Shown here one piece after another: positions 1 to 64,000 of a stretch of 64,000 bases of DNA. Origin of the DNA: Zancudomyces culisetae HAW-14-8 (Eukaryota > Fungi > Kickxellomycota); NCBI GenBank assembly GCA_052426225.1, contig JBNJNM010000006.1:1116001-1180000 (forward strand), read 5' to 3'. The notes under the pieces were generated by a model. The model made no database searches. It worked only from the letters and a program-made list of their open reading frames with translations, and had not been told where the DNA came from. How positions within the stretch are numbered: position 1 is the first letter of the stretch; each line of letters begins with the position of its first letter. A program made the position numbers and the translations under genes.

Positions 1-2
1 CC

Positions 3-2765
3 AGTTTCAGCCCAGGACTAGCAGTAGTCCAAGTAGGAACAAGAAAGGACTCTACTCAATACGTCAAAATGAAGAGACTTGCCTGTGAACAAGTCGGAAT
101 AAACTTTCAGAAGTTTGAGTTTGATGAAAGCGTAAGCGAGCAGGAGGTTGAGCAGCTTGTACACAAGCTGAATGCGGACGATTCAATTTCGGGAATTATT
201 GTGCAGCTACCTCTGCCAAAGCATATGAGAGAAGAGAACATTGTAAACGCTGTATGTGTAGAAAAGGATGTAGATGGATTCCACGTAGATAACATTGGAA
301 ATCTGTTCAAGAAAAAGGGAAAAACTCTATTCACATCATGCACACCAAAGGGCTGTATGGAGTTACTCAAGCGGTATGGAATTGAGATTAAAGGAAAGCG
401 CGCAGTCGTTGTAGGCCGCAGTGACATCGTAGGAACACCAGTATCCGGACTGTTAACTAAGGCAAACGCAACTGTAACCATTGCACACAGCCACACAAAG
501 AACATTGCAGAGGTCGTTGGACAAGCAGATATTGTAGTAGCCGCATTGGGAGTACCAGAATTTGTTAAGGGTAGCTGGATCAAGGAAGGCGCAGTAGTTG
601 TAGATGTGGGTATAAATGCAGTTGATGACAGCACCAAGAAGAGCGGATACCGTATGGTTGGTGATGTTGAGTATGGAGAAGCAAGAAAGAGAGCCAGCTA
701 CATCACACCAGTTCCAGGTGGCGTTGGGCCCATGACTGTCGCAATGCTCCTTCAAAACACCGTAGAGGGTGCAATTAGACAATTCAACGAGCGTACCAAA
801 ATCAGATTCCGACCAACTAAACTCAACCTTGAGGTTCCAGTACCATCAGACTCGCAGATAGCCGGCAAAGTTAAACCAAAGCTAATCACAGATGTTGCTC
901 ATGAGCTCAAAATCCAGACAGATGAACTTGAACAATACGGGAAATACAAGGCCAAGGTCTCTTTAGATATACTAAATAGAATCGGTGGACACACCAACGG
1001 AAGATATGTGGTTGTCGCTGGAATGACACCCACACCGCTGGGTGAAGGAAAGTCAACAACATCAATTGGTCTAGCCCAAGGACTGGGTGCTCACCTAAAC
1101 AAAACAGCAATTGCCTGCGTACGACAACCCAGCCAGGGCCCAACCTTTGGAATCAAGGGTGGTGCAGCCGGTGGTGGCTATTCTCAAGTAATTCCTATGG
1201 ATGAATTCAATCTGCATCTCACTGGTGATATCCACGCAGTTTCGGCCGCAAACAATCTTTTGGCAGCAGCAATTGACGCCAGGATGTTCCACGAAGCTTC
1301 ACAGAGCGACAATGCGTTGTTTAATCGATTGTGTCCAGTAGTTAAGGGCAAACGTGAATTCTCCAAATCAATGTTTAGCAGATTAGAGCGCCTAGGGATA
1401 AACAAGACACAGCCAGAAGATCTTACTGAAGACGAAATAGGTCGCTTTGCTCGCCTAGACATCGATCCATCAACCATTACATGGAACCGCGTTGTAGATA
1501 TCAACGATCGGTTCCTGCGCCAGGTCAACATCAGCCAAACACTCACCAACAAAACCGTAATGAGCCGCGATACCCAGTTTGATATCTCTGTTGGTTCAGA
1601 AATTATGGCCGTCTTGGCACTTGCCTCAGACCTCAGTGACCTCAAGGCTCGATTGGGTAGAATGATAGTTGCATTTTCCAAGAGCGGTGCTCCAGTTTAC
1701 GCCGATGACTTGGGTATCACTGGCGCACTGACTGTACTGATGAAGGATGCCATCAAACCAACAATTATGCAAACACTGGAAGGAACCCCTGTGTTCATCC
1801 ACGCCGGTCCATTCGCTAACATTGCCCACGGAAACTCCTCTGTAATTGCCGACCGCATTGCACTTAAGCTAGCAGGAACAGCACCTGGAGAGCCAAACAC
1901 AGCACCAAATGTTGGATATGTGATCACAGAAGCTGGATTTGGAAGTGACATTGGCTTTGAGAAGTTTATGAACATCAAGTGTCGTCAATCCGGTCTCTAT
2001 CCAGACTGTGTTGTAGTTGTTGCAACCATCCGCGCTCTGAAGATGCACGGTGGTGGTGCACCTGTCACTGCTGGTGCCAAGCTGCACGATGACTACACAT
2101 GCGAAAATGTCGAGCTTGTACGCAACGGATTGGCCAACTTGGTTCGCCACATTGAAAACTGCAACAAGTTCAAGATTCCTGTAGTGGTAGCGCTCAACAA
2201 ATTCAGCACCGACTCTCAGGCTGAAATCGACCTGGTTGTTAAAACTGCCACCGAAGCCGGAGCCTACGCTGCCCACTTGTCTGACAACTGGGCTCTTGGT
2301 GGTGCTGGTGCCTTGGATCTCTGCAATGCTGTTGTGTCTGCTTGTGAATTAAACAAATCTGGCGAAAACCAATCACAACCTGATATCAACTCAATTATTT
2401 ACTCAGACTCTACCCCACTCAAAGAGAAGATTCTTGCTCTTGCAAAATCCATCTACCGTGCGTCTTCCGTCTCTTACTCGGAACTAGCATCTCAAAAACT
2501 AGATATCTATGAGCATCAGCTCAACAGCGGCCACCTGCCTATCTGTATGGCCAAGACTCAATACTCATTTTCAGCTGATCCAAAGCTCAAGAATGCTCCA
2601 TCTGATTTCGACCTGTTTATCAGAGATGTGCGCATAAGCAATGGTGCTGGATTTGTTTATCCTTTGTGCGGAGACATTCAAACCATGCCAGGTCTACCCA
2701 CCAGACCTTGTTTCTATGATATTGATATTGACTGTGAAACTGGAGCCATCACAGGTCTATTCTAA
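3..2765 (+). CDS. ADE3: C1-tetrahydrofolate synthase (trifunctional dehydrogenase/cyclohydrolase/formyl-THF synthetase), 5'-truncated by the window edge
   Basis: The frame is open from position 3 (SFSPGLAVVQVG..DS..YVKMK). Motifs: GIIVQLPLP, KDVDG, VGRSDIVG.P, TPVPGGVGPMT, then the FTHFS domain TPTPLGEGKST, GPFANIAHG, TEAGFG, TMPGLP. Cytosolic (ADE3) versus mitochondrial (MIS1) cannot be resolved without the N-terminus. Confidence 0.95.
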   Translation, partial: SFSPGLAVVQVGTRKDSTQYVKMKRLACEQVGINFQKFEFDESVSEQEVEQLVHKLNADDSISGIIVQLPLPKHMREENIVNAVCVEKDVDGFHVDNIGNLFKKKGKTLFTSCTPKGCMELLKRYGIEIKGKRAVVVGRSDIVGTPVSGLLTKANATVTIAHSHTKNIAEVVGQADIVVAALGVPEFVKGSWIKEGAVVVDVGINAVDDSTKKSGYRMVGDVEYGEARKRASYITPVPGGVGPMTVAMLLQNTVEGAIRQFNERTKIRFRPTKLNLEVPVPSDSQIAGKVKPKLITDVAHELKIQTDELEQYGKYKAKVSLDILNRIGGHTNGRYVVVAGMTPTPLGEGKSTTSIGLAQGLGAHLNKTAIACVRQPSQGPTFGIKGGAAGGGYSQVIPMDEFNLHLTGDIHAVSAANNLLAAAIDARMFHEASQSDNALFNRLCPVVKGKREFSKSMFSRLERLGINKTQPEDLTEDEIGRFARLDIDPSTITWNRVVDINDRFLRQVNISQTLTNKTVMSRDTQFDISVGSEIMAVLALASDLSDLKARLGRMIVAFSKSGAPVYADDLGITGALTVLMKDAIKPTIMQTLEGTPVFIHAGPFANIAHGNSSVIADRIALKLAGTAPGEPNTAPNVGYVITEAGFGSDIGFEKFMNIKCRQSGLYPDCVVVVATIRALKMHGGGAPVTAGAKLHDDYTCENVELVRNGLANLVRHIENCNKFKIPVVVALNKFSTDSQAEIDLVVKTATEAGAYAAHLSDNWALGGAGALDLCNAVVSACELNKSGENQSQPDINSIIYSDSTPLKEKILALAKSIYRASSVSYSELASQKLDIYEHQLNSGHLPICMAKTQYSFSADPKLKNAPSDFDLFIRDVRISNGAGFVYPLCGDIQTMPGLPTRPCFYDIDIDCETGAITGLF

Positions 2766-3033
2766 ATTTCATCCAAAGAATACTAGCCTGACTTTATTTT
2801 TTGCTAGTACTAATGTTTATATTGCAATTATTACAGTCAATCTTTTTTAAAAATATAGTTTATTTATTTATCTACACCTTGAACTTTTCTTATTGTATCC
2901 TAACCGCAGTTGATTATAAAGTGATTTTATTTCAAGCCCACTTTGAAGTGTTTTCAATTCAAAAACTGTAACAACTGCTAAAAATCTATGACTAATACAC
3001 TATCTAAAAAGTTAAAATCCTAGAACCTACAAA

Positions 3034-3591
3034 TTAGGTTCTTCTAACCATGAGCCAAGCAAATGAAATGGCTCTTCTTCCTAAAACCTTAGGTATATTT
3101 CTGATGGTCTTGGATGATGATCTACGGACTACCTGGCATGCACCGGTACAATCTTTTCCTGAACAAACCACAATTACTCCCTTTCCTGGCGTCTCCAATC
3201 CACTCTTTCTTCCAAGCTTGATTGATCCGAACTTTCTTGTATTGTAGCACTTTCCAACTCTGATACTGCGCTTAGCATATCTTCTACGAAATCTGGGAGA
3301 CTTGTACAATCTAACAGTGGTTTTCATGCGCCTACAACAATGATGCATGTCATTGAACTCAGAATCAGCAAGTTCGTCATATTCAGAATCAGCAAGTTCA
3401 TTGTATTCAGCATCAGTCAGATCGTTGTATTTAGAACCAGTCAGATCGTTGTATTTAGAACCAACAATGTTATCATTATTTTGGGTATTGGCAAGATCGT
3501 TGTTATATTTCTGTTGGGCACCACAGTTGTTTGCTGGGTTGGCCAGGGTTGAACCAAGAAGCAAGGCACTGACTAAAACTGATTTGAGCAT
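3034..3591 (-). CDS. Small secreted protein: signal peptide, acidic 8-aa repeat pro-region and very basic Cys-containing C-terminal domain (possibly beta/gamma-crystallin-like)
   Basis: 185-aa intronless ORF with a hydrophobic N-terminus (MLKSVLVSALLLGSTLA) and a TATA-like element upstream on the minus strand (~3702-3708). Confidence 0.8.
   Translation of the reverse strand: MLKSVLVSALLLGSTLANPANNCGAQQKYNNDLANTQNNDNIVGSKYNDLTGSKYNDLTDAEYNELADSEYDELADSEFNDMHHCCRRMKTTVRLYKSPRFRRRYAKRSIRVGKCYNTRKFGSIKLGRKSGLETPGKGVIVVCSGKDCTGACQVVRRSSSKTIRNIPKVLGRRAISFAWLMVRRT
3340..3459 (-). repeat. Coding 24-bp tandem repeat, five units (SKYNDLTG/SKYNDLTD/AEYNELAD/SEYDELAD/SEFNDMHH)
   Basis: Plus strand shows repeated gtcagatcgttgtatttagaacca and cagaatcagcaagttc units. 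Confidence 0.85.
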
Positions 3592-6500
3592 TTTGGCTTT
3601 TCTGGTTTTATACTTTTTGGGTTGTTTTGATTAATTTGTTTTTTTCCCTGTTGGAATACTGTTTTGTGGTTTTTAAATTATGTTTGAAAAAACCTTGCTC
3701 TTATATACTTTTGTCAGAGAAGTGAGTTAATTCCACAATTCACAGTGTTATTACACTAATACACAATATATACCCGAGTATAATCGTTATTGGAAGATAT
3801 CTTGCATATTGCCATTATGGTTCAGAAGAACAGAAATACCACAGTGGCGTATTGAAGCACGTCTGGTTCTTGCAATAATAATACATCTTAAATATATTCA
3901 TACATCTAGATTATTTGAATAAATCTATCTCCACACTCCGGTGTTTGTACAATGTTTTTATTTTGTACCACAGCTAAAACCACATTACTCTGAGTATTTC
4001 CCTCCACCAAAACCATTATACTTGAACGAACAAGCACCAATCGATTTTGGGTATCGATAAGATACTAGCTAAGCCTCGAAAAGGCTACAAAAAAAAAAGG
4101 AGGGAGAGAATACACTGGCTACAGTGCAAGGAGTAGTTTTGAGCGTGTCGGGGTTGATAGCGCCCACGTTTTACTGCTAAAATTTCAAGGTTGTATTCGA
4201 TTTATTATGTCTTCTAAAACCACGAATCTATCAATTAGGTTTATACAAACTATGAAATACGCAAAAGTACAGCATATTCCTATTAAAATTATAATATCCC
4301 TGTACTTTTGATTTTATTTGTTAAAGATACGGAAACAGTATTAAGGCTGTTCTAGGAACGCTGAAATATAATTACTCATAACCAAAAAGAAAATTCAGCT
4401 CACAATAATATTATACAACTGACTTTTTTGGGTATTGGTTTAGTGCAGTGTTAACTGTTAGCCATAAGTTGAGTTAGTAAACAAAGTAACCATTTTAAAG
4501 ATAAAAACCAGACACGCCAACCAAGTTAAAATTCTGGTAGCTGGTTTCTTTAAGCATTGTGAGAATTCCTACGAGCGTATTTTTTTAAATACAAAATAAC
4601 TATTTTTATTCTAGAAACAAAAATATGATTAAGGGCTATGATATGGTGGTTCTGTTCTTGGTCAGCCCGCCTCGTTTTTGCAGCCAAACATCGTTATTAT
4701 ATCCAATACTATTTTCCTTCTAACAGACGCAAATGTGAATATGCTGTATGAACTATGTATTCCAAAATAAAATAATAACGCTTACAGTGTAAACACCACA
4801 TGGTACAAAATTACGCTTTTTCTGGCAACCATAAACAATGATAATAAGGTTTATTGCAAAGTGACTGAAGTGGTTTTTAAATCTTTTTGAGTGGGATACC
4901 AATTCCAGACAGATTGAATGAGCTAGTTCATTGCACATGGCTGAATAGACCAAGAAAAAATATCCTCTACAATAATTTTCTAGTACATTAAACCTATTAT
5001 GAGTCTGGATGGTATTTGGACTCTGTGCATTGTATTTTTGACTATTTTGTGGTTGTTTTTCTTTAAAAAATAGCCACAGACGGTATGGTTCAGCAGCTTC
5101 TAAATGTAATATATCCAAAATATATTTGAATATAATACTGAAGTATGTTTAGTTGCTACCATTGAGTTAAGTATCTTTATATACAAACTATTGTTTTATA
5201 ACAAAACTGAATGAGTGTGACATTTTGCCGAGCTGAGCTGAGCTGGTGGTATTATTGTAATAGCATTAAAAAAAGATAAGGGTGTTTGGAAGTATTCAAG
5301 TGCGAGAAACATGACTGTTCAGCTTGTATTTCCGACTCTGCATATCCTGACTTACTGTGATAATTTTTGTACAAACTACACAAGTATCATTATGGGTGTG
5401 GATATAACTTTTGACTTGTATCTTTTCGATTTGTAATCCACCAAATATCTTTTTCCGCGGTGCTGAAAGTTGCAAATGTATGGTTCTATCCATTGTTGTA
5501 CTTTATTGATAAAGTGCAATGGTGTTTAACTAAAAAGAGAAAATCATGACTGAAAACCCCATTACCGTGATTCCCATGTCTTAGGTTAGCAAGTGTAATC
5601 AGTATTTTGAACAGTTTTGTTTTTTCCAACTCGTTGTCACGCTCTGTCTGGTACTTGAAAATATCTTGTAAAACTGGGATGATGTTATGTGAGTTAAGGG
5701 TATTTGTGTTATAGTTTATTCTCCCAAAACTATAGTCACTCATTTTTAAATATGCATTTTAAATTAAGTACCAACTTGGTTGTAAACGAGAATTTCGACA
5801 TTGTGAAAATGAAATGCATTAATAGGTCTGAGATAACGTATTAACTCTATAAATCTGTGATTTTTTGAAAAGTGCAAAACCGACTAATTCAACTTCTACC
5901 ACCCGTATATACATGAAAGCTTTAATAGACTCAATACTAAATCCTCTAATAGTCCTATTCTTCTCAATCAGTAATAGTTGCTTAAATGTACAAAACCTCT
6001 CTGTATTGTGTTAAATATGTTTAGTGTGGAAAAAAACAGAAAAACGAGCACTGGTATTATAGGAATCATCGCCAAACTTCGACAGCCACGTTACTATTTA
6101 TCTCGTATCATTAATATACTCTTGAGCAATTATTAGGTTTTTATCTAGTTTCTTGCCCAAATATTTGTAATTTTATGCCAATTTTTTATTATTATTCATG
6201 TTCTAGATGCGAAAACACGTTAAATGCTTGAATTAAATGAAAGTGAAAAATATTTTAGTTTTCTACAAGTATACATGATCAATTAGTGCCAAGAACACTA
6301 ATCATTCTGAACTATTCTTTAAAATGTCCGTGGTCAACTTACAAAAAGATCCATTAGACACACTATTTTACGATATGTGTCACGCTTTTTCAACTTTGAT
6401 TACATTTCTTGGAGTTGACTTGGATTTCATTCCCACTTTTGTGTTTGCTTTGGGAAATACTCTACGCGAATTTTTTAGGACCATTGGCCATTTTTGTTTG

Positions 6501-6743
6501 GTGAATTTTGATTTTCATCAATTTCGATTTTATCAATTGGAAAAACCAATTGTTCTGGTTTCAAATAATTGTAAAAAAATCATCTAAATACAATAAACAT
6601 TTACATTTAGGATGCAGGTAGTTTTGTACCTAGATTTAGTCTAATTTTTTTTTAGTGATTAATGCCTTAAGTTCTGTATTAACGTTTTCCTCCTAATGAT
6701 AAAAAAATAAAATTTCTGGTAATTTATAGCATTTCTTTTTACG

Positions 6744-8446
6744 ATGGCGCGGAAAAAGATAACTTATCAGGTAAGAAAGATCTTGACTTTACTTTAATTT
6801 AATTAGTCAAATAGGTAATATTGTTGGTAATATCATTTAGCCAAGAAAAACAAAATCTTCCAAATATGAAAACACGAAAAAAGTGACTGCGATAAAAGAG
6901 AAAGTTGGTAAGCCTAAAGCTGCTAGAAATGTGAAAAACTCTAATGGCTTGCAGGACAAGAAGGATGCAGTGGTTGTAGAGATCGTATCCCCAAACGAAA
7001 AGGGTATATCTTTTAATATGCATCGAGGCAGCAGTGAATCTTTTCAAGAGGAAAGTTTTGACAAGAGAGTACTGGATTCTGGCGTTCCATTATATAGACA
7101 AGGTAAATATGTTGAGGTATTTTTTGATTTGAATATTATAGGGTGTGTATTCGTGGTATTTATATATCAATAACTTTATTTTGGGGGGAAATATAGTAAA
7201 AAAACGAAAGGAAATAAAAGGCAGGGTTAGCGATTCGGAATCGGAATCTGGCGACGAGCTGGATGGATTGTACTTCAATTCCAGCAAAAAGGTGGGTTTT
7301 GGTAACGGGAATGATTATAGCCCATCTCCAAGGAGGTACAAGAATCTTGAGACGGCCACTCCAACAAAAAATCACAAAAAGATGGATGAAATGCATAATT
7401 TGGTTGTCAATGTTAATGGTTTGGGTCAACAACCTGGAACACAAACAGGAGTAAATCAGGCAGGTAACAAGAGAAAATATAGAAAAAGTATATCAGAATC
7501 CGAAATTATAGATAAAAGTGTTAACAACACACCGATACAACGACAGAAAAGTGTTATTGAGGTGCTCATTAACACAAACGAAAAGGAAAGGAAGCAGGGT
7601 ACAAATATTATGATTGGACGAAAGTATAAGCCCAAAATCGAACTCAACACAATGTATAAAGAGTTTTTGAAGGCTAAAAAAATGTTAGGGGAGTATGGAA
7701 GCCTGGGTTATCCTGAAGAACTACCCTATCTACCCGAAGGAGAGCTCGAGATAGATTCATCAGTTGACATAGCAAACGAAGACAATCCGTGGAAACTTAA
7801 ATACAAGAAGTTGTATGCGCTTCGAAATTCGAATTCTGAAGAACAATATGGAATCTTGTTTAAGCATACTGAAAAGCACTTGACTTCTGCTGATGATTTG
7901 GTAACCAAACAAAAAAGCGAAATTGGATTGTTAAAGGAACATATTTCCAATATTAGCAAGGAATTGGATACCTCGAAGCTGCTTTGCTCACAAAATGAAG
8001 AAATAAAATCAGAAATAGAACTTCTTAAGTCTGAAAACTACGAATTAAAGGCAAGAAACACGCAGGTACAAAAGGAGCTGCTGGCCGAACAATCAAAGGT
8101 TTCTCATCTCAAAAAACAAAGGCGTCTCTCAAACAATTCTCTTGATGTAGTTATTCGAGAAAAATTAGCATTTTCGCACCAACTTAGCGGCCTTACTATT
8201 ATTGATGTGGACAACGATGACATTGCTTCGTATTTTTACTGCTCGATCTCGGGCAGAAACGGTACTTTTACTTTTTGTTTGACAAAGTATGATGACGACC
8301 AAGGCAATTTTGAGTATTCACCAAACCCCCAACAAGATTTCAATGTCGCCAGACTCCTGCCCGAAATGTTTAAAGACACTTTTATATTTGAAGCAAACGA
8401 TGCGAGTGTGTTTTATTTAAAGATCTACCATGCCTTGAATCGCTAA
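6744..8446 (+). CDS. CSM1: Monopolin subunit Csm1/Pcs1-like protein, 3 exons (6744-6770, 6841-7102, 7197-8446)
   Basis: GT-AG introns 6771-6840 and 7103-7196 keep the frame. A coiled coil is followed by a Csm1-type C-terminal domain (LSGLTIIDV...YFYCSISGRNGTFTF.L...FEYSP...LPEMFKDTFIF...ASVFYLKI). Confidence 0.8.
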
Positions 8447-9350
8447 AATTAGATATATTGGCATATTTTGCTGCTTGTATTTGTTTTATTTCGTAGACCA
8501 TCTGCAACCTTTAATACTCACAACTACTATACGTTATTGCTTTTTGCTCATTAATATATATCTAATATGTGTAATTATTATTTTCCAGGAAGATTTTCTT
8601 CATTTTCTTTTTTATAGGCTAAAGTTGAATTTTTCCAGAAAACTAAACCTATACTGTATCAACAATAATGCAGGAGCCAGAGCACATCTCAGTTTGGTGG
8701 CGTTTATTTGTATTTTACTTTTGCCGCCGAAACGCACGATATGCCAATTTTGATCAATACTATTGTGTTTCTGCGTACAGTTAGAGTAGAATGGGCCACC
8801 TTAAGCTCAAAATGTTTATACAGTAAACTCGACCACAAGAAAGGCCACAAGCAAATTTCACTTGTTTCCTGTCATTGGGAATAGAAGGTATTGTCATAAA
8901 AAAACAAACTAACGCTGTATAGTTGCATCATTTCTTCGTTACAATCTTATTATTTTTTTATAACCGAGATTAGTGTATAGCATCCAAACAAACAGCCATC
9001 AATAAAATAATGGAAAATGTCAACACAGACTTTCACAAGACAATAAAAAATTGAGCTTATCAGCGTAAGGACTGAACGTTTCATCAGGCGTTTTGTTTAG
9101 TAAGGAATATGCACATTTATCAGTTTAAACCCAGGAATATCGCATATAAGCCCTATACTAGCTGCATGGAAACTATATATAATAAAAATCTACCTACATC
9201 GATGACACTTTTCTTTTATACATATTCAATGAACTCCTATGCTCAATACTTTTATCAGTGGTGCGTGGGCTTTTTTTCTGCATTCTTCTAACTTTAACTA
9301 ATATTAAAACAAATTTATACGAATAGCAAAAAAATAAGGCAAGGTAAACC

Positions 9351-12300
9351 ATGGATGCCCAAAATATCTATGAATCGAATTTTCCAGAAACCGATGAAAC
9401 CAAATATAAAGACATAAATGTTAACCAATTTTGGTATACGCTGGTCACATATACCTTTCTCGGAGTATTAATGTTGGTTACATTTTTAATAATAAGAAAG
9501 AAGGCGCCGTTGGTTTATAAACCTAGGAAAAAAAATGTTAATGAAATACTGTGCGTTTACACATATTATATTTTCTAAATTATATTTCATGATTAGGTGT
9601 TGTACATAAAAGTTAGCGGGGTATTCGAGTTAACAAGAACACTATAACCTGTATTCTCATGTATGTATTTATAGAGCTCATAAAACCAGAAAAAGAAAAG
9701 AAAAAAGTCTCGTGCAAAGAGTGCTGGAAATATTTAAGCCACAAGACACGGACGTACTTTTAGTTTCCTCTCTAGATTCGTATATGATCGTGCGTATAAT
9801 ACATATATTTTGCTATATATTTCTGGTATTGTCCATTATATCACTGCCAATTGTGTTATACTCAAACAAAAAAGCCAGTTTAGCCGTATTATCAATGGGA
9901 CCACAGATTCCGACGAATACAAGTATAAGTGCAAGCATAAATGGTAGTTCTACCGCTAGTGGCTATGGGATGCAGAGTTACTCAATGTCTAATGTTCCAA
10001 GAGGAAGCGATATTTTATGGATAAACATGGGGGTATTTCTTATTTCTGTAGGTAAAGTGGCCTTGACTATATATCGTAGAATAAATACTCTACAAAACAT
10101 TACCAACTAAACGCATGTATTATTTACCCCTTAAAAAATAGTTATGATACTGTTTTACATACTGAAAGAGTGCAAATTATTTATAAAGCTAAGACAGATG
10201 CACCTTAAAAACTCGGACTTGACAATGCCGATAATGTCTAGAACTTTATTGCTTTGCGGGCTGGACAGGAGGTTTCTCAAACAAGGCTATTTGAAGAAAA
10301 TATTTTCAAAGCTTCCAGGAAAGGTGCTGAATGTATCTGTAAACATTGATGTAGAGACATTGACAAATCTAGTAGCAAAGAGAGACGCAATGGTATCTAA
10401 AGTAGAAAAATTGCTGACAAGACTTGTAGTAGATGCAAACAAATATTACAAAAAGACAAACAAACATGCCATTATTGAGGAAACCAAGAAACGTTTATTG
10501 GAAGATATTAGAAAAATGTTAAGCCAGTTAGTCAGACAAAATAAAGAGGTTGAACAAGCCCAGCAAAGTTGCATACTTTCGAAAAAATACCAGTACTCGG
10601 CGTTCGTCCTATTTGATTATCAACTCTCAGCACATATTGCTGCACAGTCGCTAATATGTAAGAACCAGTTTGCGCTTTTTTCAAAGCTAATCGAAAACAC
10701 AACACGAGATATATTCTGGAGCAATTTGAGCCACAAAACCACTCAGCGAAAATTTCGAAGTATGGTATCCAAAACAATCCTGGCTATAATCGTGCTGATG
10801 TGGGGGACGCTTAGTTTGGCCATCAGTTCATATGTAAAAATAGATAATCTAGCTAAGCTTTTCAAATTGAAGAATGTTTCACAGGACAGCTTTTGGTTGA
10901 AGCCAGAGATAAGGGGGGTGGTAGCACCAGCGCTCATGTTTCTTTTGGTATCGGTGCTTCCATACTTTTTGCTATTCTTGATATCAATGGAAGGTGTTCC
11001 CAGGTACTCTGATATTAATAAGCGATTGTGTTTAACTCATTTTATATTTCTGGCTATGACTGTGTTTATTCTTCCACATATCTTTACATCGGTTACCGAT
11101 ATAACTGTAAAGATCACCCTGGTGTATAGCAACCCTATGAAATTGCTTACAGACGCAACAGGTGTGTTACTACAGGCGAGTACGTTTTTTGTTTCGTATC
11201 TGATACTTTCGATGTTTACAAGCAGTGGAGCTACTCTCTTGTTGCCTGGGAGTTTATGGTTTAAATACATCATGCCACTCTTTTATAAAACACCAAGAGA
11301 TCTGATGAGACTTAGAAAGCTAGAGGGGTTTCCATGGGGGTTTAATTTGCCCGATCAGTACCTGGTTTTTATGATAGGAGTGGCATATGCTCCGATAGCA
11401 CCGCTAATAAATGTTTTTGCATTGGGATATTTCTATCTGCACTATATAATTTACAATTATCAATTCCGATATGTGTATGACCCTGAGCAGTTTATGCACG
11501 GAGGGTTAACATTTAAAACTGGAGTAAAAATTATTTTCTACTCGCTGTATGTGATTGAAACAATATGGTTTATCTTGATGTTTGTTAACATAAACGGTTC
11601 CATATCGTCAATGCTTCGTGTAGCCGTTTGTCTAATACTGATTGCTGTCACTCACAAAATATACAGCTATATACATACCACTATGTTTGTGATGTTCAAA
11701 TATCTACCAGTTGAGTCGGCAGAAACATATCCCAGTTCAAGAAGCGAAAATCAGGGTAATGACTTATCACCAAATGATGCAGGAAAGCAGGACAGCTATG
11801 GAAACCAAGCATGTAAAAGTCAAAAAATGAGGACAGAGTGTGAATGGCACAGTGAAGAAGAGGAGAAAAATGATGGTGAAGAGGAGGAAGAAGAGGAGGA
11901 GGAGATTTGTTTATGTGGTGAATCTATTTGTATCTGTAAAAGCAATGACCTAAGGGAAAAGCTGCAGGATAGTGTTAGCAGCAAAAATTCTACAAAAATT
12001 ATTAATGCTGGAGAAGTAGCAACTCCAATTTTGGAAAAAGGATATTATGATAAAAGTCGTGGTTTTGATGATTCTGATTTAATCATGACCAGCAAAGGAA
12101 ATAGGAATAAAGGGAAAAGCGACGGCAATCAAAACCCCCTTGAGGATTTTCGAAATACATTTGTTCATCCGAGTTTGACAACATCCGTGCGATCAGATAT
12201 TAGAATTCCCTGTGATTCTACAGGATCAACAACCGGATACTTCAATTCATTGAACAAAGTCAGTGAAGGGTATTACATAATCAGATCTGATGGCGTAACA

Positions 12301-12354
12301 CTTGACGCAAAAAATAAAATAGTTATAGATTTTAACACATTTTCAGAGGATTAA
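9351..12354 (+). CDS. CSC1/OSCA/TMEM63 (RSN1/PHM7-like) mechanosensitive cation channel, 3 exons (9351-9550, 9675-10051, 10142-12354)
   Basis: N-terminal TM helix plus VYKPR, SLDSYM..R, SMSNVPRGS..LW, SRTLLL.G, SAFVLF...SAHIAAQ, DIFWSNL, KTPRD, YAPIAPLI, YQFRYVY. Introns 9551-9674 and 10052-10141 restore the frame. Confidence 0.9.
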
Positions 12355-14215
12355 ACCTATACAAGTAATTCAAATAATCGTTTTAGTTCATGTATTAGGC
12401 TTATATTATAATATTTACTCGTGAGTCACATTTATCTCTCGGCCGAAATAAACGATGAAGTTGAGCTATTATCCTCAAATGAAGGAGTGCTTAAACTAAA
12501 AGAATATCACTTACCCTAATCAAAAAAGATCCAGCATTTACAGAATTTTTGACGAATTTCGTGGAATTATACTGCTTATCACAGTCTACTTGCATAAACT
12601 TGACCTGTAATCCAGTTAAACTATATTGGGGAATATCAAAGTAGAGTTGGAGCGGAGGTTTATTTCCCACCCAAGGCTTTGCGGAACCCAGAAGCTTTGC
12701 TTTGATTGAAATAGAGTATTCTGTGTTCCCTTGGAACCTATACAGCTTCCAAATGACAGCGTTTTGGCTGGGGTTGAATTTGGCACGTGAGTTGTAGCTC
12801 ACATTACTCGCAAAAAATGAACTTCCTTGTATTAAAAATTCGCACGAAGTTGTGTTTTGGGGAGTAGGGATGAGTAAAAGTACGTTGTTTGCCGCCATTT
12901 GCTCCGAAAATTTGGATTTGATCAAAACCTGAATTTCTGTCCTGGAGTTCTTTGAATTGTCTGTTGTATCCACAAGTACTGAAAATGGAAGCTCGAACTG
13001 GCCAGAAGAGCGGTACCTCATTAGCTCGAATTGACCATCAGGCGGAATAAACTTTATTACATTCCCTTCTGATTGTTCAACACATTGATGAAATACCCGA
13101 TCTGTTATTTCCATTTTATTTGGCTGCTCACTATTTGTATAGTTAGGTAAAACATTTTTGGCTATAATTAACAAGTGCTGAACATATTGAGGTATCAAAA
13201 AGAATTGCGATTGTGTTCTCCGTGTTTCCGTGTAAAATTCACACACATATACACATGTACACAGTAGCAATAATATAATATACGTATGCTATACCTATCA
13301 TTGGGGATGCTTTTGAGAAGTTTTTGATTAAATCCGAGTGTACACTTTGGGATTCCAGATAAATACGATTTCACAATAACACGGCCTTCAACTTCCATCT
13401 TGGAAACAACACCCTTCGAACCAACCAGTACATTTATCGATTCCAGCACATCTATGAAAACCCGATTCTTTTTGTATATAATATCGTTTCTTCTCCATAA
13501 AACAGCACCCCTGGAAGCCATAACTTTCTGCTGCATATCCCAATCAGCATTTTCGAATTTTCCTCCACTGAGACTAGAACCGATACTTTTTTTGGATCCT
13601 AGGTTGTGTTTCATATTACCAATTTCGGTGTTCTGGATATATCCAAAGTCTACCATTTCGTCAAGAATCTCATATATAAAGACATCCTGTTTTTTAACCG
13701 TTTCTTCGTCAATCCTTCCAAAATATGAGTACAAAACCCCAATCAATTTATATAAAAACTCGAAAATCATTGACACATTGACATTTCTGTTTGTTGTAGA
13801 AGCGACAAAATAAAGATTTTCAAACGTAATGTGATAGAAGGTTGTATCATCGAATGTGTTTATTGGCTTGATGTTTTCTGAAGAAGGGATGGAAATGACA
13901 TTTATTCGAAAGGCTTCAGAGTTTGCCCTATTCGTATTTTTTTTATAGTCTGAATTAACTTTGTGAGTAGAAATGGCTTCAAAGTTATGTCAAAATTCAC
14001 TTGCGATTGCAACACCAATACAGTCTCCTAATTTGCTTGATGATAAATACTTATATATAGATAAAGAAGTGTGAATGTGAATGAAAATACACAATTCAAA
14101 TTGAAATACAACCAAAAGGAAATAATTTAGTAATTCATTACCTACTATCCTGCCTATATATCCGCGATATCAGCAGCTCCCCTTTCCTACTGAATATGTA
14201 TATCGCGCCTAGCAT
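12351..14215 (-). CDS. APM4: Adaptor complex mu subunit, most like AP-2 mu; exons 14215-14142, 13927-13295, 13130-12515 and a probable 6-nt terminal exon 12356-12351
   Basis: MLGAIYIFSRKGELLISRIYR, EAFRINVI, IYEILDEMVDFGY.QNTE, WRR..I.YKKN.VFIDVLE, SYLSG.P.C..G.N, FHQCV, FIPPDGQFELMRYR. If the last intron is not spliced, the CDS ends at 12491. Confidence 0.85.
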
Positions 14216-14598
14216 TTTTTTCCCGTCTTTATGATTGAAATGGTAGTCGAAAGTTTAATACCACATTAACAAACAGCAAGAAATGTGTTTTATTAGTTTA
14301 CAACCTATTTATTTCATTGCAAAAAAAAGGGTGATATTGAAAGTTCCAGACTTTGATTAAATTGGCAGGCTGTGTTCATTCCTCCCCCCCAATCACAGAT
14401 AGTTAGCCAAAAATAAATCAATCATTTCTTTCAAAAATAAACATAGATTACAAAATACATAAATACTACCAAAGAAAACTCTTTTATAGATGCGAGTTGA
14501 GCAGGTATAGACAACTATGAGCAGCTACACCATGAGAGAGAAAAAAAGGTTGAAAATGGTTATTAGGAGAAAAACCCCCTGACACAAAAGAGATGGTT

Positions 14599-17500
14599 TC
14601 AGTGGGTCCAACAAAGATGAAAATAATAGGATAATAGAAATCTGTACTCATTTTCAATTGAAGAATTCTTGTTGATGTAAAAGAGGTAATCAGAATGGAA
14701 CTGAGGGCCAAAGACATAGGATGACTTCAAAATATTGGGGGTACCAGCTTCCTTATGTCTGTCGCTCTGCTCGGTGTGTTCACTGGATTCATATGCAGAG
14801 GGTCTTGGCGCGTTAAAAAAGACATGCATGCAATTGATAATGTTCATATGTTCATTCCTCCAGCGCTTTCCCAGGTATGGAAAAAATTGTCTAATGACCC
14901 GAAAAACCGCAAAACGCAACTCATAAATGTTGATTTTTGTTGCAATGGATTCAAGCAACGCAGGTAGCCCAAAGTCTACCAGTTTGAGGTTACGGGCATG
15001 AAGCCTTGTGGTTGAGTCATGCAGAAATATGAAAAACTGATACATACCACACAACGCGGTGTTCCCGTACAAAAAAGCATTACTTTTTGGATTTCTTTTG
15101 CTGGTATTACAGTACACGTGTGATAGTTGTAGGTGTTTAAATGTTTTGGGCTTATCGTACTGGGCAGACTCGTCTCCAGGCAAAGAAAAGTCTTGAAGCT
15201 GGGAGTTATCTAAATCCAGTTGATCAACGAGCGGCTTGAGTAGACTATCAACGTGGCAACGACCAGAAAAGTTTAGCATGTTAAGAAAGTAGTAGGGAAG
15301 CTTGTGGTCAAATAGTAGCTGAACCCAAAGCTCTTTTTGTAGGACATGACAGCCAGATAGGGCAGATGGCACATTGTTGAAAATATAGGCAAAGGCATAA
15401 AGCTGTGCGTAAAGGGTCAATACTCTCCGCTTCTCGCTGGTAGCACTGATAAAGGATGCACCAGGGGAAAGAAGTGAAGGATATCGTGTTTTATTATCAA
15501 CATTGAAGTCCGTTACCAGACTTTTGGATTCTTCATAAAACACAAAAGGCAGGCAGCCAATGGAGAAAAATGGACATGCGTCTGGTTTGTTGTATTTTTC
15601 CAAAACCAGCTTCTCATTCATTTCATCAAGGCACCATCTACGAATTAATACAGCCAAAGAGTGCACCAATGGCACTAGGAATAGAAAAAACTGTTTGTTG
15701 ATTTTTAAATCGGTTGTCTGAAGTGCAACTTGACTATTTTCAACCTCGCGCTTAATCATTAGCAATTCCTCGTCACCAACAACGATATTCCTGCCATACT
15801 CACTGGCGCCTTCAACACCACACAGGGCGTTGAATGCATAAATGGTATTTTTGCCAATGCCTAGTGGTGCAAAATTCACCATCATATTTCTCCAAAGCTG
15901 AGATATTTGTTTATCCTGCTTGTTTTTTAGCGTCGTACGTTTTATCATATTCACCTTAGCCTCTACCCATGTTGGAATCTCATCGTCGTTGTTAGTATCT
16001 TTGCCTTTCCCACTAATACCATGTGCTACAAAATGTGGCGTTTTCCCCCAACTTGCCATTTTTTGTGTCTCCTTTGTTCTAGCGGTGGGATCTCTGAATA
16101 CCAGCGAAGTTGCTTCCTTAAATGAATTCAAGAGGTTGTCGCTACCTGCCTTTTTCTTTGTAAAATTTGACTTTTCTTGTTTTTCGAAATATCCATCAAA
16201 TGGGCTTATATACTCCAATATTTCATTTCCAATTTCGTTTGCCTTCTTGCTGATATTAGGATATTTTGCTGCCAACGCTTTCAGTTCTCTATAGCTTTCC
16301 CTTGGAGCTTCACCCAGTGCACTATGTTCTAAACTGGCTCTATCTTCTCCTCTTCCTACCAGCCTTTCTAGCATTTTTTGCACCATAAACACATTTTTGT
16401 GGTTTATTCTATAAAAAAACCACTTCAATTCATTTGACATGGTACCACAGCGCTCGTTTTCTTCGTAAAGCAGCCCTGAAAATGTACTGATTGCAATCAG
16501 AAAATACCTAACCTCACCATCAACGCCTCTAAAAACAGAATCTGCACATGTTTTTTCAACTAGGCTTTCAATTATAAATACAACATCTAGCACCAACTCC
16601 ACTAGCTCCAGTGCTATATCTCTATCTACTGTAATCATGACCGTGTCCTCATCCTGGCACCCAAATTTTGTCGATTTTATCTGTAAAATACTGCCATTCA
16701 CTTCACTCTTTTCAGAAATATACCTTACCACAATATCTCTGGTTAGCTCTATTACTTTAAATAGGTATCTCTTCATTCCGCCCTGTTCATATACCGCAGT
16801 AAGTTTACTATAGCTGTCTTTTGTACTTGCTATCTCGGAGCTAAACGCTATATCTATAATTCATAACTCTGTACATTCAGATATCATTTTTGAGAAATTT
16901 AGCCAACAGTTTTTACATACAGTAAATACTGCTCTAGAACAGATATATATGTGATTCTTACAAATCAAGATCCTTAATATCGAATAAAGCCTTCTAGTTT
17001 TATCTTGATCAAAGACTGTATCTACATTCCAGTCAATTGAAACAATTTCCCTGTCGAGCTTGTTAATCTTTGCGGACAAGGCTAAGCATTTCAGTAAAAA
17101 ATAAAATAAAATAAAAAACCAATCTCTTGTCATAAAATCTGGTTTAACACTAGCATTGATATGTCTCTTTTTTCTGTTTACCTTCTTCGTCGTTATCGTA
17201 TTTCTCGAATATCCTAAGCCTTCGAATGTTTGTCTTGTCATTCTTATGGTTTACCGATTTTTCTACAGGGTGATTTCCATTGTTTGTAAATAAAGAGATA
17301 TATAATTCATTCACCTTTTCTGCCGGAAAAAAAGTGGTAAAAGATTTGGTGGCTAAAAGATGGTATTTTCTATATTTCGGTAAAGTTACCATAGTGGTAC
17401 TCAGTATCTGCTGAAAAATACGCGTCAACGCCTGTTACTATATCGCTGTTTGGTTTAGTAATCTTGTGTTCGTAAAGCTTTTGCAAGTTTCTTTTAGAAT

Positions 17501-17648
17501 GTTTTCGATCTACATATCCTCCTTTAGTCACTGATTTGGGAATCAACACTGTGCCCCTTTTCCGGGCCCCCGCACCCGCACCCGCACCCGATCCTTCCTT
17601 TTTCTTTTCCTCTTTCCTCCTTCCTCCCTCTTTATCATCCTTTTGCAT
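14599..17648 (-). CDS. FAR11: Far11/STRIP (STRIPAK complex) family protein, divergent, multi-exon
   Basis: The C-terminal FRVIRQFFPYLGKRWRNEHMNIINCMH matches the STRIP motif LK..K...YLGR.WR.SNM....IY. ORFs 17370-17783, 17150-17428, 16861-17241 and 14599-16776 can be joined by GT-AG introns (e.g. RILI-Y-IAF across ~16960-16855). The 5' exon boundaries are uncertain. Confidence 0.7.
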
Positions 17649-18887
17649 TTCAATATTTTTTTGGATTAGCTGTATGTACTCTTTTATTATTGTCGTTTGG
17701 CTAAAGACACCAAGAGTTGATTTTGTGCTTGTTTGCACTACCAGTTTAGACGCGTTTCCAATTTGGGCAATTATGCAAACCAATCAGTAATTTATGAATC
17801 TGGGTTGATAATCAGTATTTTTCTGTGCTAACACACTTTCACGGACTTGTTTCAATATAATTGTCACCCTTGTGTGCAAATGAAAATAATAGAAAATAAC
17901 GGAAATAATGGGAGTTTTTGTGTGCTTCAATCTCAGTAACCGTTTCTGCTCGCACAAACACACATCGATTCACATGAGCGTTTCAGACCAGATATTTGTT
18001 GCATAGATCCCATTTTGGACAGATGCAGTCTTAATACTCCTTCCTATTAACATTCGTAGTAAAGCGATCCCTTTTGAAACAAGGGAAGAGATGGTTTTCA
18101 TTTACTGTGACATGTGATTAATTTTTACATAAAGGAATCGAAAAAAAGACTACTCCAAATAGACTAAAGCATGAGGAGTCAAAGTCCTATTGTTCATACA
18201 CATGAGGGCTCTTAAAAGAGTACACAACCCTTTGTTTTTTAGGACCATAATCTCCAGCATGGAACAAATTTTTTTTCATTGTCGATGCAAACAAAAGTGA
18301 GCTTTTTGGTGTTTCCGAAAGCGCACATGTGATAGCAACTTCCCATTTGCGAGTACTAGAGTGAGGCGGAGTTGTGGGGATAAACTATCAGCATTAATGC
18401 GGGAGCAGCTGACGAAGAATAATCGTTGCAGGTAGTTAGCACATTTTCCTCATTTGTTGAAAGAAGCAGAGCTTTTCTTGTTTTTTTTTATATTCAGGTT
18501 ATCGATGGCTTTAGGTAAACATTCCAGGAAAATATGCTTTTCTGTTCTCCTTACACCAAGTCATGCGAGCTTTTTCATTGAGTTTAAATTTTTGTTTTTT
18601 TTAGGGAGTTTATTTGAAATGCCCACCTATTAAGCATTACTCAGTAGCTAATAGTTTCGCATCTACTTGCAACCTATTTGCCCAAACAAATTGAAAAAAT
18701 AAGGCAAAATTCTCGATGAGATATATAAAATACAAGGATCATTCTGCTCCTCCCCAAAAAAAGAGGTAAAAATTGATACTTGTAAATAACTGTAGTAAAA
18801 CGCCCTATACCTTTTGCACTGAAGCACTACTACTATAATACGTATATCCCAGTTGTCATTATAGCCGGCTAAGCACATTTCCTAACA

Positions 18888-20335
18888 ATGAGTGAGCATA
18901 GCGAAAAAGGCGTTTCGAGCCAAGAAATCTTTTCAACCAAGCAAAAATTCATTCAATCGCTTTATGGGCCACAGGAATATACATTTCCCGTCCACAAACT
19001 AAAAACACGATTAACTGGTATGTTTAGTAAACATAATATAATCAATTATACAGGCATGCATAATTTTATATATGGTTAATAACTATTTCAATTTGCGCGA
19101 AATTAGATGAAAGTCACACACCCGTCGTACTTGTTGCCTGTGGGTCATACTCACCGATCACTTATTTACATTTGAGAATGTTTGGTAAGTTTTCTATTTT
19201 AAACCACATGTTGGAATATAGGTACGCCAGACGGGAAAAATTGGTTGTGGAAATAAAAGGAAAATCCATCCAAAATAGAAATGGCAAACGACTATTTTGA
19301 CGACATGGAGGAGTATGAGGTAATTGGTGGATATTTTTCCCCTGTCTCAAACTTTTACCAAAAGGAGGGGCTCGCTCAAGGGATACATCGCGTAAAAATG
19401 TGCGAATTGGCAACACAAGAAAGCTCAGATTGGTTGATGGTTGACTCCTGGGAAAGTGTGCAGCCGGAATATCAAAGAACGGCAGTAGTATTGGATCATT
19501 TTGATGAGGAACTGAATGGGTGCGGCGGGATGAAACTTTCTGATGGTAATTTATTTTTTGCTACTAATATATTTTTTTAAAGGATAGTGCACCTACAATG
19601 TATATTGGGTGTATTGAGCATATTAAGCAATTATTAGATACATAAATTTAATTTTGAAAGTGAATAATGACTGACATAGGTTCCTACAAAGAAATCAAAA
19701 TACTTTTGCTTGCCGGAGGCGACCTAATACAATCTATGGATCAACCAGGAGTATGGGCGAAAAACGACGTAAGTCATCATCTTATAACGGTATCTCGATA
19801 TTTTGGTTTGATTTTCAACTGACTTTTTTACAAGCCGAATTTTTATCTAAAAATGAGTATGTGTTGAATAACTATAGCTACACCATATACTTGGGAAATA
19901 TGGATGTATGATTGTGGAAAGAACTGGAACGGATGTTTGGGAGTTTTTGCTTTCGCATGACATTTTGTATAACTATAGAAAGAACATACATGTGGTCAAA
20001 CAAGTCATATACAATGATATTAGCTCCTCCAAAGTGAGGTAAGTTACCAGCTTTTTTCTATTTAACCCGTTTTGTCTGGCTTTCCTTTATATTTCACTAT
20101 ATGAATATATAGTTTCTTTGCATATTGGGATAAAGCTATACATTTAAAATTGTACATGATGTGTTTATTTTCTAATTAACCAAGTTGATAACTTTTTTTC
20201 AGGTTGTTCATAAAGCGCAACAAGTCAATAAGATACCTAGTTCCCGATTCCGTGATGGATTACATATATAAAAACAATCTCTACATGCACCAAATAACCA
20301 AAAAACGGGACTATTTGTCAAAAATACTAGATTAA
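18888..20335 (+). CDS. NMA1: Nicotinamide/nicotinate mononucleotide adenylyltransferase, 6 exons (18888-19017, 19107-19184, 19279-19545, 19680-19768, 19878-20038, 20203-20335)
   Basis: The spliced product contains VLVACGSYSPITYLHLRMFEMA, GGYFSPVS..Y.K.GL, HRVKMCELA, WLMVDSWES, LLAGGDLIQSM..PGVW and NDISSSKVRLFIKR..SIRYLVP. Confidence 0.95.
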
Positions 20336-21491
20336 CACAACCGTAATCCTACTTTTTTGATCAACTCGACATGACCGATTTTTCACTTTTTTCACTGACT
20401 ATTCTACTCATTTCTGCAACAGGCAATCAAAAAAAGCCCGGTTTAAAATTTAACTTGGGTTTAAACTCCTTGGCATCACGTTTATTTTTGGTATTTCAAG
20501 ACGCATTTTGTCGTTACCACTACTCTCACTAATATTTTTATTGTTTTTATTTTGTAAAGTTAAAATAATAAATTGCATTGAATAGAACATGTTCAATATT
20601 TAACAAAATTTCCCCAGACATGGCGATTTTCTGTTGCTCTTTGAATCCAGCTTTGTAGTGTACTTGGCCTATTTACTCCGCCATAACATTATTGAAAATA
20701 CAGGACTAACCGTAGGTTTTGCGGTACATTACAACAATGACAGTCTGCTAGCCCCTTTCCTCCTATGTTTGAGATCAAACGACATATATCTGCGATTTTT
20801 TTTGGTCGGTTATGGTATTTCTTTTTAATTAAATGTGTTCATCCAATAATAAAGAAAAATTCATGCGAGTAGTTATGATTTCCAACTCAAGTGAGGTCCG
20901 GGGAAATATAGGGCCTGATAAGCCCCAATAGGCTCAGTTGGTCCAGTCGGTCTAGATAGTTATTCAACTTCAAAATAACCACCACACCGCCGCTTTCCAT
21001 ACATGTGCTTCATAATGAATAGCTGGAAAAAATGCAGTACAACTGGTATTACAAATAAATATACAAATTTGTATAATCTAATTAAATAATGGTCAGATAG
21101 CTGGGGGCGTTGGAAATTATGTGGGTGGGGTTGATGGTTCTTCCTACACCAAACCAGGTAAGCTCCACGAATCTAGAGTTTATTTACAATATTTGAAATA
21201 TATATATATTTAAAAGCTTCGGAGTTCTAGGAAAGAGGATGTTTCGCAAAAACTAATAATAAATAGACCTAGATCAATCTTTACTTATATCATATATTTA
21301 ATTATTATCAACTTTTGTGCTTAGTTTTAGAGTAAATATATCAGCCATTGACACGAGTAATGCATGGTTGATCGAAAGCCAGTGATTATTTTGTACCTTG
21401 CTATGCAAATACAGCAAAAGAATTGTATTTTAGGAACTGTGTGTATTCCAATATAGAAACTCTAAATGTTATACGCGTGTACAACCAAATA

Positions 21492-22349
21492 ATGTATGAG
21501 CAGATAGATATTTTATTTAGAGTAGTAAATAACTACAAAAGAAAAGATAAGAAGTATCTTGTAAATTGTAAAAGCAATGGTATGAACGAATTGACAACGG
21601 TATTCTCAAGGAGCCCGGAACTGCTAAACATAATATTACAAGAGGATATTATTGAATATATTTACAAGATTTGGGAAAACTGTATTCTTCCACGGCTCAA
21701 AGTGTTTCGAAAACTTAGAGATAAAATAGGCAAGAGAACAAAAGAGGGAAAAAAAACACAACCACTTGTGATACACCAAGCTAAAATAATAATTGATTTG
21801 TACGATATATGCCACAGCTTGTTGTATTTATTTTCAAAGGAAGAGGATATCGAAAAGCTTATCATTGAAGACAAGATCAAACTCTATGACGTCAAAGGAT
21901 GTGTGCTCGGAACACTTGCTGAGGTGGAATTGACTTCAAAAGAGTTGGTGGAGCAATCTGTTCACTCTAAAAAAATATACCACCTGATGGTCTTTGTCAA
22001 CAGTGAGCCACTGAGCAAAGCAGCTTTTAATGCGTTTAACATAGGTTACACACTCGGCAGTGAATTTGGATCTGTTTTGGAGAGCAACTTTTTGCGGATT
22101 TGCTACAACTACAGCAACTATGTCTATTATGTTGTGGGAAACAAGAATCATGCTTTAAACATGCTTATAAACGCATACAGTAAAATCGAGATGTCTGTCA
22201 TAAATGTTCATCCTCAAAATTTTGAAGCACTTTCTATCATTCTGAGTAAAATACGATCAACAATTGAGGCCTGGGACAACGAACTTACAGATGGGGCATC
22301 TACTGATGGATTTATTAAAAGGTTTTTTGGTTTTAAACAGTGGGGGTAA
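21492..22349 (+). CDS. Highly divergent 14-3-3-fold protein lacking the phosphopeptide-binding residues
   Basis: Ungapped matches to canonical 14-3-3: [18 protein letters not shown] vs [38 protein letters not shown] vs [34 protein letters not shown] vs [28 protein letters not shown] vs TLIMQLLRDNLTLW. The start could lie further upstream through splicing. Confidence 0.75.
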   Translation: [285 protein letters not shown]

Positions 22350-23143
22350 ATAGATACTACCAGTTTATTTTGTTCACTTTTTTTTGTTTCTCTAATCAAA
22401 GAGCTATAAATAGTGTGTTTAACTATACCGATACCTTTCAAAGATGATACTCGATAATATAGAAAACGGCTACATGCAATATATAGCCGATTTAGCAGAT
22501 GAAAATGGTACCTATTTGGCGCGTTATTCTTTTTACATTTATTTGGAAGTAGCATACATCAATGTATGCATACACATGTTATATTTGGTATTCCCCTTTG
22601 TACTCAAGTGACAATAAGTGCATGAAGTTTACCCATTCCATCGCAACAAAAACATGGGTATTTTCACCTATGTTTTTCAGCTGGACTCCAAAGGTTGTTG
22701 GTTTGTCCACCAGCCCAGCTCCAGCTCTGAGAATTTTTCCTTGCGCTAAATGAGCATTCCCCCAAAAATACAAAAGCTAAAAAATATATAAAACTGCCAA
22801 AAAAATTTTCCATTACCTAATCCTATACATATTAATTGATGAACAAAAGTGCTAATTTTGATAATTTGTGGATCACCTTTTTCAAATGAAATCCTTCAAT
22901 TAGGTCACATTTTTACTTTTAGCTTCGAAAACGAAATATTCCAATAATTTTAGCCAATGTTTTAATTATGGGCAAAAACTAAGGAAAAAAAGAAGGGGAA
23001 AGGGAAATTAAGCATTTTATGCGAATATAATATTGTCATTTGGAATGGAGAAATAAAAAGCGATAATAGCACAGCTAAATGCAACTTGTGATGCTCGATT
23101 CTTGAAGATACAGTACCACATAAACCTTTAATGAACAAGTGAA

Positions 23144-24418
23144 ATGGACAGGGCTACGCCCTTTGAGATCCTCAGCAGGATATTTATATATTCGCAGAAT
23201 CCGTCAATATCGTATTTATCAAAGAAATTTTATGAAGTATCACAATCAGACTGGGTCAGGGCTAGATTTATTATCAGATATTTCGGGAAGGATCGTGTGT
23301 TTGACTCACAAGTGGGCTTGGCAAGAAAATGGCCGAGGTTGTTTACCCAGCAAATGACTAGAAATCTGGTGGGGATGGGTGCGGACATTAAACAAGATAA
23401 TCAGTGGTGCTTTCAAGAAGCATGTTTTAGGGGTTGGGAAGATTTGGTGGACATGTTTTTATCAAGGTATAGTATTGAATACAGCGAAGAGCAGCAGAGG
23501 GAATTTGAAAATGGGCAGAGAGGAGACCATAAGATAACATGGGATGAACTTGCGCCATATGAAAAGGAGATGGTAAGGCTAAAGATTGTACCAGAGATAG
23601 ATATCAACAACGGCTCTGGGATCGCGCTTTTAAGGGCTATCAGGGGAGGAAGAGTAGAAATCATAAATAGGTTGTTAAATGCACACAAAATCCGCCTGGA
23701 AATAACAAATATGATTGTGGGAAGTGTAAACGGGGCAGAAGCAAAACAACTTATCGAACGACTTGGTGCAATGAAAATCGGCTCAGGTATAGATATAGAG
23801 GTTGACGACGATAAAGAGGCACATTTTTTTGCAAAAATGCATCCAGAGCTGAACATCCACTTCCATGACGATGTAGCATTAACTGTAGCAGTAATGTGTA
23901 GTAAGCTTGATATTGTAAAGATATTAGTGGAAACGGGGGCAAATGTAAGAGCAAGCAATGACTTGGCACTGCGAAGCTCTGTAATACAGGGGGATAGAGA
24001 GCTTGAACTCACAAAATACCTACTCGAAAGTGGAGCTGATGTGCATGCGCTAAACGAAAGTTGCTTGTTACTAGCATGCTATCGTGGCGACTCACATCGT
24101 ACACAATCAGACTTTAGCATAAATGAGGGGCGCAATCAGTATTCTAAACGCATTATGGGTGATCCTGGCGTATTTGATAAACGGGCGAGCAGTTCGTATA
24201 TCAATACTATAGTGACTCTGCTTAAGTATGGTGCAGATTTAAACACGGGAAATTCTATTCCACTTTTTTACACTGTGTCACGAGGACATTATTTCTCTAC
24301 ACTCGTCTTATTGGAATATGGTGCCAAAGCAGACGCAAGAGACGGTGCAATCTTAGCAGAGGCCAGAAGGTCCGGCAAAAAAGACATTGAGCAGCTGTTG
24401 CTGAAATACACAACCTAG
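23144..24418 (+). CDS. Ankyrin-repeat protein with an N-terminal F-box-like motif
   Basis: TPFEILSRIFIYSQNP.I...SKKFY is F-box-like. Ankyrin repeats include AL..A...G..EII..LL, KILVETGANVRA, YLLESGADVHA, LLKYGADLN and LLEYGAKADA. Confidence 0.85.
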   Translation: MDRATPFEILSRIFIYSQNPSISYLSKKFYEVSQSDWVRARFIIRYFGKDRVFDSQVGLARKWPRLFTQQMTRNLVGMGADIKQDNQWCFQEACFRGWEDLVDMFLSRYSIEYSEEQQREFENGQRGDHKITWDELAPYEKEMVRLKIVPEIDINNGSGIALLRAIRGGRVEIINRLLNAHKIRLEITNMIVGSVNGAEAKQLIERLGAMKIGSGIDIEVDDDKEAHFFAKMHPELNIHFHDDVALTVAVMCSKLDIVKILVETGANVRASNDLALRSSVIQGDRELELTKYLLESGADVHALNESCLLLACYRGDSHRTQSDFSINEGRNQYSKRIMGDPGVFDKRASSSYINTIVTLLKYGADLNTGNSIPLFYTVSRGHYFSTLVLLEYGAKADARDGAILAEARRSGKKDIEQLLLKYTT

Positions 24419-24480
24419 ATTTTACTTAATTATACCATTTTTTATGATTTTTTCACTAAAAAAAAGAATGCAATCTCACA

Positions 24481-25481
24481 CTAAAAGAAACGGTATCGAA
24501 TCCACACAACAAAGATTATGGCGAGAATTATAACAGCTGGAATTCCATATTTTCGGTAGAGTGCTTCGAGATTCAGTCTCCGTGCGTCTTTTTTGTATTT
24601 CTGTGACTGTGATCTTAGCCTGTCTGATAGCGAACTCATTCTGTCCAAACTATCGCCCCTCCAAAGCAAATCCTCCATGTTTTTTGTCATTATTTTTGTC
24701 ACATCTTGTAGATTCTCGTTCAGCTTTCCCAAGCTTCTTATGGTCTGCGAATCTTCGTATATTCTCTTTGTTTTTTGCATAAAAGTATCTATTCCGATTG
24801 GAGTTTTTCATTTAGTCGCTGTTTTTTTTTTGATATGTATGTAAAACAAGAGCAAGAGTCATAGCCACATATTTTTGTATTAGTAACTTATTTCTTACCA
24901 AATTTAATAAACGCGTATGGTCTTAATTCCTGATTATCAACCTCTGCTCCGTAACTCATATAAAATTCTTTCGCTAGCTCCTCTAAATAACTGAACGCCA
25001 CCTTGCGTGGAAAATTTTGTTCGCATATACATAAATAGCATACTCCGTGCTCTATAATATAGCTGGATGTTTGTGCAATACAAAAAGAAGGTAATATTAG
25101 CAAGTTTTTCACGTTTTCCAGGCTTTTCTTTTACTCTGCTTTATAAAACCGCTCTATAAAACTTTCAAGTTTTTATATATGCCTGGTGATGATTTGACTT
25201 ACTGGAAGATGACATCTCTTGATTCAATCGAACATCTCGCTTGCGAATGACTATTCATTTTGCCAAAAAGTTGTTTCGCTTGGGCCTTGTATTCTGCCAT
25301 ATCCAGGCCTGACTATTTGTCCCATATCAATTTCCAAGCACTTTGGCCGTCAGTCTCATTCTCGAAAGGTCAAATATGGTGATACAAGTCTAGATGTGTA
25401 GCTACTTACCTTCTCATCTTCCATAGAGGCTGCCAAGGGCAGGCCATCAGATACTCTTGCTATTATTGTAGATTTTACCAT
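24481..25481 (-). CDS. SEC22: R-SNARE Sec22, 4 exons
   Basis: MVKSTIIARVSDGLPLAASM, YKAQAKQLF, YLCICEQNFPRKVAFSYLEEL, RPYAFIKFD, LQDVTKIMTKNMEDLLWRGDSL and a C-terminal TM helix; GT-AG introns join the segments. Confidence 0.95.
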
Positions 25482-26805
25482 TTTTCTATCTGTGTTTACT
25501 ATTTCCGATACTACTACAAGGTTTTTATCGTAGGTAGTATTAGCTTTAAATCTGCTAAATTATTAGAAAAGCAAAGCTTAGCTTGGGCTTTCAATGTAGC
25601 TTTGCTATAATTTTTTGTGAGCTGTGATAATTCAATATATTTTTACACAGTTATTGCCATACATTGTTTGTAATTGCTTCCCTATTTTGCTATTCAAGTT
25701 CTTTTTTTTTTCTCTTCCTGGCCAATTGCCAGGGGTTTTCTCTTGGACATTGTCACAATTTTTCAACGTTTTTCCTCTTTGCAATTCATGCAGCCAATGT
25801 ATGCGGAATTAGATTGAAAACGAGCGAAAAAATTCGTTGGCAGAAAACGTAAATGAACAGGAAAAACCTGGAAATAATAGATCATGAATACCCCCCCCCA
25901 AAAGCAAACAGACACATGATATATATTTGTTATTACTGGATACCCATGATGCGCTGTAAGTTTTTGTGTGGTTAGTATGTAAGATTATCTTTGTTCTTAG
26001 AAAATGCCTAACAACTCTACTAGTGTCGATTTGTGTAAGGTAGGTAAGAATCAAGAAACGATGATATGAGAACACATCAAGACCACCATGCTCAGTTTAT
26101 CTACTTGCGCGTCTTTTTGTGAGGCCTTTCCTTATTTATTTTTTTGTGATAATCTCAGTGAAATTTGCTCTAAAATAAAGAGAAATAGCAGATATACGAT
26201 TATTGGCCTTGACTTGGCCTTCTTTTTTTGACCACATAGACGAGCTACAAATGCACATATTTTTTCTATTCCTCTGTTATTAATCGCACCCAGGACCAGG
26301 GCCCAGGATCAAAGGCAAAAAAATAAAATAAAGAGAAAGAGAAAGAGAAATTGCAGGACATTGCAACGGCTTTGTGTACTGCGAGCGTTTCGTTATATAT
26401 TTTTTTAGTAGCATTTATAAGTTGTAGCTGCTCTACAGAAAAGAGTACAGTTTGACTGTAAAAGCGAGGTGCTTTCAGGTGCCAAACATCAATCCCAAAC
26501 ACTTAATATTGGAAAGTTGTGAGTTTTTGATGTAACATTTACATTTCACGTGTAAAACAAAATCAATTCTGGCCCTTGATAAAAAAAACCAATACGAAAC
26601 AAGTCAAAGTGCTGAGATTTTCCATGAACATGATTCCAGCTTGCTTTGGTGCTTATTTCAATTCATTTAAATATGCGTCGAATTTCCCCTGTTTTGATAA
26701 ATCCCAGAATCTAAAACTAATAAACAGCTACTAAAGTTAGGGCTAAGTGATAACTACAAAGACTGTATCTATACATTTATTTTTTCTTACTAGTGAACCG
26801 GGAGA

Positions 26806-27684
26806 ATGGCTAACAAAATCAAGCTGTATTTTGACTTTAACTCGTTCTATTCCATTATTTCGATTATCAGGGTTTACCAAATAGTAAAAAATGGAAAAAA
26901 CGCCGTAAGGTCAGGAGTGGAAGGAGCAGGAGCAAAAATGAGCTACCCCTCAACAGACGTGTCCCACCCGGTGTTTTCAAAAGTTGAGTTTGAATTATGC
27001 CCAGTGAACCTTGGTATAGTGTTCAAGAAGGTCAATGGACAGGGTGGGCCATCGATTAAACAGGATTCGCAAAAGGGATTCTATGCTTGGAAAGACGTTT
27101 CCAGAATGTTAAGACAGTTGGGTTTACTTGAAAAGAACTTGGAAAAAGGGCTAAAGGGAGCATGGCCACATAAAACCGATGAGGCACACAAAGTGATTTT
27201 GATACTTAAAAACAAAGACCTGCTCGCCAAGGGAGTAAAAGACATTCCAGATAGCGAAGCCGCCAGCAGAGTATTAGCCAGCTGTGACCCCGATTGGCGA
27301 AACCGAGTACTACAAACTGGTTACACTTTGGGTGACACGGTGGTAGCAGAGTTTGCATACAATGTGGTATACGAGTACTTTATCAACAACAAAAAATTAG
27401 ATAACCACCAAGCACTTTCAGAAATTTTAAACCCGATTATTTCGCGATATGGAATCTCCGCTAGCGCTGAGTACGGTTCGGCCATTGTAAAAACTGCAAT
27501 GATGTCCAAGGCAGTAAAAGACGAGATGATCAGAGTCACAAATGAAGCTGCATCAAAGAAAATGTTCGGTGCACCATTGTTCGAATCAGGAGATGGTGTG
27601 CCATATTGGGGAAATGACAGAATGCTTGACGCTGCAGTTGAAGTATACAATCGAAGTCTTGGAACTGTTAATAGCAAACTTTAA
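26806..27684 (+). CDS. GST-kappa / 2-hydroxychromene-2-carboxylate isomerase (DsbA-like fold)
   Basis: KIKLYFDFNSFYS (family motif YFDF.SPYS), PVNLG.VFK, K..Y..KD..R, FGAP.F, YWGNDRM. Ends in SKL, a canonical PTS1. Confidence 0.85.
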   Translation: MANKIKLYFDFNSFYSIISIIRVYQIVKNGKNAVRSGVEGAGAKMSYPSTDVSHPVFSKVEFELCPVNLGIVFKKVNGQGGPSIKQDSQKGFYAWKDVSRMLRQLGLLEKNLEKGLKGAWPHKTDEAHKVILILKNKDLLAKGVKDIPDSEAASRVLASCDPDWRNRVLQTGYTLGDTVVAEFAYNVVYEYFINNKKLDNHQALSEILNPIISRYGISASAEYGSAIVKTAMMSKAVKDEMIRVTNEAASKKMFGAPLFESGDGVPYWGNDRMLDAAVEVYNRSLGTVNSKL

Positions 27685-28079
27685 GGGCGGTTTTTTAGCA
27701 TTTACTTGTTGTGGTATCATGTTTTGCTTATTCATATTATTTTGTCCGGTTTTATATACTCTTTACCTTAAACTCTGTTCCACACAGGGGTGGATGAGTC
27801 AAATAAATTCCTCTTAGATATCGAAAATACTCAAACCTATCTGCTACTGTTCAGGACTTTCATAAAATTTACTTTTTAGTGAGTTTGGTATCTTATGCCC
27901 TGTAAATACTGATAATTTCAAACCTGCTAACAGTTCGAATAAAGTCTACAGGTATAAAACTCGTTAAATGCGTTGCAATTTATTCCGTTTCTTCTCTTTA
28001 TAAGATGTAACCCAAAACTACAAGAAACCAAATAGTAGCTAAAAAAAAATACCGAGCTTTTTCCAGTACTTAGTCAAAA

Positions 28080-28748
28080 CTATAAAGACGAGTAGGCAAT
28101 GCTATCCAAATCAGTGTAGTGGTTCTCATCTGTACATTTGAATGCATAGATACCATCAATATGAACATCATCGTTTGTATAAGGTATCCTAGCTACAAAA
28201 GCGTCATGATGAGTAGAGTTACCGTTACAGTAATCTGTTTTTTGTACAGATCCACCAATAAAGTGGTATCTGGGCGCAAAGTAAAGCCTTCCGCGGCACT
28301 TAAGGCTATCTACTGTGTAAGTTCTCTGTTCCAGGGCTGCATACTGAATATAGTTGCGCTTATCTGCATTCTTATCTCCATTCTTATCTGCAAGTACCCG
28401 AGACAATGCTTCATAGCTAACTTGATCACTATGTGTCACTGGGTAATACTTTATGTGATAGTTCGAACCGACGCTACATGCTTTAGTGCAATCTATTTCC
28501 CCTGAAATTGGATGAAACTCTGCAGTTCGAGCTTCAACGAAATGAATACCCTCAATTGTATCTGCGTAACACGGATCATTATAAATAACATTTGCATGTT
28601 GCGTTATACCATAGCGCCAGGATGCATCATTTGTGTTATTGCGACTGCCTTTAACCCTACTTGCCTTAGTAATGGCCATAAAGCTAGAGGAGCCTACTAG
28701 TAAAGCGGTGGTATACATCCCCAAACATGCACTAATCAGTCCCATCAT
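28080..28748 (-). CDS. Secreted Cys-containing, beta-rich orphan protein
   Basis: 222-aa intronless ORF with a hydrophobic N-terminus, six Cys in the mature part, and a TATA-like tataaata upstream on the minus strand (~28826-28833). Confidence 0.7.
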   Translation of the reverse strand: MMGLISACLGMYTTALLVGSSSFMAITKASRVKGSRNNTNDASWRYGITQHANVIYNDPCYADTIEGIHFVEARTAEFHPISGEIDCTKACSVGSNYHIKYYPVTHSDQVSYEALSRVLADKNGDKNADKRNYIQYAALEQRTYTVDSLKCRGRLYFAPRYHFIGGSVQKTDYCNGNSTHHDAFVARIPYTNDDVHIDGIYAFKCTDENHYTDLDSIAYSSL

Positions 28749-29645
28749 TTTTTGTTTGTTTGTTATTCTTTTCTTTAAATGCTGCTAGTTTTTCCGAGTT
28801 TGTAATTTTGACGACCGTGTATCGGTATTTATATAACACATGCAATGCAAAGTTTGTTGTGTAAATAGTATACTACTATATAAAACGAATATAGTCTTAG
28901 TAATAGGTTTTCTAGTAAATTTGGTGTTTATTTAATCTAGGTGCACTAGTTTGCAACACCACCGGTTGTAAATACTAAGAACAGTTGAAAACCCTACCAA
29001 GCAGCCAACACTTTCACACTGGTTTTTGTATTCGATCTACCATTTTTAATATACTTTTCTTTCACACACATGTATACTGATAAATATCATGCATAATTAC
29101 CTCTTATACTACTGGTTTGCAGGTTTTAATTTATACCTTTCTTGAATAATAGGTATCATAAAGTTGACATATTGAAAAAATATGTCCAGTTTATCGTGTT
29201 TTTATATCAATGCACTATATAGAAATCTACTTGTGCTTGAAATGGCTTTGAGCGTTATATAGTTCAAGAAATACCTGAACATCCTTAAAAAATGGCAACC
29301 ACACTGTTTTCATATACAAATAGATAGAAGAGTAAGTGGGTGATGTCGAGTGTGTCCAACCAGTAGCGTTTAATTAATTTGATATATTAAACATATCCAG
29401 CTTTGACGTTTTTGGATTCCAGGTTTTGATTTTATTAAGAGCAGGTTCAGACGTAAAAAAAAAAAAATTTGACCAAGGTCATTTTAAATACCTAACTTGT
29501 AATATTATAAACGCTGAAAAAATATCTCTTCCTATCTTTAGCTGCGATCTGTCAGTTTTCAAATAAGTTGAAGTTTAGCACCAACTTCTATCCATCATTT
29601 GAAAAGCCTGTTGAAGGTTTTGTAAATAAAAGGCGTTGAGCGGTT

Positions 29646-31055
29646 TTAGTCCGATTGAGTGGATATTTCAGTCACGGATGAGTTATAACTCTTATTTGCT
29701 CTATCGACATTGTATGATGAAATATTTTCTCCAAAATCAGTAAACTTGAGATCTGGAGGATCATGTGAACGCACACTATTCCTTCTAAAACTCAGAATAT
29801 TCGTAGTATTTACGTAAAGAGCATCTGAGTTCATACTGTTTCCTATAAAATCAAAATCAATAAACCCAGAGAATTTGTAGTGTGCAAAGGGAGAGAACCC
29901 ATTACGATTTTTTTCATCGTGGTCAATAGTCACCAAAAATGGGTGTAGCTCCAGCTTAACATCCTTGTCCTCAATAATATTATATCCAAAGTGAAGAGCA
30001 TCAGAGTTGTTATCCATGTATTCTTCGCTTATACCGCCAAGCGAGCAGAGTGTTTTTGAAGCAAGGTATCCAATTTCAATCAAAATGTATTTTCTATGCA
30101 TACGCTGAGGTGTTTGAGGTAGTGATTTTTCGAGATTATTGGGATTGGCGGTCGTAGTTGAATATCCAGAACCTGTGGTTGCAATAGATGTGAGATCAGA
30201 ATCCATTATTTTTTCAGATCTCGTACTAAGTTTAGTATAAAGTGTTGCAGGCGAAGTCAGAAGATTCATGGAAGCACTATTTTCACTAGAAACTGAACTT
30301 TGAATTTCATCTGAGCTGTTAGATTCGTAGTACGAAGCTACCCTGTATATTCTGTCATAGAGATAATCAACCGGCTTTGTATTAAATCCCACGTGGTTTA
30401 TACCATATGTTCTCAAATCCTTTTCAAATTTTAAGACCACGCCCCTCACAGCACACTTTTCTTGTTTTTCTCCGTAGCACGAGTTGTAGATTACTTCTTT
30501 GATGGGGATATACTCGTATTCATGTGAATAGATAAACTTTTTTGTGTATTCCATCGACACACCTAAAATGTTACTGTCATAGATTGAGGCTCGATCTATT
30601 CTGATTTCAAACGATGAAAACCGCTTATAATTTTCATCATTATGATGATATTTGGGAGCACATGGTTCCGGAACTAGAATAGTTTCTTTATCTATTGGTA
30701 TTCCATAGCAATTGCAGTTCATGGAGTTTAAACCATCATCCTTTGAGAAGCACACATTGACAAGACTGATGTTATCAAACGAAAACACTGAGCTGTATCT
30801 TTTTGGGGTTAAATGGCTACTAAACACATCAAAAATTCCATCGTCACTTGAAGAGAGCCTATTTTTAGAAGGAAGAGATAGTGTGTCTTTATCAATGATA
30901 TCTACAAATCTCGTTGTTTCTGAAGACTTTGGTAAACCAGCTGGCTTTACATCTTCTGTGCTTTCTACGCGAACTGAAAATATAGCCAGAAATACAATAA
31001 CAAACTGTACAACTGAAATCAACATGGTTGTGTTCAAGGTCGGTAGTTTTGACAT
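29646..31055 (-). CDS. Secreted or signal-anchored 469-aa protein with trypsin-like remnants (probable pseudoprotease)
   Basis: N-terminal hydrophobic segment; CNCYGIPIDKETILVPEPCA resembles the S1 motif CGG.LI....ILTAAHC. The CDS itself is well supported; the fold assignment is tentative. Confidence 0.65.
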   Translation of the reverse strand: MSKLPTLNTTMLISVVQFVIVFLAIFSVRVESTEDVKPAGLPKSSETTRFVDIIDKDTLSLPSKNRLSSSDDGIFDVFSSHLTPKRYSSVFSFDNISLVNVCFSKDDGLNSMNCNCYGIPIDKETILVPEPCAPKYHHNDENYKRFSSFEIRIDRASIYDSNILGVSMEYTKKFIYSHEYEYIPIKEVIYNSCYGEKQEKCAVRGVVLKFEKDLRTYGINHVGFNTKPVDYLYDRIYRVASYYESNSSDEIQSSVSSENSASMNLLTSPATLYTKLSTRSEKIMDSDLTSIATTGSGYSTTTANPNNLEKSLPQTPQRMHRKYILIEIGYLASKTLCSLGGISEEYMDNNSDALHFGYNIIEDKDVKLELHPFLVTIDHDEKNRNGFSPFAHYKFSGFIDFDFIGNSMNSDALYVNTTNILSFRRNSVRSHDPPDLKFTDFGENISSYNVDRANKSYNSSVTEISTQSD

Positions 31056-31730
31056 GTTTTTATAGTTGATAAGCGTTTTATTCTGCTTTTACTGGTATTA
31101 TTGTATTGTAGTTGCAGTTGGCGAAAGAAGAGTTAAATATATTAAAAGTGCAAAAATGAATAAAGTTTACAAATTTATACTTTTTCTGACAGTATAGTAT
31201 ATCACGTAAAGCAAATAACAAAATAAAAAGCTCTCACCCCCTCCCTCTCTCCCCCCCCCCCCCCCCCAAAAAAAAGCAACATTAAAAAAGAAGAAAAGAA
31301 AGGGGGAGTCAGCCTACTACTTTACTGGTGGGTTTTAGCTCCAAGTTCCTATTTTGTACTATCACGGCTAATAAAAAGGGAAATGTCTTTATTTTCACCG
31401 AGAATAACTGTACCAACAGAACTAAATAAGTAAAATAACCCACTTTTAACTTGTAAACAAGTTAAAACAGATGAGTGGAATATGTTTATTATTGCAGTTG
31501 GGTTATTCGAAGCAAAGTGTGCATCCGGCAGATACGAGGATGTAACTTTTGAAATGAATACAGCTCAAAAACGTACGTATTCAAGTTGGCTCAGGACCAT
31601 TGAACTTTTATTTATTTATTTAATCTCATGTAGGCAAACACTTATCGAAAAAATTATATAGAGAAGAAGTGAAGAAAAAGAGGCACAGTTTACGATCGTG
31701 TATATACCCATTTGATTTTATTTACGGTTT

Positions 31731-32786
31731 TCACGCTTTAATTCTGTTGTCGTACCATCGTGATTTAACATACAGCAAGACCCTTACAAATAATAGTAAA
31801 AGAGGAACTTCGACCAGCGGACCGATCGTGGCAGCCATGGCTTCGTTGCTAGTTTCTCCGTATACACCGGCTGCGACTGCAATGGCTAGCTCAAAGTTGT
31901 TGGATGCAGCCGTAAAACTATGGACGGATGTAGTTTTGTATGGCACATAGTAGTAGTAGCAGACGTATAGTACAGTGAAAAACATGATGGTAAAGTATAG
32001 AATCAGGGGCACAATTACACGAATCAGTGTTTTTATATTTACAACTATGTCATGTCCTTGGCTCGCAAAAATCACAATGATGACAAAGAGGAGGGCCAGA
32101 AATGAGGTTGGAGAGATAAAAGGCATGAACTTTTCATCATAGAACGACGGTGAGATTCTGCGTAAAATAAGCCTCGTAAGAACCGCGGCAGCGAGGGGAA
32201 TACCCAAAAAGATGAGCACACTCTGAACCACGGGCCACATGTTGATGCCCATAGAAGTACCCTTTGAAAACACGACAACGTAGACGTAGGAAAGAGGTCC
32301 ATAGAGAACCAGCTGTAGCAGCGAGTTTACAGCCACAATAATAGCACAAAGTTCCTCATCACCACCAGCCATTCTGTTCCATATAAGCACCATCGCTATG
32401 CATCTCGCAGTACCAACAAGCATAAGCCCACTACGGTATTCTGGAAGATCTGGTAGTGTGGCCCACCCCAGGGCCAACATGATTGCAGGTGCGATAATCC
32501 AATTGACTACGAGCGAAAACGCAATGTTTTTCCAAAATGTTCTAGTGCTGGCCATTTTGTGCAGAATTTCGTAGCGTACATTGCATAGGATTGGATACAT
32601 CATCCACAGCAGCCCCACGGTCATGGGCACACTGACATTTGCGATTTTTGAAGAGCCAAGTTTATCTTTAACACCGGGCACATAGTATCCAATAAGAACA
32701 CCAGCTAGCATAGTAACAAAAACCCATACGGTCATATATTTGCTCAAAAACCCTAGTTTTTCCTTGTTTTCTCCTTCGTGGCTCAT
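31731..32786 (-). CDS. ACR3: ACR3-family arsenite/antimonite efflux transporter
   Basis: GLLWMMYPILCNVRYE, NWIIAP.IM.ALGWATLPD, G.ARCIAMVLIW, NSLLQ, FLGIPL, FTAASNNFELAIAVA, IGPLVEVP; about 10 TM helices; intronless. Confidence 0.95.
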   Translation of the reverse strand: MSHEGENKEKLGFLSKYMTVWVFVTMLAGVLIGYYVPGVKDKLGSSKIANVSVPMTVGLLWMMYPILCNVRYEILHKMASTRTFWKNIAFSLVVNWIIAPAIMLALGWATLPDLPEYRSGLMLVGTARCIAMVLIWNRMAGGDEELCAIIVAVNSLLQLVLYGPLSYVYVVVFSKGTSMGINMWPVVQSVLIFLGIPLAAAVLTRLILRRISPSFYDEKFMPFISPTSFLALLFVIIVIFASQGHDIVVNIKTLIRVIVPLILYFTIMFFTVLYVCYYYYVPYKTTSVHSFTAASNNFELAIAVAAGVYGETSNEAMAATIGPLVEVPLLLLFVRVLLYVKSRWYDNRIKA

Positions 32787-33846
32787 AGTGATTGCTTATG
32801 TGTCTCTTATTTGATTGAAATTCGTTTCGAGTAGCCTTGTTAATGATTTTTCTTCTTTTGTTGGTATATATTGCGTGTTATGAGCAGAATGCTTCAAATT
32901 TTCTTTTAACTTTGGAAGTATTAGTATCTTTAAAAATGTTTTTTATTATTAACAATAGAATGAAAAGTAAAAGGTGCTATGGCACCATAAAGTTTATTTT
33001 ATTTTATTTTTTCAATTTTCAATTTTTATTTTTTGACGTAAAGTTTATCATGAGAATTTGATAATCAAAAGCTCAACAAATTAATCGGGATATAAAGACA
33101 AATATTAGGTAAAGAAGAAGAGTGCGGAGGTATTATTGGGTTTGCTCAAAGCCCTTAAAGTAACAAAGGAAGGATGTGAGGACAAAAAAAGCTTTTTTCC
33201 TTATTATAGTAGCAAATCATAAAAACAAGAAAAATTCTCACTTGCTATTGTCCCACAATTCTCTCAAAACCTATACTTGCACTTGAACCTGCGCTTTTTT
33301 TTTTGTTTTTTAAAGTTCAGTTTTTGGGCTGCTTCAAAGTACACCTCTCCCGAATGATAATTAGAGTCACGAGGATGCAAATACCACTAACTATGTATAT
33401 TGAGCAAGCATCATGAATACACACCTCCAGCCTTCCTGGGTTATACTGCTCGTTCCATATCTGTTGTGCATTTCTGGAGTTTTATACAAAAGTTTATTTA
33501 TTGTTGCTTTCAACTCTTTACATGGCTTGATAAAACCTGATATAAAAGTAAGGAGGGTTTATGTTCTGGCATACTACTAGCTTATTTAATGGGATGTGTT
33601 CTTCATTTACCATTGAAAAAAAAACAAACAAATATAAATTTATTCAAGTGGTTTGAGTCATAACTAGAACTAAACACACTAATAATAAAGGAAGGGGGGG
33701 GGGAGGGGGGTATAAATGAAAAGGACAAAAAAAATAGTGGCAAGTGTAAAAGACAAATGATACTAAAGAAACAAACTAAGTAAAGTATATTTTATGTGAT
33801 TGATAACAAATAGTAATAAAAATAAATAAAATTTATGAGGTAAAAG

Positions 33847-35340
33847 TTATAGAGAAACTTTAGAAAGGGAATTAGCAGTAGAGTCTAAATCAGGAGAAAG
33901 GGAGGTTCGAGGAAGGGGAGAAGAGTTCGTATCGGAAGATTTATTGAGTTCAGGTTTAGACTTGGATTTAGATTTAGACTTTGACTTGGACCTGGACCTT
34001 GATACTGATTTGGGCTTATTTTTAGGATTAGAATTGGGGTTGGGGTTGGGAGATTTATCTGTGTCACTCTTGGAGTTACTGGAATGACTGGATATATCTG
34101 TGTTATCATGAGATGAAGATGTAGATGATGGAGAGGCAGTGGAGTTAATGGGGGTTAAATTGGTGTTAGAGTTAGAGTTAGGATTAGAGTTGGCGGAGGG
34201 TTTAAAAAACAGAGATTTTTCATTGTTTGCAGAAGAGGAAGAAGAGGGAGTAAAAGCCATGTTTGCTTGCTCGAGAAGATATGAGTCAGAGTCAAGCTTA
34301 CCAACAAACTCGGACATTTCCTTATCCATTGAGGTAAACGAATTTACAGCACTACATACGGCCATATTCCTAGATACACCGACACCAGTGCTTTGAGATT
34401 TGGAGCGACGCCTACTGGTGACCATTGTGGATTGAGGATCTGTAGGACTAGAATCTGAATTTAAATTAGATCCAGAGTTAGGGTTGGAGTTGTTATTAGT
34501 GTTAGTGTTTGTGTTTGTGTTTGTGTTTGCATCGGTGGTATTGTTATTCTGGGGGATAGATAGAAGAACAAGTTGGTCAGCAAAAATGTCTGCTGCTCTA
34601 TTTGATGAGGAAGAGGCAGTCGGAGTTGTAGGTGTGAGGATGGTGTTGGTATCGGAAGTAGGGTTAATTTCAGGGGTAGGATTGGTAGTAGAAATATAGT
34701 TGGGCGTAGAGGTAGGGGATTGGGGGTGAGATGGGAATTGAGGAATAGAAGGGATATCTTTAGTGTCACATTCGATATTGTCATTTTCAATTTCATTGTC
34801 ATTTTTGTTGACATTTTCATTACTATTTTCATGATGGCTGGAATTTTCAATTTCGTGGTCATTTTCGTTGTCGTTTTCGTTGTCATTTTCGTTGTCAGAA
34901 TGCGGGAACTCGGACGAAAAGAAATCCTTGTCTTTAACAATAAAGTCAACAAAGGCATCCCACCGCGGCTGATCAAAACACGGCCTTATCAACAGCTCAA
35001 AGTCTGAGCCATACAGCTCAACTACACGCACAATGGCCTCATATATACCCATCAGATGGCCCATATACCCAAGCTGCGACGAATCATCAGCCGCCTTAAG
35101 CTTGGCAGCTTCTTGAATGCGCAAATCAATCTGAGCATCGCTAAAAAGCGATTTGATTAGTGCTTGGTTTGTGGGATTGTCTAGTCGTAGAGATAAGACT
35201 TGATGCAAGATGTCATATACAACAGAGTGCAAAAAGTTGTTCCAAGGGTACTCAAAAAACAAGTCTACACAGTGTTTCAGTACATTCTGGGAGACGAACT
35301 TGGATCTAACTTGTTCACCGATATATTGTCCAGTATTACT

Positions 35341-35372
<32 letters not shown>

Positions 35373-36942
35373 CGTTGTTATTGTTATTGTTGTTATTGCC
35401 ATTCAGAACATCGATTATAGAAAAATGTAGAATTTCAGCTAGCAATTCACATATTCGAAGACGTTCAAAACCGAGGGGGACAATGGAGCCAATGCTGAGC
35501 TGGATGTGTTTGCGAGATTTCCTTGGATTTTCTAATAAATACATCATCCGGTTGATTTTTTCATGGAGAACCTGCATTATTTGGATCAGACCTTCGCCAG
35601 CCATTTCCTCTACATATACATTTCCTGGCTCAGCCTCGAGACAACTACTCCGGATCAACTCAATTAGCACGTAAACACCGTTGGTCAGACTTGAAGCAGC
35701 ATTTTCAATATTGGAATCAAACATGTAGCCTATCAGCCGGCGAATTACCTTTTCGCTCCGCAAGTCGTCAATAAGCGAAGAAGAGTTAACTCCAGCGGCC
35801 ATGCCGTCTACAGCCATGGCAGCAGCAGCAGCACCCATCATTCCTGCATTCATTCCTGTATTCATTCCCATATTCATTCCCATTCCTACTCCACCCGTAG
35901 CTCCCATGTTCATTCCCATGTTCATTTCGGCCCCCATTCCTATCCTTCCACTGCTCAAAATGACAACTAAATCCATCAGTACCTGTGCTGCCAACCCATG
36001 CGTATCCTCGCTTTGTGCTGGATCCAACATATCAACCAGCTGTTCAACTAGTCCCTGTTCTCGCAGCCAATCTCCAATTCCCAACTCTGGATTACTCGCA
36101 TCGATTCCCACTATCTTTAGCAGCAAATCTATTATCGCTGGTTCTTCCAAATGCTCCATAAACCGCTGGATAACTTGTTCTTGTGCCTTGATAAATCCTA
36201 TTATTTCTCCCTTCTTATACTGTAACAGCATTCCTATTATCTTGGAAAAACATTTTGCCCTTGTGGAATCCATTTGTTCTCGATCCATATGCACAATTTT
36301 CCACAGTCTTTTCAGCAGTTCGGGCTCTCGTTTATTCTCCTCCGCAGCCCTGCTTTCGATTCTTTCATTATTGCTATTGCTGTTGCTATTGCTATTTCTA
36401 CTGCTACTACCTACACTATCATTCTCATTAACATTGTCGTTTTTATTCTCTTTCTCGTTTCTTTCGCTTTCAATGTTCGTCTCTTCTGCAATTCCCCCCG
36501 CTTCACTATTCGTCTCCAGTTCCATCTCTTCTCCTTTTGTACTATCTTTTTCTTCTTGGTCCTCTCCATATATCATAATCAATGCATCTCGGAGTGGCCA
36601 ATTGTCACTGGTTAGAATCTCGCTTGCCAGTATCATTTCCCGCCTATCTTTTGTTTCTTTTTCTTCCGCTATATACTCCACCATTTGTCTCATATTTTGC
36701 CATTCTGTCAAACTATTTTATTTATTTATTATTTTTATTATTATCACCATTTATATCTTTGGTACACCACAAACAATAATTAGATTAAGAATGTCTTACA
36801 ATTCCATAAGCTTGAGATTATGCGATTTAACCTCTGATAACAGTTCATCTTCGTTGAAGATTTCCGTCAGCGTTGTTCCTTCTTCTCGTTCGAGAAGCAT
36901 CTCTACTTTGGAAACGTGATGAAAACCAAATCTCCACAACAT
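33847..36942 (-). CDS. SIT4/PP6 phosphatase regulatory subunit (SAPS family), 2 exons (36942-36800, 36712-33847)
   Basis: MLWRFGF...S.VE.LL, EDELLSEVK..N.KL.EFL, PLGFERLRICEL.AE.LH, LFFEYPWNNFLHSVVYDI, LGYMGHL; long N/S/D low-complexity tail. Confidence 0.92.
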
Positions 36943-38673
36943 TGTCAATGTTTTCTATGGGTAAACTCGGTTCTTAATTTTATCGATTTTATCAAATTTT
37001 GTATTTATCTTTGATTCGTTGTTGTCGTTGTTATGTTGCAGCCTTTTTTATTTATTTAAAATCTCTAGATATTTTTTGAGTAGATTCTAGGGAATACTTA
37101 CAGCCCGCTATATTTGTATTTTGTAATGGATCAATTTATATTTTAATTCTAAATATTTCAATGCCAGCCTTTTCTAATTCTCTTGTTGTAATCCAATTTC
37201 TGCTGCAAATGCTTTTTGTTAAACTATATAAATTCTACTGGATGGTAAAGATTCTGTTTGATCCAACATTGTTGCAATCGTTCTTACCATACCTGTTATT
37301 GTTGTGGTTATTTTCGCTATTTCTTTTTTCTTTTTGTGTTTGTTAAATTTTTCTATTTATTAAAACCAAAAACGCAAATGTTATCCATAAATAACTGTGC
37401 AGTTTAAAACAAATGATTTCAGCAAACTAGCAAATTAAAAGACCAGAAAATTCGCTTTTCTATTCCTGTTGTTGATTGAGTAAAAAGATGACAAATGAAA
37501 CTAGGTTAATTAAACTTGCGTAATTCCAAAATGGGCGTTTAATTTGCAATCACTAGTTTGCATTTTTTTTTCGATTTATAACGTATTTGTAATATTACTA
37601 AAACGCCATCAATTTGCACTTGAAATATATAAAGTAAATAAATGCCAAACCCAAGTTAAATGCCCGTGTAAGTTTTGACCAGACGTGTTTCTTATTTAGT
37701 GAAATGTTCTACCAAAATAGCCTACTCCCCCTCCACCCCTCCTTAAACCATTTACATTTGAAATCACAATGAAAAACATTCAAATGTGCGCCGCAAAAAT
37801 TGTCTATTACTCCTATTTTGTTCACCAATTTCCTCTTTTTATTTATATTTTTAATGAAAAGCTTAAATATGACCAGACCACATCTATACACCCTCCCCCT
37901 CCCCCTTCCTCAACATTCATCCATTCATCCATGCATTCACTTTCAACCCAGCAATGATTGTATCATCCTATTTAATTTTATTTTTTTTTCCAACTTTTGT
38001 AAAATCACGAATTACCAATCAAATATGTTGCCATGTTGGAGAAGGGAGAAGAGGGGAAGAAGGGGAGAGAAGGGAGGGGGGAAAGGGAGAGAGAGTGTGT
38101 GTATTATCTATCGGATAAATACATTTGCTCCAATATTAAACTTGACCGCAACAGCCCCACATCCGTTAAAAACACTCTTGGTTTGGATCAATCGGTTCAT
38201 ATTAAATTCCTTCATACAACCTACAAAATTGTTTTTAAAAAAAGAATATTGTAATGAAAATAGTTCCAAGATTGATAAGTTTTGACGAATTCTTGTCTGA
38301 TTTTGTTTTTTTCGCCACAGGAGAACCATGCTGCTGTACTTTTGTATCACCAAGTTGGATATCCGATATCCTCCTTGTTGCTACAACCTTACAAATATCA
38401 TTTCCATTAATCTCCTTTTCACAACACTTTGTATTTACAGAACACAAATAGTATAAAGCAAGGTTTTGCATCTTATTTCCCCCAAAAATATACTATAATA
38501 AAAATGGGTAATGCGGCTTGAACAAGCGGTTTTATTTTACTTCTCCAACTAATTTATATATCTGTATTCACATTGTAATTTAACCCTTTAAAGCTATACC
38601 CAGCAAGTCTAAATTGTCCCTCAAATCACAAAAATAAAGGAAATGTAAAGTAAAAAGTAAAAGGTAAAAGGTT

Positions 38674-39510
38674 CTATATAAAGTCGGAAAAATCATCCGC
38701 ATGTGGATTTGGCCCATTATCATCATCACTGTCATCATCAAATATATCATTCTTTACGCGTCTATTGCTACTCATATTTGACTTTTTAAACACTGAATCA
38801 TAACCTTTGGGTGTTTCTGCCTCCTTGGATCCATATGACTTTCGTTGCTCTTCCTCCTATATTGGTATTACAGTAAAAGGTTAATATTACTAAGCAAAAA
38901 AAAAAAACAAAAAAACAAAACAAAGCAAAACCCCCCCCCTTAATCCAACTAGTAATATTTTGAATTGAACAAGAATATAGTATAAATGGGGAGAGGGGGG
39001 AAGGGGACAACATACCTTTTTCCTCAATTCAGCCTTTTTATCTCTCATAATCGATTTATTGTGCTCAACTTTCATCCTGAAAAAGTCAGGATACTTTTCA
39101 ACTTTAGTCTTATTCAGCCTATTTACAATAGCATTGACCCGTGTTTCCACAAAGACTTTTTTAACCAATCGATCATTTTTAAACCCAACTTGTCCCACAT
39201 CCATGTTTCCCCGCTTCAATAAATTGTTCCATGGCGTATATATGATGGTAATGTTGTTTTGTTTATTGCCTTGGATCGAATTCGCTTTGGTCAACTGTGC
39301 CAGGTCGGTAAGCAACTCGTTGGGCAAGTTGTCCCATGTCTGACCCTTGTTCATTCGTAGGTATACGTGTGCCGATGACAGATTATCAACGTGAAACCAA
39401 ACATCCTCATCCCAACCGTGTTTAATCAGATCTTCGTTTTCATGTTTGTCCTTTCCCATGTATATGGTATTTTTTATGCCATTAACTTCGCTTTCAAAAT
39501 AGTACACCAT
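38674..39510 (-). CDS. JLP2: CCDC25/Jlp2 (NFACT-R domain) protein, 2 exons (39510-39016, 38856-38674)
   Basis: MVYYF, IYMGKDKHENEDLIKHGW.EDVWFHVD.LSSAHVYLR, QLTKANSIQGNK, YTPW.NL.K...MDVGQVGF. The spliced C-terminus ends GYDSVF...MSSN...DDFSDFI*. Confidence 0.92.
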
Positions 39511-40695
39511 TTTTAGAATTTAATTCTTTTATTCTCTCTTTTTTAAATTTGGATTTTACAATATCTAAAAATACTGAGGGACTTTTGTTGCAAAGTATTG
39601 ATAGACTCGGAAAATATAAAACATAAATAAAACCTTTATAATTTCAAGAAATTGAAATTCAGGTATTCCCAATCTTGGGCCAAAATACAAATCCAATCAT
39701 TCATCAGTTTTTTCTTTTCAGTAAATGATTTGGGAAACGAATCTGGGAACTATGTCAACCACAAGACACAGAAAGTAGTATGAAAGGAGGGGAAAGGGGG
39801 AGGGGTGTTTTGCCAACATAAAAGCAATTCAGTCAGCTAGCTTTGAGAATGTTTTTCCCCATCCTTTATCCGCCCAACTCCCAACTCTTCATTAATTTTG
39901 TTTGTTTGTTTTTTTTATTTAATTAAATTGTAGTAACCCGTTCCGCTATCTTGAGCGTATCGGCAATATCCAGCATAACTATCAAGGGAAAAAAAAAGCA
40001 GGAAAAACAAGCAAGAAGGAAAGGACCAAAAAACCAGAAAGAGTCAAAAAAAAAAAATGAAGATCAAAGGTAGAGAAAGGAAAAAAAAAAGATGAGGCAA
40101 AAGAGGAACGAATCCCTCATCCCACCCAATCCTCTCTCTTCCCTTCCCCATACTCATTCTCCCCACCAATTTCTCCATCCCTCTCCAGAACTTCAGCCCT
40201 TATATTTCCCCCCTTGCTCAAGTTCCTCCTACCATACTTTTCTTTCCCGACAAAAATGCTGGAAACCGTCTGTGCTAAATCATTATCTTCAACACGGGTT
40301 AGTTATACAATAAGTTACTGCAATTCAGAGTTAATCTGAAAACAATACTAAAGATTCAATCAGTTTGGGCGATCAAATTTGGTATATAAACAATATATTT
40401 GCTGAATGCATAGATTATGGTGAAAAAATTAACCATCTATTGGCTAATTTACAAGTGTAAAATTAACCATTAATTTTTCTACAACTGTACCCATGTATAA
40501 AAATGTCAATGAACTAGTGTTTAATGAAATAGTGTGAAAATGGTATATGACTCTATTGATTATAAATCAGCATATACATATACATATAACTATAAATTGT
40601 AAAAATACAGTACTGGCCTACAAATACCCCAAATCTATGGTATACAAAAATGAAAGAAAAAAAAAAAAAGAAAAAATTAGAAATTCAAGTGAGTA

Positions 40696-42810
40696 TCATC
40701 GCTTTTGCATCTTTGAAGATGAACCAACAGCTCGTTTGACGATTTTGCAAGTAGATGAAATACTGTATACTGGTTTACTGCTAGAAGTATTTGTACCAGA
40801 TCGTTTACGACCAAGCTGATCGTGGTTGAGATGTGGAGTTTCGACGTACTTGGTGGACACAGAGGGCTCGGCTTTGGGTGAAGGGTTGTCATCTTCGTAA
40901 AGGGGAGACATTACAAGTTCACATGACTGAGGCGTAGGATATACATTGGATGAGTGCGGTGAGTACGGAGGTGAGTTTGAATAGATGTTTTCAGGGCTGC
41001 CAGAAGAAAATGGCGGAGAGTGCGGGACACGAGGCAACGAGTTTGTAGGGCTAGACGAGCCCCAACGAGTTTGGTGCAGAGGTGTAGGGTGGTGGAATCT
41101 TTGGCGAGGTAGAAAAGGATCGGGCGATGACGACAATGGAAAGACATTATTGGCTACTCCGCTGCGATGAGATGGATGTTGTGTACTGTTTACGGGAGCT
41201 GTGCTGGTGGTAGTGGTAGTGGTAGTGGTTTTGTCGGCACAATCGGAGGGAGAGAGTGGTTGGTCGCTGATTAGACCTTGTACAATTCGGTTGAGTTCGC
41301 GTTTTTCAGAGCTAATTTTGGCCACTTTATCAGATAACGACATTCGTCCATCACCACAATGACGATATTCAGTAGTGCTTTTTTGCGATGCTTTGATGTA
41401 TTCCGAGAATCTACCAACGTTTGTACTAGATATTGGTTTCGTGTTTGTAACAACATCAGATTGATCCTGTTTCCGTTTTCGTGGGTTGTATTCAACTGTT
41501 ACATATCCCTTGTTTCTAATTGAATTGCTTGTAGAGCCTCCATTCAGCCCCTTATTTAAAATGCTTTTTGTGCGACGTTCGGTTATTATGTATGTTTTAT
41601 TGCTACTTTGAGTTGTTTCTCCCCACTTTGCAGAGGTTGGATTTGCGGAAAATCTAGACATTAATTCCTTGGTTTCTGATTTTACTTTTTCTAAAAGACT
41701 TGGGTATTGTGAACCTAAAATTAAAGTAAGCGGTTTGATTGATGTTGATATTAGCAAATCTGCTTTTATTATTATAGTTATAAACTAACTGTAAATATGA
41801 TACAAAGGTTTAATAACCTAAATACAATACTTTACCTCGATTATTATAGTTCTGAAACTGTCCTGTTGCCCTTCTTCCACTTGTACATACCGGAATATGC
41901 TTGGTCACTTTTAGTTTGTTGATTTGTTTTTTTTCCCTTGCTAATCCCGACGCACTCCTTACTTTATCCATAATACTGCTCAATCTATCTGCTTCAATTT
42001 TGTCCAAATCCTAATTTTCATCACCAAAAAAAAAAAAATTAAAAAATACATATATATATATATATAACTTTTACATGTATTGTTTACAAATTTGAGTATA
42101 TCACTAGTTGTTGAAAGAATAATATTCATTTGCATGCCAAGATATAGTAAAGACTTACATGATACATGGCTTTATAGTCTAGTTTTTGGTTACGTTTGGC
42201 GGTTTCTGATTTTTTATCTGTACAGTCTGATTTATCTTGCATTCGGCTCGCTAACGACCTTTTCTTTTCGTATAGGGTTTTCCATAATCCATTTGTTTCT
42301 GCTCTGATACTCTAAAAAAAAAATAAAAATAGTTATACGTATTATTTCGAAATTTTAGATATCTATAGCCAAACCTATTTAACTACAAAAACAATATATA
42401 TATATATAAACCTACTGGGTTATACTGTTCGATTTTACTTAGTTGCTCGGCAGTACATGAGCAAAGTACTGGTTTCAATAAATATATAGGAATTCCACCA
42501 ACATCTCTAATATCTATATTTTATTTTTATTATTATTATTATTATTGCCTTTATATTTTATTTCAAAATAAAAGTAACATTTAAATAGGGCAAAGAAAAA
42601 TCGGTTCAAAGTCAACAATTCACAGTTTAAAGCTAAAGAAAAAAAAAATATATATATGTATTTATATATATATATATATAAAAGAGAGAGATACTTACAA
42701 TCCTTCCTTGCTACCAGTATCCGGGTACACAATTCAACAAGACTAAGGATATGCGACTTTTTTTGACCCTTCAAGGTGTTACAACTAATATCGTCTTGTT
42801 GGATTGGCAT
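40696..42810 (-). CDS. ELA1: Elongin A (Ela1/TCEB3)-like protein, about 5 exons, with an S/P/T-rich tail
   Basis: Exon 1 has the BC-box ILSLVELCTRIL. Exon 2 (~42513-42416) reads YIRDVGGIPIYLLKPVLCSCTAEQLSKIEQYNP. Exon 3 reads ETNGLWK..Y...DYKAMY, followed by ORFs 41810-42007 and 40696-41757, all joined by GT-AG introns. Confidence 0.8.
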
Positions 42811-43333
42811 TATCGCAAATTCATTCGTTTCATTTCCATGAAGATTGATTATTTTCTTGTAGAGTCGGGATATTCGTATCGAATCTTTTTTTTCTTTTTT
42901 TTCTTTTTTTTCTTTTTTTCTTTAGAGTATTTAAGGCTAGAATTTTATCTTTCTCTTGTAACTAAATCAGTTTGAATTAGAATGTATCGTATTGTGGAAA
43001 AAAAAATAATTATAGTTATACATAAAAAAAATGCATATTAATCTTTAGTACTTGGGAAATTGGTTTTCAAACTACTATTGGATAAACAAACATTTTTTCA
43101 ATGTCGCTTTTATTTTTCTTTTATTTTTTTTTTAAACAAAGTATTTAAAAAAAACTTTATAATAATATATTAATTACAGTTATATTCAAACTAGTATGAT
43201 AAATAATCAAAGAGATACAAGACAAAAAAAAAAAAAAAAACTCATTTATACAAACTCTAATTTGCACAAAATAAATATATTTAATAATCAAGTCGTTTAC
43301 ACTTTAAAACACCAAAAATAACAAAAGACAAAT

Positions 43334-46114
43334 TTATAATTCATCGTGTTCACGTTCACGTTCATCATCCTCACCCTCATCCTCATCTTCATCCTCACCA
43401 TCACCATCTCCATCACCATCCACACCACCACCACCTGCCTTCCCAGAACCCTTAGTGTCCTTGACTTCAGCTTTGGGCTCGGGTTTCTTTCCCAGTAATT
43501 GCTCCATCTGCTGGTCCGACTCGCCAACACCCAACGCATCAATCGCATTGGGGTTATTGAAGCCAGTGTTACCAGCCACAAGTATATCCTGATGCATATT
43601 CATATCAATGTGAGGATTTTCGGGGTCAGGAATGTTCTTCAACAACTCGTAATCTTGAAGCGACAGTTTTTTAACTTTTCTATTATCGGAAATTCTATTC
43701 TCGCTTTTCTTTCCTCCACTGACTTTTTTTTTTTCTTCCTCCTCCTTCTTGTCGGTATTGGCTTTTCTAACACCTTGTGGATCCAAAAAGTTTTGGAGAA
43801 ACTGGTCGGCTACTGCCATCATTGGATCGTTCGCCAAAATCTCGTGAATGTTTATGTCAAGTTCTGGTTGTTGCTCTTGTTTCTTCCCACCCTTTCCATC
43901 ATCATCATTATCATCATCATTATTATTATTGCTTGGTTTTTGAGCTTTCTTTGGAGGTGTAGGCGGAAGAAAAAAGTAGTTGGCTAATTGAACCATTGGG
44001 TCAAGCTGCTCCAATTCTTTTTTAATCTTGCTTTCTTCTTTTTCTTTTTCCAACTTTTCTTTTTCCAGCTTTTCTTTTTCAGCCTTTTCTCGTTCTAGCT
44101 TTTCCTCCGCTTCCAATTTTTCTTTTTCCAATTTTTCTCCAAGAACTTTCAATTCACCTTTCTCTCGAGTTTCCTTCTTTACACCCTTAACCAAGTCTCC
44201 GTATTCTCCAAGCAACTCATTGAGTTTATCAATTTGCTGCTGGCGAAGCTTCTCAAGCTCCTTTTTCTTTTTAAGCAGCTCTTCACTTGTCATGGTACTA
44301 ACATCAAAGTCGGTAGGATCTTTATTCTTGACATTGGACTCTGGCTTATCTGGATTCATCTGATCTTGGTTTTGGTCTTGGTTTTGGGCTTGGTCTTGGC
44401 GTTGTCTTTGCTTCTTTTTTAAATTGGACTCTTTAAGTTCATCAAGAGATATAACGCGGACATTATTGCCGGCTGGGAAATTACCCCCAAGTAGTTCTTT
44501 TACAATTTCAGCTAGTTTGGCATCCGAGTTTGGATTTAAATTTAGATTTGAGTTTGATTTTGATTTTGAATTTGATTTTAAATTTGGATTAGAGTACTTT
44601 GTAGATAGTTTTTGTTTGTTTTTATCTACAAAATTGATAATATTGTCACGATTTTCAAAGTCAAAATCCGATTCAGAATCTAAAGTTGAAGATTCTGATG
44701 TATCTGCATCTGCATCTGCATCTGCATCCATATTCGATGCAGCCAAGCGTTGATATTTGGTTCTTTTCTTTTGGGCTTCAAATAACGTCAGATTCTTTAC
44801 AATCGGAAAACACTTGATTTCCAATCCATCAGTTACCACCTTATCATAAAACGCATTGACTTTACACAGTTCCGGTAGCTGCACCACCACAAGATACTGG
44901 CATATCGATGTCTCAGAAACCTGTGAAATATGAGTTTCGCCCCGCGGATTACAGTGGTACTGAACCTCGACTGTGCGCGGCCTGTTGGTTTGGTCACAAA
45001 GAGTTCCTTGTGACCAAACCTGCGAAATGTACCTACGTTTGCCGACTGTTTGAATGCGGGATTTAGACAGTTCCTTGATAACTTGGTTTTCGGATCCGGT
45101 CGTTTTATCTTGATTTGCTGTATGTGGTGGTGGTGGTGGTGGTAGTGGTGGAGAAGCAATCTGTGGTGCCAAACCCAATTCTATCCGATTTTCATACCTT
45201 CCTAGGAAAAACTCCAGTTCTCCAAGATTGCGGATTCTTGGAGAATCGTACTCTGACGGTTTGTGGTATTGCCGTATATGCTTGCCGTAGCAGAGTTCAT
45301 ACACCCACCACCCACTATTGTAGTTGATACAGGGTCCACTTTCCAATTCTGCTAATACTTTTATGCCTGCTTGAAGATCTTTGGTAGTGGTGGTAGCGGG
45401 TGAAGACTGTTGCTTGTTTTTTGCAAGAGATTGTGGAGTTTGTTTTTTGCCTTTGGAATTCTGTGCTTGTAAAAGTGCCTTTTCTGTATCATCACCTTCC
45501 TCTTGTTCTTGTTCTTGTTCTTTCTCATGTTCTTGTTCGTGTTCACCTTCTTCAATCTCATCTTCCTCATCTTCATAGTCGTCGACTTGAGGAATTAGAC
45601 AGAATAGCTGTTGTTTTTGTTCAAGGTTGTCACTGTTTTCGTTTTTGTTTCCGTTTTTGTCGATTTTAGTGTTGGTGTTGATAATTGGGCTTTGTGTATT
45701 GGTAGTAAAGACATTGGCCAAATAAGTAAGCTCAGGATTGATTCCACGGATTCGGTAAAACGACGAGATTCTGTAGCGATCTTTTACCGAAACCGAGTCA
45801 TCCGAGGGGTGAGTTCCGTATCCTGCAGCATCCCTTATAAGCCGATTGTTGTTGAGTTCAACGTACCGGATGAATCTGTCGACATTTCCGGGCTTGATGG
45901 GCAGTCGGTGGCTGGTTGATAGAACGTATTTAGGATATTCGTATAAATCGTCGAGTAGAGAAGCAGGGTATGCTTCAGCCTTGAAGGAATCGCTGTCGGT
46001 GTTCGAGCCTGTGTTTTCCGAAGCTGTTACAAATAAAAGAGCAGAATGTAGTTGAAAAATATAGGAGAGTAACAAAGTACAGGATAAGAAAAAGGATCTA
46101 ATTGGAACAAACAT
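43334..46114 (-). CDS. YOS9: ER lectin Yos9/OS-9 (MRH domain) with a long low-complexity C-terminal extension and HDEL
   Basis: Signal peptide; CINYNSGWWVYELCYGKHIRQYH, QVWSQGTLCDQTNRPRTVEVQYHC, VSETSICQY; C-terminal HDEL. Confidence 0.9.
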   Translation of the reverse strand: MFVPIRSFFLSCTLLLSYIFQLHSALLFVTASENTGSNTDSDSFKAEAYPASLLDDLYEYPKYVLSTSHRLPIKPGNVDRFIRYVELNNNRLIRDAAGYGTHPSDDSVSVKDRYRISSFYRIRGINPELTYLANVFTTNTQSPIINTNTKIDKNGNKNENSDNLEQKQQLFCLIPQVDDYEDEEDEIEEGEHEQEHEKEQEQEQEEGDDTEKALLQAQNSKGKKQTPQSLAKNKQQSSPATTTTKDLQAGIKVLAELESGPCINYNSGWWVYELCYGKHIRQYHKPSEYDSPRIRNLGELEFFLGRYENRIELGLAPQIASPPLPPPPPPHTANQDKTTGSENQVIKELSKSRIQTVGKRRYISQVWSQGTLCDQTNRPRTVEVQYHCNPRGETHISQVSETSICQYLVVVQLPELCKVNAFYDKVVTDGLEIKCFPIVKNLTLFEAQKKRTKYQRLAASNMDADADADADTSESSTLDSESDFDFENRDNIINFVDKNKQKLSTKYSNPNLKSNSKSKSNSNLNLNPNSDAKLAEIVKELLGGNFPAGNNVRVISLDELKESNLKKKQRQRQDQAQNQDQNQDQMNPDKPESNVKNKDPTDFDVSTMTSEELLKKKKELEKLRQQQIDKLNELLGEYGDLVKGVKKETREKGELKVLGEKLEKEKLEAEEKLEREKAEKEKLEKEKLEKEKEESKIKKELEQLDPMVQLANYFFLPPTPPKKAQKPSNNNNDDDNDDDGKGGKKQEQQPELDINIHEILANDPMMAVADQFLQNFLDPQGVRKANTDKKEEEEKKKVSGGKKSENRISDNRKVKKLSLQDYELLKNIPDPENPHIDMNMHQDILVAGNTGFNNPNAIDALGVGESDQQMEQLLGKKPEPKAEVKDTKGSGKAGGGGVDGDGDGDGEDEDEDEGEDDEREREHDEL

Positions 46115-46159
46115 TTTTCTTTTTCTCTACTTTTTAGCTTCTAAAGTATAAGTCCTACT

Positions 46160-46218
46160 TTTTTTGTTTGTTTTGTTTTGTTTTTTGTTTTGTTTTGTTT
46201 TTTGTTTTGTTTTTTTGG
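46160..46218. repeat. (TTTTG)n-type microsatellite immediately upstream of YOS9
   Basis: tttttgtttgttttgttttgttttttgttttgttttg... Confidence 0.85.
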
Positions 46219-46589
46219 TACAAACTCTCTTTACCTTTTTACTACTTTTAAAATATTAAAAGCAAAAACTTAAAAGTATGTTTTTTATTAAAAATTGAAA
46301 AAAAAAAGAATTAAAAAAAAAGAGGTTTATAATATATTATGGTTTAGAAAAGTTGACGAGTAAATATATAAATATATAAATATATAAATAAATAAACACA
46401 AGAGAGAGTGGGTGGGGTTTTTCCTTGTTTTTCCTTCTATAATTAGAAAAAGTGTAGGTAAATACGAACAAGATGAGAGACCAATAGAAAACTACCATCG
46501 GGGAATTAATAATTTAATGAAATTTTTATTTTAATAGTTCCAAACTACATTGAAAAGAACAGAAAACACAAAGTTGAAAATAGAAAGAG

Positions 46590-49577
46590 TTAGAAAACCA
46601 ATTTGGCATGCCAATTGGTGGTAGATACAAAGACTTGAGGGTCACGAATGGTGCAGGAACCACCTCTTTTTTTGGTACAAGAAACAGTGGTGTTGTGGGA
46701 AAAGAGATCGTTGATGTAAACCATAGCGGTGGAGAAATAAGTGTTGCGAAGACCTCTGACAATAATACGTTCATAACGGACATTGGCCTGAGAGTCAATG
46801 AAAGGCTGAGGAGAATCAGAGTTGGAGTTGGAATGGGAGTTGTAGTAATTGGAGGAGTGAGAAGCATAGATAGTAGCGTTTTTGAAAGTAAAATCGGTAT
46901 AGATAAATTGGTTCTTGGTATAGTCATAAGAGTTACCATCGTCAATGTAGAGCGAGCCAACCGAAGGAGAACCAGTTCTTGAAACAAAGACAGTGAGAGT
47001 ATAAGGATCGTTTTTCATCAATGCAGAAGAACGACGTTTGCGTTGGCGAGAGGCAATAATGTTGCCACCAACACCATAAACAAGAGTCTGGTCCAGAGGG
47101 GCGGGGATATCTGAGGGCAAGACATGGCCAGAGAAATGAGAATCACCAAGATAATCATAATAAGCTTGGGTGTCAGGAAAGGCGAGTTTGATTGTAGAAA
47201 GCTCGCCAGGAGTGGTAGCGGGAGCAACCATAAGAGCAGGCCCAAACATAAACATTTTGTTGTCGTCGAAAAAGTTGGAGGCAGAAGGGAAATGCGCCCA
47301 AATAGGAGCAGTAATAGGAAAGCCTGTCTTTGAAGCAATAAAAAACTGAGTATATAAATAAGGAAGCAGTGAATATCGCAATTCAACTGCTTTTCGAATA
47401 ATCTCTAAATACTTGTCCTCAAACAAATACGGCTCTCTACGCTTAGAATCTATATGCGCATGCGCTCTAAAAAACGGATAAAACACTCCCAGCTGATACC
47501 ACCGCGCCAACAACTCGCCGTCCGGATTGCCAAAAAACCCTCCAACATCTGCCCCCGAAAAATGCATCCCAACCACATTGTTGGTCAGCACCATCGCCAC
47601 ACTCACCTCCAAATGGCTCCACTCCGCCTTGTTGTCCCCCGTCCATATCGCCCCGTACCGCTGGCTGCCTGAAAAATACGCCCGCGACAACACAAACGGC
47701 CGCTGTCTCCCTCCCTCTCTCGCCTTCAGCCCGTCGTATGTCGCCTTGTGGTACATCATTCCATAGATATTGTGGATGTCGCGGTGCTCTATCCCGCCAT
47801 AGTGCACCACGTCCTTGTCCATCGTGATTTCTGGCCCGTTAAACACCGATGGCTCGTTCATGTCGTTCCATATAAACGTATTCGTTGTGCTGCCATTGTA
47901 CTTTTCCAACCCAAACTGCTCACTTATATACGTCATTGCTTTCGGATCAAAATAATCCACCCAGTTTGAATCTCCTGGCCAGCACCATCCGTTGTATACG
48001 CTGCCATCCCGTCGCTTCAAAAACATCCCCTTCTCCTCTCCCTCTCGCGATATATAATAGTTGCTGTCTCGCTTGATGTGTGGATCTACCACCGTCACCA
48101 GCTTGCGTTTCCGCCCTTCCAACCCTTTCTGCATTGCTACTGGATCTGGAAACTTGTTGTAATCCCATGTAAAATACCGCTTGCCGTCCGTATGCTCTAT
48201 ATCCAGCCATATCACATCATATGGAATCTTATTCTCGTCCATCTTCTGGTCCACCTCCGCCACATCGCGCTGGTCCAAATAATTCCATCGGCATTGGTGA
48301 TACCCTATTGCAAACTCCCGCGGCAACTCTGTCGTTCCCACCATCCCTGCATACTGCTCAAATACCTTTCTTGGTGTTGGTCCTGTCATCACAAACACAT
48401 CCATTATCCCACTCTCACTTATCCAGTGTGTATTCACCTCTTTTCTCGCTTCTCCTCCCATCCCTACTATCTTTTTAAACATACTCACTGCTCCACTCCC
48501 CTTCTTCTTTCGAATATCTATCCACGTCTCTGCTGAATTCATCCAAAACACTCCACTTGTTCTCTCACTGCTGTGTGATATCATAAACGGAACTGACCCA
48601 TATAGCGCCATAGGACTGTCTTCCAAATGCTCAAATACATCCAAATTATACAATCGGTATGGCTCCTTGTACTCTCCATTTTCTTGCTCCCCTGTCTCCT
48701 TCAATGAAAAGCTCGTCGCGTGTTCTGGAATCCCAAACACATGCTGGCTCCCCACAAAGTTTATATCCACCCCAATCGATTCCGGTCCTCGCGACCTACT
48801 ATCCGTCCATGTCTTGAACTTTTCCTCCCATCCTTCCTCTCCCTCCTTCTTTTCCTTTGTTACCTCGAATTTGAAAAACCCTTTTGTATTCAATTCCACT
48901 ATCCGTTCCTCTCCTTCTCTAACTATTATTGCCCACGGATTTGCCTTTATTTCCACTACTTTTTCCACTCCTCCCTCATTTTCTCCATATTTTACTATAT
49001 ACTGTTTCCCATCTTCCTTTTCTCCACTATCTGATTCTTTACCCTTCAGTTCAAGTTTGTTTTTGCTTTTAACCAATCCTTGCTCCCCTCCTTTCAGTAC
49101 ATACTCCCCAGCGCCTCTATACCGTTTATGCTTTTCTTTGATTCCATCAACTTGTACCCGAACCACATCATTTTCCAAAAACACAATCTTTAATCCCAAA
49201 TCTTCCACCACCTCCTCCTCTCCTTCCTTCTTTACATTTTCTTTCTCCGCTGCCTTCGCTCCAATCTTTTCAAGCACCGCCCTAAATTCCCCATCCTTCA
49301 ACTCCACACTCCCATCCCTGACCCTGTACCCTTCAAAAGCACTCTTCTCCTTCTCATTGACACTACTGCCAAGCTTCCAAATATCCTCTCCTACTTTCCT
49401 CACCCCCTTTGCGTACTCCCGGTGTCGCTTACAAAACGATGCATCATTACACGTCTTGAAGTCTTCTTTTTTCACCCCGGCTGTAAACCCTACAAATAAA
49501 CAAATAATAACTGCCGTGGTACAAAGTACCATCCGGTAAACCGTGGTTTTCCCTTTCCAAGCTTTCACTGTTCCCAT
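46590..49577 (-). CDS. ROT2: Glucosidase II alpha subunit (GH31)
   Basis: Signal peptide then VKKEDFKTC..ASFC.R.R, GIPEHA, PYRLYNLDVFE, GYHQCRWNY, DVIWLDIEHTDGKRYFTWD, catalytic WNDMNEPSVF, WTGDN, GADVGGF, PFFRAHAHIDSKRREPY. Confidence 0.97.
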   Translation of the reverse strand: MGTVKAWKGKTTVYRMVLCTTAVIICLFVGFTAGVKKEDFKTCNDASFCKRHREYAKGVRKVGEDIWKLGSSVNEKEKSAFEGYRVRDGSVELKDGEFRAVLEKIGAKAAEKENVKKEGEEEVVEDLGLKIVFLENDVVRVQVDGIKEKHKRYRGAGEYVLKGGEQGLVKSKNKLELKGKESDSGEKEDGKQYIVKYGENEGGVEKVVEIKANPWAIIVREGEERIVELNTKGFFKFEVTKEKKEGEEGWEEKFKTWTDSRSRGPESIGVDINFVGSQHVFGIPEHATSFSLKETGEQENGEYKEPYRLYNLDVFEHLEDSPMALYGSVPFMISHSSERTSGVFWMNSAETWIDIRKKKGSGAVSMFKKIVGMGGEARKEVNTHWISESGIMDVFVMTGPTPRKVFEQYAGMVGTTELPREFAIGYHQCRWNYLDQRDVAEVDQKMDENKIPYDVIWLDIEHTDGKRYFTWDYNKFPDPVAMQKGLEGRKRKLVTVVDPHIKRDSNYYISREGEEKGMFLKRRDGSVYNGWCWPGDSNWVDYFDPKAMTYISEQFGLEKYNGSTTNTFIWNDMNEPSVFNGPEITMDKDVVHYGGIEHRDIHNIYGMMYHKATYDGLKAREGGRQRPFVLSRAYFSGSQRYGAIWTGDNKAEWSHLEVSVAMVLTNNVVGMHFSGADVGGFFGNPDGELLARWYQLGVFYPFFRAHAHIDSKRREPYLFEDKYLEIIRKAVELRYSLLPYLYTQFFIASKTGFPITAPIWAHFPSASNFFDDNKMFMFGPALMVAPATTPGELSTIKLAFPDTQAYYDYLGDSHFSGHVLPSDIPAPLDQTLVYGVGGNIIASRQRKRRSSALMKNDPYTLTVFVSRTGSPSVGSLYIDDGNSYDYTKNQFIYTDFTFKNATIYASHSSNYYNSHSNSNSDSPQPFIDSQANVRYERIIVRGLRNTYFSTAMVYINDLFSHNTTVSCTKKRGGSCTIRDPQVFVSTTNWHAKLVF

Positions 49578-52500
49578 TTTCCCATAGATTACAAATTTAT
49601 TTACTGATCATTCCCTTTTTTCCTTTATCTCTCTCTTTCACTCTTATCCCTTTTTTTTTCCTTTACTAATTCTTCTTTCAGCTTTTCAGATCCTGCCAAC
49701 CAAATCCCCTTTTGTTATTTTATTATTTTCTTATTTTCTTGTAGTTTGCAGTATTTTATTTAATTTATTATAAACTCAATCCTTCATACACATCTATTTT
49801 TTCGTGGTCAATTATTATTTGCAATAAACCCCCCTCCCTTCACCCCATCCTTCCCTTTACAAACTCCTTTTTTATTTTCACCCCTTTTTATTTAATTTTT
49901 TTATAATTTTTTTTTTTGTTAATTTTAATTTCTGACCTATAATTAGCTGTAATGTTTTACAATTTAGATTTCCCATCCACTTTAATATACTTGGATTATT
50001 TTGTGGATCTTGTAAGTTGCTTTTGTTTTATAATCTTTACTGTAGTATTTTTTGTGTACTTTTATACCTATAGTTCAATTGATTTTAACTTTATTAAAGA
50101 AATGGAATATTTACTATGCTTACTATTTCTAAAAAAAACTTGTTTAAACAATAAGAGCAACTCAAATCTTGTTCCTGTTTTCAACATCAAATGTATTAGC
50201 ATATGTAAACACCTTTTATATGTAGTATCCGCAATGCCCCTAAACCCAATTTTTTTACAAACTTTCTCTCTCTCTCTCTCTCTCTCTTTTTTTTCTTTCT
50301 CTTCCGCCATCCACTTGCAAATCACTTTAGTTCCAATTCACATTATTATTGTCATTTTTCATTCCCTACCAGCTTGCTTTACATATCCTAACCGTAGTAC
50401 TTCTAATACTAACCTTTTCTGTTTAATAATAATAACACGTTGTTTTTTTTTTAAGCTCTAGGATTTCTTTTTTAGTTTCAAGACTCTCCTTTGCATACTT
50501 AATCTTTAAAAACAATTCCACAGCTTCTGTGGCAACCCAAAGCGCAAAAATAATATAAAAGACTAACATTGCTGCTGCTTGTGTATCTGATATATAATAG
50601 AAACACAGAATTGATCCCCAAGATTCCCAGCAAATATGAATACAAGAGGAATTTGAGGTCTACTAGAGTTTTGACTTTCTTGTCTTTTTCCATTTTTGAT
50701 GGTAGTAATTGACTTTTTTCGGAAATTTCCATCATTTTGAGATTGTTAATTGATAATATCCCGCTTATTATCTTTGATATATATATATATTATACAAGTT
50801 TGAATATTCTAAGGGATATGGATATTATTCTCAAGTTGAAAGTTAAACTTGACAATTGTTCTAATCAATATAATCAATTCTGTAGATATTTATACAAAAA
50901 AAAAGCAAATAGAATTACTACAACTTTGTTTGTTTGTTTTTTATTATCCCTTGAAGCGAGAAGAGAAAAGAGGAAAGAGTGGGGGGGGAGGGGAGGGGAA
51001 GTAGGATGATTAAACATAAAGGTTACCTTTTTATTATTTTGGATGTGTGACATGGTTTTTTCTGTCATGAAATATTGTCTTGTACTTTGGTATTTCTATT
51101 TACATCAAACAATATTGGATGTTTAGGTAGGAGAGGATGATAAATATGTTTGATTTCTTTGAACTATTAAATTAATTATTCATTGTAAATAAGAAATGAG
51201 TTTTTTTATTTTTACTAACAGATCAATAATTAGAAATGATTGTTAACAATTACTTTGTCATTTAATTGGTTTTTTTTTCTCCTTGTGGGTTTATTGATTT
51301 CAACAAATAAGTTAAAACATATTCTTGGTGTATACCAAATACCATAAAAAACAGTAAAAAGTATTGTGATTGGTTTTTCTTTCGATAGACTATGTTTACT
51401 TTTTTCTCGAGTATCAAAAGTAGGGTTTGACTTTAAACTGGATTGTGTACTTTGCTTTGCTTTGTTTTTGTTTGTAAAGTATTTGTTTATCTTCTTTTAG
51501 TTTTGTATCCTACGGGTTTAGTATCTATTTGAAAAACCAGTATAACTATAATTCTTATCACTAATAATTAGTACGCCACACAAACAATCCTCAATGGTAT
51601 GTATTTGTGTAGTCTCTAAGTTTGTATATAACTGATGTATTTATATATTTTTCGGTTTTCAAAAGTAATATTTATTGATTTTATAATAAAATATCCTCCC
51701 TTTTCCTTTTCCTTTTCCTTTTCCTTTTGTTTTTTTTTATACTGCGTTTCGTATATAGCAAATTTACAATAATCACGAAAAACTTTTATCCCTCTTGATA
51801 TAGAATATATAAAAAAAAACAACATACTCTTCTTGACACTAATTCTTGACACTGATTCTTGACATTCAATTTTGTAGAAGAATTAGGCTACTTTGAGTTG
51901 ACAGCGCAAATCAACCCATTATTTTACACTTCCACAAAAGCAGAGGAACAGAAACGTATCATTTTATGACATTTTCTATTAATATATCTTTATTTTCATA
52001 CAGTAGCTTTCTTTGGTGAAATAAAAACTATTAGAGATTCCATATATTTAACACTCCAATACTTACAATTACCCTTTCACTCAAGTTCCACATCATCAAG
52101 GACAGCTATGGCTTCGACAGAAAACAAAGGCAGAAGAGGGAACATCAGAATACTAAGTTCGGGTACATGAATACTAATATTGGTATTGTTATACTTGTAA
52201 TATCTCTCGGCAGATGGTATATCCTTTTTTATTTTACTCTTTTATTGAAGTTTACATTATGGAAATCGAGCATCAGAGTTAATATAGCTAGAAGTGAAAC
52301 TTTCAGTTCATGACACTATACTTTTGGAAGGGAGTATAAAATATTTATCATCTTTGCTTGGTACAACACCTAATAAGACTTGTGATAATAATGTTATCAG
52401 AATTGTGGTTTTTTCTATTAAGAGCCTCAGTAACTCCAGATGGCCATGTTCACTGGATGAATAATTCTCACCATCTTTTCTCATAAAAGGTTTATAGCCA

Positions 52501-55500
52501 TCAGTAGACGTTGTTACAGTAGGTCGATGTTAATATTAGGACATATGGCATACAAGATATGATGTTTTCTACTTTTCAATAATAAGACTATTATTTAATA
52601 TTGGGTAAGTGGTCTCGCACCCCCCTCCCCCCCCCCTTTTCCTTGATAGCCACCGAGTTAAAAGTTGATTATAAACGAACTTGAAATAACAAGTTAACAT
52701 CAACTGTATTGTTTCAGTATACTTAAATTGAAATGTATTAAACGGGTTTTTCCCTCGACATTTTGAATATATCTAAAAACCAATTTACACTCGCTTTTCA
52801 ACAAGAGTTTGAAATACTATAAATTCTTCAAACAACCAACTTATTAATACAATCTTAGTAGAAAACTGATAGACTTAGTGAACAAGTTGCAATTTAAATT
52901 GTGAAAATATAAAAGTTATTAGTTCCATGGTTCCTATGCCCTGGGTAAGTATACAGCCGCCGTTTTAATTTATTATAATCTGTTGAAGATGGTCTAATAA
53001 TGATATTACCACTAAATAGATTACAATCAATACAAGTGAAATCTTATCTCGACACGATAAACTAAAAACGTGTGAATGGTTCGAGCGTTATTCAAATGAT
53101 AGCAATCAGTGGCGTGTGTGGTAAGCAAATATTTGATTACTGTTTTAACAGTTTTAACAGTTTTAACAGTTTTAAAATAGAATTTTTATCACTCAGGTAT
53201 CATTACTATATTCATCTTGTATCACATAGAAAACTACAACAAAATAGGGATTGGTGGCTATATTGATTTGAATCAAATGGGTAAAAAAAATAAAATAGTT
53301 CATTTCATGAAAGTTTCAGCGCAAGTAATTGCATTTTACTCGCCTTTTTTTTCGAACGGAACAATATCTGATGAACATCTGCTGCGGTATTATCAGACAA
53401 CCGCCTAGAGAAAAAACATGTTTACTGCTCTTACTTTCTGCCGTTTTCATACTGTTAACCTACTAGAATATGCTTTTTTTTTAATACCAGAACCACTGCC
53501 GCTTTTTTATAAAATTGAACTGAGCCAAATACAAGTAAAAAAAGAAAGATAAAATAAAAATCTCATCATTCCATTCCCAGTCACATCTACCCATGTACCT
53601 GAACATTCTTGACTTTAATTTTTTAATATAATACCCCAATCCATCTACGTTTATATTTTAGTTGGAGAACGAAATGATAATGAGATACCTTGATCTGCTA
53701 GAAAGTGAAGGGAATGAAAAAATATTTTCTGGTCTTAGTAAAATTACTAAATTTTGTGTAAAGTCTACCTGCCAGGGAGCTACCAGTGAACATGTAGGAC
53801 AACTAAATCTTTGACGATTACTATTATTCAGTTTTTCCCTCACCATTTCATTCTTTTACTCATTCACTTCATATCTCCCAATCTTTCCCCCTATTTGGTA
53901 AACCATACAGTAAACCATACAGTAAAATATACAGTAAACCAACCCATTACATTTTTTTATTACCCTAAAAATAACAGTTTACCAGTTGGTGTTAAAAGAG
54001 TTCCCAATGGGGACAATTCGATTATTTGGCTAATCCAACTACAAATATTTTCGTAGGTGAACCATATTTATGCTTTACATGTATATTAATTTTACAAAAA
54101 AACCATGGAAGAAATGTTTTACTATAGTTGAAATTCAGCTAATAAACGCCTCTGTGGGTGCCACAAAAACTAAAATATTCACACATAAGACAATTAATTA
54201 GCTACACCACCATATAATGCACTGATATCATAATAATATATTAAAATGGGTTGTGTGGTTTGTGTTTGTTCTCAACTATCAACTATACTTCAATTCTGTT
54301 GCAATTCTACATTTTCACCCAAATCGTAAATGCTATTATAGTGTTTCCTTATTTTTCCGAGTGTTTTTAGCATGCGTATATCTACTTTTTACAAACTGAA
54401 TAGTACTTTTAAAGTATCCCACTTTCTAAACAGTATTGCACTGATTTACCCTAAAAAAATTATAATTGATATTTAAAACTTTTTCGGAACTTTGTATTGG
54501 TGTCAGCAAATTTCCGCTTGCCATTAATAGTCACTTGGAAAATGTCTACCTTGCTTTTACCACAGCTTAGAGGTATTAATCTCATTAAAAACGCACATAT
54601 CGCGACCCTAAAATCACTATTTCCCAAGCCACTTTTTAATGTGTGAGCAAAAAATGAGCTTTAGGAAAAAGTCATTTAGGACCAGATTCAAGCACAATGT
54701 TCAGAATGTAAGATGGTTTTTTTTTTTCTATTTGTAAGAGCAATTCGTCAAATGTTCCAGACACAGCAGGAAAATAGATTTCAAACAATGGTTGTCAGAG
54801 CTTGAACACATTATCGCGCGAGTATAGCGACTCCATGTGGCTCGACGTAAGGGTAAAGTAGGGGTGGGATGAGTAAGATAAGTTTAGTTTTTAAGCTTAT
54901 TGTTCTTTTTTTTCTGTGACCACATGGTGAATGATTTATTTCCCAACCTAAAATACGACTAACAATCGAAAAAAATCAACAAATAACGCAAAGCTTAAAA
55001 CCAAAAAAAAAAGAAGTCTTTATCGGGTTATTAACTACATTCACTGCTTTATTCTTTTTCTATTACATGAAATAATTTATGTGATAACCAAAACTATTGC
55101 TGATAACAATCACGATCAATAAAGGTGACCAATATTGGTATTGTAAAGAAAAAGACAAACACTTTTTATTATGATCTTAAAAAGGTCACTCTCATATTTT
55201 ATGATTTGGGAAATCCTAAAACCATTTCAATCTAATTGTTTGTTGAGTTAAATGTTCATGATGTTAACGTTTGTAGGTTAAAACGATTTAAACCTTCAGA
55301 GTAATTTGTAATTAGAAACTGTCACAAAATTAACTAGCACTTCGAACTTCAATTATCATTCTGTAGACCCATGATACTACGTCTACTATATTGATAAATA
55401 TAACAATTCTCAGAAAATTTCTACTTATTAATACATTTCACTTGTATTCAAAAATATTCCTAGCATTATGATCGACAAAGGCTACCCTGGGAAATGTAAA

Positions 55501-55698
55501 TATGCAGTGTGTGCGTTGATTGACTCTGTTATATATATGTATAAGTTTAATACATAATAGCTATCTTTATACTAGATACTAAGATACTAATTCACATTAC
55601 CAATTATTATATATTTGGTCCGTTTTCCCCCTTCTAGGAGTTACAACATCGAATAAATAACATTTTCAAATTAAAAAGTGTTCGTATCGGATTAATAA

Positions 55699-58600
55699 AT
55701 GATTTCTTCAAAAAAAATATACATAGCTATATGTATACTTACATCCCTCGTTGGGGTAAACTCCAATCCTATTTCCAATAGTGATACACAGTTCTCAGAA
55801 AACTGCACAAAAGTATACGGAAATAAAGTGTTCTATTTGGATAGCGGCTGTTCGAAATGCAAATGCAACGATGAAAAGCTTGAATGTAACAGGTTTGCCC
55901 TGTGTGATCCTTCAGATATGGCAGATGACTCCGCACTGAGCTACAGTGAAGCAAAAAAGTGGGAATCTTACAACAACTGCGTTGCCAAAAACGGATACGA
56001 TGTGTTTACAGCAGCAGATGGGTCATCAAGTTGCATATGTACACTAGAAGGATCCAAATGCACTACTCAAAGCGTTAGTAACTCTTCTGAATTGCTGGAT
56101 ATTATCAAACAGGATGATAATAACTCGTCAGACGCTGATAGACTGAAGCTGGAGTTTACAAGTGCAAACATAGAAATGCATAGAGAGTGCGTGGATACAT
56201 TTGGAAATGGTAGTTTTTACCCTACACACGGGTGTTCAGTATGTATATGTACACTAAATGGCAAAATGTGTAATGATGGGTTGTGTAAACCGAAACTCAA
56301 TAACTCAGTACACAGAATCAAAATGATGGGTCGCTCAAACAGCAATGAAGCAAATTCTGAGGGCAATATCTTCAATAAACTAATGGCTAGATTGTACAAA
56401 AAATCAGCTATACCTCGATCACACGCACCATACAACACAAATTCAGATAAAGCAAATTATAGTAGCTCATACAAAGGGTATGAGGTTAAAACTATTATTT
56501 CTACGGTAATTGTAACTAGTACGCAAAATTCCACCGTAACAGAGACTGTAACCGACTCTGGTACTGGTTCTGAAACTGTCACAGTAACTGAGACTCAATC
56601 ATTTACCGAAACTAAATCGTTTACCGAAACTCAATCGTTTACCGAGACTGAAACCGTAACTGGCACCGGTTCTGCTACAGTAACTGAAACTGAATCCTTT
56701 ACTGAGACCGAGTCGTTTACCGAGACTGAGACCGTAACTGAAACTTTATCTGGCTCTGGCTCTGGCTCTGTTACAGTAACTGAAACTGAGACTGAAACTC
56801 AGACCGTAACCGAAACTGTAACTGAAACTGATTGTAGCTCTGTATCTGGCACTGGATCTGACACTGGTTCAGTTACCGTCACAGTAACTGAGACTGAAAC
56901 TCAGACCGTAACCGAAACTGCATCTGGCACTGGCACTGCTTCTACTACAGTAACTGAGACACAATCGTTTACTGAAACTGCGACCGAGACCGAAACTATA
57001 ACAGAAACCGTATCTGGTTCTGCTACAGCAACAGCAACTGTAACAGAGACTGTAACAGAAACTAGCTCTGGTTCTGCTACAGCAACTGCTACAGTAACAG
57101 AAACAGTAACAGAAACCAGCTCTGGTTCTGCTACAGCAACAACAACTGTAACAGAAACTGTAACAGAAACTAGCTCTGGTTCTGCTACAGCAACTGCTAC
57201 AGTAACAGAAACTGTAACGGAGACCGGCTCTGGTTCTACCACAGTAACAGAAACAGTAACAGGTACTGAGTCTCTCACTGTTACCTTGACTGTAACCGAT
57301 CCATTAACGATCACTTCAACACTAACTGATTTCCTCACTATTACTTCCACAATCACCGATCCATTAACAATCACTTCAACATTAACTGATCTTATTACAA
57401 TTACCTCAAGCTTAACTGACCTCCTTACTATCACCTCAACACTAACTGAGCCACTTACTATCACCTCAACACTAACTGAGCCACTTACAATTACATTAAC
57501 ACTAACTGATCTCCTTACCATCACCTCAAGCTTAACCGATATTCTAACTATCACCTCAACATTGACTCAGCCACTTACAATTACATCAACACTAACTGAT
57601 CTCTTAACTATCACCTCAACACTAACTGAGCCACTTACAATTACATCAACACTAACTGACCTCCTTACCATCACCTCAAGCTTAACCGATATTCTAACTA
57701 TCACCTCAACACTAACTGAGCCACTTACTATCACGTCAACACTAACTGACCTCCTCACCATCACCTCAAGCTTAACCGATATTCTGACTATTACCTCAAC
57801 ATTGACTCAGCCACTTACAATTACATCAACACTAACTGATCTCTTAACTATCACCTCAAGCTTAACCGATATTCTAACTATCACCTCAACATTGACTCAG
57901 CCGCTTACAATTACATCAACACTAACTGATCTCTTAACTATCACCTCAAGCTTAACCGATATTCTGACTATTACCTCAACGTTGACTCAGCCACTTACAA
58001 TTACATCAACACTAACTGATCTCTTAACTATCACTTCAACACTAACTGATCTCCTCACTATTACTTCCACAATTACTAATCCACTTACAATTACATCAAC
58101 ACTAACTGATCTCTTAACTATCACCTCAAGCTTAACCGATCTCATTACTATTAGCTTAACTGTAACTGATCTTGCTACTGCTAGCGTAACTGTAACTGAT
58201 CTTATTACCGTTAGCGTAACAATTACTAATCCACTTACAGTTACCTCTACACTAACTGATCTCTTAACTATCACCTCAAGCTTAACCGATCTTCTGACTA
58301 TTACTTCAACACTAACTGAGCCACTTACGATAACCTCAACACTAACTGATCTCCTCACTATCACTTCAAGCTTAACTGACCTCCTTACCATTACAAATAC
58401 TCTAACTGTACCATTGACCATTACAAACACACTAACCGATCTTCTGACTATCACTTCCACAATTACTAATCCACTTACAATTACATCAACACTAACTGAT
58501 CTCTTAACTATCACCTCAAGCTTAACTGATCTCATTACTATTAGCCTAACTGTAACTGATCTTGCTACTGCTAGCGTAACTGTAACTGATCTTATTACAA

Positions 58601-59052
58601 TTAGCTTAACTGTAACTGATCCGTTTACCATTACAAATACACTAACTGATCTCCTCACCATCACTTCAACCATCACTAACCCATTGACCATTACAAATAC
58701 ACTAACTGACCTCCTCACCATCACTTCAACTATCACTAATCCATTGACCATTACAAATACACTAACTGACCTCCTCACTATCACTTCAACCATCACTAAT
58801 CCATTGACTATTACAAATACACTAACTGACCTCCTTACTATCACTTCAACCATAACTAATCCATTGACTATTACAAATACACTAACTGACCTCCTTACAA
58901 TTACAAATACACTAACTGCAACAAGTACTAATATACTCACCGTTACCTCAACGCTAACCAATCTCCTCACCATCACCTCAACAATAACTAACCTCCTTAC
59001 CATCACCTCAACTCTAACAAATATACTTACAATAACTAATATTCTACCTTAA
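55699..59052 (+). CDS. Large secreted protein: three pacifastin/VWC-like Cys modules, TVTET-rich linker and about 59 Thr-ladder decapeptide repeats
   Basis: 1117-aa intronless ORF with a signal peptide (IYIAICILTSLVGVNS), TATA-rich upstream sequence (~55530), and no GPI or TM anchor at the C-terminus. Confidence 0.85.
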   Translation: MISSKKIYIAICILTSLVGVNSNPISNSDTQFSENCTKVYGNKVFYLDSGCSKCKCNDEKLECNRFALCDPSDMADDSALSYSEAKKWESYNNCVAKNGYDVFTAADGSSSCICTLEGSKCTTQSVSNSSELLDIIKQDDNNSSDADRLKLEFTSANIEMHRECVDTFGNGSFYPTHGCSVCICTLNGKMCNDGLCKPKLNNSVHRIKMMGRSNSNEANSEGNIFNKLMARLYKKSAIPRSHAPYNTNSDKANYSSSYKGYEVKTIISTVIVTSTQNSTVTETVTDSGTGSETVTVTETQSFTETKSFTETQSFTETETVTGTGSATVTETESFTETESFTETETVTETLSGSGSGSVTVTETETETQTVTETVTETDCSSVSGTGSDTGSVTVTVTETETQTVTETASGTGTASTTVTETQSFTETATETETITETVSGSATATATVTETVTETSSGSATATATVTETVTETSSGSATATTTVTETVTETSSGSATATATVTETVTETGSGSTTVTETVTGTESLTVTLTVTDPLTITSTLTDFLTITSTITDPLTITSTLTDLITITSSLTDLLTITSTLTEPLTITSTLTEPLTITLTLTDLLTITSSLTDILTITSTLTQPLTITSTLTDLLTITSTLTEPLTITSTLTDLLTITSSLTDILTITSTLTEPLTITSTLTDLLTITSSLTDILTITSTLTQPLTITSTLTDLLTITSSLTDILTITSTLTQPLTITSTLTDLLTITSSLTDILTITSTLTQPLTITSTLTDLLTITSTLTDLLTITSTITNPLTITSTLTDLLTITSSLTDLITISLTVTDLATASVTVTDLITVSVTITNPLTVTSTLTDLLTITSSLTDLLTITSTLTEPLTITSTLTDLLTITSSLTDLLTITNTLTVPLTITNTLTDLLTITSTITNPLTITSTLTDLLTITSSLTDLITISLTVTDLATASVTVTDLITISLTVTDPFTITNTLTDLLTITSTITNPLTITNTLTDLLTITSTITNPLTITNTLTDLLTITSTITNPLTITNTLTDLLTITSTITNPLTITNTLTDLLTITNTLTATSTNILTVTSTLTNLLTITSTITNLLTITSTLTNILTITNILP
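56536..57273 (+). repeat. Coding T/E/V repeats (TETQSF units and about four 18-aa SGSATATATVTETVTETS units)
   Basis: Repeated 54-bp tctggttctgctacagcaac...gtaacagaaac units. Confidence 0.85.
57274..59040 (+). repeat. Coding 30-bp tandem array (LTITS[T/S]LT[D/E/Q/N][L/P/I]) with 60- and 90-bp higher-order periodicity
   Basis: Units such as ccacttacaattacatcaacactaactgat / ctcttaactatcacctcaagcttaaccgat / attctaactatcacctcaacattgactcag. Confidence 0.95.
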
Positions 59053-59239
59053 AAGCAATTTCATTACCTCTATTCATGACTTTTATCTATACCACAAAAG
59101 AAACTAACTGTTTATTACCATCACCTCAACTCTAACAAATAAACTTACAATAGCTAAAATACTACCTTAAAATCATTTCAACTACCGCTATTCATGACTT
59201 TTTTTTTACACCACAAAAGAAACTAACTATTTATTACCA
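58998..59239 (+). repeat. About 120-bp direct duplication spanning the last codons, stop and 3' UTR of the repeat gene
   Basis: taccatcacctcaactctaacaaata...ctaccttaaaa...ctattcatgactttt...accacaaaagaaactaact occurs twice in tandem. Confidence 0.85.
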
Positions 59240-60693
59240 GATATCTCTTTTATATATTGTAACAACTACAAATACCAATTGGTGTAAATTGTCACAACCT
59301 CAACAAACTATCCACTATTTCGAAACCTACACCCCACGTATAAAATATCTTATCGTATTGGTATTGGAGTCACATAAAAATACTATATCGTAAGTGAAAA
59401 TTTACTCGACATTCATCTCGTCTTAGTATTAATTTCACCTTATTGTTTTTTAGTATATTTTCTGTTTACCTACGTCTACTAAATCAAATTTGGTTGTATT
59501 GCGTTTATTTTTATAGACATTAACCAAAGAAGAATAATTTTGCCCAATTCAGACATTGAGCCACAATTTGCAGTTTAACTGGCTACAAACGTATTCAATA
59601 CAAAAATAATAATACTCGGCTCATTTACGTACTCATATTATGCAACAATAAGCAAGAATTTATATATAAGCATAACTCGAAATATCCATAACAACCTGCT
59701 AATAGCTCATTAAATCTAAAAAATACCTTTCACTAAATTCGTTCTTACACTTTCTTTGTATTTGTCAAAATAATGATAAACTTTTCCAACTATAGTTTTC
59801 TTTTATAATATAAAATACAATCAAAAGCCGGGTTTGATCTTTAATTTTGTTACAAATTAGTCACACTAGTACTAGAATGTGGGTTTTGTGTTAAATGTAA
59901 TACATATCTGAAGCGCACTATCTTCAATTGAGATATCGTGAACTGGAGACAAATATGGTATCAAGCCAATAAAACACATGTATTTACACAGCCAAGTTCT
60001 AAACTCCAATCTCAATATGTGCTTTCTAATCTGATTTTGACCTATCTATCAGGAATTTGAGCACAGTTAATAGTAGAATTAAACGATTACAAAAGTTTAA
60101 TTTTTATTATACCTCAAAGTGGTATCAAATGTTTGTATCATTTTATTGGTTAAAAATCGAAATTTCAAATCTATAAATTATAATTTTTATAAAAGCTATC
60201 GAAAATCCAATTTTAGTTACATTTTTTTCTTCGCACTAAGTACACTTAACCTTTAATAAAAGAGAGATTAATTAAATAAAACCACATATGTTAAGACTTG
60301 TATATATTAAGATTATTTATTATTAATATATTATTTAGAAAAATATGGTATTCGATAGTGTTTAAGATATTTTTCTCTGCGGTTCTCTTTCGATGGATTT
60401 CGAAATGGTTTTTATACTTTTACTCCAGAGATTTTTCCATATAAAATTTTCTTATGTAAAGTTGCTATCAAACTATAAATTTGACTATTAAATTTATGAG
60501 TAACTGATGTGATTAACTACCGTGAGTTTAGTGTGTCAATGATTGCATCATTCATGTTATTCTGACGATTCTTTGAATTATTAGTTTCGGAATTCTTTCT
60601 AGGTTTCTTATTTCCTAAAATGGTCTGTGAATATTATTATAACAAATTTCATCGCGAAATTCATTTTTTACTTGACTTGGTTAGATTAATTTA

Positions 60694-60765
60694 ATAATTT
60701 GTACTTAGTTACATTTAATTAATTTGTACTTAGTTACATTATAGTAATTTGTATATAGTTAAAAT
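60694..60765. repeat. About 25-bp tandem repeat, three units (taatttgtacttagttacatt)
   Basis: Two near-identical units and one degenerate unit, read directly from the sequence. Confidence 0.8.
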
Positions 60766-60862
60766 TTCATTTTGTAACCTACTTGATTTGGTCATGGAGA
60801 ATTATAATAAACATGAATTTATTTAATTTATTTAAAAACAATTCTTAACAACATAAAACAAG

Positions 60863-61244
60863 ATGAGCCAAGAACAAGATATAAACGCTACTTTACAATT
60901 TCTGGTGGAGAGCGTAAATACATTAATGCTGAACAAACAGGCAATGACCGCAAAGGTGACGGAAAGGGCGGAGAACTCAACAGCACCACTCGCAGAAGTC
61001 CCACCAGAAGTCCCACCAGTAATGGCGTCAACCTCAAGAACGCCGCTGGGACCACATCTCGCAATCAGAAGTGAGCCGGTGGAACTAAGAACGTATCACG
61101 AGTTGGTCGCATTCGTGCCATCCATAGGAGAGAACTTCTACAAAACCGCGTACACGGGAAAAGAAAGAGCTGAAACCTACCAAAAGTTTTATAAAAACAT
61201 GGACATGAATTATAAGCCCCCGAAGATCAGTGAGGCAGCCAGCC
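60863..61244 (+). mobile_element. Truncated Gag-like ORF1 of a probable DIRS-type (tyrosine-recombinase) retroelement, cut by the gypsy LTR
   Basis: The ORF is GC-richer than its flanks. The pattern P..LR.Y.EL....PSI.E.F......ER.........M.Y.PP.I resembles, from memory, the ORF1 family of Harpellales DIRS-like elements. Its stop codon is supplied by the LTR terminus at 61245. Confidence 0.55.
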
Positions 61245-61655
61245 TGTGAAGATCTGGAGTCAGGAGAGTTATATTTATTATTATTAAAGTTTATTGTATG
61301 AATGTATACAAGATACTAGAATCTGAATCCAAGACTGGAAAATTGTACCCTTTTTATACTTTTTTCCAGCCTTGGTTTTTGAACAAAATCACTATGAAAA
61401 CTGCGGAATAGCTAAAAATGCAAGTTAAAGTAAAACGTGTTTGATTACTAATCCAATTTGATTAGTAATCAAACAAAAATCAAACTCGAATGTAATAAAA
61501 TTAAATATGTGAAAATTATTACGTAAGAAAAATTAATAAATAATGTGAATTTTCGGTAATGTTCTAGAATGTTCCCCAACATTCTAAACATTACTGCGGA
61601 ATAAAATCAGATGATTCTAGAACGTTTTCGAACATTCTAGAATCAGTTCATGACA
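61245..61655 (-). mobile_element. 3' LTR (411 bp) of the Ty3/gypsy element
   Basis: On the minus strand it starts TGTCATGA directly after the polypurine tract AGAGGGGAGG (~61668-61659) and ends TCTTCACA. It contains TATAAAAA (~61358-61351) and AATAAA signals (~61275-61295). Confidence 0.85.
61560..61644. promoter_or_regulatory. Heat-shock-element arrays in the LTR U3 region
   Basis: TTCtaGAAtgTTC (61562-61574) and TTCtaGAAcgTTTtcGAAcaTTCtaGAA (61615-61642) are alternating nGAAn pentamers. Confidence 0.7.
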
Positions 61656-61667
61656 CGACCTCCCCTC

Positions 61668-64000
61668 TTAAGGCTGAGCTCCGTGAAGCATTTGTGTTGG
61701 CTTTGGTTTTTCAGGATGGTGACGATGGAATTCAGTGACAAGATATTTTGCATTTGCTAAATCAGAATATGTTTGCCAGGTACGTTCAGTGTCTGGGTAT
61801 CCTTTCCAGTGTACCAGGTATTTGACAGTTCTACCAAATATTTTACTATCTAGGATTTTCTCAACTTCATATTCTTCTTGACCGTCAATGATCACAGGTG
61901 GAAGCGGTTTTGATGGTCTGTCTGGGATCAGATCTGGTTTACAAGGTTCAAGGAGATTGACGTGGAATACTGGGTGAATCTTCATTGTGTGTGGTAGCTG
62001 GAGTTTGTATGATCTTTGTCCAATCTTTTCCAATACTTTGAATGGGCCAAGTTTCCGATAGTCAAGCTTCTTGCTTGGTCTTTGAGTCCTGATGTTTATA
62101 GTTGAGAGATAGACAAGATCACCAATGTTGAAGTCAGGTTGTGATGATACTTTTCGGTTGTAGTATTTCTCATGGTCTTCAAGGGCAAGGGAGATGTTAA
62201 ACTTCAGTTCTTGATGGATATCAGATAGTAGTTTGGATCTATCAGAGGAAGCAGGATTTAAAACTTGAGTACGAGGAATTGTGACTGAGAAGCGTGGATG
62301 GAAGCCATAGTTTGCGTAGAAAGGTGTGGTCTTAGTAGAAGCATGGGATGTGTTGTTGTAGGCGAATTCAGCAATTGGTAACCACTTTGACCAATCAGTT
62401 TGTTGGTAATCAATGTAGCACCTGAGATACTGTTCCAATACTGAGTTTACGCGTTCAGTTTGTTCATCTGTCTGAGGATGGAATTGTCACAGAACGAGAT
62501 TTATTGAATTACAAGTTGTAATTCTTAGAGATTTACAACGAAGCATAAACGAAATGATTAAATGTAACATAAAATATTAAGATTAATTATGGGATATAAG
62601 AAGTAATATTATTGGCTATAACAGATATGCGGTGGACATTTTCTGTTCAACATTCAGTGATTTCATTAGAGTACGCATGAATGATGAGTTGAAAGATACA
62701 CCTCTATCAGATACGATGTAGTTAGGGAGTCCATGTTTGCAGAAGATATGCTGGATAAACAGATCTGCAGTACCTTCAGCATCAATTTCATTGGTTGTGG
62801 GAACAAAATGCGCCATCTTGGTAAGGCGATCCACAAATACACAGATTGCAGTAAAGTTATTGGATGGAGGTAGCTGAGTGATGAAGTCGACAGAAACAGA
62901 TGACCAAGGTGAATCAGGAACGGGAAGTGGAGCGAGGTAGCCATATGGTTTATGGCGAGAGGATTTGTTGCGTTGACAGGTATCGCAACCAGAGATGTAG
63001 TCTTTGATATATTTTCTCATGGTTGGCCAGTAAAAGTTGCGAGATACAAGTTCGTACGTCTTTGCATTTCCAAAGTGGCCGGCAGCAGGGGAATCATGGC
63101 ATTCAATCAGAATTGTTCTTTTGATGTTGTCGTCTGAGGGGATACAGATTAGTCCATCATAGTGCAGAAGATTGTCAACAAGAGCGAACTTTTCATGGGA
63201 ATCAGGTTTCTTGGATAAGTCAGTGTAAATGGGTCCAAAGTACGTGTCTTTGGGTTGTAGTGACTTGATGTTGTTCATGAGCGTGGATGACAAAGGTTCA
63301 ACAGGTGTACTAGTCATGGACTTCAAGAAGATTTCAGGAGGCAGCAAAGTTATTTTGTTTTGGTCAGTACGGGAGTCACCCCCCTTCCAAGGTTGGTCTT
63401 TCCGAGAAAGAGCATCGGCGGCAGTGTTCTGTTTTCCAGGGCGGTACTTGATGACAAAGTTGAAGTTACTGAGGTATTCTGACCATCTGACTTGGCGGCG
63501 ACTAAGATTTCTGGTAGTGGAGAAGTATTCCAAGTTTTTATGGTCGGTCATAACAACGGTTGGGTGTACAGAAAATTCAAGGTAGTGACGCCAGTGAGCG
63601 AAAGCGTCGATAATTGCTAACAGTTCCTTATCATAGATTTGATAATTCACTTCAGCAGGCAGGAGTTTCCGGGAGTAGTATGCAACAGGGTGGAGTTGTC
63701 CCTCGTTGTCATACTGGCTGCAAATGGCACCTAATGCAAAATCTGATGCATCGGTTTCAATGATACAAGGCTGGTCAGGATTGTAGTGAGCTAAGACTGG
63801 ATTACTGATCATGGTTTCTTTTAGCAAGGCGAAAGCTTCTTCAGCTTTGGGTGTCCACTGGAATTGAACACCTTTTTTCAACAAGGCGGTGAGTGGCAGA
63901 GATATCTTGGAGTAATTCAGAATAAAACGGCGGTAGAAGTTTGTAAGGCCAAGGAATACCTGAACGTCACGGACACAAGTTGGTGTCTTCCACTCGGTGA
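61668..64000 (-). mobile_element. Chromoviral Ty3/gypsy pol (RT thumb, RNase H, integrase, chromodomain), interrupted in the integrase; the 5' part lies outside the window
   Basis: VQVFLGLTNFYRRFI, ETDASDFALGA, NYQIYDKELLAI, TDHKNLEY, HHCC zinc finger, SVDFITQLP, SDRG, HPQTD.QTER.N, GPFKV, HPVFHV.LL and chromodomain EYEVEKILD..YLVHWKGYP...TW. Confidence 0.97.
62485..62623 (-). mobile_element. 139-bp AT-rich solo-LTR-like insertion in the integrase core
   Basis: Splits MSTAY|HPQTD. The ends are TGTTATAG...CTGTGACA (imperfect 8-bp inverted repeat, TG..CA) and there is an internal AATAAA. Confidence 0.8.

Follow-up and report, generated by a model that had tools for sequence, protein, structure and literature searches.

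A threonine-rich decapeptide array in a putatively secreted Zancudomyces culisetae protein and its predicted beta-helical fold

Within a 64,000-nucleotide stretch of the Zancudomyces culisetae HAW-14-8 genome (the window), about 59 Thr-rich decapeptides follow one another in a single reading frame. An earlier note on this DNA had proposed that they form an ordered, stackable solenoid or amyloid rod, possibly ice-active or serving as a holdfast or spore-appendage glue. This leads to the question whether the array is a folded rod, an extended glycosylated stalk, an intermolecular assembly or a repeat without function.

Gene architecture and repeat regularity

The array is not free-standing but forms the C-terminal half (592 residues) of the ORF 55699-59052 (Table 1). 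Proteins of Z. culisetae at NCBI are nearly identical to it. The signal-peptide-like N-terminus can be aligned across all paralogues. Three Cys modules follow at residues 36-69, 94-121 and 164-196, with 6, 4 and 6 cysteines, and then a spacer composed of 38% Thr, 14.5% Glu and 14% Ser. The SGSATATATVTETVTET units previously noticed upstream of the array are real and occur in five copies with a 54-nt period at 56992-57262 (Tandem Repeats Finder). Two long minus-strand ORFs, 56901-57554 and 57987-59006, arise because the repeat is stop-free; they have neither a signal peptide nor a head, encode V/S/R-rich nonsense and were set aside as by-products.

Table 1. Features of the decapeptide-array gene, in window positions
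Feature	Position	Strand	Description
Whole gene	55699..59052	+	Intact 1,117-residue ORF; 0 in-frame stops; no intron evident
Signal-peptide-like N-terminus MISSKKIYIAICILTSLVGVNS	55699..55764	+	Basic n-region, hydrophobic core, small residues (read from the translation)
Three pacifastin/VWC-like Cys modules	55804..56286	+	16 invariant Cys in 7 paralogues
Acidic Thr/Glu/Ser/Val spacer	56509..57273	+	Residues 271-525; TETVTET, TETQSF and SGSATATATVTETVTET units
55 in-register decapeptides LTITSTLTD[L/P]	57274..58923	+	From translation and per-position counts
C-terminal variant units	58924..59052	+	4-residue slip, three LT[IV]TST[LI]TN[LI], truncated unit, stop
118-bp tandem duplication	58997..59239	+	Last repeat, stop codon and start of the 3' UTR
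Upstream region common to gene and paralogue	54721..55698	+	98.4% identity over upstream region plus 5' CDS

Translated in frame on the plus strand, positions 57274-59052 contain 55 decapeptides in perfect register with the consensus L-T-I-T-S-T-L-T-D-[L/P], three shifted units carrying Asn for Asp, and a truncated unit ending in NILP before the stop, which bears out the count of about 59. Thr occupies positions 2 and 8 in all 55 in-register units, position 4 in 49 and position 6 in 45, the remainder at the latter two being Ser. The other positions are dominated by Leu-1 (47 units), Ile-3 (50), Ser-5 (39) and Leu-7 (41). The turn was described as D/E/N/Q followed by P/L/I, and such it is: position 9 holds Asp in 37 units and Asn, Glu or Gln in 16 more (Asp or Asn in 44/55, Glu or Gln in 9, together 53/55), and position 10 holds Leu in 28, Pro in 20 and Ile in 5. 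Polar and non-polar residues alternate strictly, with Thr at 205/275 even positions and Leu, Ile, Ser or Asp at odd ones. At the DNA level, Tandem Repeats Finder reports periods of 60, 90, 150 and 180 nt.

The 592 residues consist of 37.2% Thr, 22.0% Leu, 12.7% Ile, 10.0% Ser, 6.2% Asp and 3.5% Pro. As the earlier note had it, there is no Cys and almost no aromatic residue (0 and 2, respectively). Lys and Arg are absent, and Asp and Glu number 42. A hydrophobin or a Cys-stabilised antifreeze protein is ruled out by the lack of Cys, and a Kex2-processed peptide precursor by the lack of basic residues, which leaves no dibasic sites between repeats. The absence of N-x-S/T sequons was discounted as a signal, because Asn sits only in the non-Thr register. 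Inspection of the C-terminus ...LTNILTITNILP by eye revealed neither the omega-site, spacer and hydrophobic-tail arrangement of a GPI signal nor a TM segment, again as claimed before.

The only other gene with this decapeptide array is a paralogue 29 kb away, with approximately 119 units. The head codons of the two genes differ at 3/430 positions, and window positions 59115-59698 correspond to L011 5997-6580 at 99.7% (3' end against paralogue). The twofold difference in copy number between such near-identical genes indicates that the length of the array is not tightly constrained. Regularity of the units themselves is far beyond chance. All 170 units compared, 55 in the gene and 115 in the paralogue, are exactly 30 nt long with no indel. 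Units differ from one another by 0.24, 0.17 and 0.54 per site at the first, second and third codon positions, Leu-1 is encoded by all six Leu codons, and the 55 units comprise 44 distinct DNA sequences versus 20 distinct peptides. The 3:1 excess of third- over second-position differences indicates selection on the protein, and peptide sequence and unit length are both under purifying selection.

These data bear on the reading that the locus is non-functional, being either an artefact of assembly or a minisatellite, recently expanded and unexpressed, that is in frame by chance. The array has never been spanned in the public short-read assembly, where the gene is broken at residue 151 and the contig ends just past it, upstream of the arrays; for this reason short-read assemblies missed the family. 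Instability of the locus is evident from the recent 118-bp duplication at the 3' end (period 118, 2.1 copies, 88%; Tandem Repeats Finder), of which the first copy provides the stop in use and the second matches the paralogue's single copy. However, the frame is open over 3.35 kb and runs on without a break from a conserved signal peptide and Cys head, and the paralogue, too, retains an open frame, 5.07 kb long and with the same ending (TITKILP and stop). Together with the codon-position bias, this makes absence of function very improbable.

Predicted fold of the array

An AlphaFold2 model was made for units 1-30 of the array, with an alignment that held only the repeats of the two paralogues. 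It reached a pTM of 0.66 and a pLDDT of 78.4 (five models from 64 to 78, never 90) and consists of 30 perfectly periodic repetitions of a 7-residue strand and a 3-residue turn. The chain is predicted to wind into a right-handed parallel beta-helix with three sides, each coil taking up three units. AlphaFold2 is known to output solenoids for idealised repeats. As an internal control, the TET spacer of the same protein, which also has alternating Thr, gave a pLDDT of 23-50, and the first 9.5 decapeptides included in that run gave 60-66.

With VIA-align the model superposes on pectate-lyase-fold, right-handed three-sided beta-helices (Z 22.7-14 over 240-300 residues; for matches at Z 22.7-16 over 243-300 residues, rmsd 2.8-3.9 A). 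The best match is to tailspike beta-helices (Z 22.7, rmsd 2.8 A, 300/300 residues), and the adhesins PfbA, TibA and HMW1 (HMW1/FHA TPS domains) are among the others. TibA, going by the title of its PDB entry, is an example of a beta-helix adhesin that is glycosylated. In contrast to these proteins, to which the array has 5-11% identity, no sequence relationship and no Pfam match in common, the same decapeptide would form all three predicted sides; in known beta-helices the coils are irregular and vary in length, and the turns are not equivalent. The ordered solenoid of the earlier note, and the check it had suggested, structure prediction followed by Foldseek, held in one part: a regular beta-solenoid is predicted at moderate confidence, but Foldseek of the 30-unit model against the PDB returned nothing at E <= 0.001. 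Clear beta-helix matches came from VIA-align alone. Overall, an ordered beta-rod is plausible on the strength of the model.

A 90-nt, three-unit DNA super-repeat was considered as support for three units per coil and discarded, as the blocks are a mixture of two and three units. Pro-bearing units within the window are spaced by 3 (9 times), 2 (7 times), 5 (twice) and 1 (once) rather than by a fixed 3, so the sequence itself does not encode a three-unit coil. The turn residues, Asp/Asn at position 9 with Pro/Leu after it, would fit beta-arc corners, judging from the asparagine ladders of known beta-helices. In the absence of counter-ions, the three Asp ladders would be destabilising, as the net charge is -42 and basic residues are lacking, and co-translocational O-mannosylation at 37% Thr could prevent compact folding.

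The latter point leads to a different reading, in which the array has no stable fold and is a densely ER O-mannosylated, stiff bottle-brush of approximately 150 nm that serves solely to keep the head at a distance from the wall, like the Ser/Thr regions of Flo/Epa/Als-type proteins. The three-module head is common to at least nine gene loci, each with a different Thr-rich array. Paralogues carry arrays of many kinds that are plainly hydrophilic and low in complexity (DTTT, TDPGTGGG, TETDTTT), which suggests a spacer as the general role of the region. The genome also encodes at least eight protein O-mannosyltransferases (PMT), so that an exposed Thr ladder would probably be glycosylated, and heavy O-mannosylation of the array is likely. 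The quick change in copy number and a family fragment of the public assembly automatically named 'GPI-anchored adhesin-like' fit a stalk as well. Yet the array, with 37% Leu, Ile and Val, a mean Kyte-Doolittle hydropathy of +0.74 and little Pro, is unlike the hydrophilic S/T/P stalks of mucin type that tolerate change in sequence and length, a distinction already drawn in the earlier note. A pure spacer need not keep its peptide and an exact 10-residue length amid near-saturated synonymous change, a separate hydrophilic TET spacer is already present, and AlphaFold2 tells the two regions apart. We consider the unfolded stalk unlikely, though a serious contender.

Strands of this kind might instead pair between molecules, giving a cross-beta functional amyloid or cement, for example in the holdfast or trichospore appendage, and not a monomeric solenoid. 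Thr and aliphatic residues alternate strictly in 7-residue strands with short turns, a pattern otherwise rare among natural proteins, and alternating polar/non-polar designs in the de novo libraries of the Hecht laboratory reportedly gave amyloid-like fibrils. The array lies at a free C-terminus with no GPI signal, CsgA, the curli subunit, and FapC appear among the weak Foldseek rows (none at E <= 0.001), and in the gut of the host the spores of Harpellales release a glue (PMC5954228). However, AlphaFold2 folds the array back onto itself, and, unless neutralised, a net charge that no basic residue offsets speaks against lateral packing. Nor did Pfam or homologue searches match the array to known amyloid families (curli CsgA, FapC, HET-s, Als amyloid core). 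Intermolecular assembly is on balance quite improbable.

Comparison with ice-binding proteins and fungal adhesins

The ice activity proposed in the earlier note would require a long solenoid whose flat TxTxT ladders order water, as in InaZ-type proteins or insect antifreeze proteins. In TmAFP and CfAFP, disulfide-braced coils of 12-15 residues present TxT on one face, and Rhagium RiAFP is a small beta-sandwich with TxTxTxT. The array shares the TxTxTxT motif, on predicted flat beta-sheets, with the insect proteins: Thr stands at positions 2, 4, 6 and 8 (T4/T6 sometimes Ser), and the predicted solenoid would set it in ladders approximately 4.8 A apart. The flat sheet is seen only in the pLDDT 78 model, and there is no homology. 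In contrast to TmAFP and CfAFP, the array has no Cys, a 10-residue unit, predicted coils of 30 residues and no Pfam match.

The geometry of these predicted ladders is one that known ice-binding faces share (PMC12978214). InaZ-type proteins, bacterial and from Mortierellaceae, likewise have long tandem arrays with Thr-x-Thr ladders on a predicted beta-solenoid, which is 10-25 nm long with 16-residue coils bearing TxT, SLT and YGS, charged C-terminal coils and Cys caps (PMC12978214). The array has none of these 16-residue coils, SLT or YGS motifs, charged coils or caps; its period is exactly 10, and neither homology nor a match to Pfam Ice_nucleation was found. Pfam assigned no family to the whole protein at E <= 1, ice and antifreeze families included, and homologue searches gave no homologue from a cold-adapted organism. 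The niche of the fungus, a member of the Harpellales, is the hindgut of mosquito larvae (PMC5954228). In a secreted fungal protein, moreover, a Thr ladder is a foremost target of O-mannosylation, which would probably mask a RiAFP-like face. Ice binding or nucleation is accordingly extremely unlikely and forms no part of the explanation favoured here.

Closer in architecture are the fungal adhesins (Candida Als, Hyr/Iff-like Hil, Flo11, Epa), which share with this protein a signal peptide, a globular N-terminal head and Ser/Thr-rich tandem repeats rich in Thr and beta-branched or aliphatic residues, fast copy-number change, and a multigene family with variable repeats; the repeats of these adhesins are prone to beta-aggregation. 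The differences are a strict 10-residue alternating repeat with no sequence homology, a lineage within Kickxellomycotina and not Saccharomycotina, and a triple pacifastin-like Cys head in place of an Ig-like, PA14 or beta-helix one; Pfam found no match to adhesin heads (Ig-like Als, PA14, Hyphal_reg_CWP). The C-terminal GPI signal of Als, Flo, Epa and Hil proteins is lacking in this gene by eye, and several paralogues (L012, L018, L019) have hydrophobic GPI-like C-termini.

Head modules, family and possible role

A profile of the head modules aligned with Pfam-validated pacifastin modules (hhalign 93.4%, E 2.5e-7). A profile of the head retrieved Smittium simulii 'Pacifastin domain-containing' proteins; its remote matches in Harpellales relatives pass the Pfam PF05375 threshold. 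In the ESM atlas the top three clusters for the head are arthropod pacifastin clusters. The modules share with the pacifastin family of serine-protease inhibitors the pattern C-x14-C-x2-C-x-C-x6/7-C-x4/6-C, a conserved G and F and the CxxCxC core. They differ in falling below the Pfam threshold (VWC E 0.038), in a variable Cys5-Cys6 loop (the reactive loop of pacifastin inhibitors) that is longer in module 1, and in module 2, which has four Cys where modules 1 and 3 have the full six-Cys pattern. A PDB sequence search with the profile gave chance rows only, and no joint mention of pacifastin and Harpellales was found in the literature searched. From its sequence, the head would be three pacifastin-like disulfide modules and a candidate inhibitor.

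No homologue of the array was found among 5.8 billion proteins. A 300-residue piece gave no match, the array in full-length context retrieved nothing beyond linkers of the TQTVTQT type from bacteria and an ETITLTDT protein that is unrelated, and the ESM atlas (recognition 745, best score 0.83) returned unrelated low-complexity bacterial clusters and no lead. The protein belongs to a lineage-restricted family.

Taken as a whole, the explanation that we favour, at about even probability, is a folded beta-helix rod in a secreted, lineage-restricted surface or attachment protein. Each unit would contribute a 7-residue amphipathic beta-strand (L-T-I-T-S-T-L) and a 3-residue acidic turn (T-D/N-L/P), and the units would stack intramolecularly into a parallel beta-helix, three per coil. 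With approximately 20 coils, the rod of this protein would measure about 9 nm, and that of the 119-unit paralogue about 19 nm. Going by how beta-helices are usually built, rather than by model coordinates, a Leu/Ile/Ser/Leu core would be surrounded by Thr ladders on three faces with Asp/Asn stacked at the coil corners; the outward Thr would probably be O-mannosylated. Within the protein, the rod may be the part that provides structure, self-associates or embeds in the wall or holdfast, with the flexible acidic TET spacer keeping the inhibitor-like head off it. We infer the in-vivo fold, glycosylation and localisation as well as an adhesive or anchoring role, and that of surface adhesin or anchor is the best reading. 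The adhesive side of the proposed glue fits this context: a putatively secreted protein, a fungus of the gut-attached Harpellales that lives on the hindgut cuticle of its larval host, and the adhesin-like name of the family fragment.

A more far-reaching version, which we regard as improbable, is a minimal new beta-solenoid with one decapeptide on all three sides, whose three Asp ladders would let pH or cations switch its folding or self-assembly. Secreted in soluble form, the protein would set into a Thr-coated rod or cement as the chemistry changes along the larval gut, becoming a part of the holdfast glue that bears a host-protease-inhibitor head.

If the array were merely a glycosylated stalk, the protein would be an ordinary though striking fungal repeat glycoprotein. 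Should the predicted fold be borne out, the array would stand out among natural solenoids for its simplicity, with a single 10-residue unit generating a symmetric beta-helix whose three faces carry Thr alone. It would then be a useful scaffold for studying glycosylated beta-helices, the avoidance of amyloid by alternating sequences, and engineered ice-binding surfaces. Comparative genomics of Harpellales has proposed only a fasciclin protein for attachment and found few or no Als, Flo or Mad homologues (PMC5954228). The family of heads with Thr arrays provides a concrete candidate set of surface, attachment and host-protease-facing proteins.

Sequence of the array and selection on its peptide

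Translated in frame, the array (see table) gives 55 successive decapeptides in perfect register, followed by a 4-residue slip, three full units with Asn for Asp, and a truncated unit that closes with NILP-stop. Within the 55 in-register units Thr occupies positions 2 and 8 without exception. Position 1 is Leu in 47 units, position 3 Ile in 50 and position 7 Leu in 41, while positions 4 (Thr 49, Ser 6) and 6 (Thr 45, Ser 10) are Thr or Ser throughout. Position 5 is mainly Ser (39) or Asn (8), position 9 Asp (37) or Asn/Glu/Gln (16), and position 10 Leu (28), Pro (20) or Ile (5). The 592-residue region consists of 37% Thr and 37% Leu, Ile and Val, contains no Cys, no Lys or Arg, two Phe and 42 Asp or Glu, and has a mean hydropathy of +0.74. 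The rigid Thr-alternating ten-residue repeat described in the earlier note is thus accurate, and the SGSATATATVTETVTET units that it reported upstream are present. The 118-bp tandem duplication at the array end is a single copy in the near-twin paralogue, matching the second window copy. Two antisense ORFs in the arrays were rejected as genes, being by-products of stop-free repeats.

Selection acts on the window array at the level of its peptide. Between units of this array, differences per site amount to 0.24, 0.17 and 0.54 at the first, second and third codon positions, and in the array of the paralogue to 0.18, 0.12 and 0.51. All six Leu codons are in use at position 1 of the window units, which comprise 20 distinct peptides from 44 distinct DNA units, and unit length is exactly 30 nt in all 55 and 115 units of the window gene and the paralogue, respectively. 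Residue order and unit length are kept despite near-saturated synonymous change, which is not expected from a constraint on composition only. Set against this selection, a non-functional locus is very improbable.

Coordinates of the features (window positions unless a contig is named)
Feature	Position	Strand	Description
Window gene ORF	55699-59052	+	1,117 aa; one long ORF
N-terminus of window ORF			signal-peptide-like sequence
Three Cys modules of window ORF	aa 36-69, 94-121, 164-196
Acidic Thr/Glu/Ser/Val spacer	between Cys modules and array		255 aa
Decapeptide array	57274-59052
118-bp tandem duplication	58997-59239		spans last repeat, stop codon, 3' UTR start
Antisense ORFs in arrays	56901-57554 and 57987-59006	-	217 and 339 aa, V/S/R-rich
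GH31 glucosidase-II-alpha-like gene	43334-46114	-
PRKCSH (glucosidase II beta-like) domain gene	46590-49577	-	product ends HDEL
Near-twin paralogue	C6:1200776-1205851 (L011:977-6052)		1,691-aa ORF, ~119 decapeptides
Family member L013	C6:1857000-1861500
Family member L014	C10:1164800-1169000
Family member L017	C13:~998500-1007015	-	ORF >2,800 aa with pacifastin-like modules; continues past the stretch examined

Predicted fold of the array

AlphaFold2 was applied to units 1-30, the alignment being built from in-register windows of the two paralogues, and returned a perfectly periodic model in which 7-residue strands alternate with 3-residue turns (mean pLDDT 78.4, pTM 0.66). A Foldseek search with the model gave no significant match. 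On the other hand, a VIA-align comparison with 48,161 chains superposed all 300 model residues on right-handed three-sided parallel beta-helices. Pam1 tailspike ranked first (Z 22.7, rmsd 2.8 Å), ahead of further tailspikes, PL6 lyases, polygalacturonases and three adhesins (PfbA, TibA and HMW1). The solenoid proposed in the earlier note is plausible as a predicted beta-helix.

The superposition implies three decapeptides per coil in the model. By beta-helix logic, rather than from the model coordinates, L1, I3, S5 and L7 point inward and T2, T4 and T6 outward, with T8-D9-x10 at the corner. Three stacked Asp ladders without basic residues would need counter-ions. The spacing between Pro-bearing units is sometimes 2 and sometimes 3 units, so the DNA super-repeats give no independent support for three units per coil.

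As a control, residues 1-620 of the window protein, including the spacer, were folded. The TET spacer, although it also alternates Thr with other residues, scored pLDDT 23-50, and the first 9.5 decapeptides scored 60-66 in the same run, so the predicted fold belongs to the decapeptide and does not follow from alternating Thr in general. AlphaFold2 favours solenoids for idealised repeats, and confidence in the predicted array fold is moderate. The periodic strands could alternatively pair between molecules as a cross-beta cement, a rather unlikely arrangement beside the helix modelled here.

The head, its family and the public record

A head-profile search of 1.84 billion representative proteins found 15 proteins only. 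The best of them match NCBI proteins of Zancudomyces culisetae almost perfectly, which assigns the genome to Z. culisetae or a very close relative, and the next best are Smittium simulii proteins with the UniRef name 'Pacifastin domain-containing'. Modules 1 and 3 follow C-x14-C-x2-C-x-C-x6/7-C-x4/6-C, and eight positions are invariant across 14 modules. Compared with modules passing Pfam Pacifastin_I, the module profile gave 93.4% probability (E 2.5e-7). The nearest three ESM-atlas clusters are arthropod pacifastin (scores 0.84-0.86; a lead only), and the Pfam matches of the head, VWC and VWC2L, are all sub-threshold. From its sequence the head is taken to be a set of divergent modules of pacifastin/VWC-like type.

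Sequence matching the head occurs at 16 places in the 27.1-Mb genome, and full ORFs were read at nine loci. The near-twin shares a contig with the window gene and lies 29 kb downstream of it, beyond a transposon nest, with 3 differences from the window gene in the first 430 codons and shared flanks of at least 978 bp upstream and ~950 bp downstream. With 59 units in the window gene and ~119 in the near-twin, the two provide a natural experiment in copy number. Besides these two genes, no decapeptide array was found in the 27.1-Mb genome, and no array homologue among 5.8 billion proteins in searches of both length classes; the literature searched holds no description of the head-plus-array family.

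Arrays at other family loci are STVTSVSTVTTASTQT, TDPGTGGG and TNTVTNTQTQTKT, and one locus encodes a 2,698-aa protein that is T/I/V/S-rich and non-periodic. In L017, SSTD/SSTE units come after the modules, ahead of TETDTTT units and then hundreds of DTTT tetrapeptides. L013 and L014, near-identical members on different contigs, have TDPGTGGG octapeptide arrays differing in copy number (595 and 643 aa), and a public fragment of one or the other was auto-named 'GPI-anchored adhesin-like protein PGA18'. Three family members end in hydrophobic, GPI-signal-like tails. The hydrophilic arrays of the paralogues suggest that the region's generic role is that of a spacer.

In the short-read assembly GCA_001969505.1 the gene model ends at residue 151, the contig end, and the array is therefore absent from public protein sets. 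This fragment (LSSK01000156.1) has the N-terminus MVPSKK of the paralogue and the Ser-72 of the window gene, a mixed match that suggests a different strain or assembly collapse of two copies. Ordinary eukaryotic genes and retrotransposon remains surround the window gene. The adjacent same-strand GH31 and PRKCSH genes may form a pair at one locus for glycoprotein processing in the ER.

Glycosylation, ice activity and adhesion

Protein O-mannosyltransferase (PMT; PF02366) genes occupy at least 8 loci on C8, C11, C15 and C21, and their ORFs measure 704-869 aa. Relative to typical fungal counts the complement is large, and it fits the many Thr-rich secreted proteins. A putatively secreted sequence with 37% Thr would be an obvious PMT substrate. 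Such modification would also suit an unfolded glycosylated stalk, a possible but less probable form of the array given the decapeptide-specific fold prediction.

The suggestion of an ice-active protein was not sustained. The whole protein matches no Pfam family of any kind, ice families included. InaZ-type proteins have a 16-residue period with SLT and YGS motifs (PMC12978214), whereas the window array has a period of 10 residues and neither motif, and it also lacks the Cys braces of insect beta-helix antifreeze proteins. The sole likeness is the TxTxT geometry, common to any Thr-faced solenoid, and the larval mosquito hindgut niche offers no rationale for ice activity, which is extremely improbable. 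Overall, the observation in the earlier note was confirmed and its interpretation supported only in part.

The protein resembles fungal adhesins in overall architecture and family dynamics, but its head fold and repeat are different and the window gene encodes no GPI signal. By analogy, the closest functional counterpart would be an adhesin-like surface protein with a beta-structured, possibly self-associating repeat region. We favour, with about even confidence, a secreted surface or attachment protein in which the array folds into an ordered beta-helix rod, probably O-mannosylated, that serves the pacifastin-like head, for which it may act as a structural, anchoring or self-associating module.
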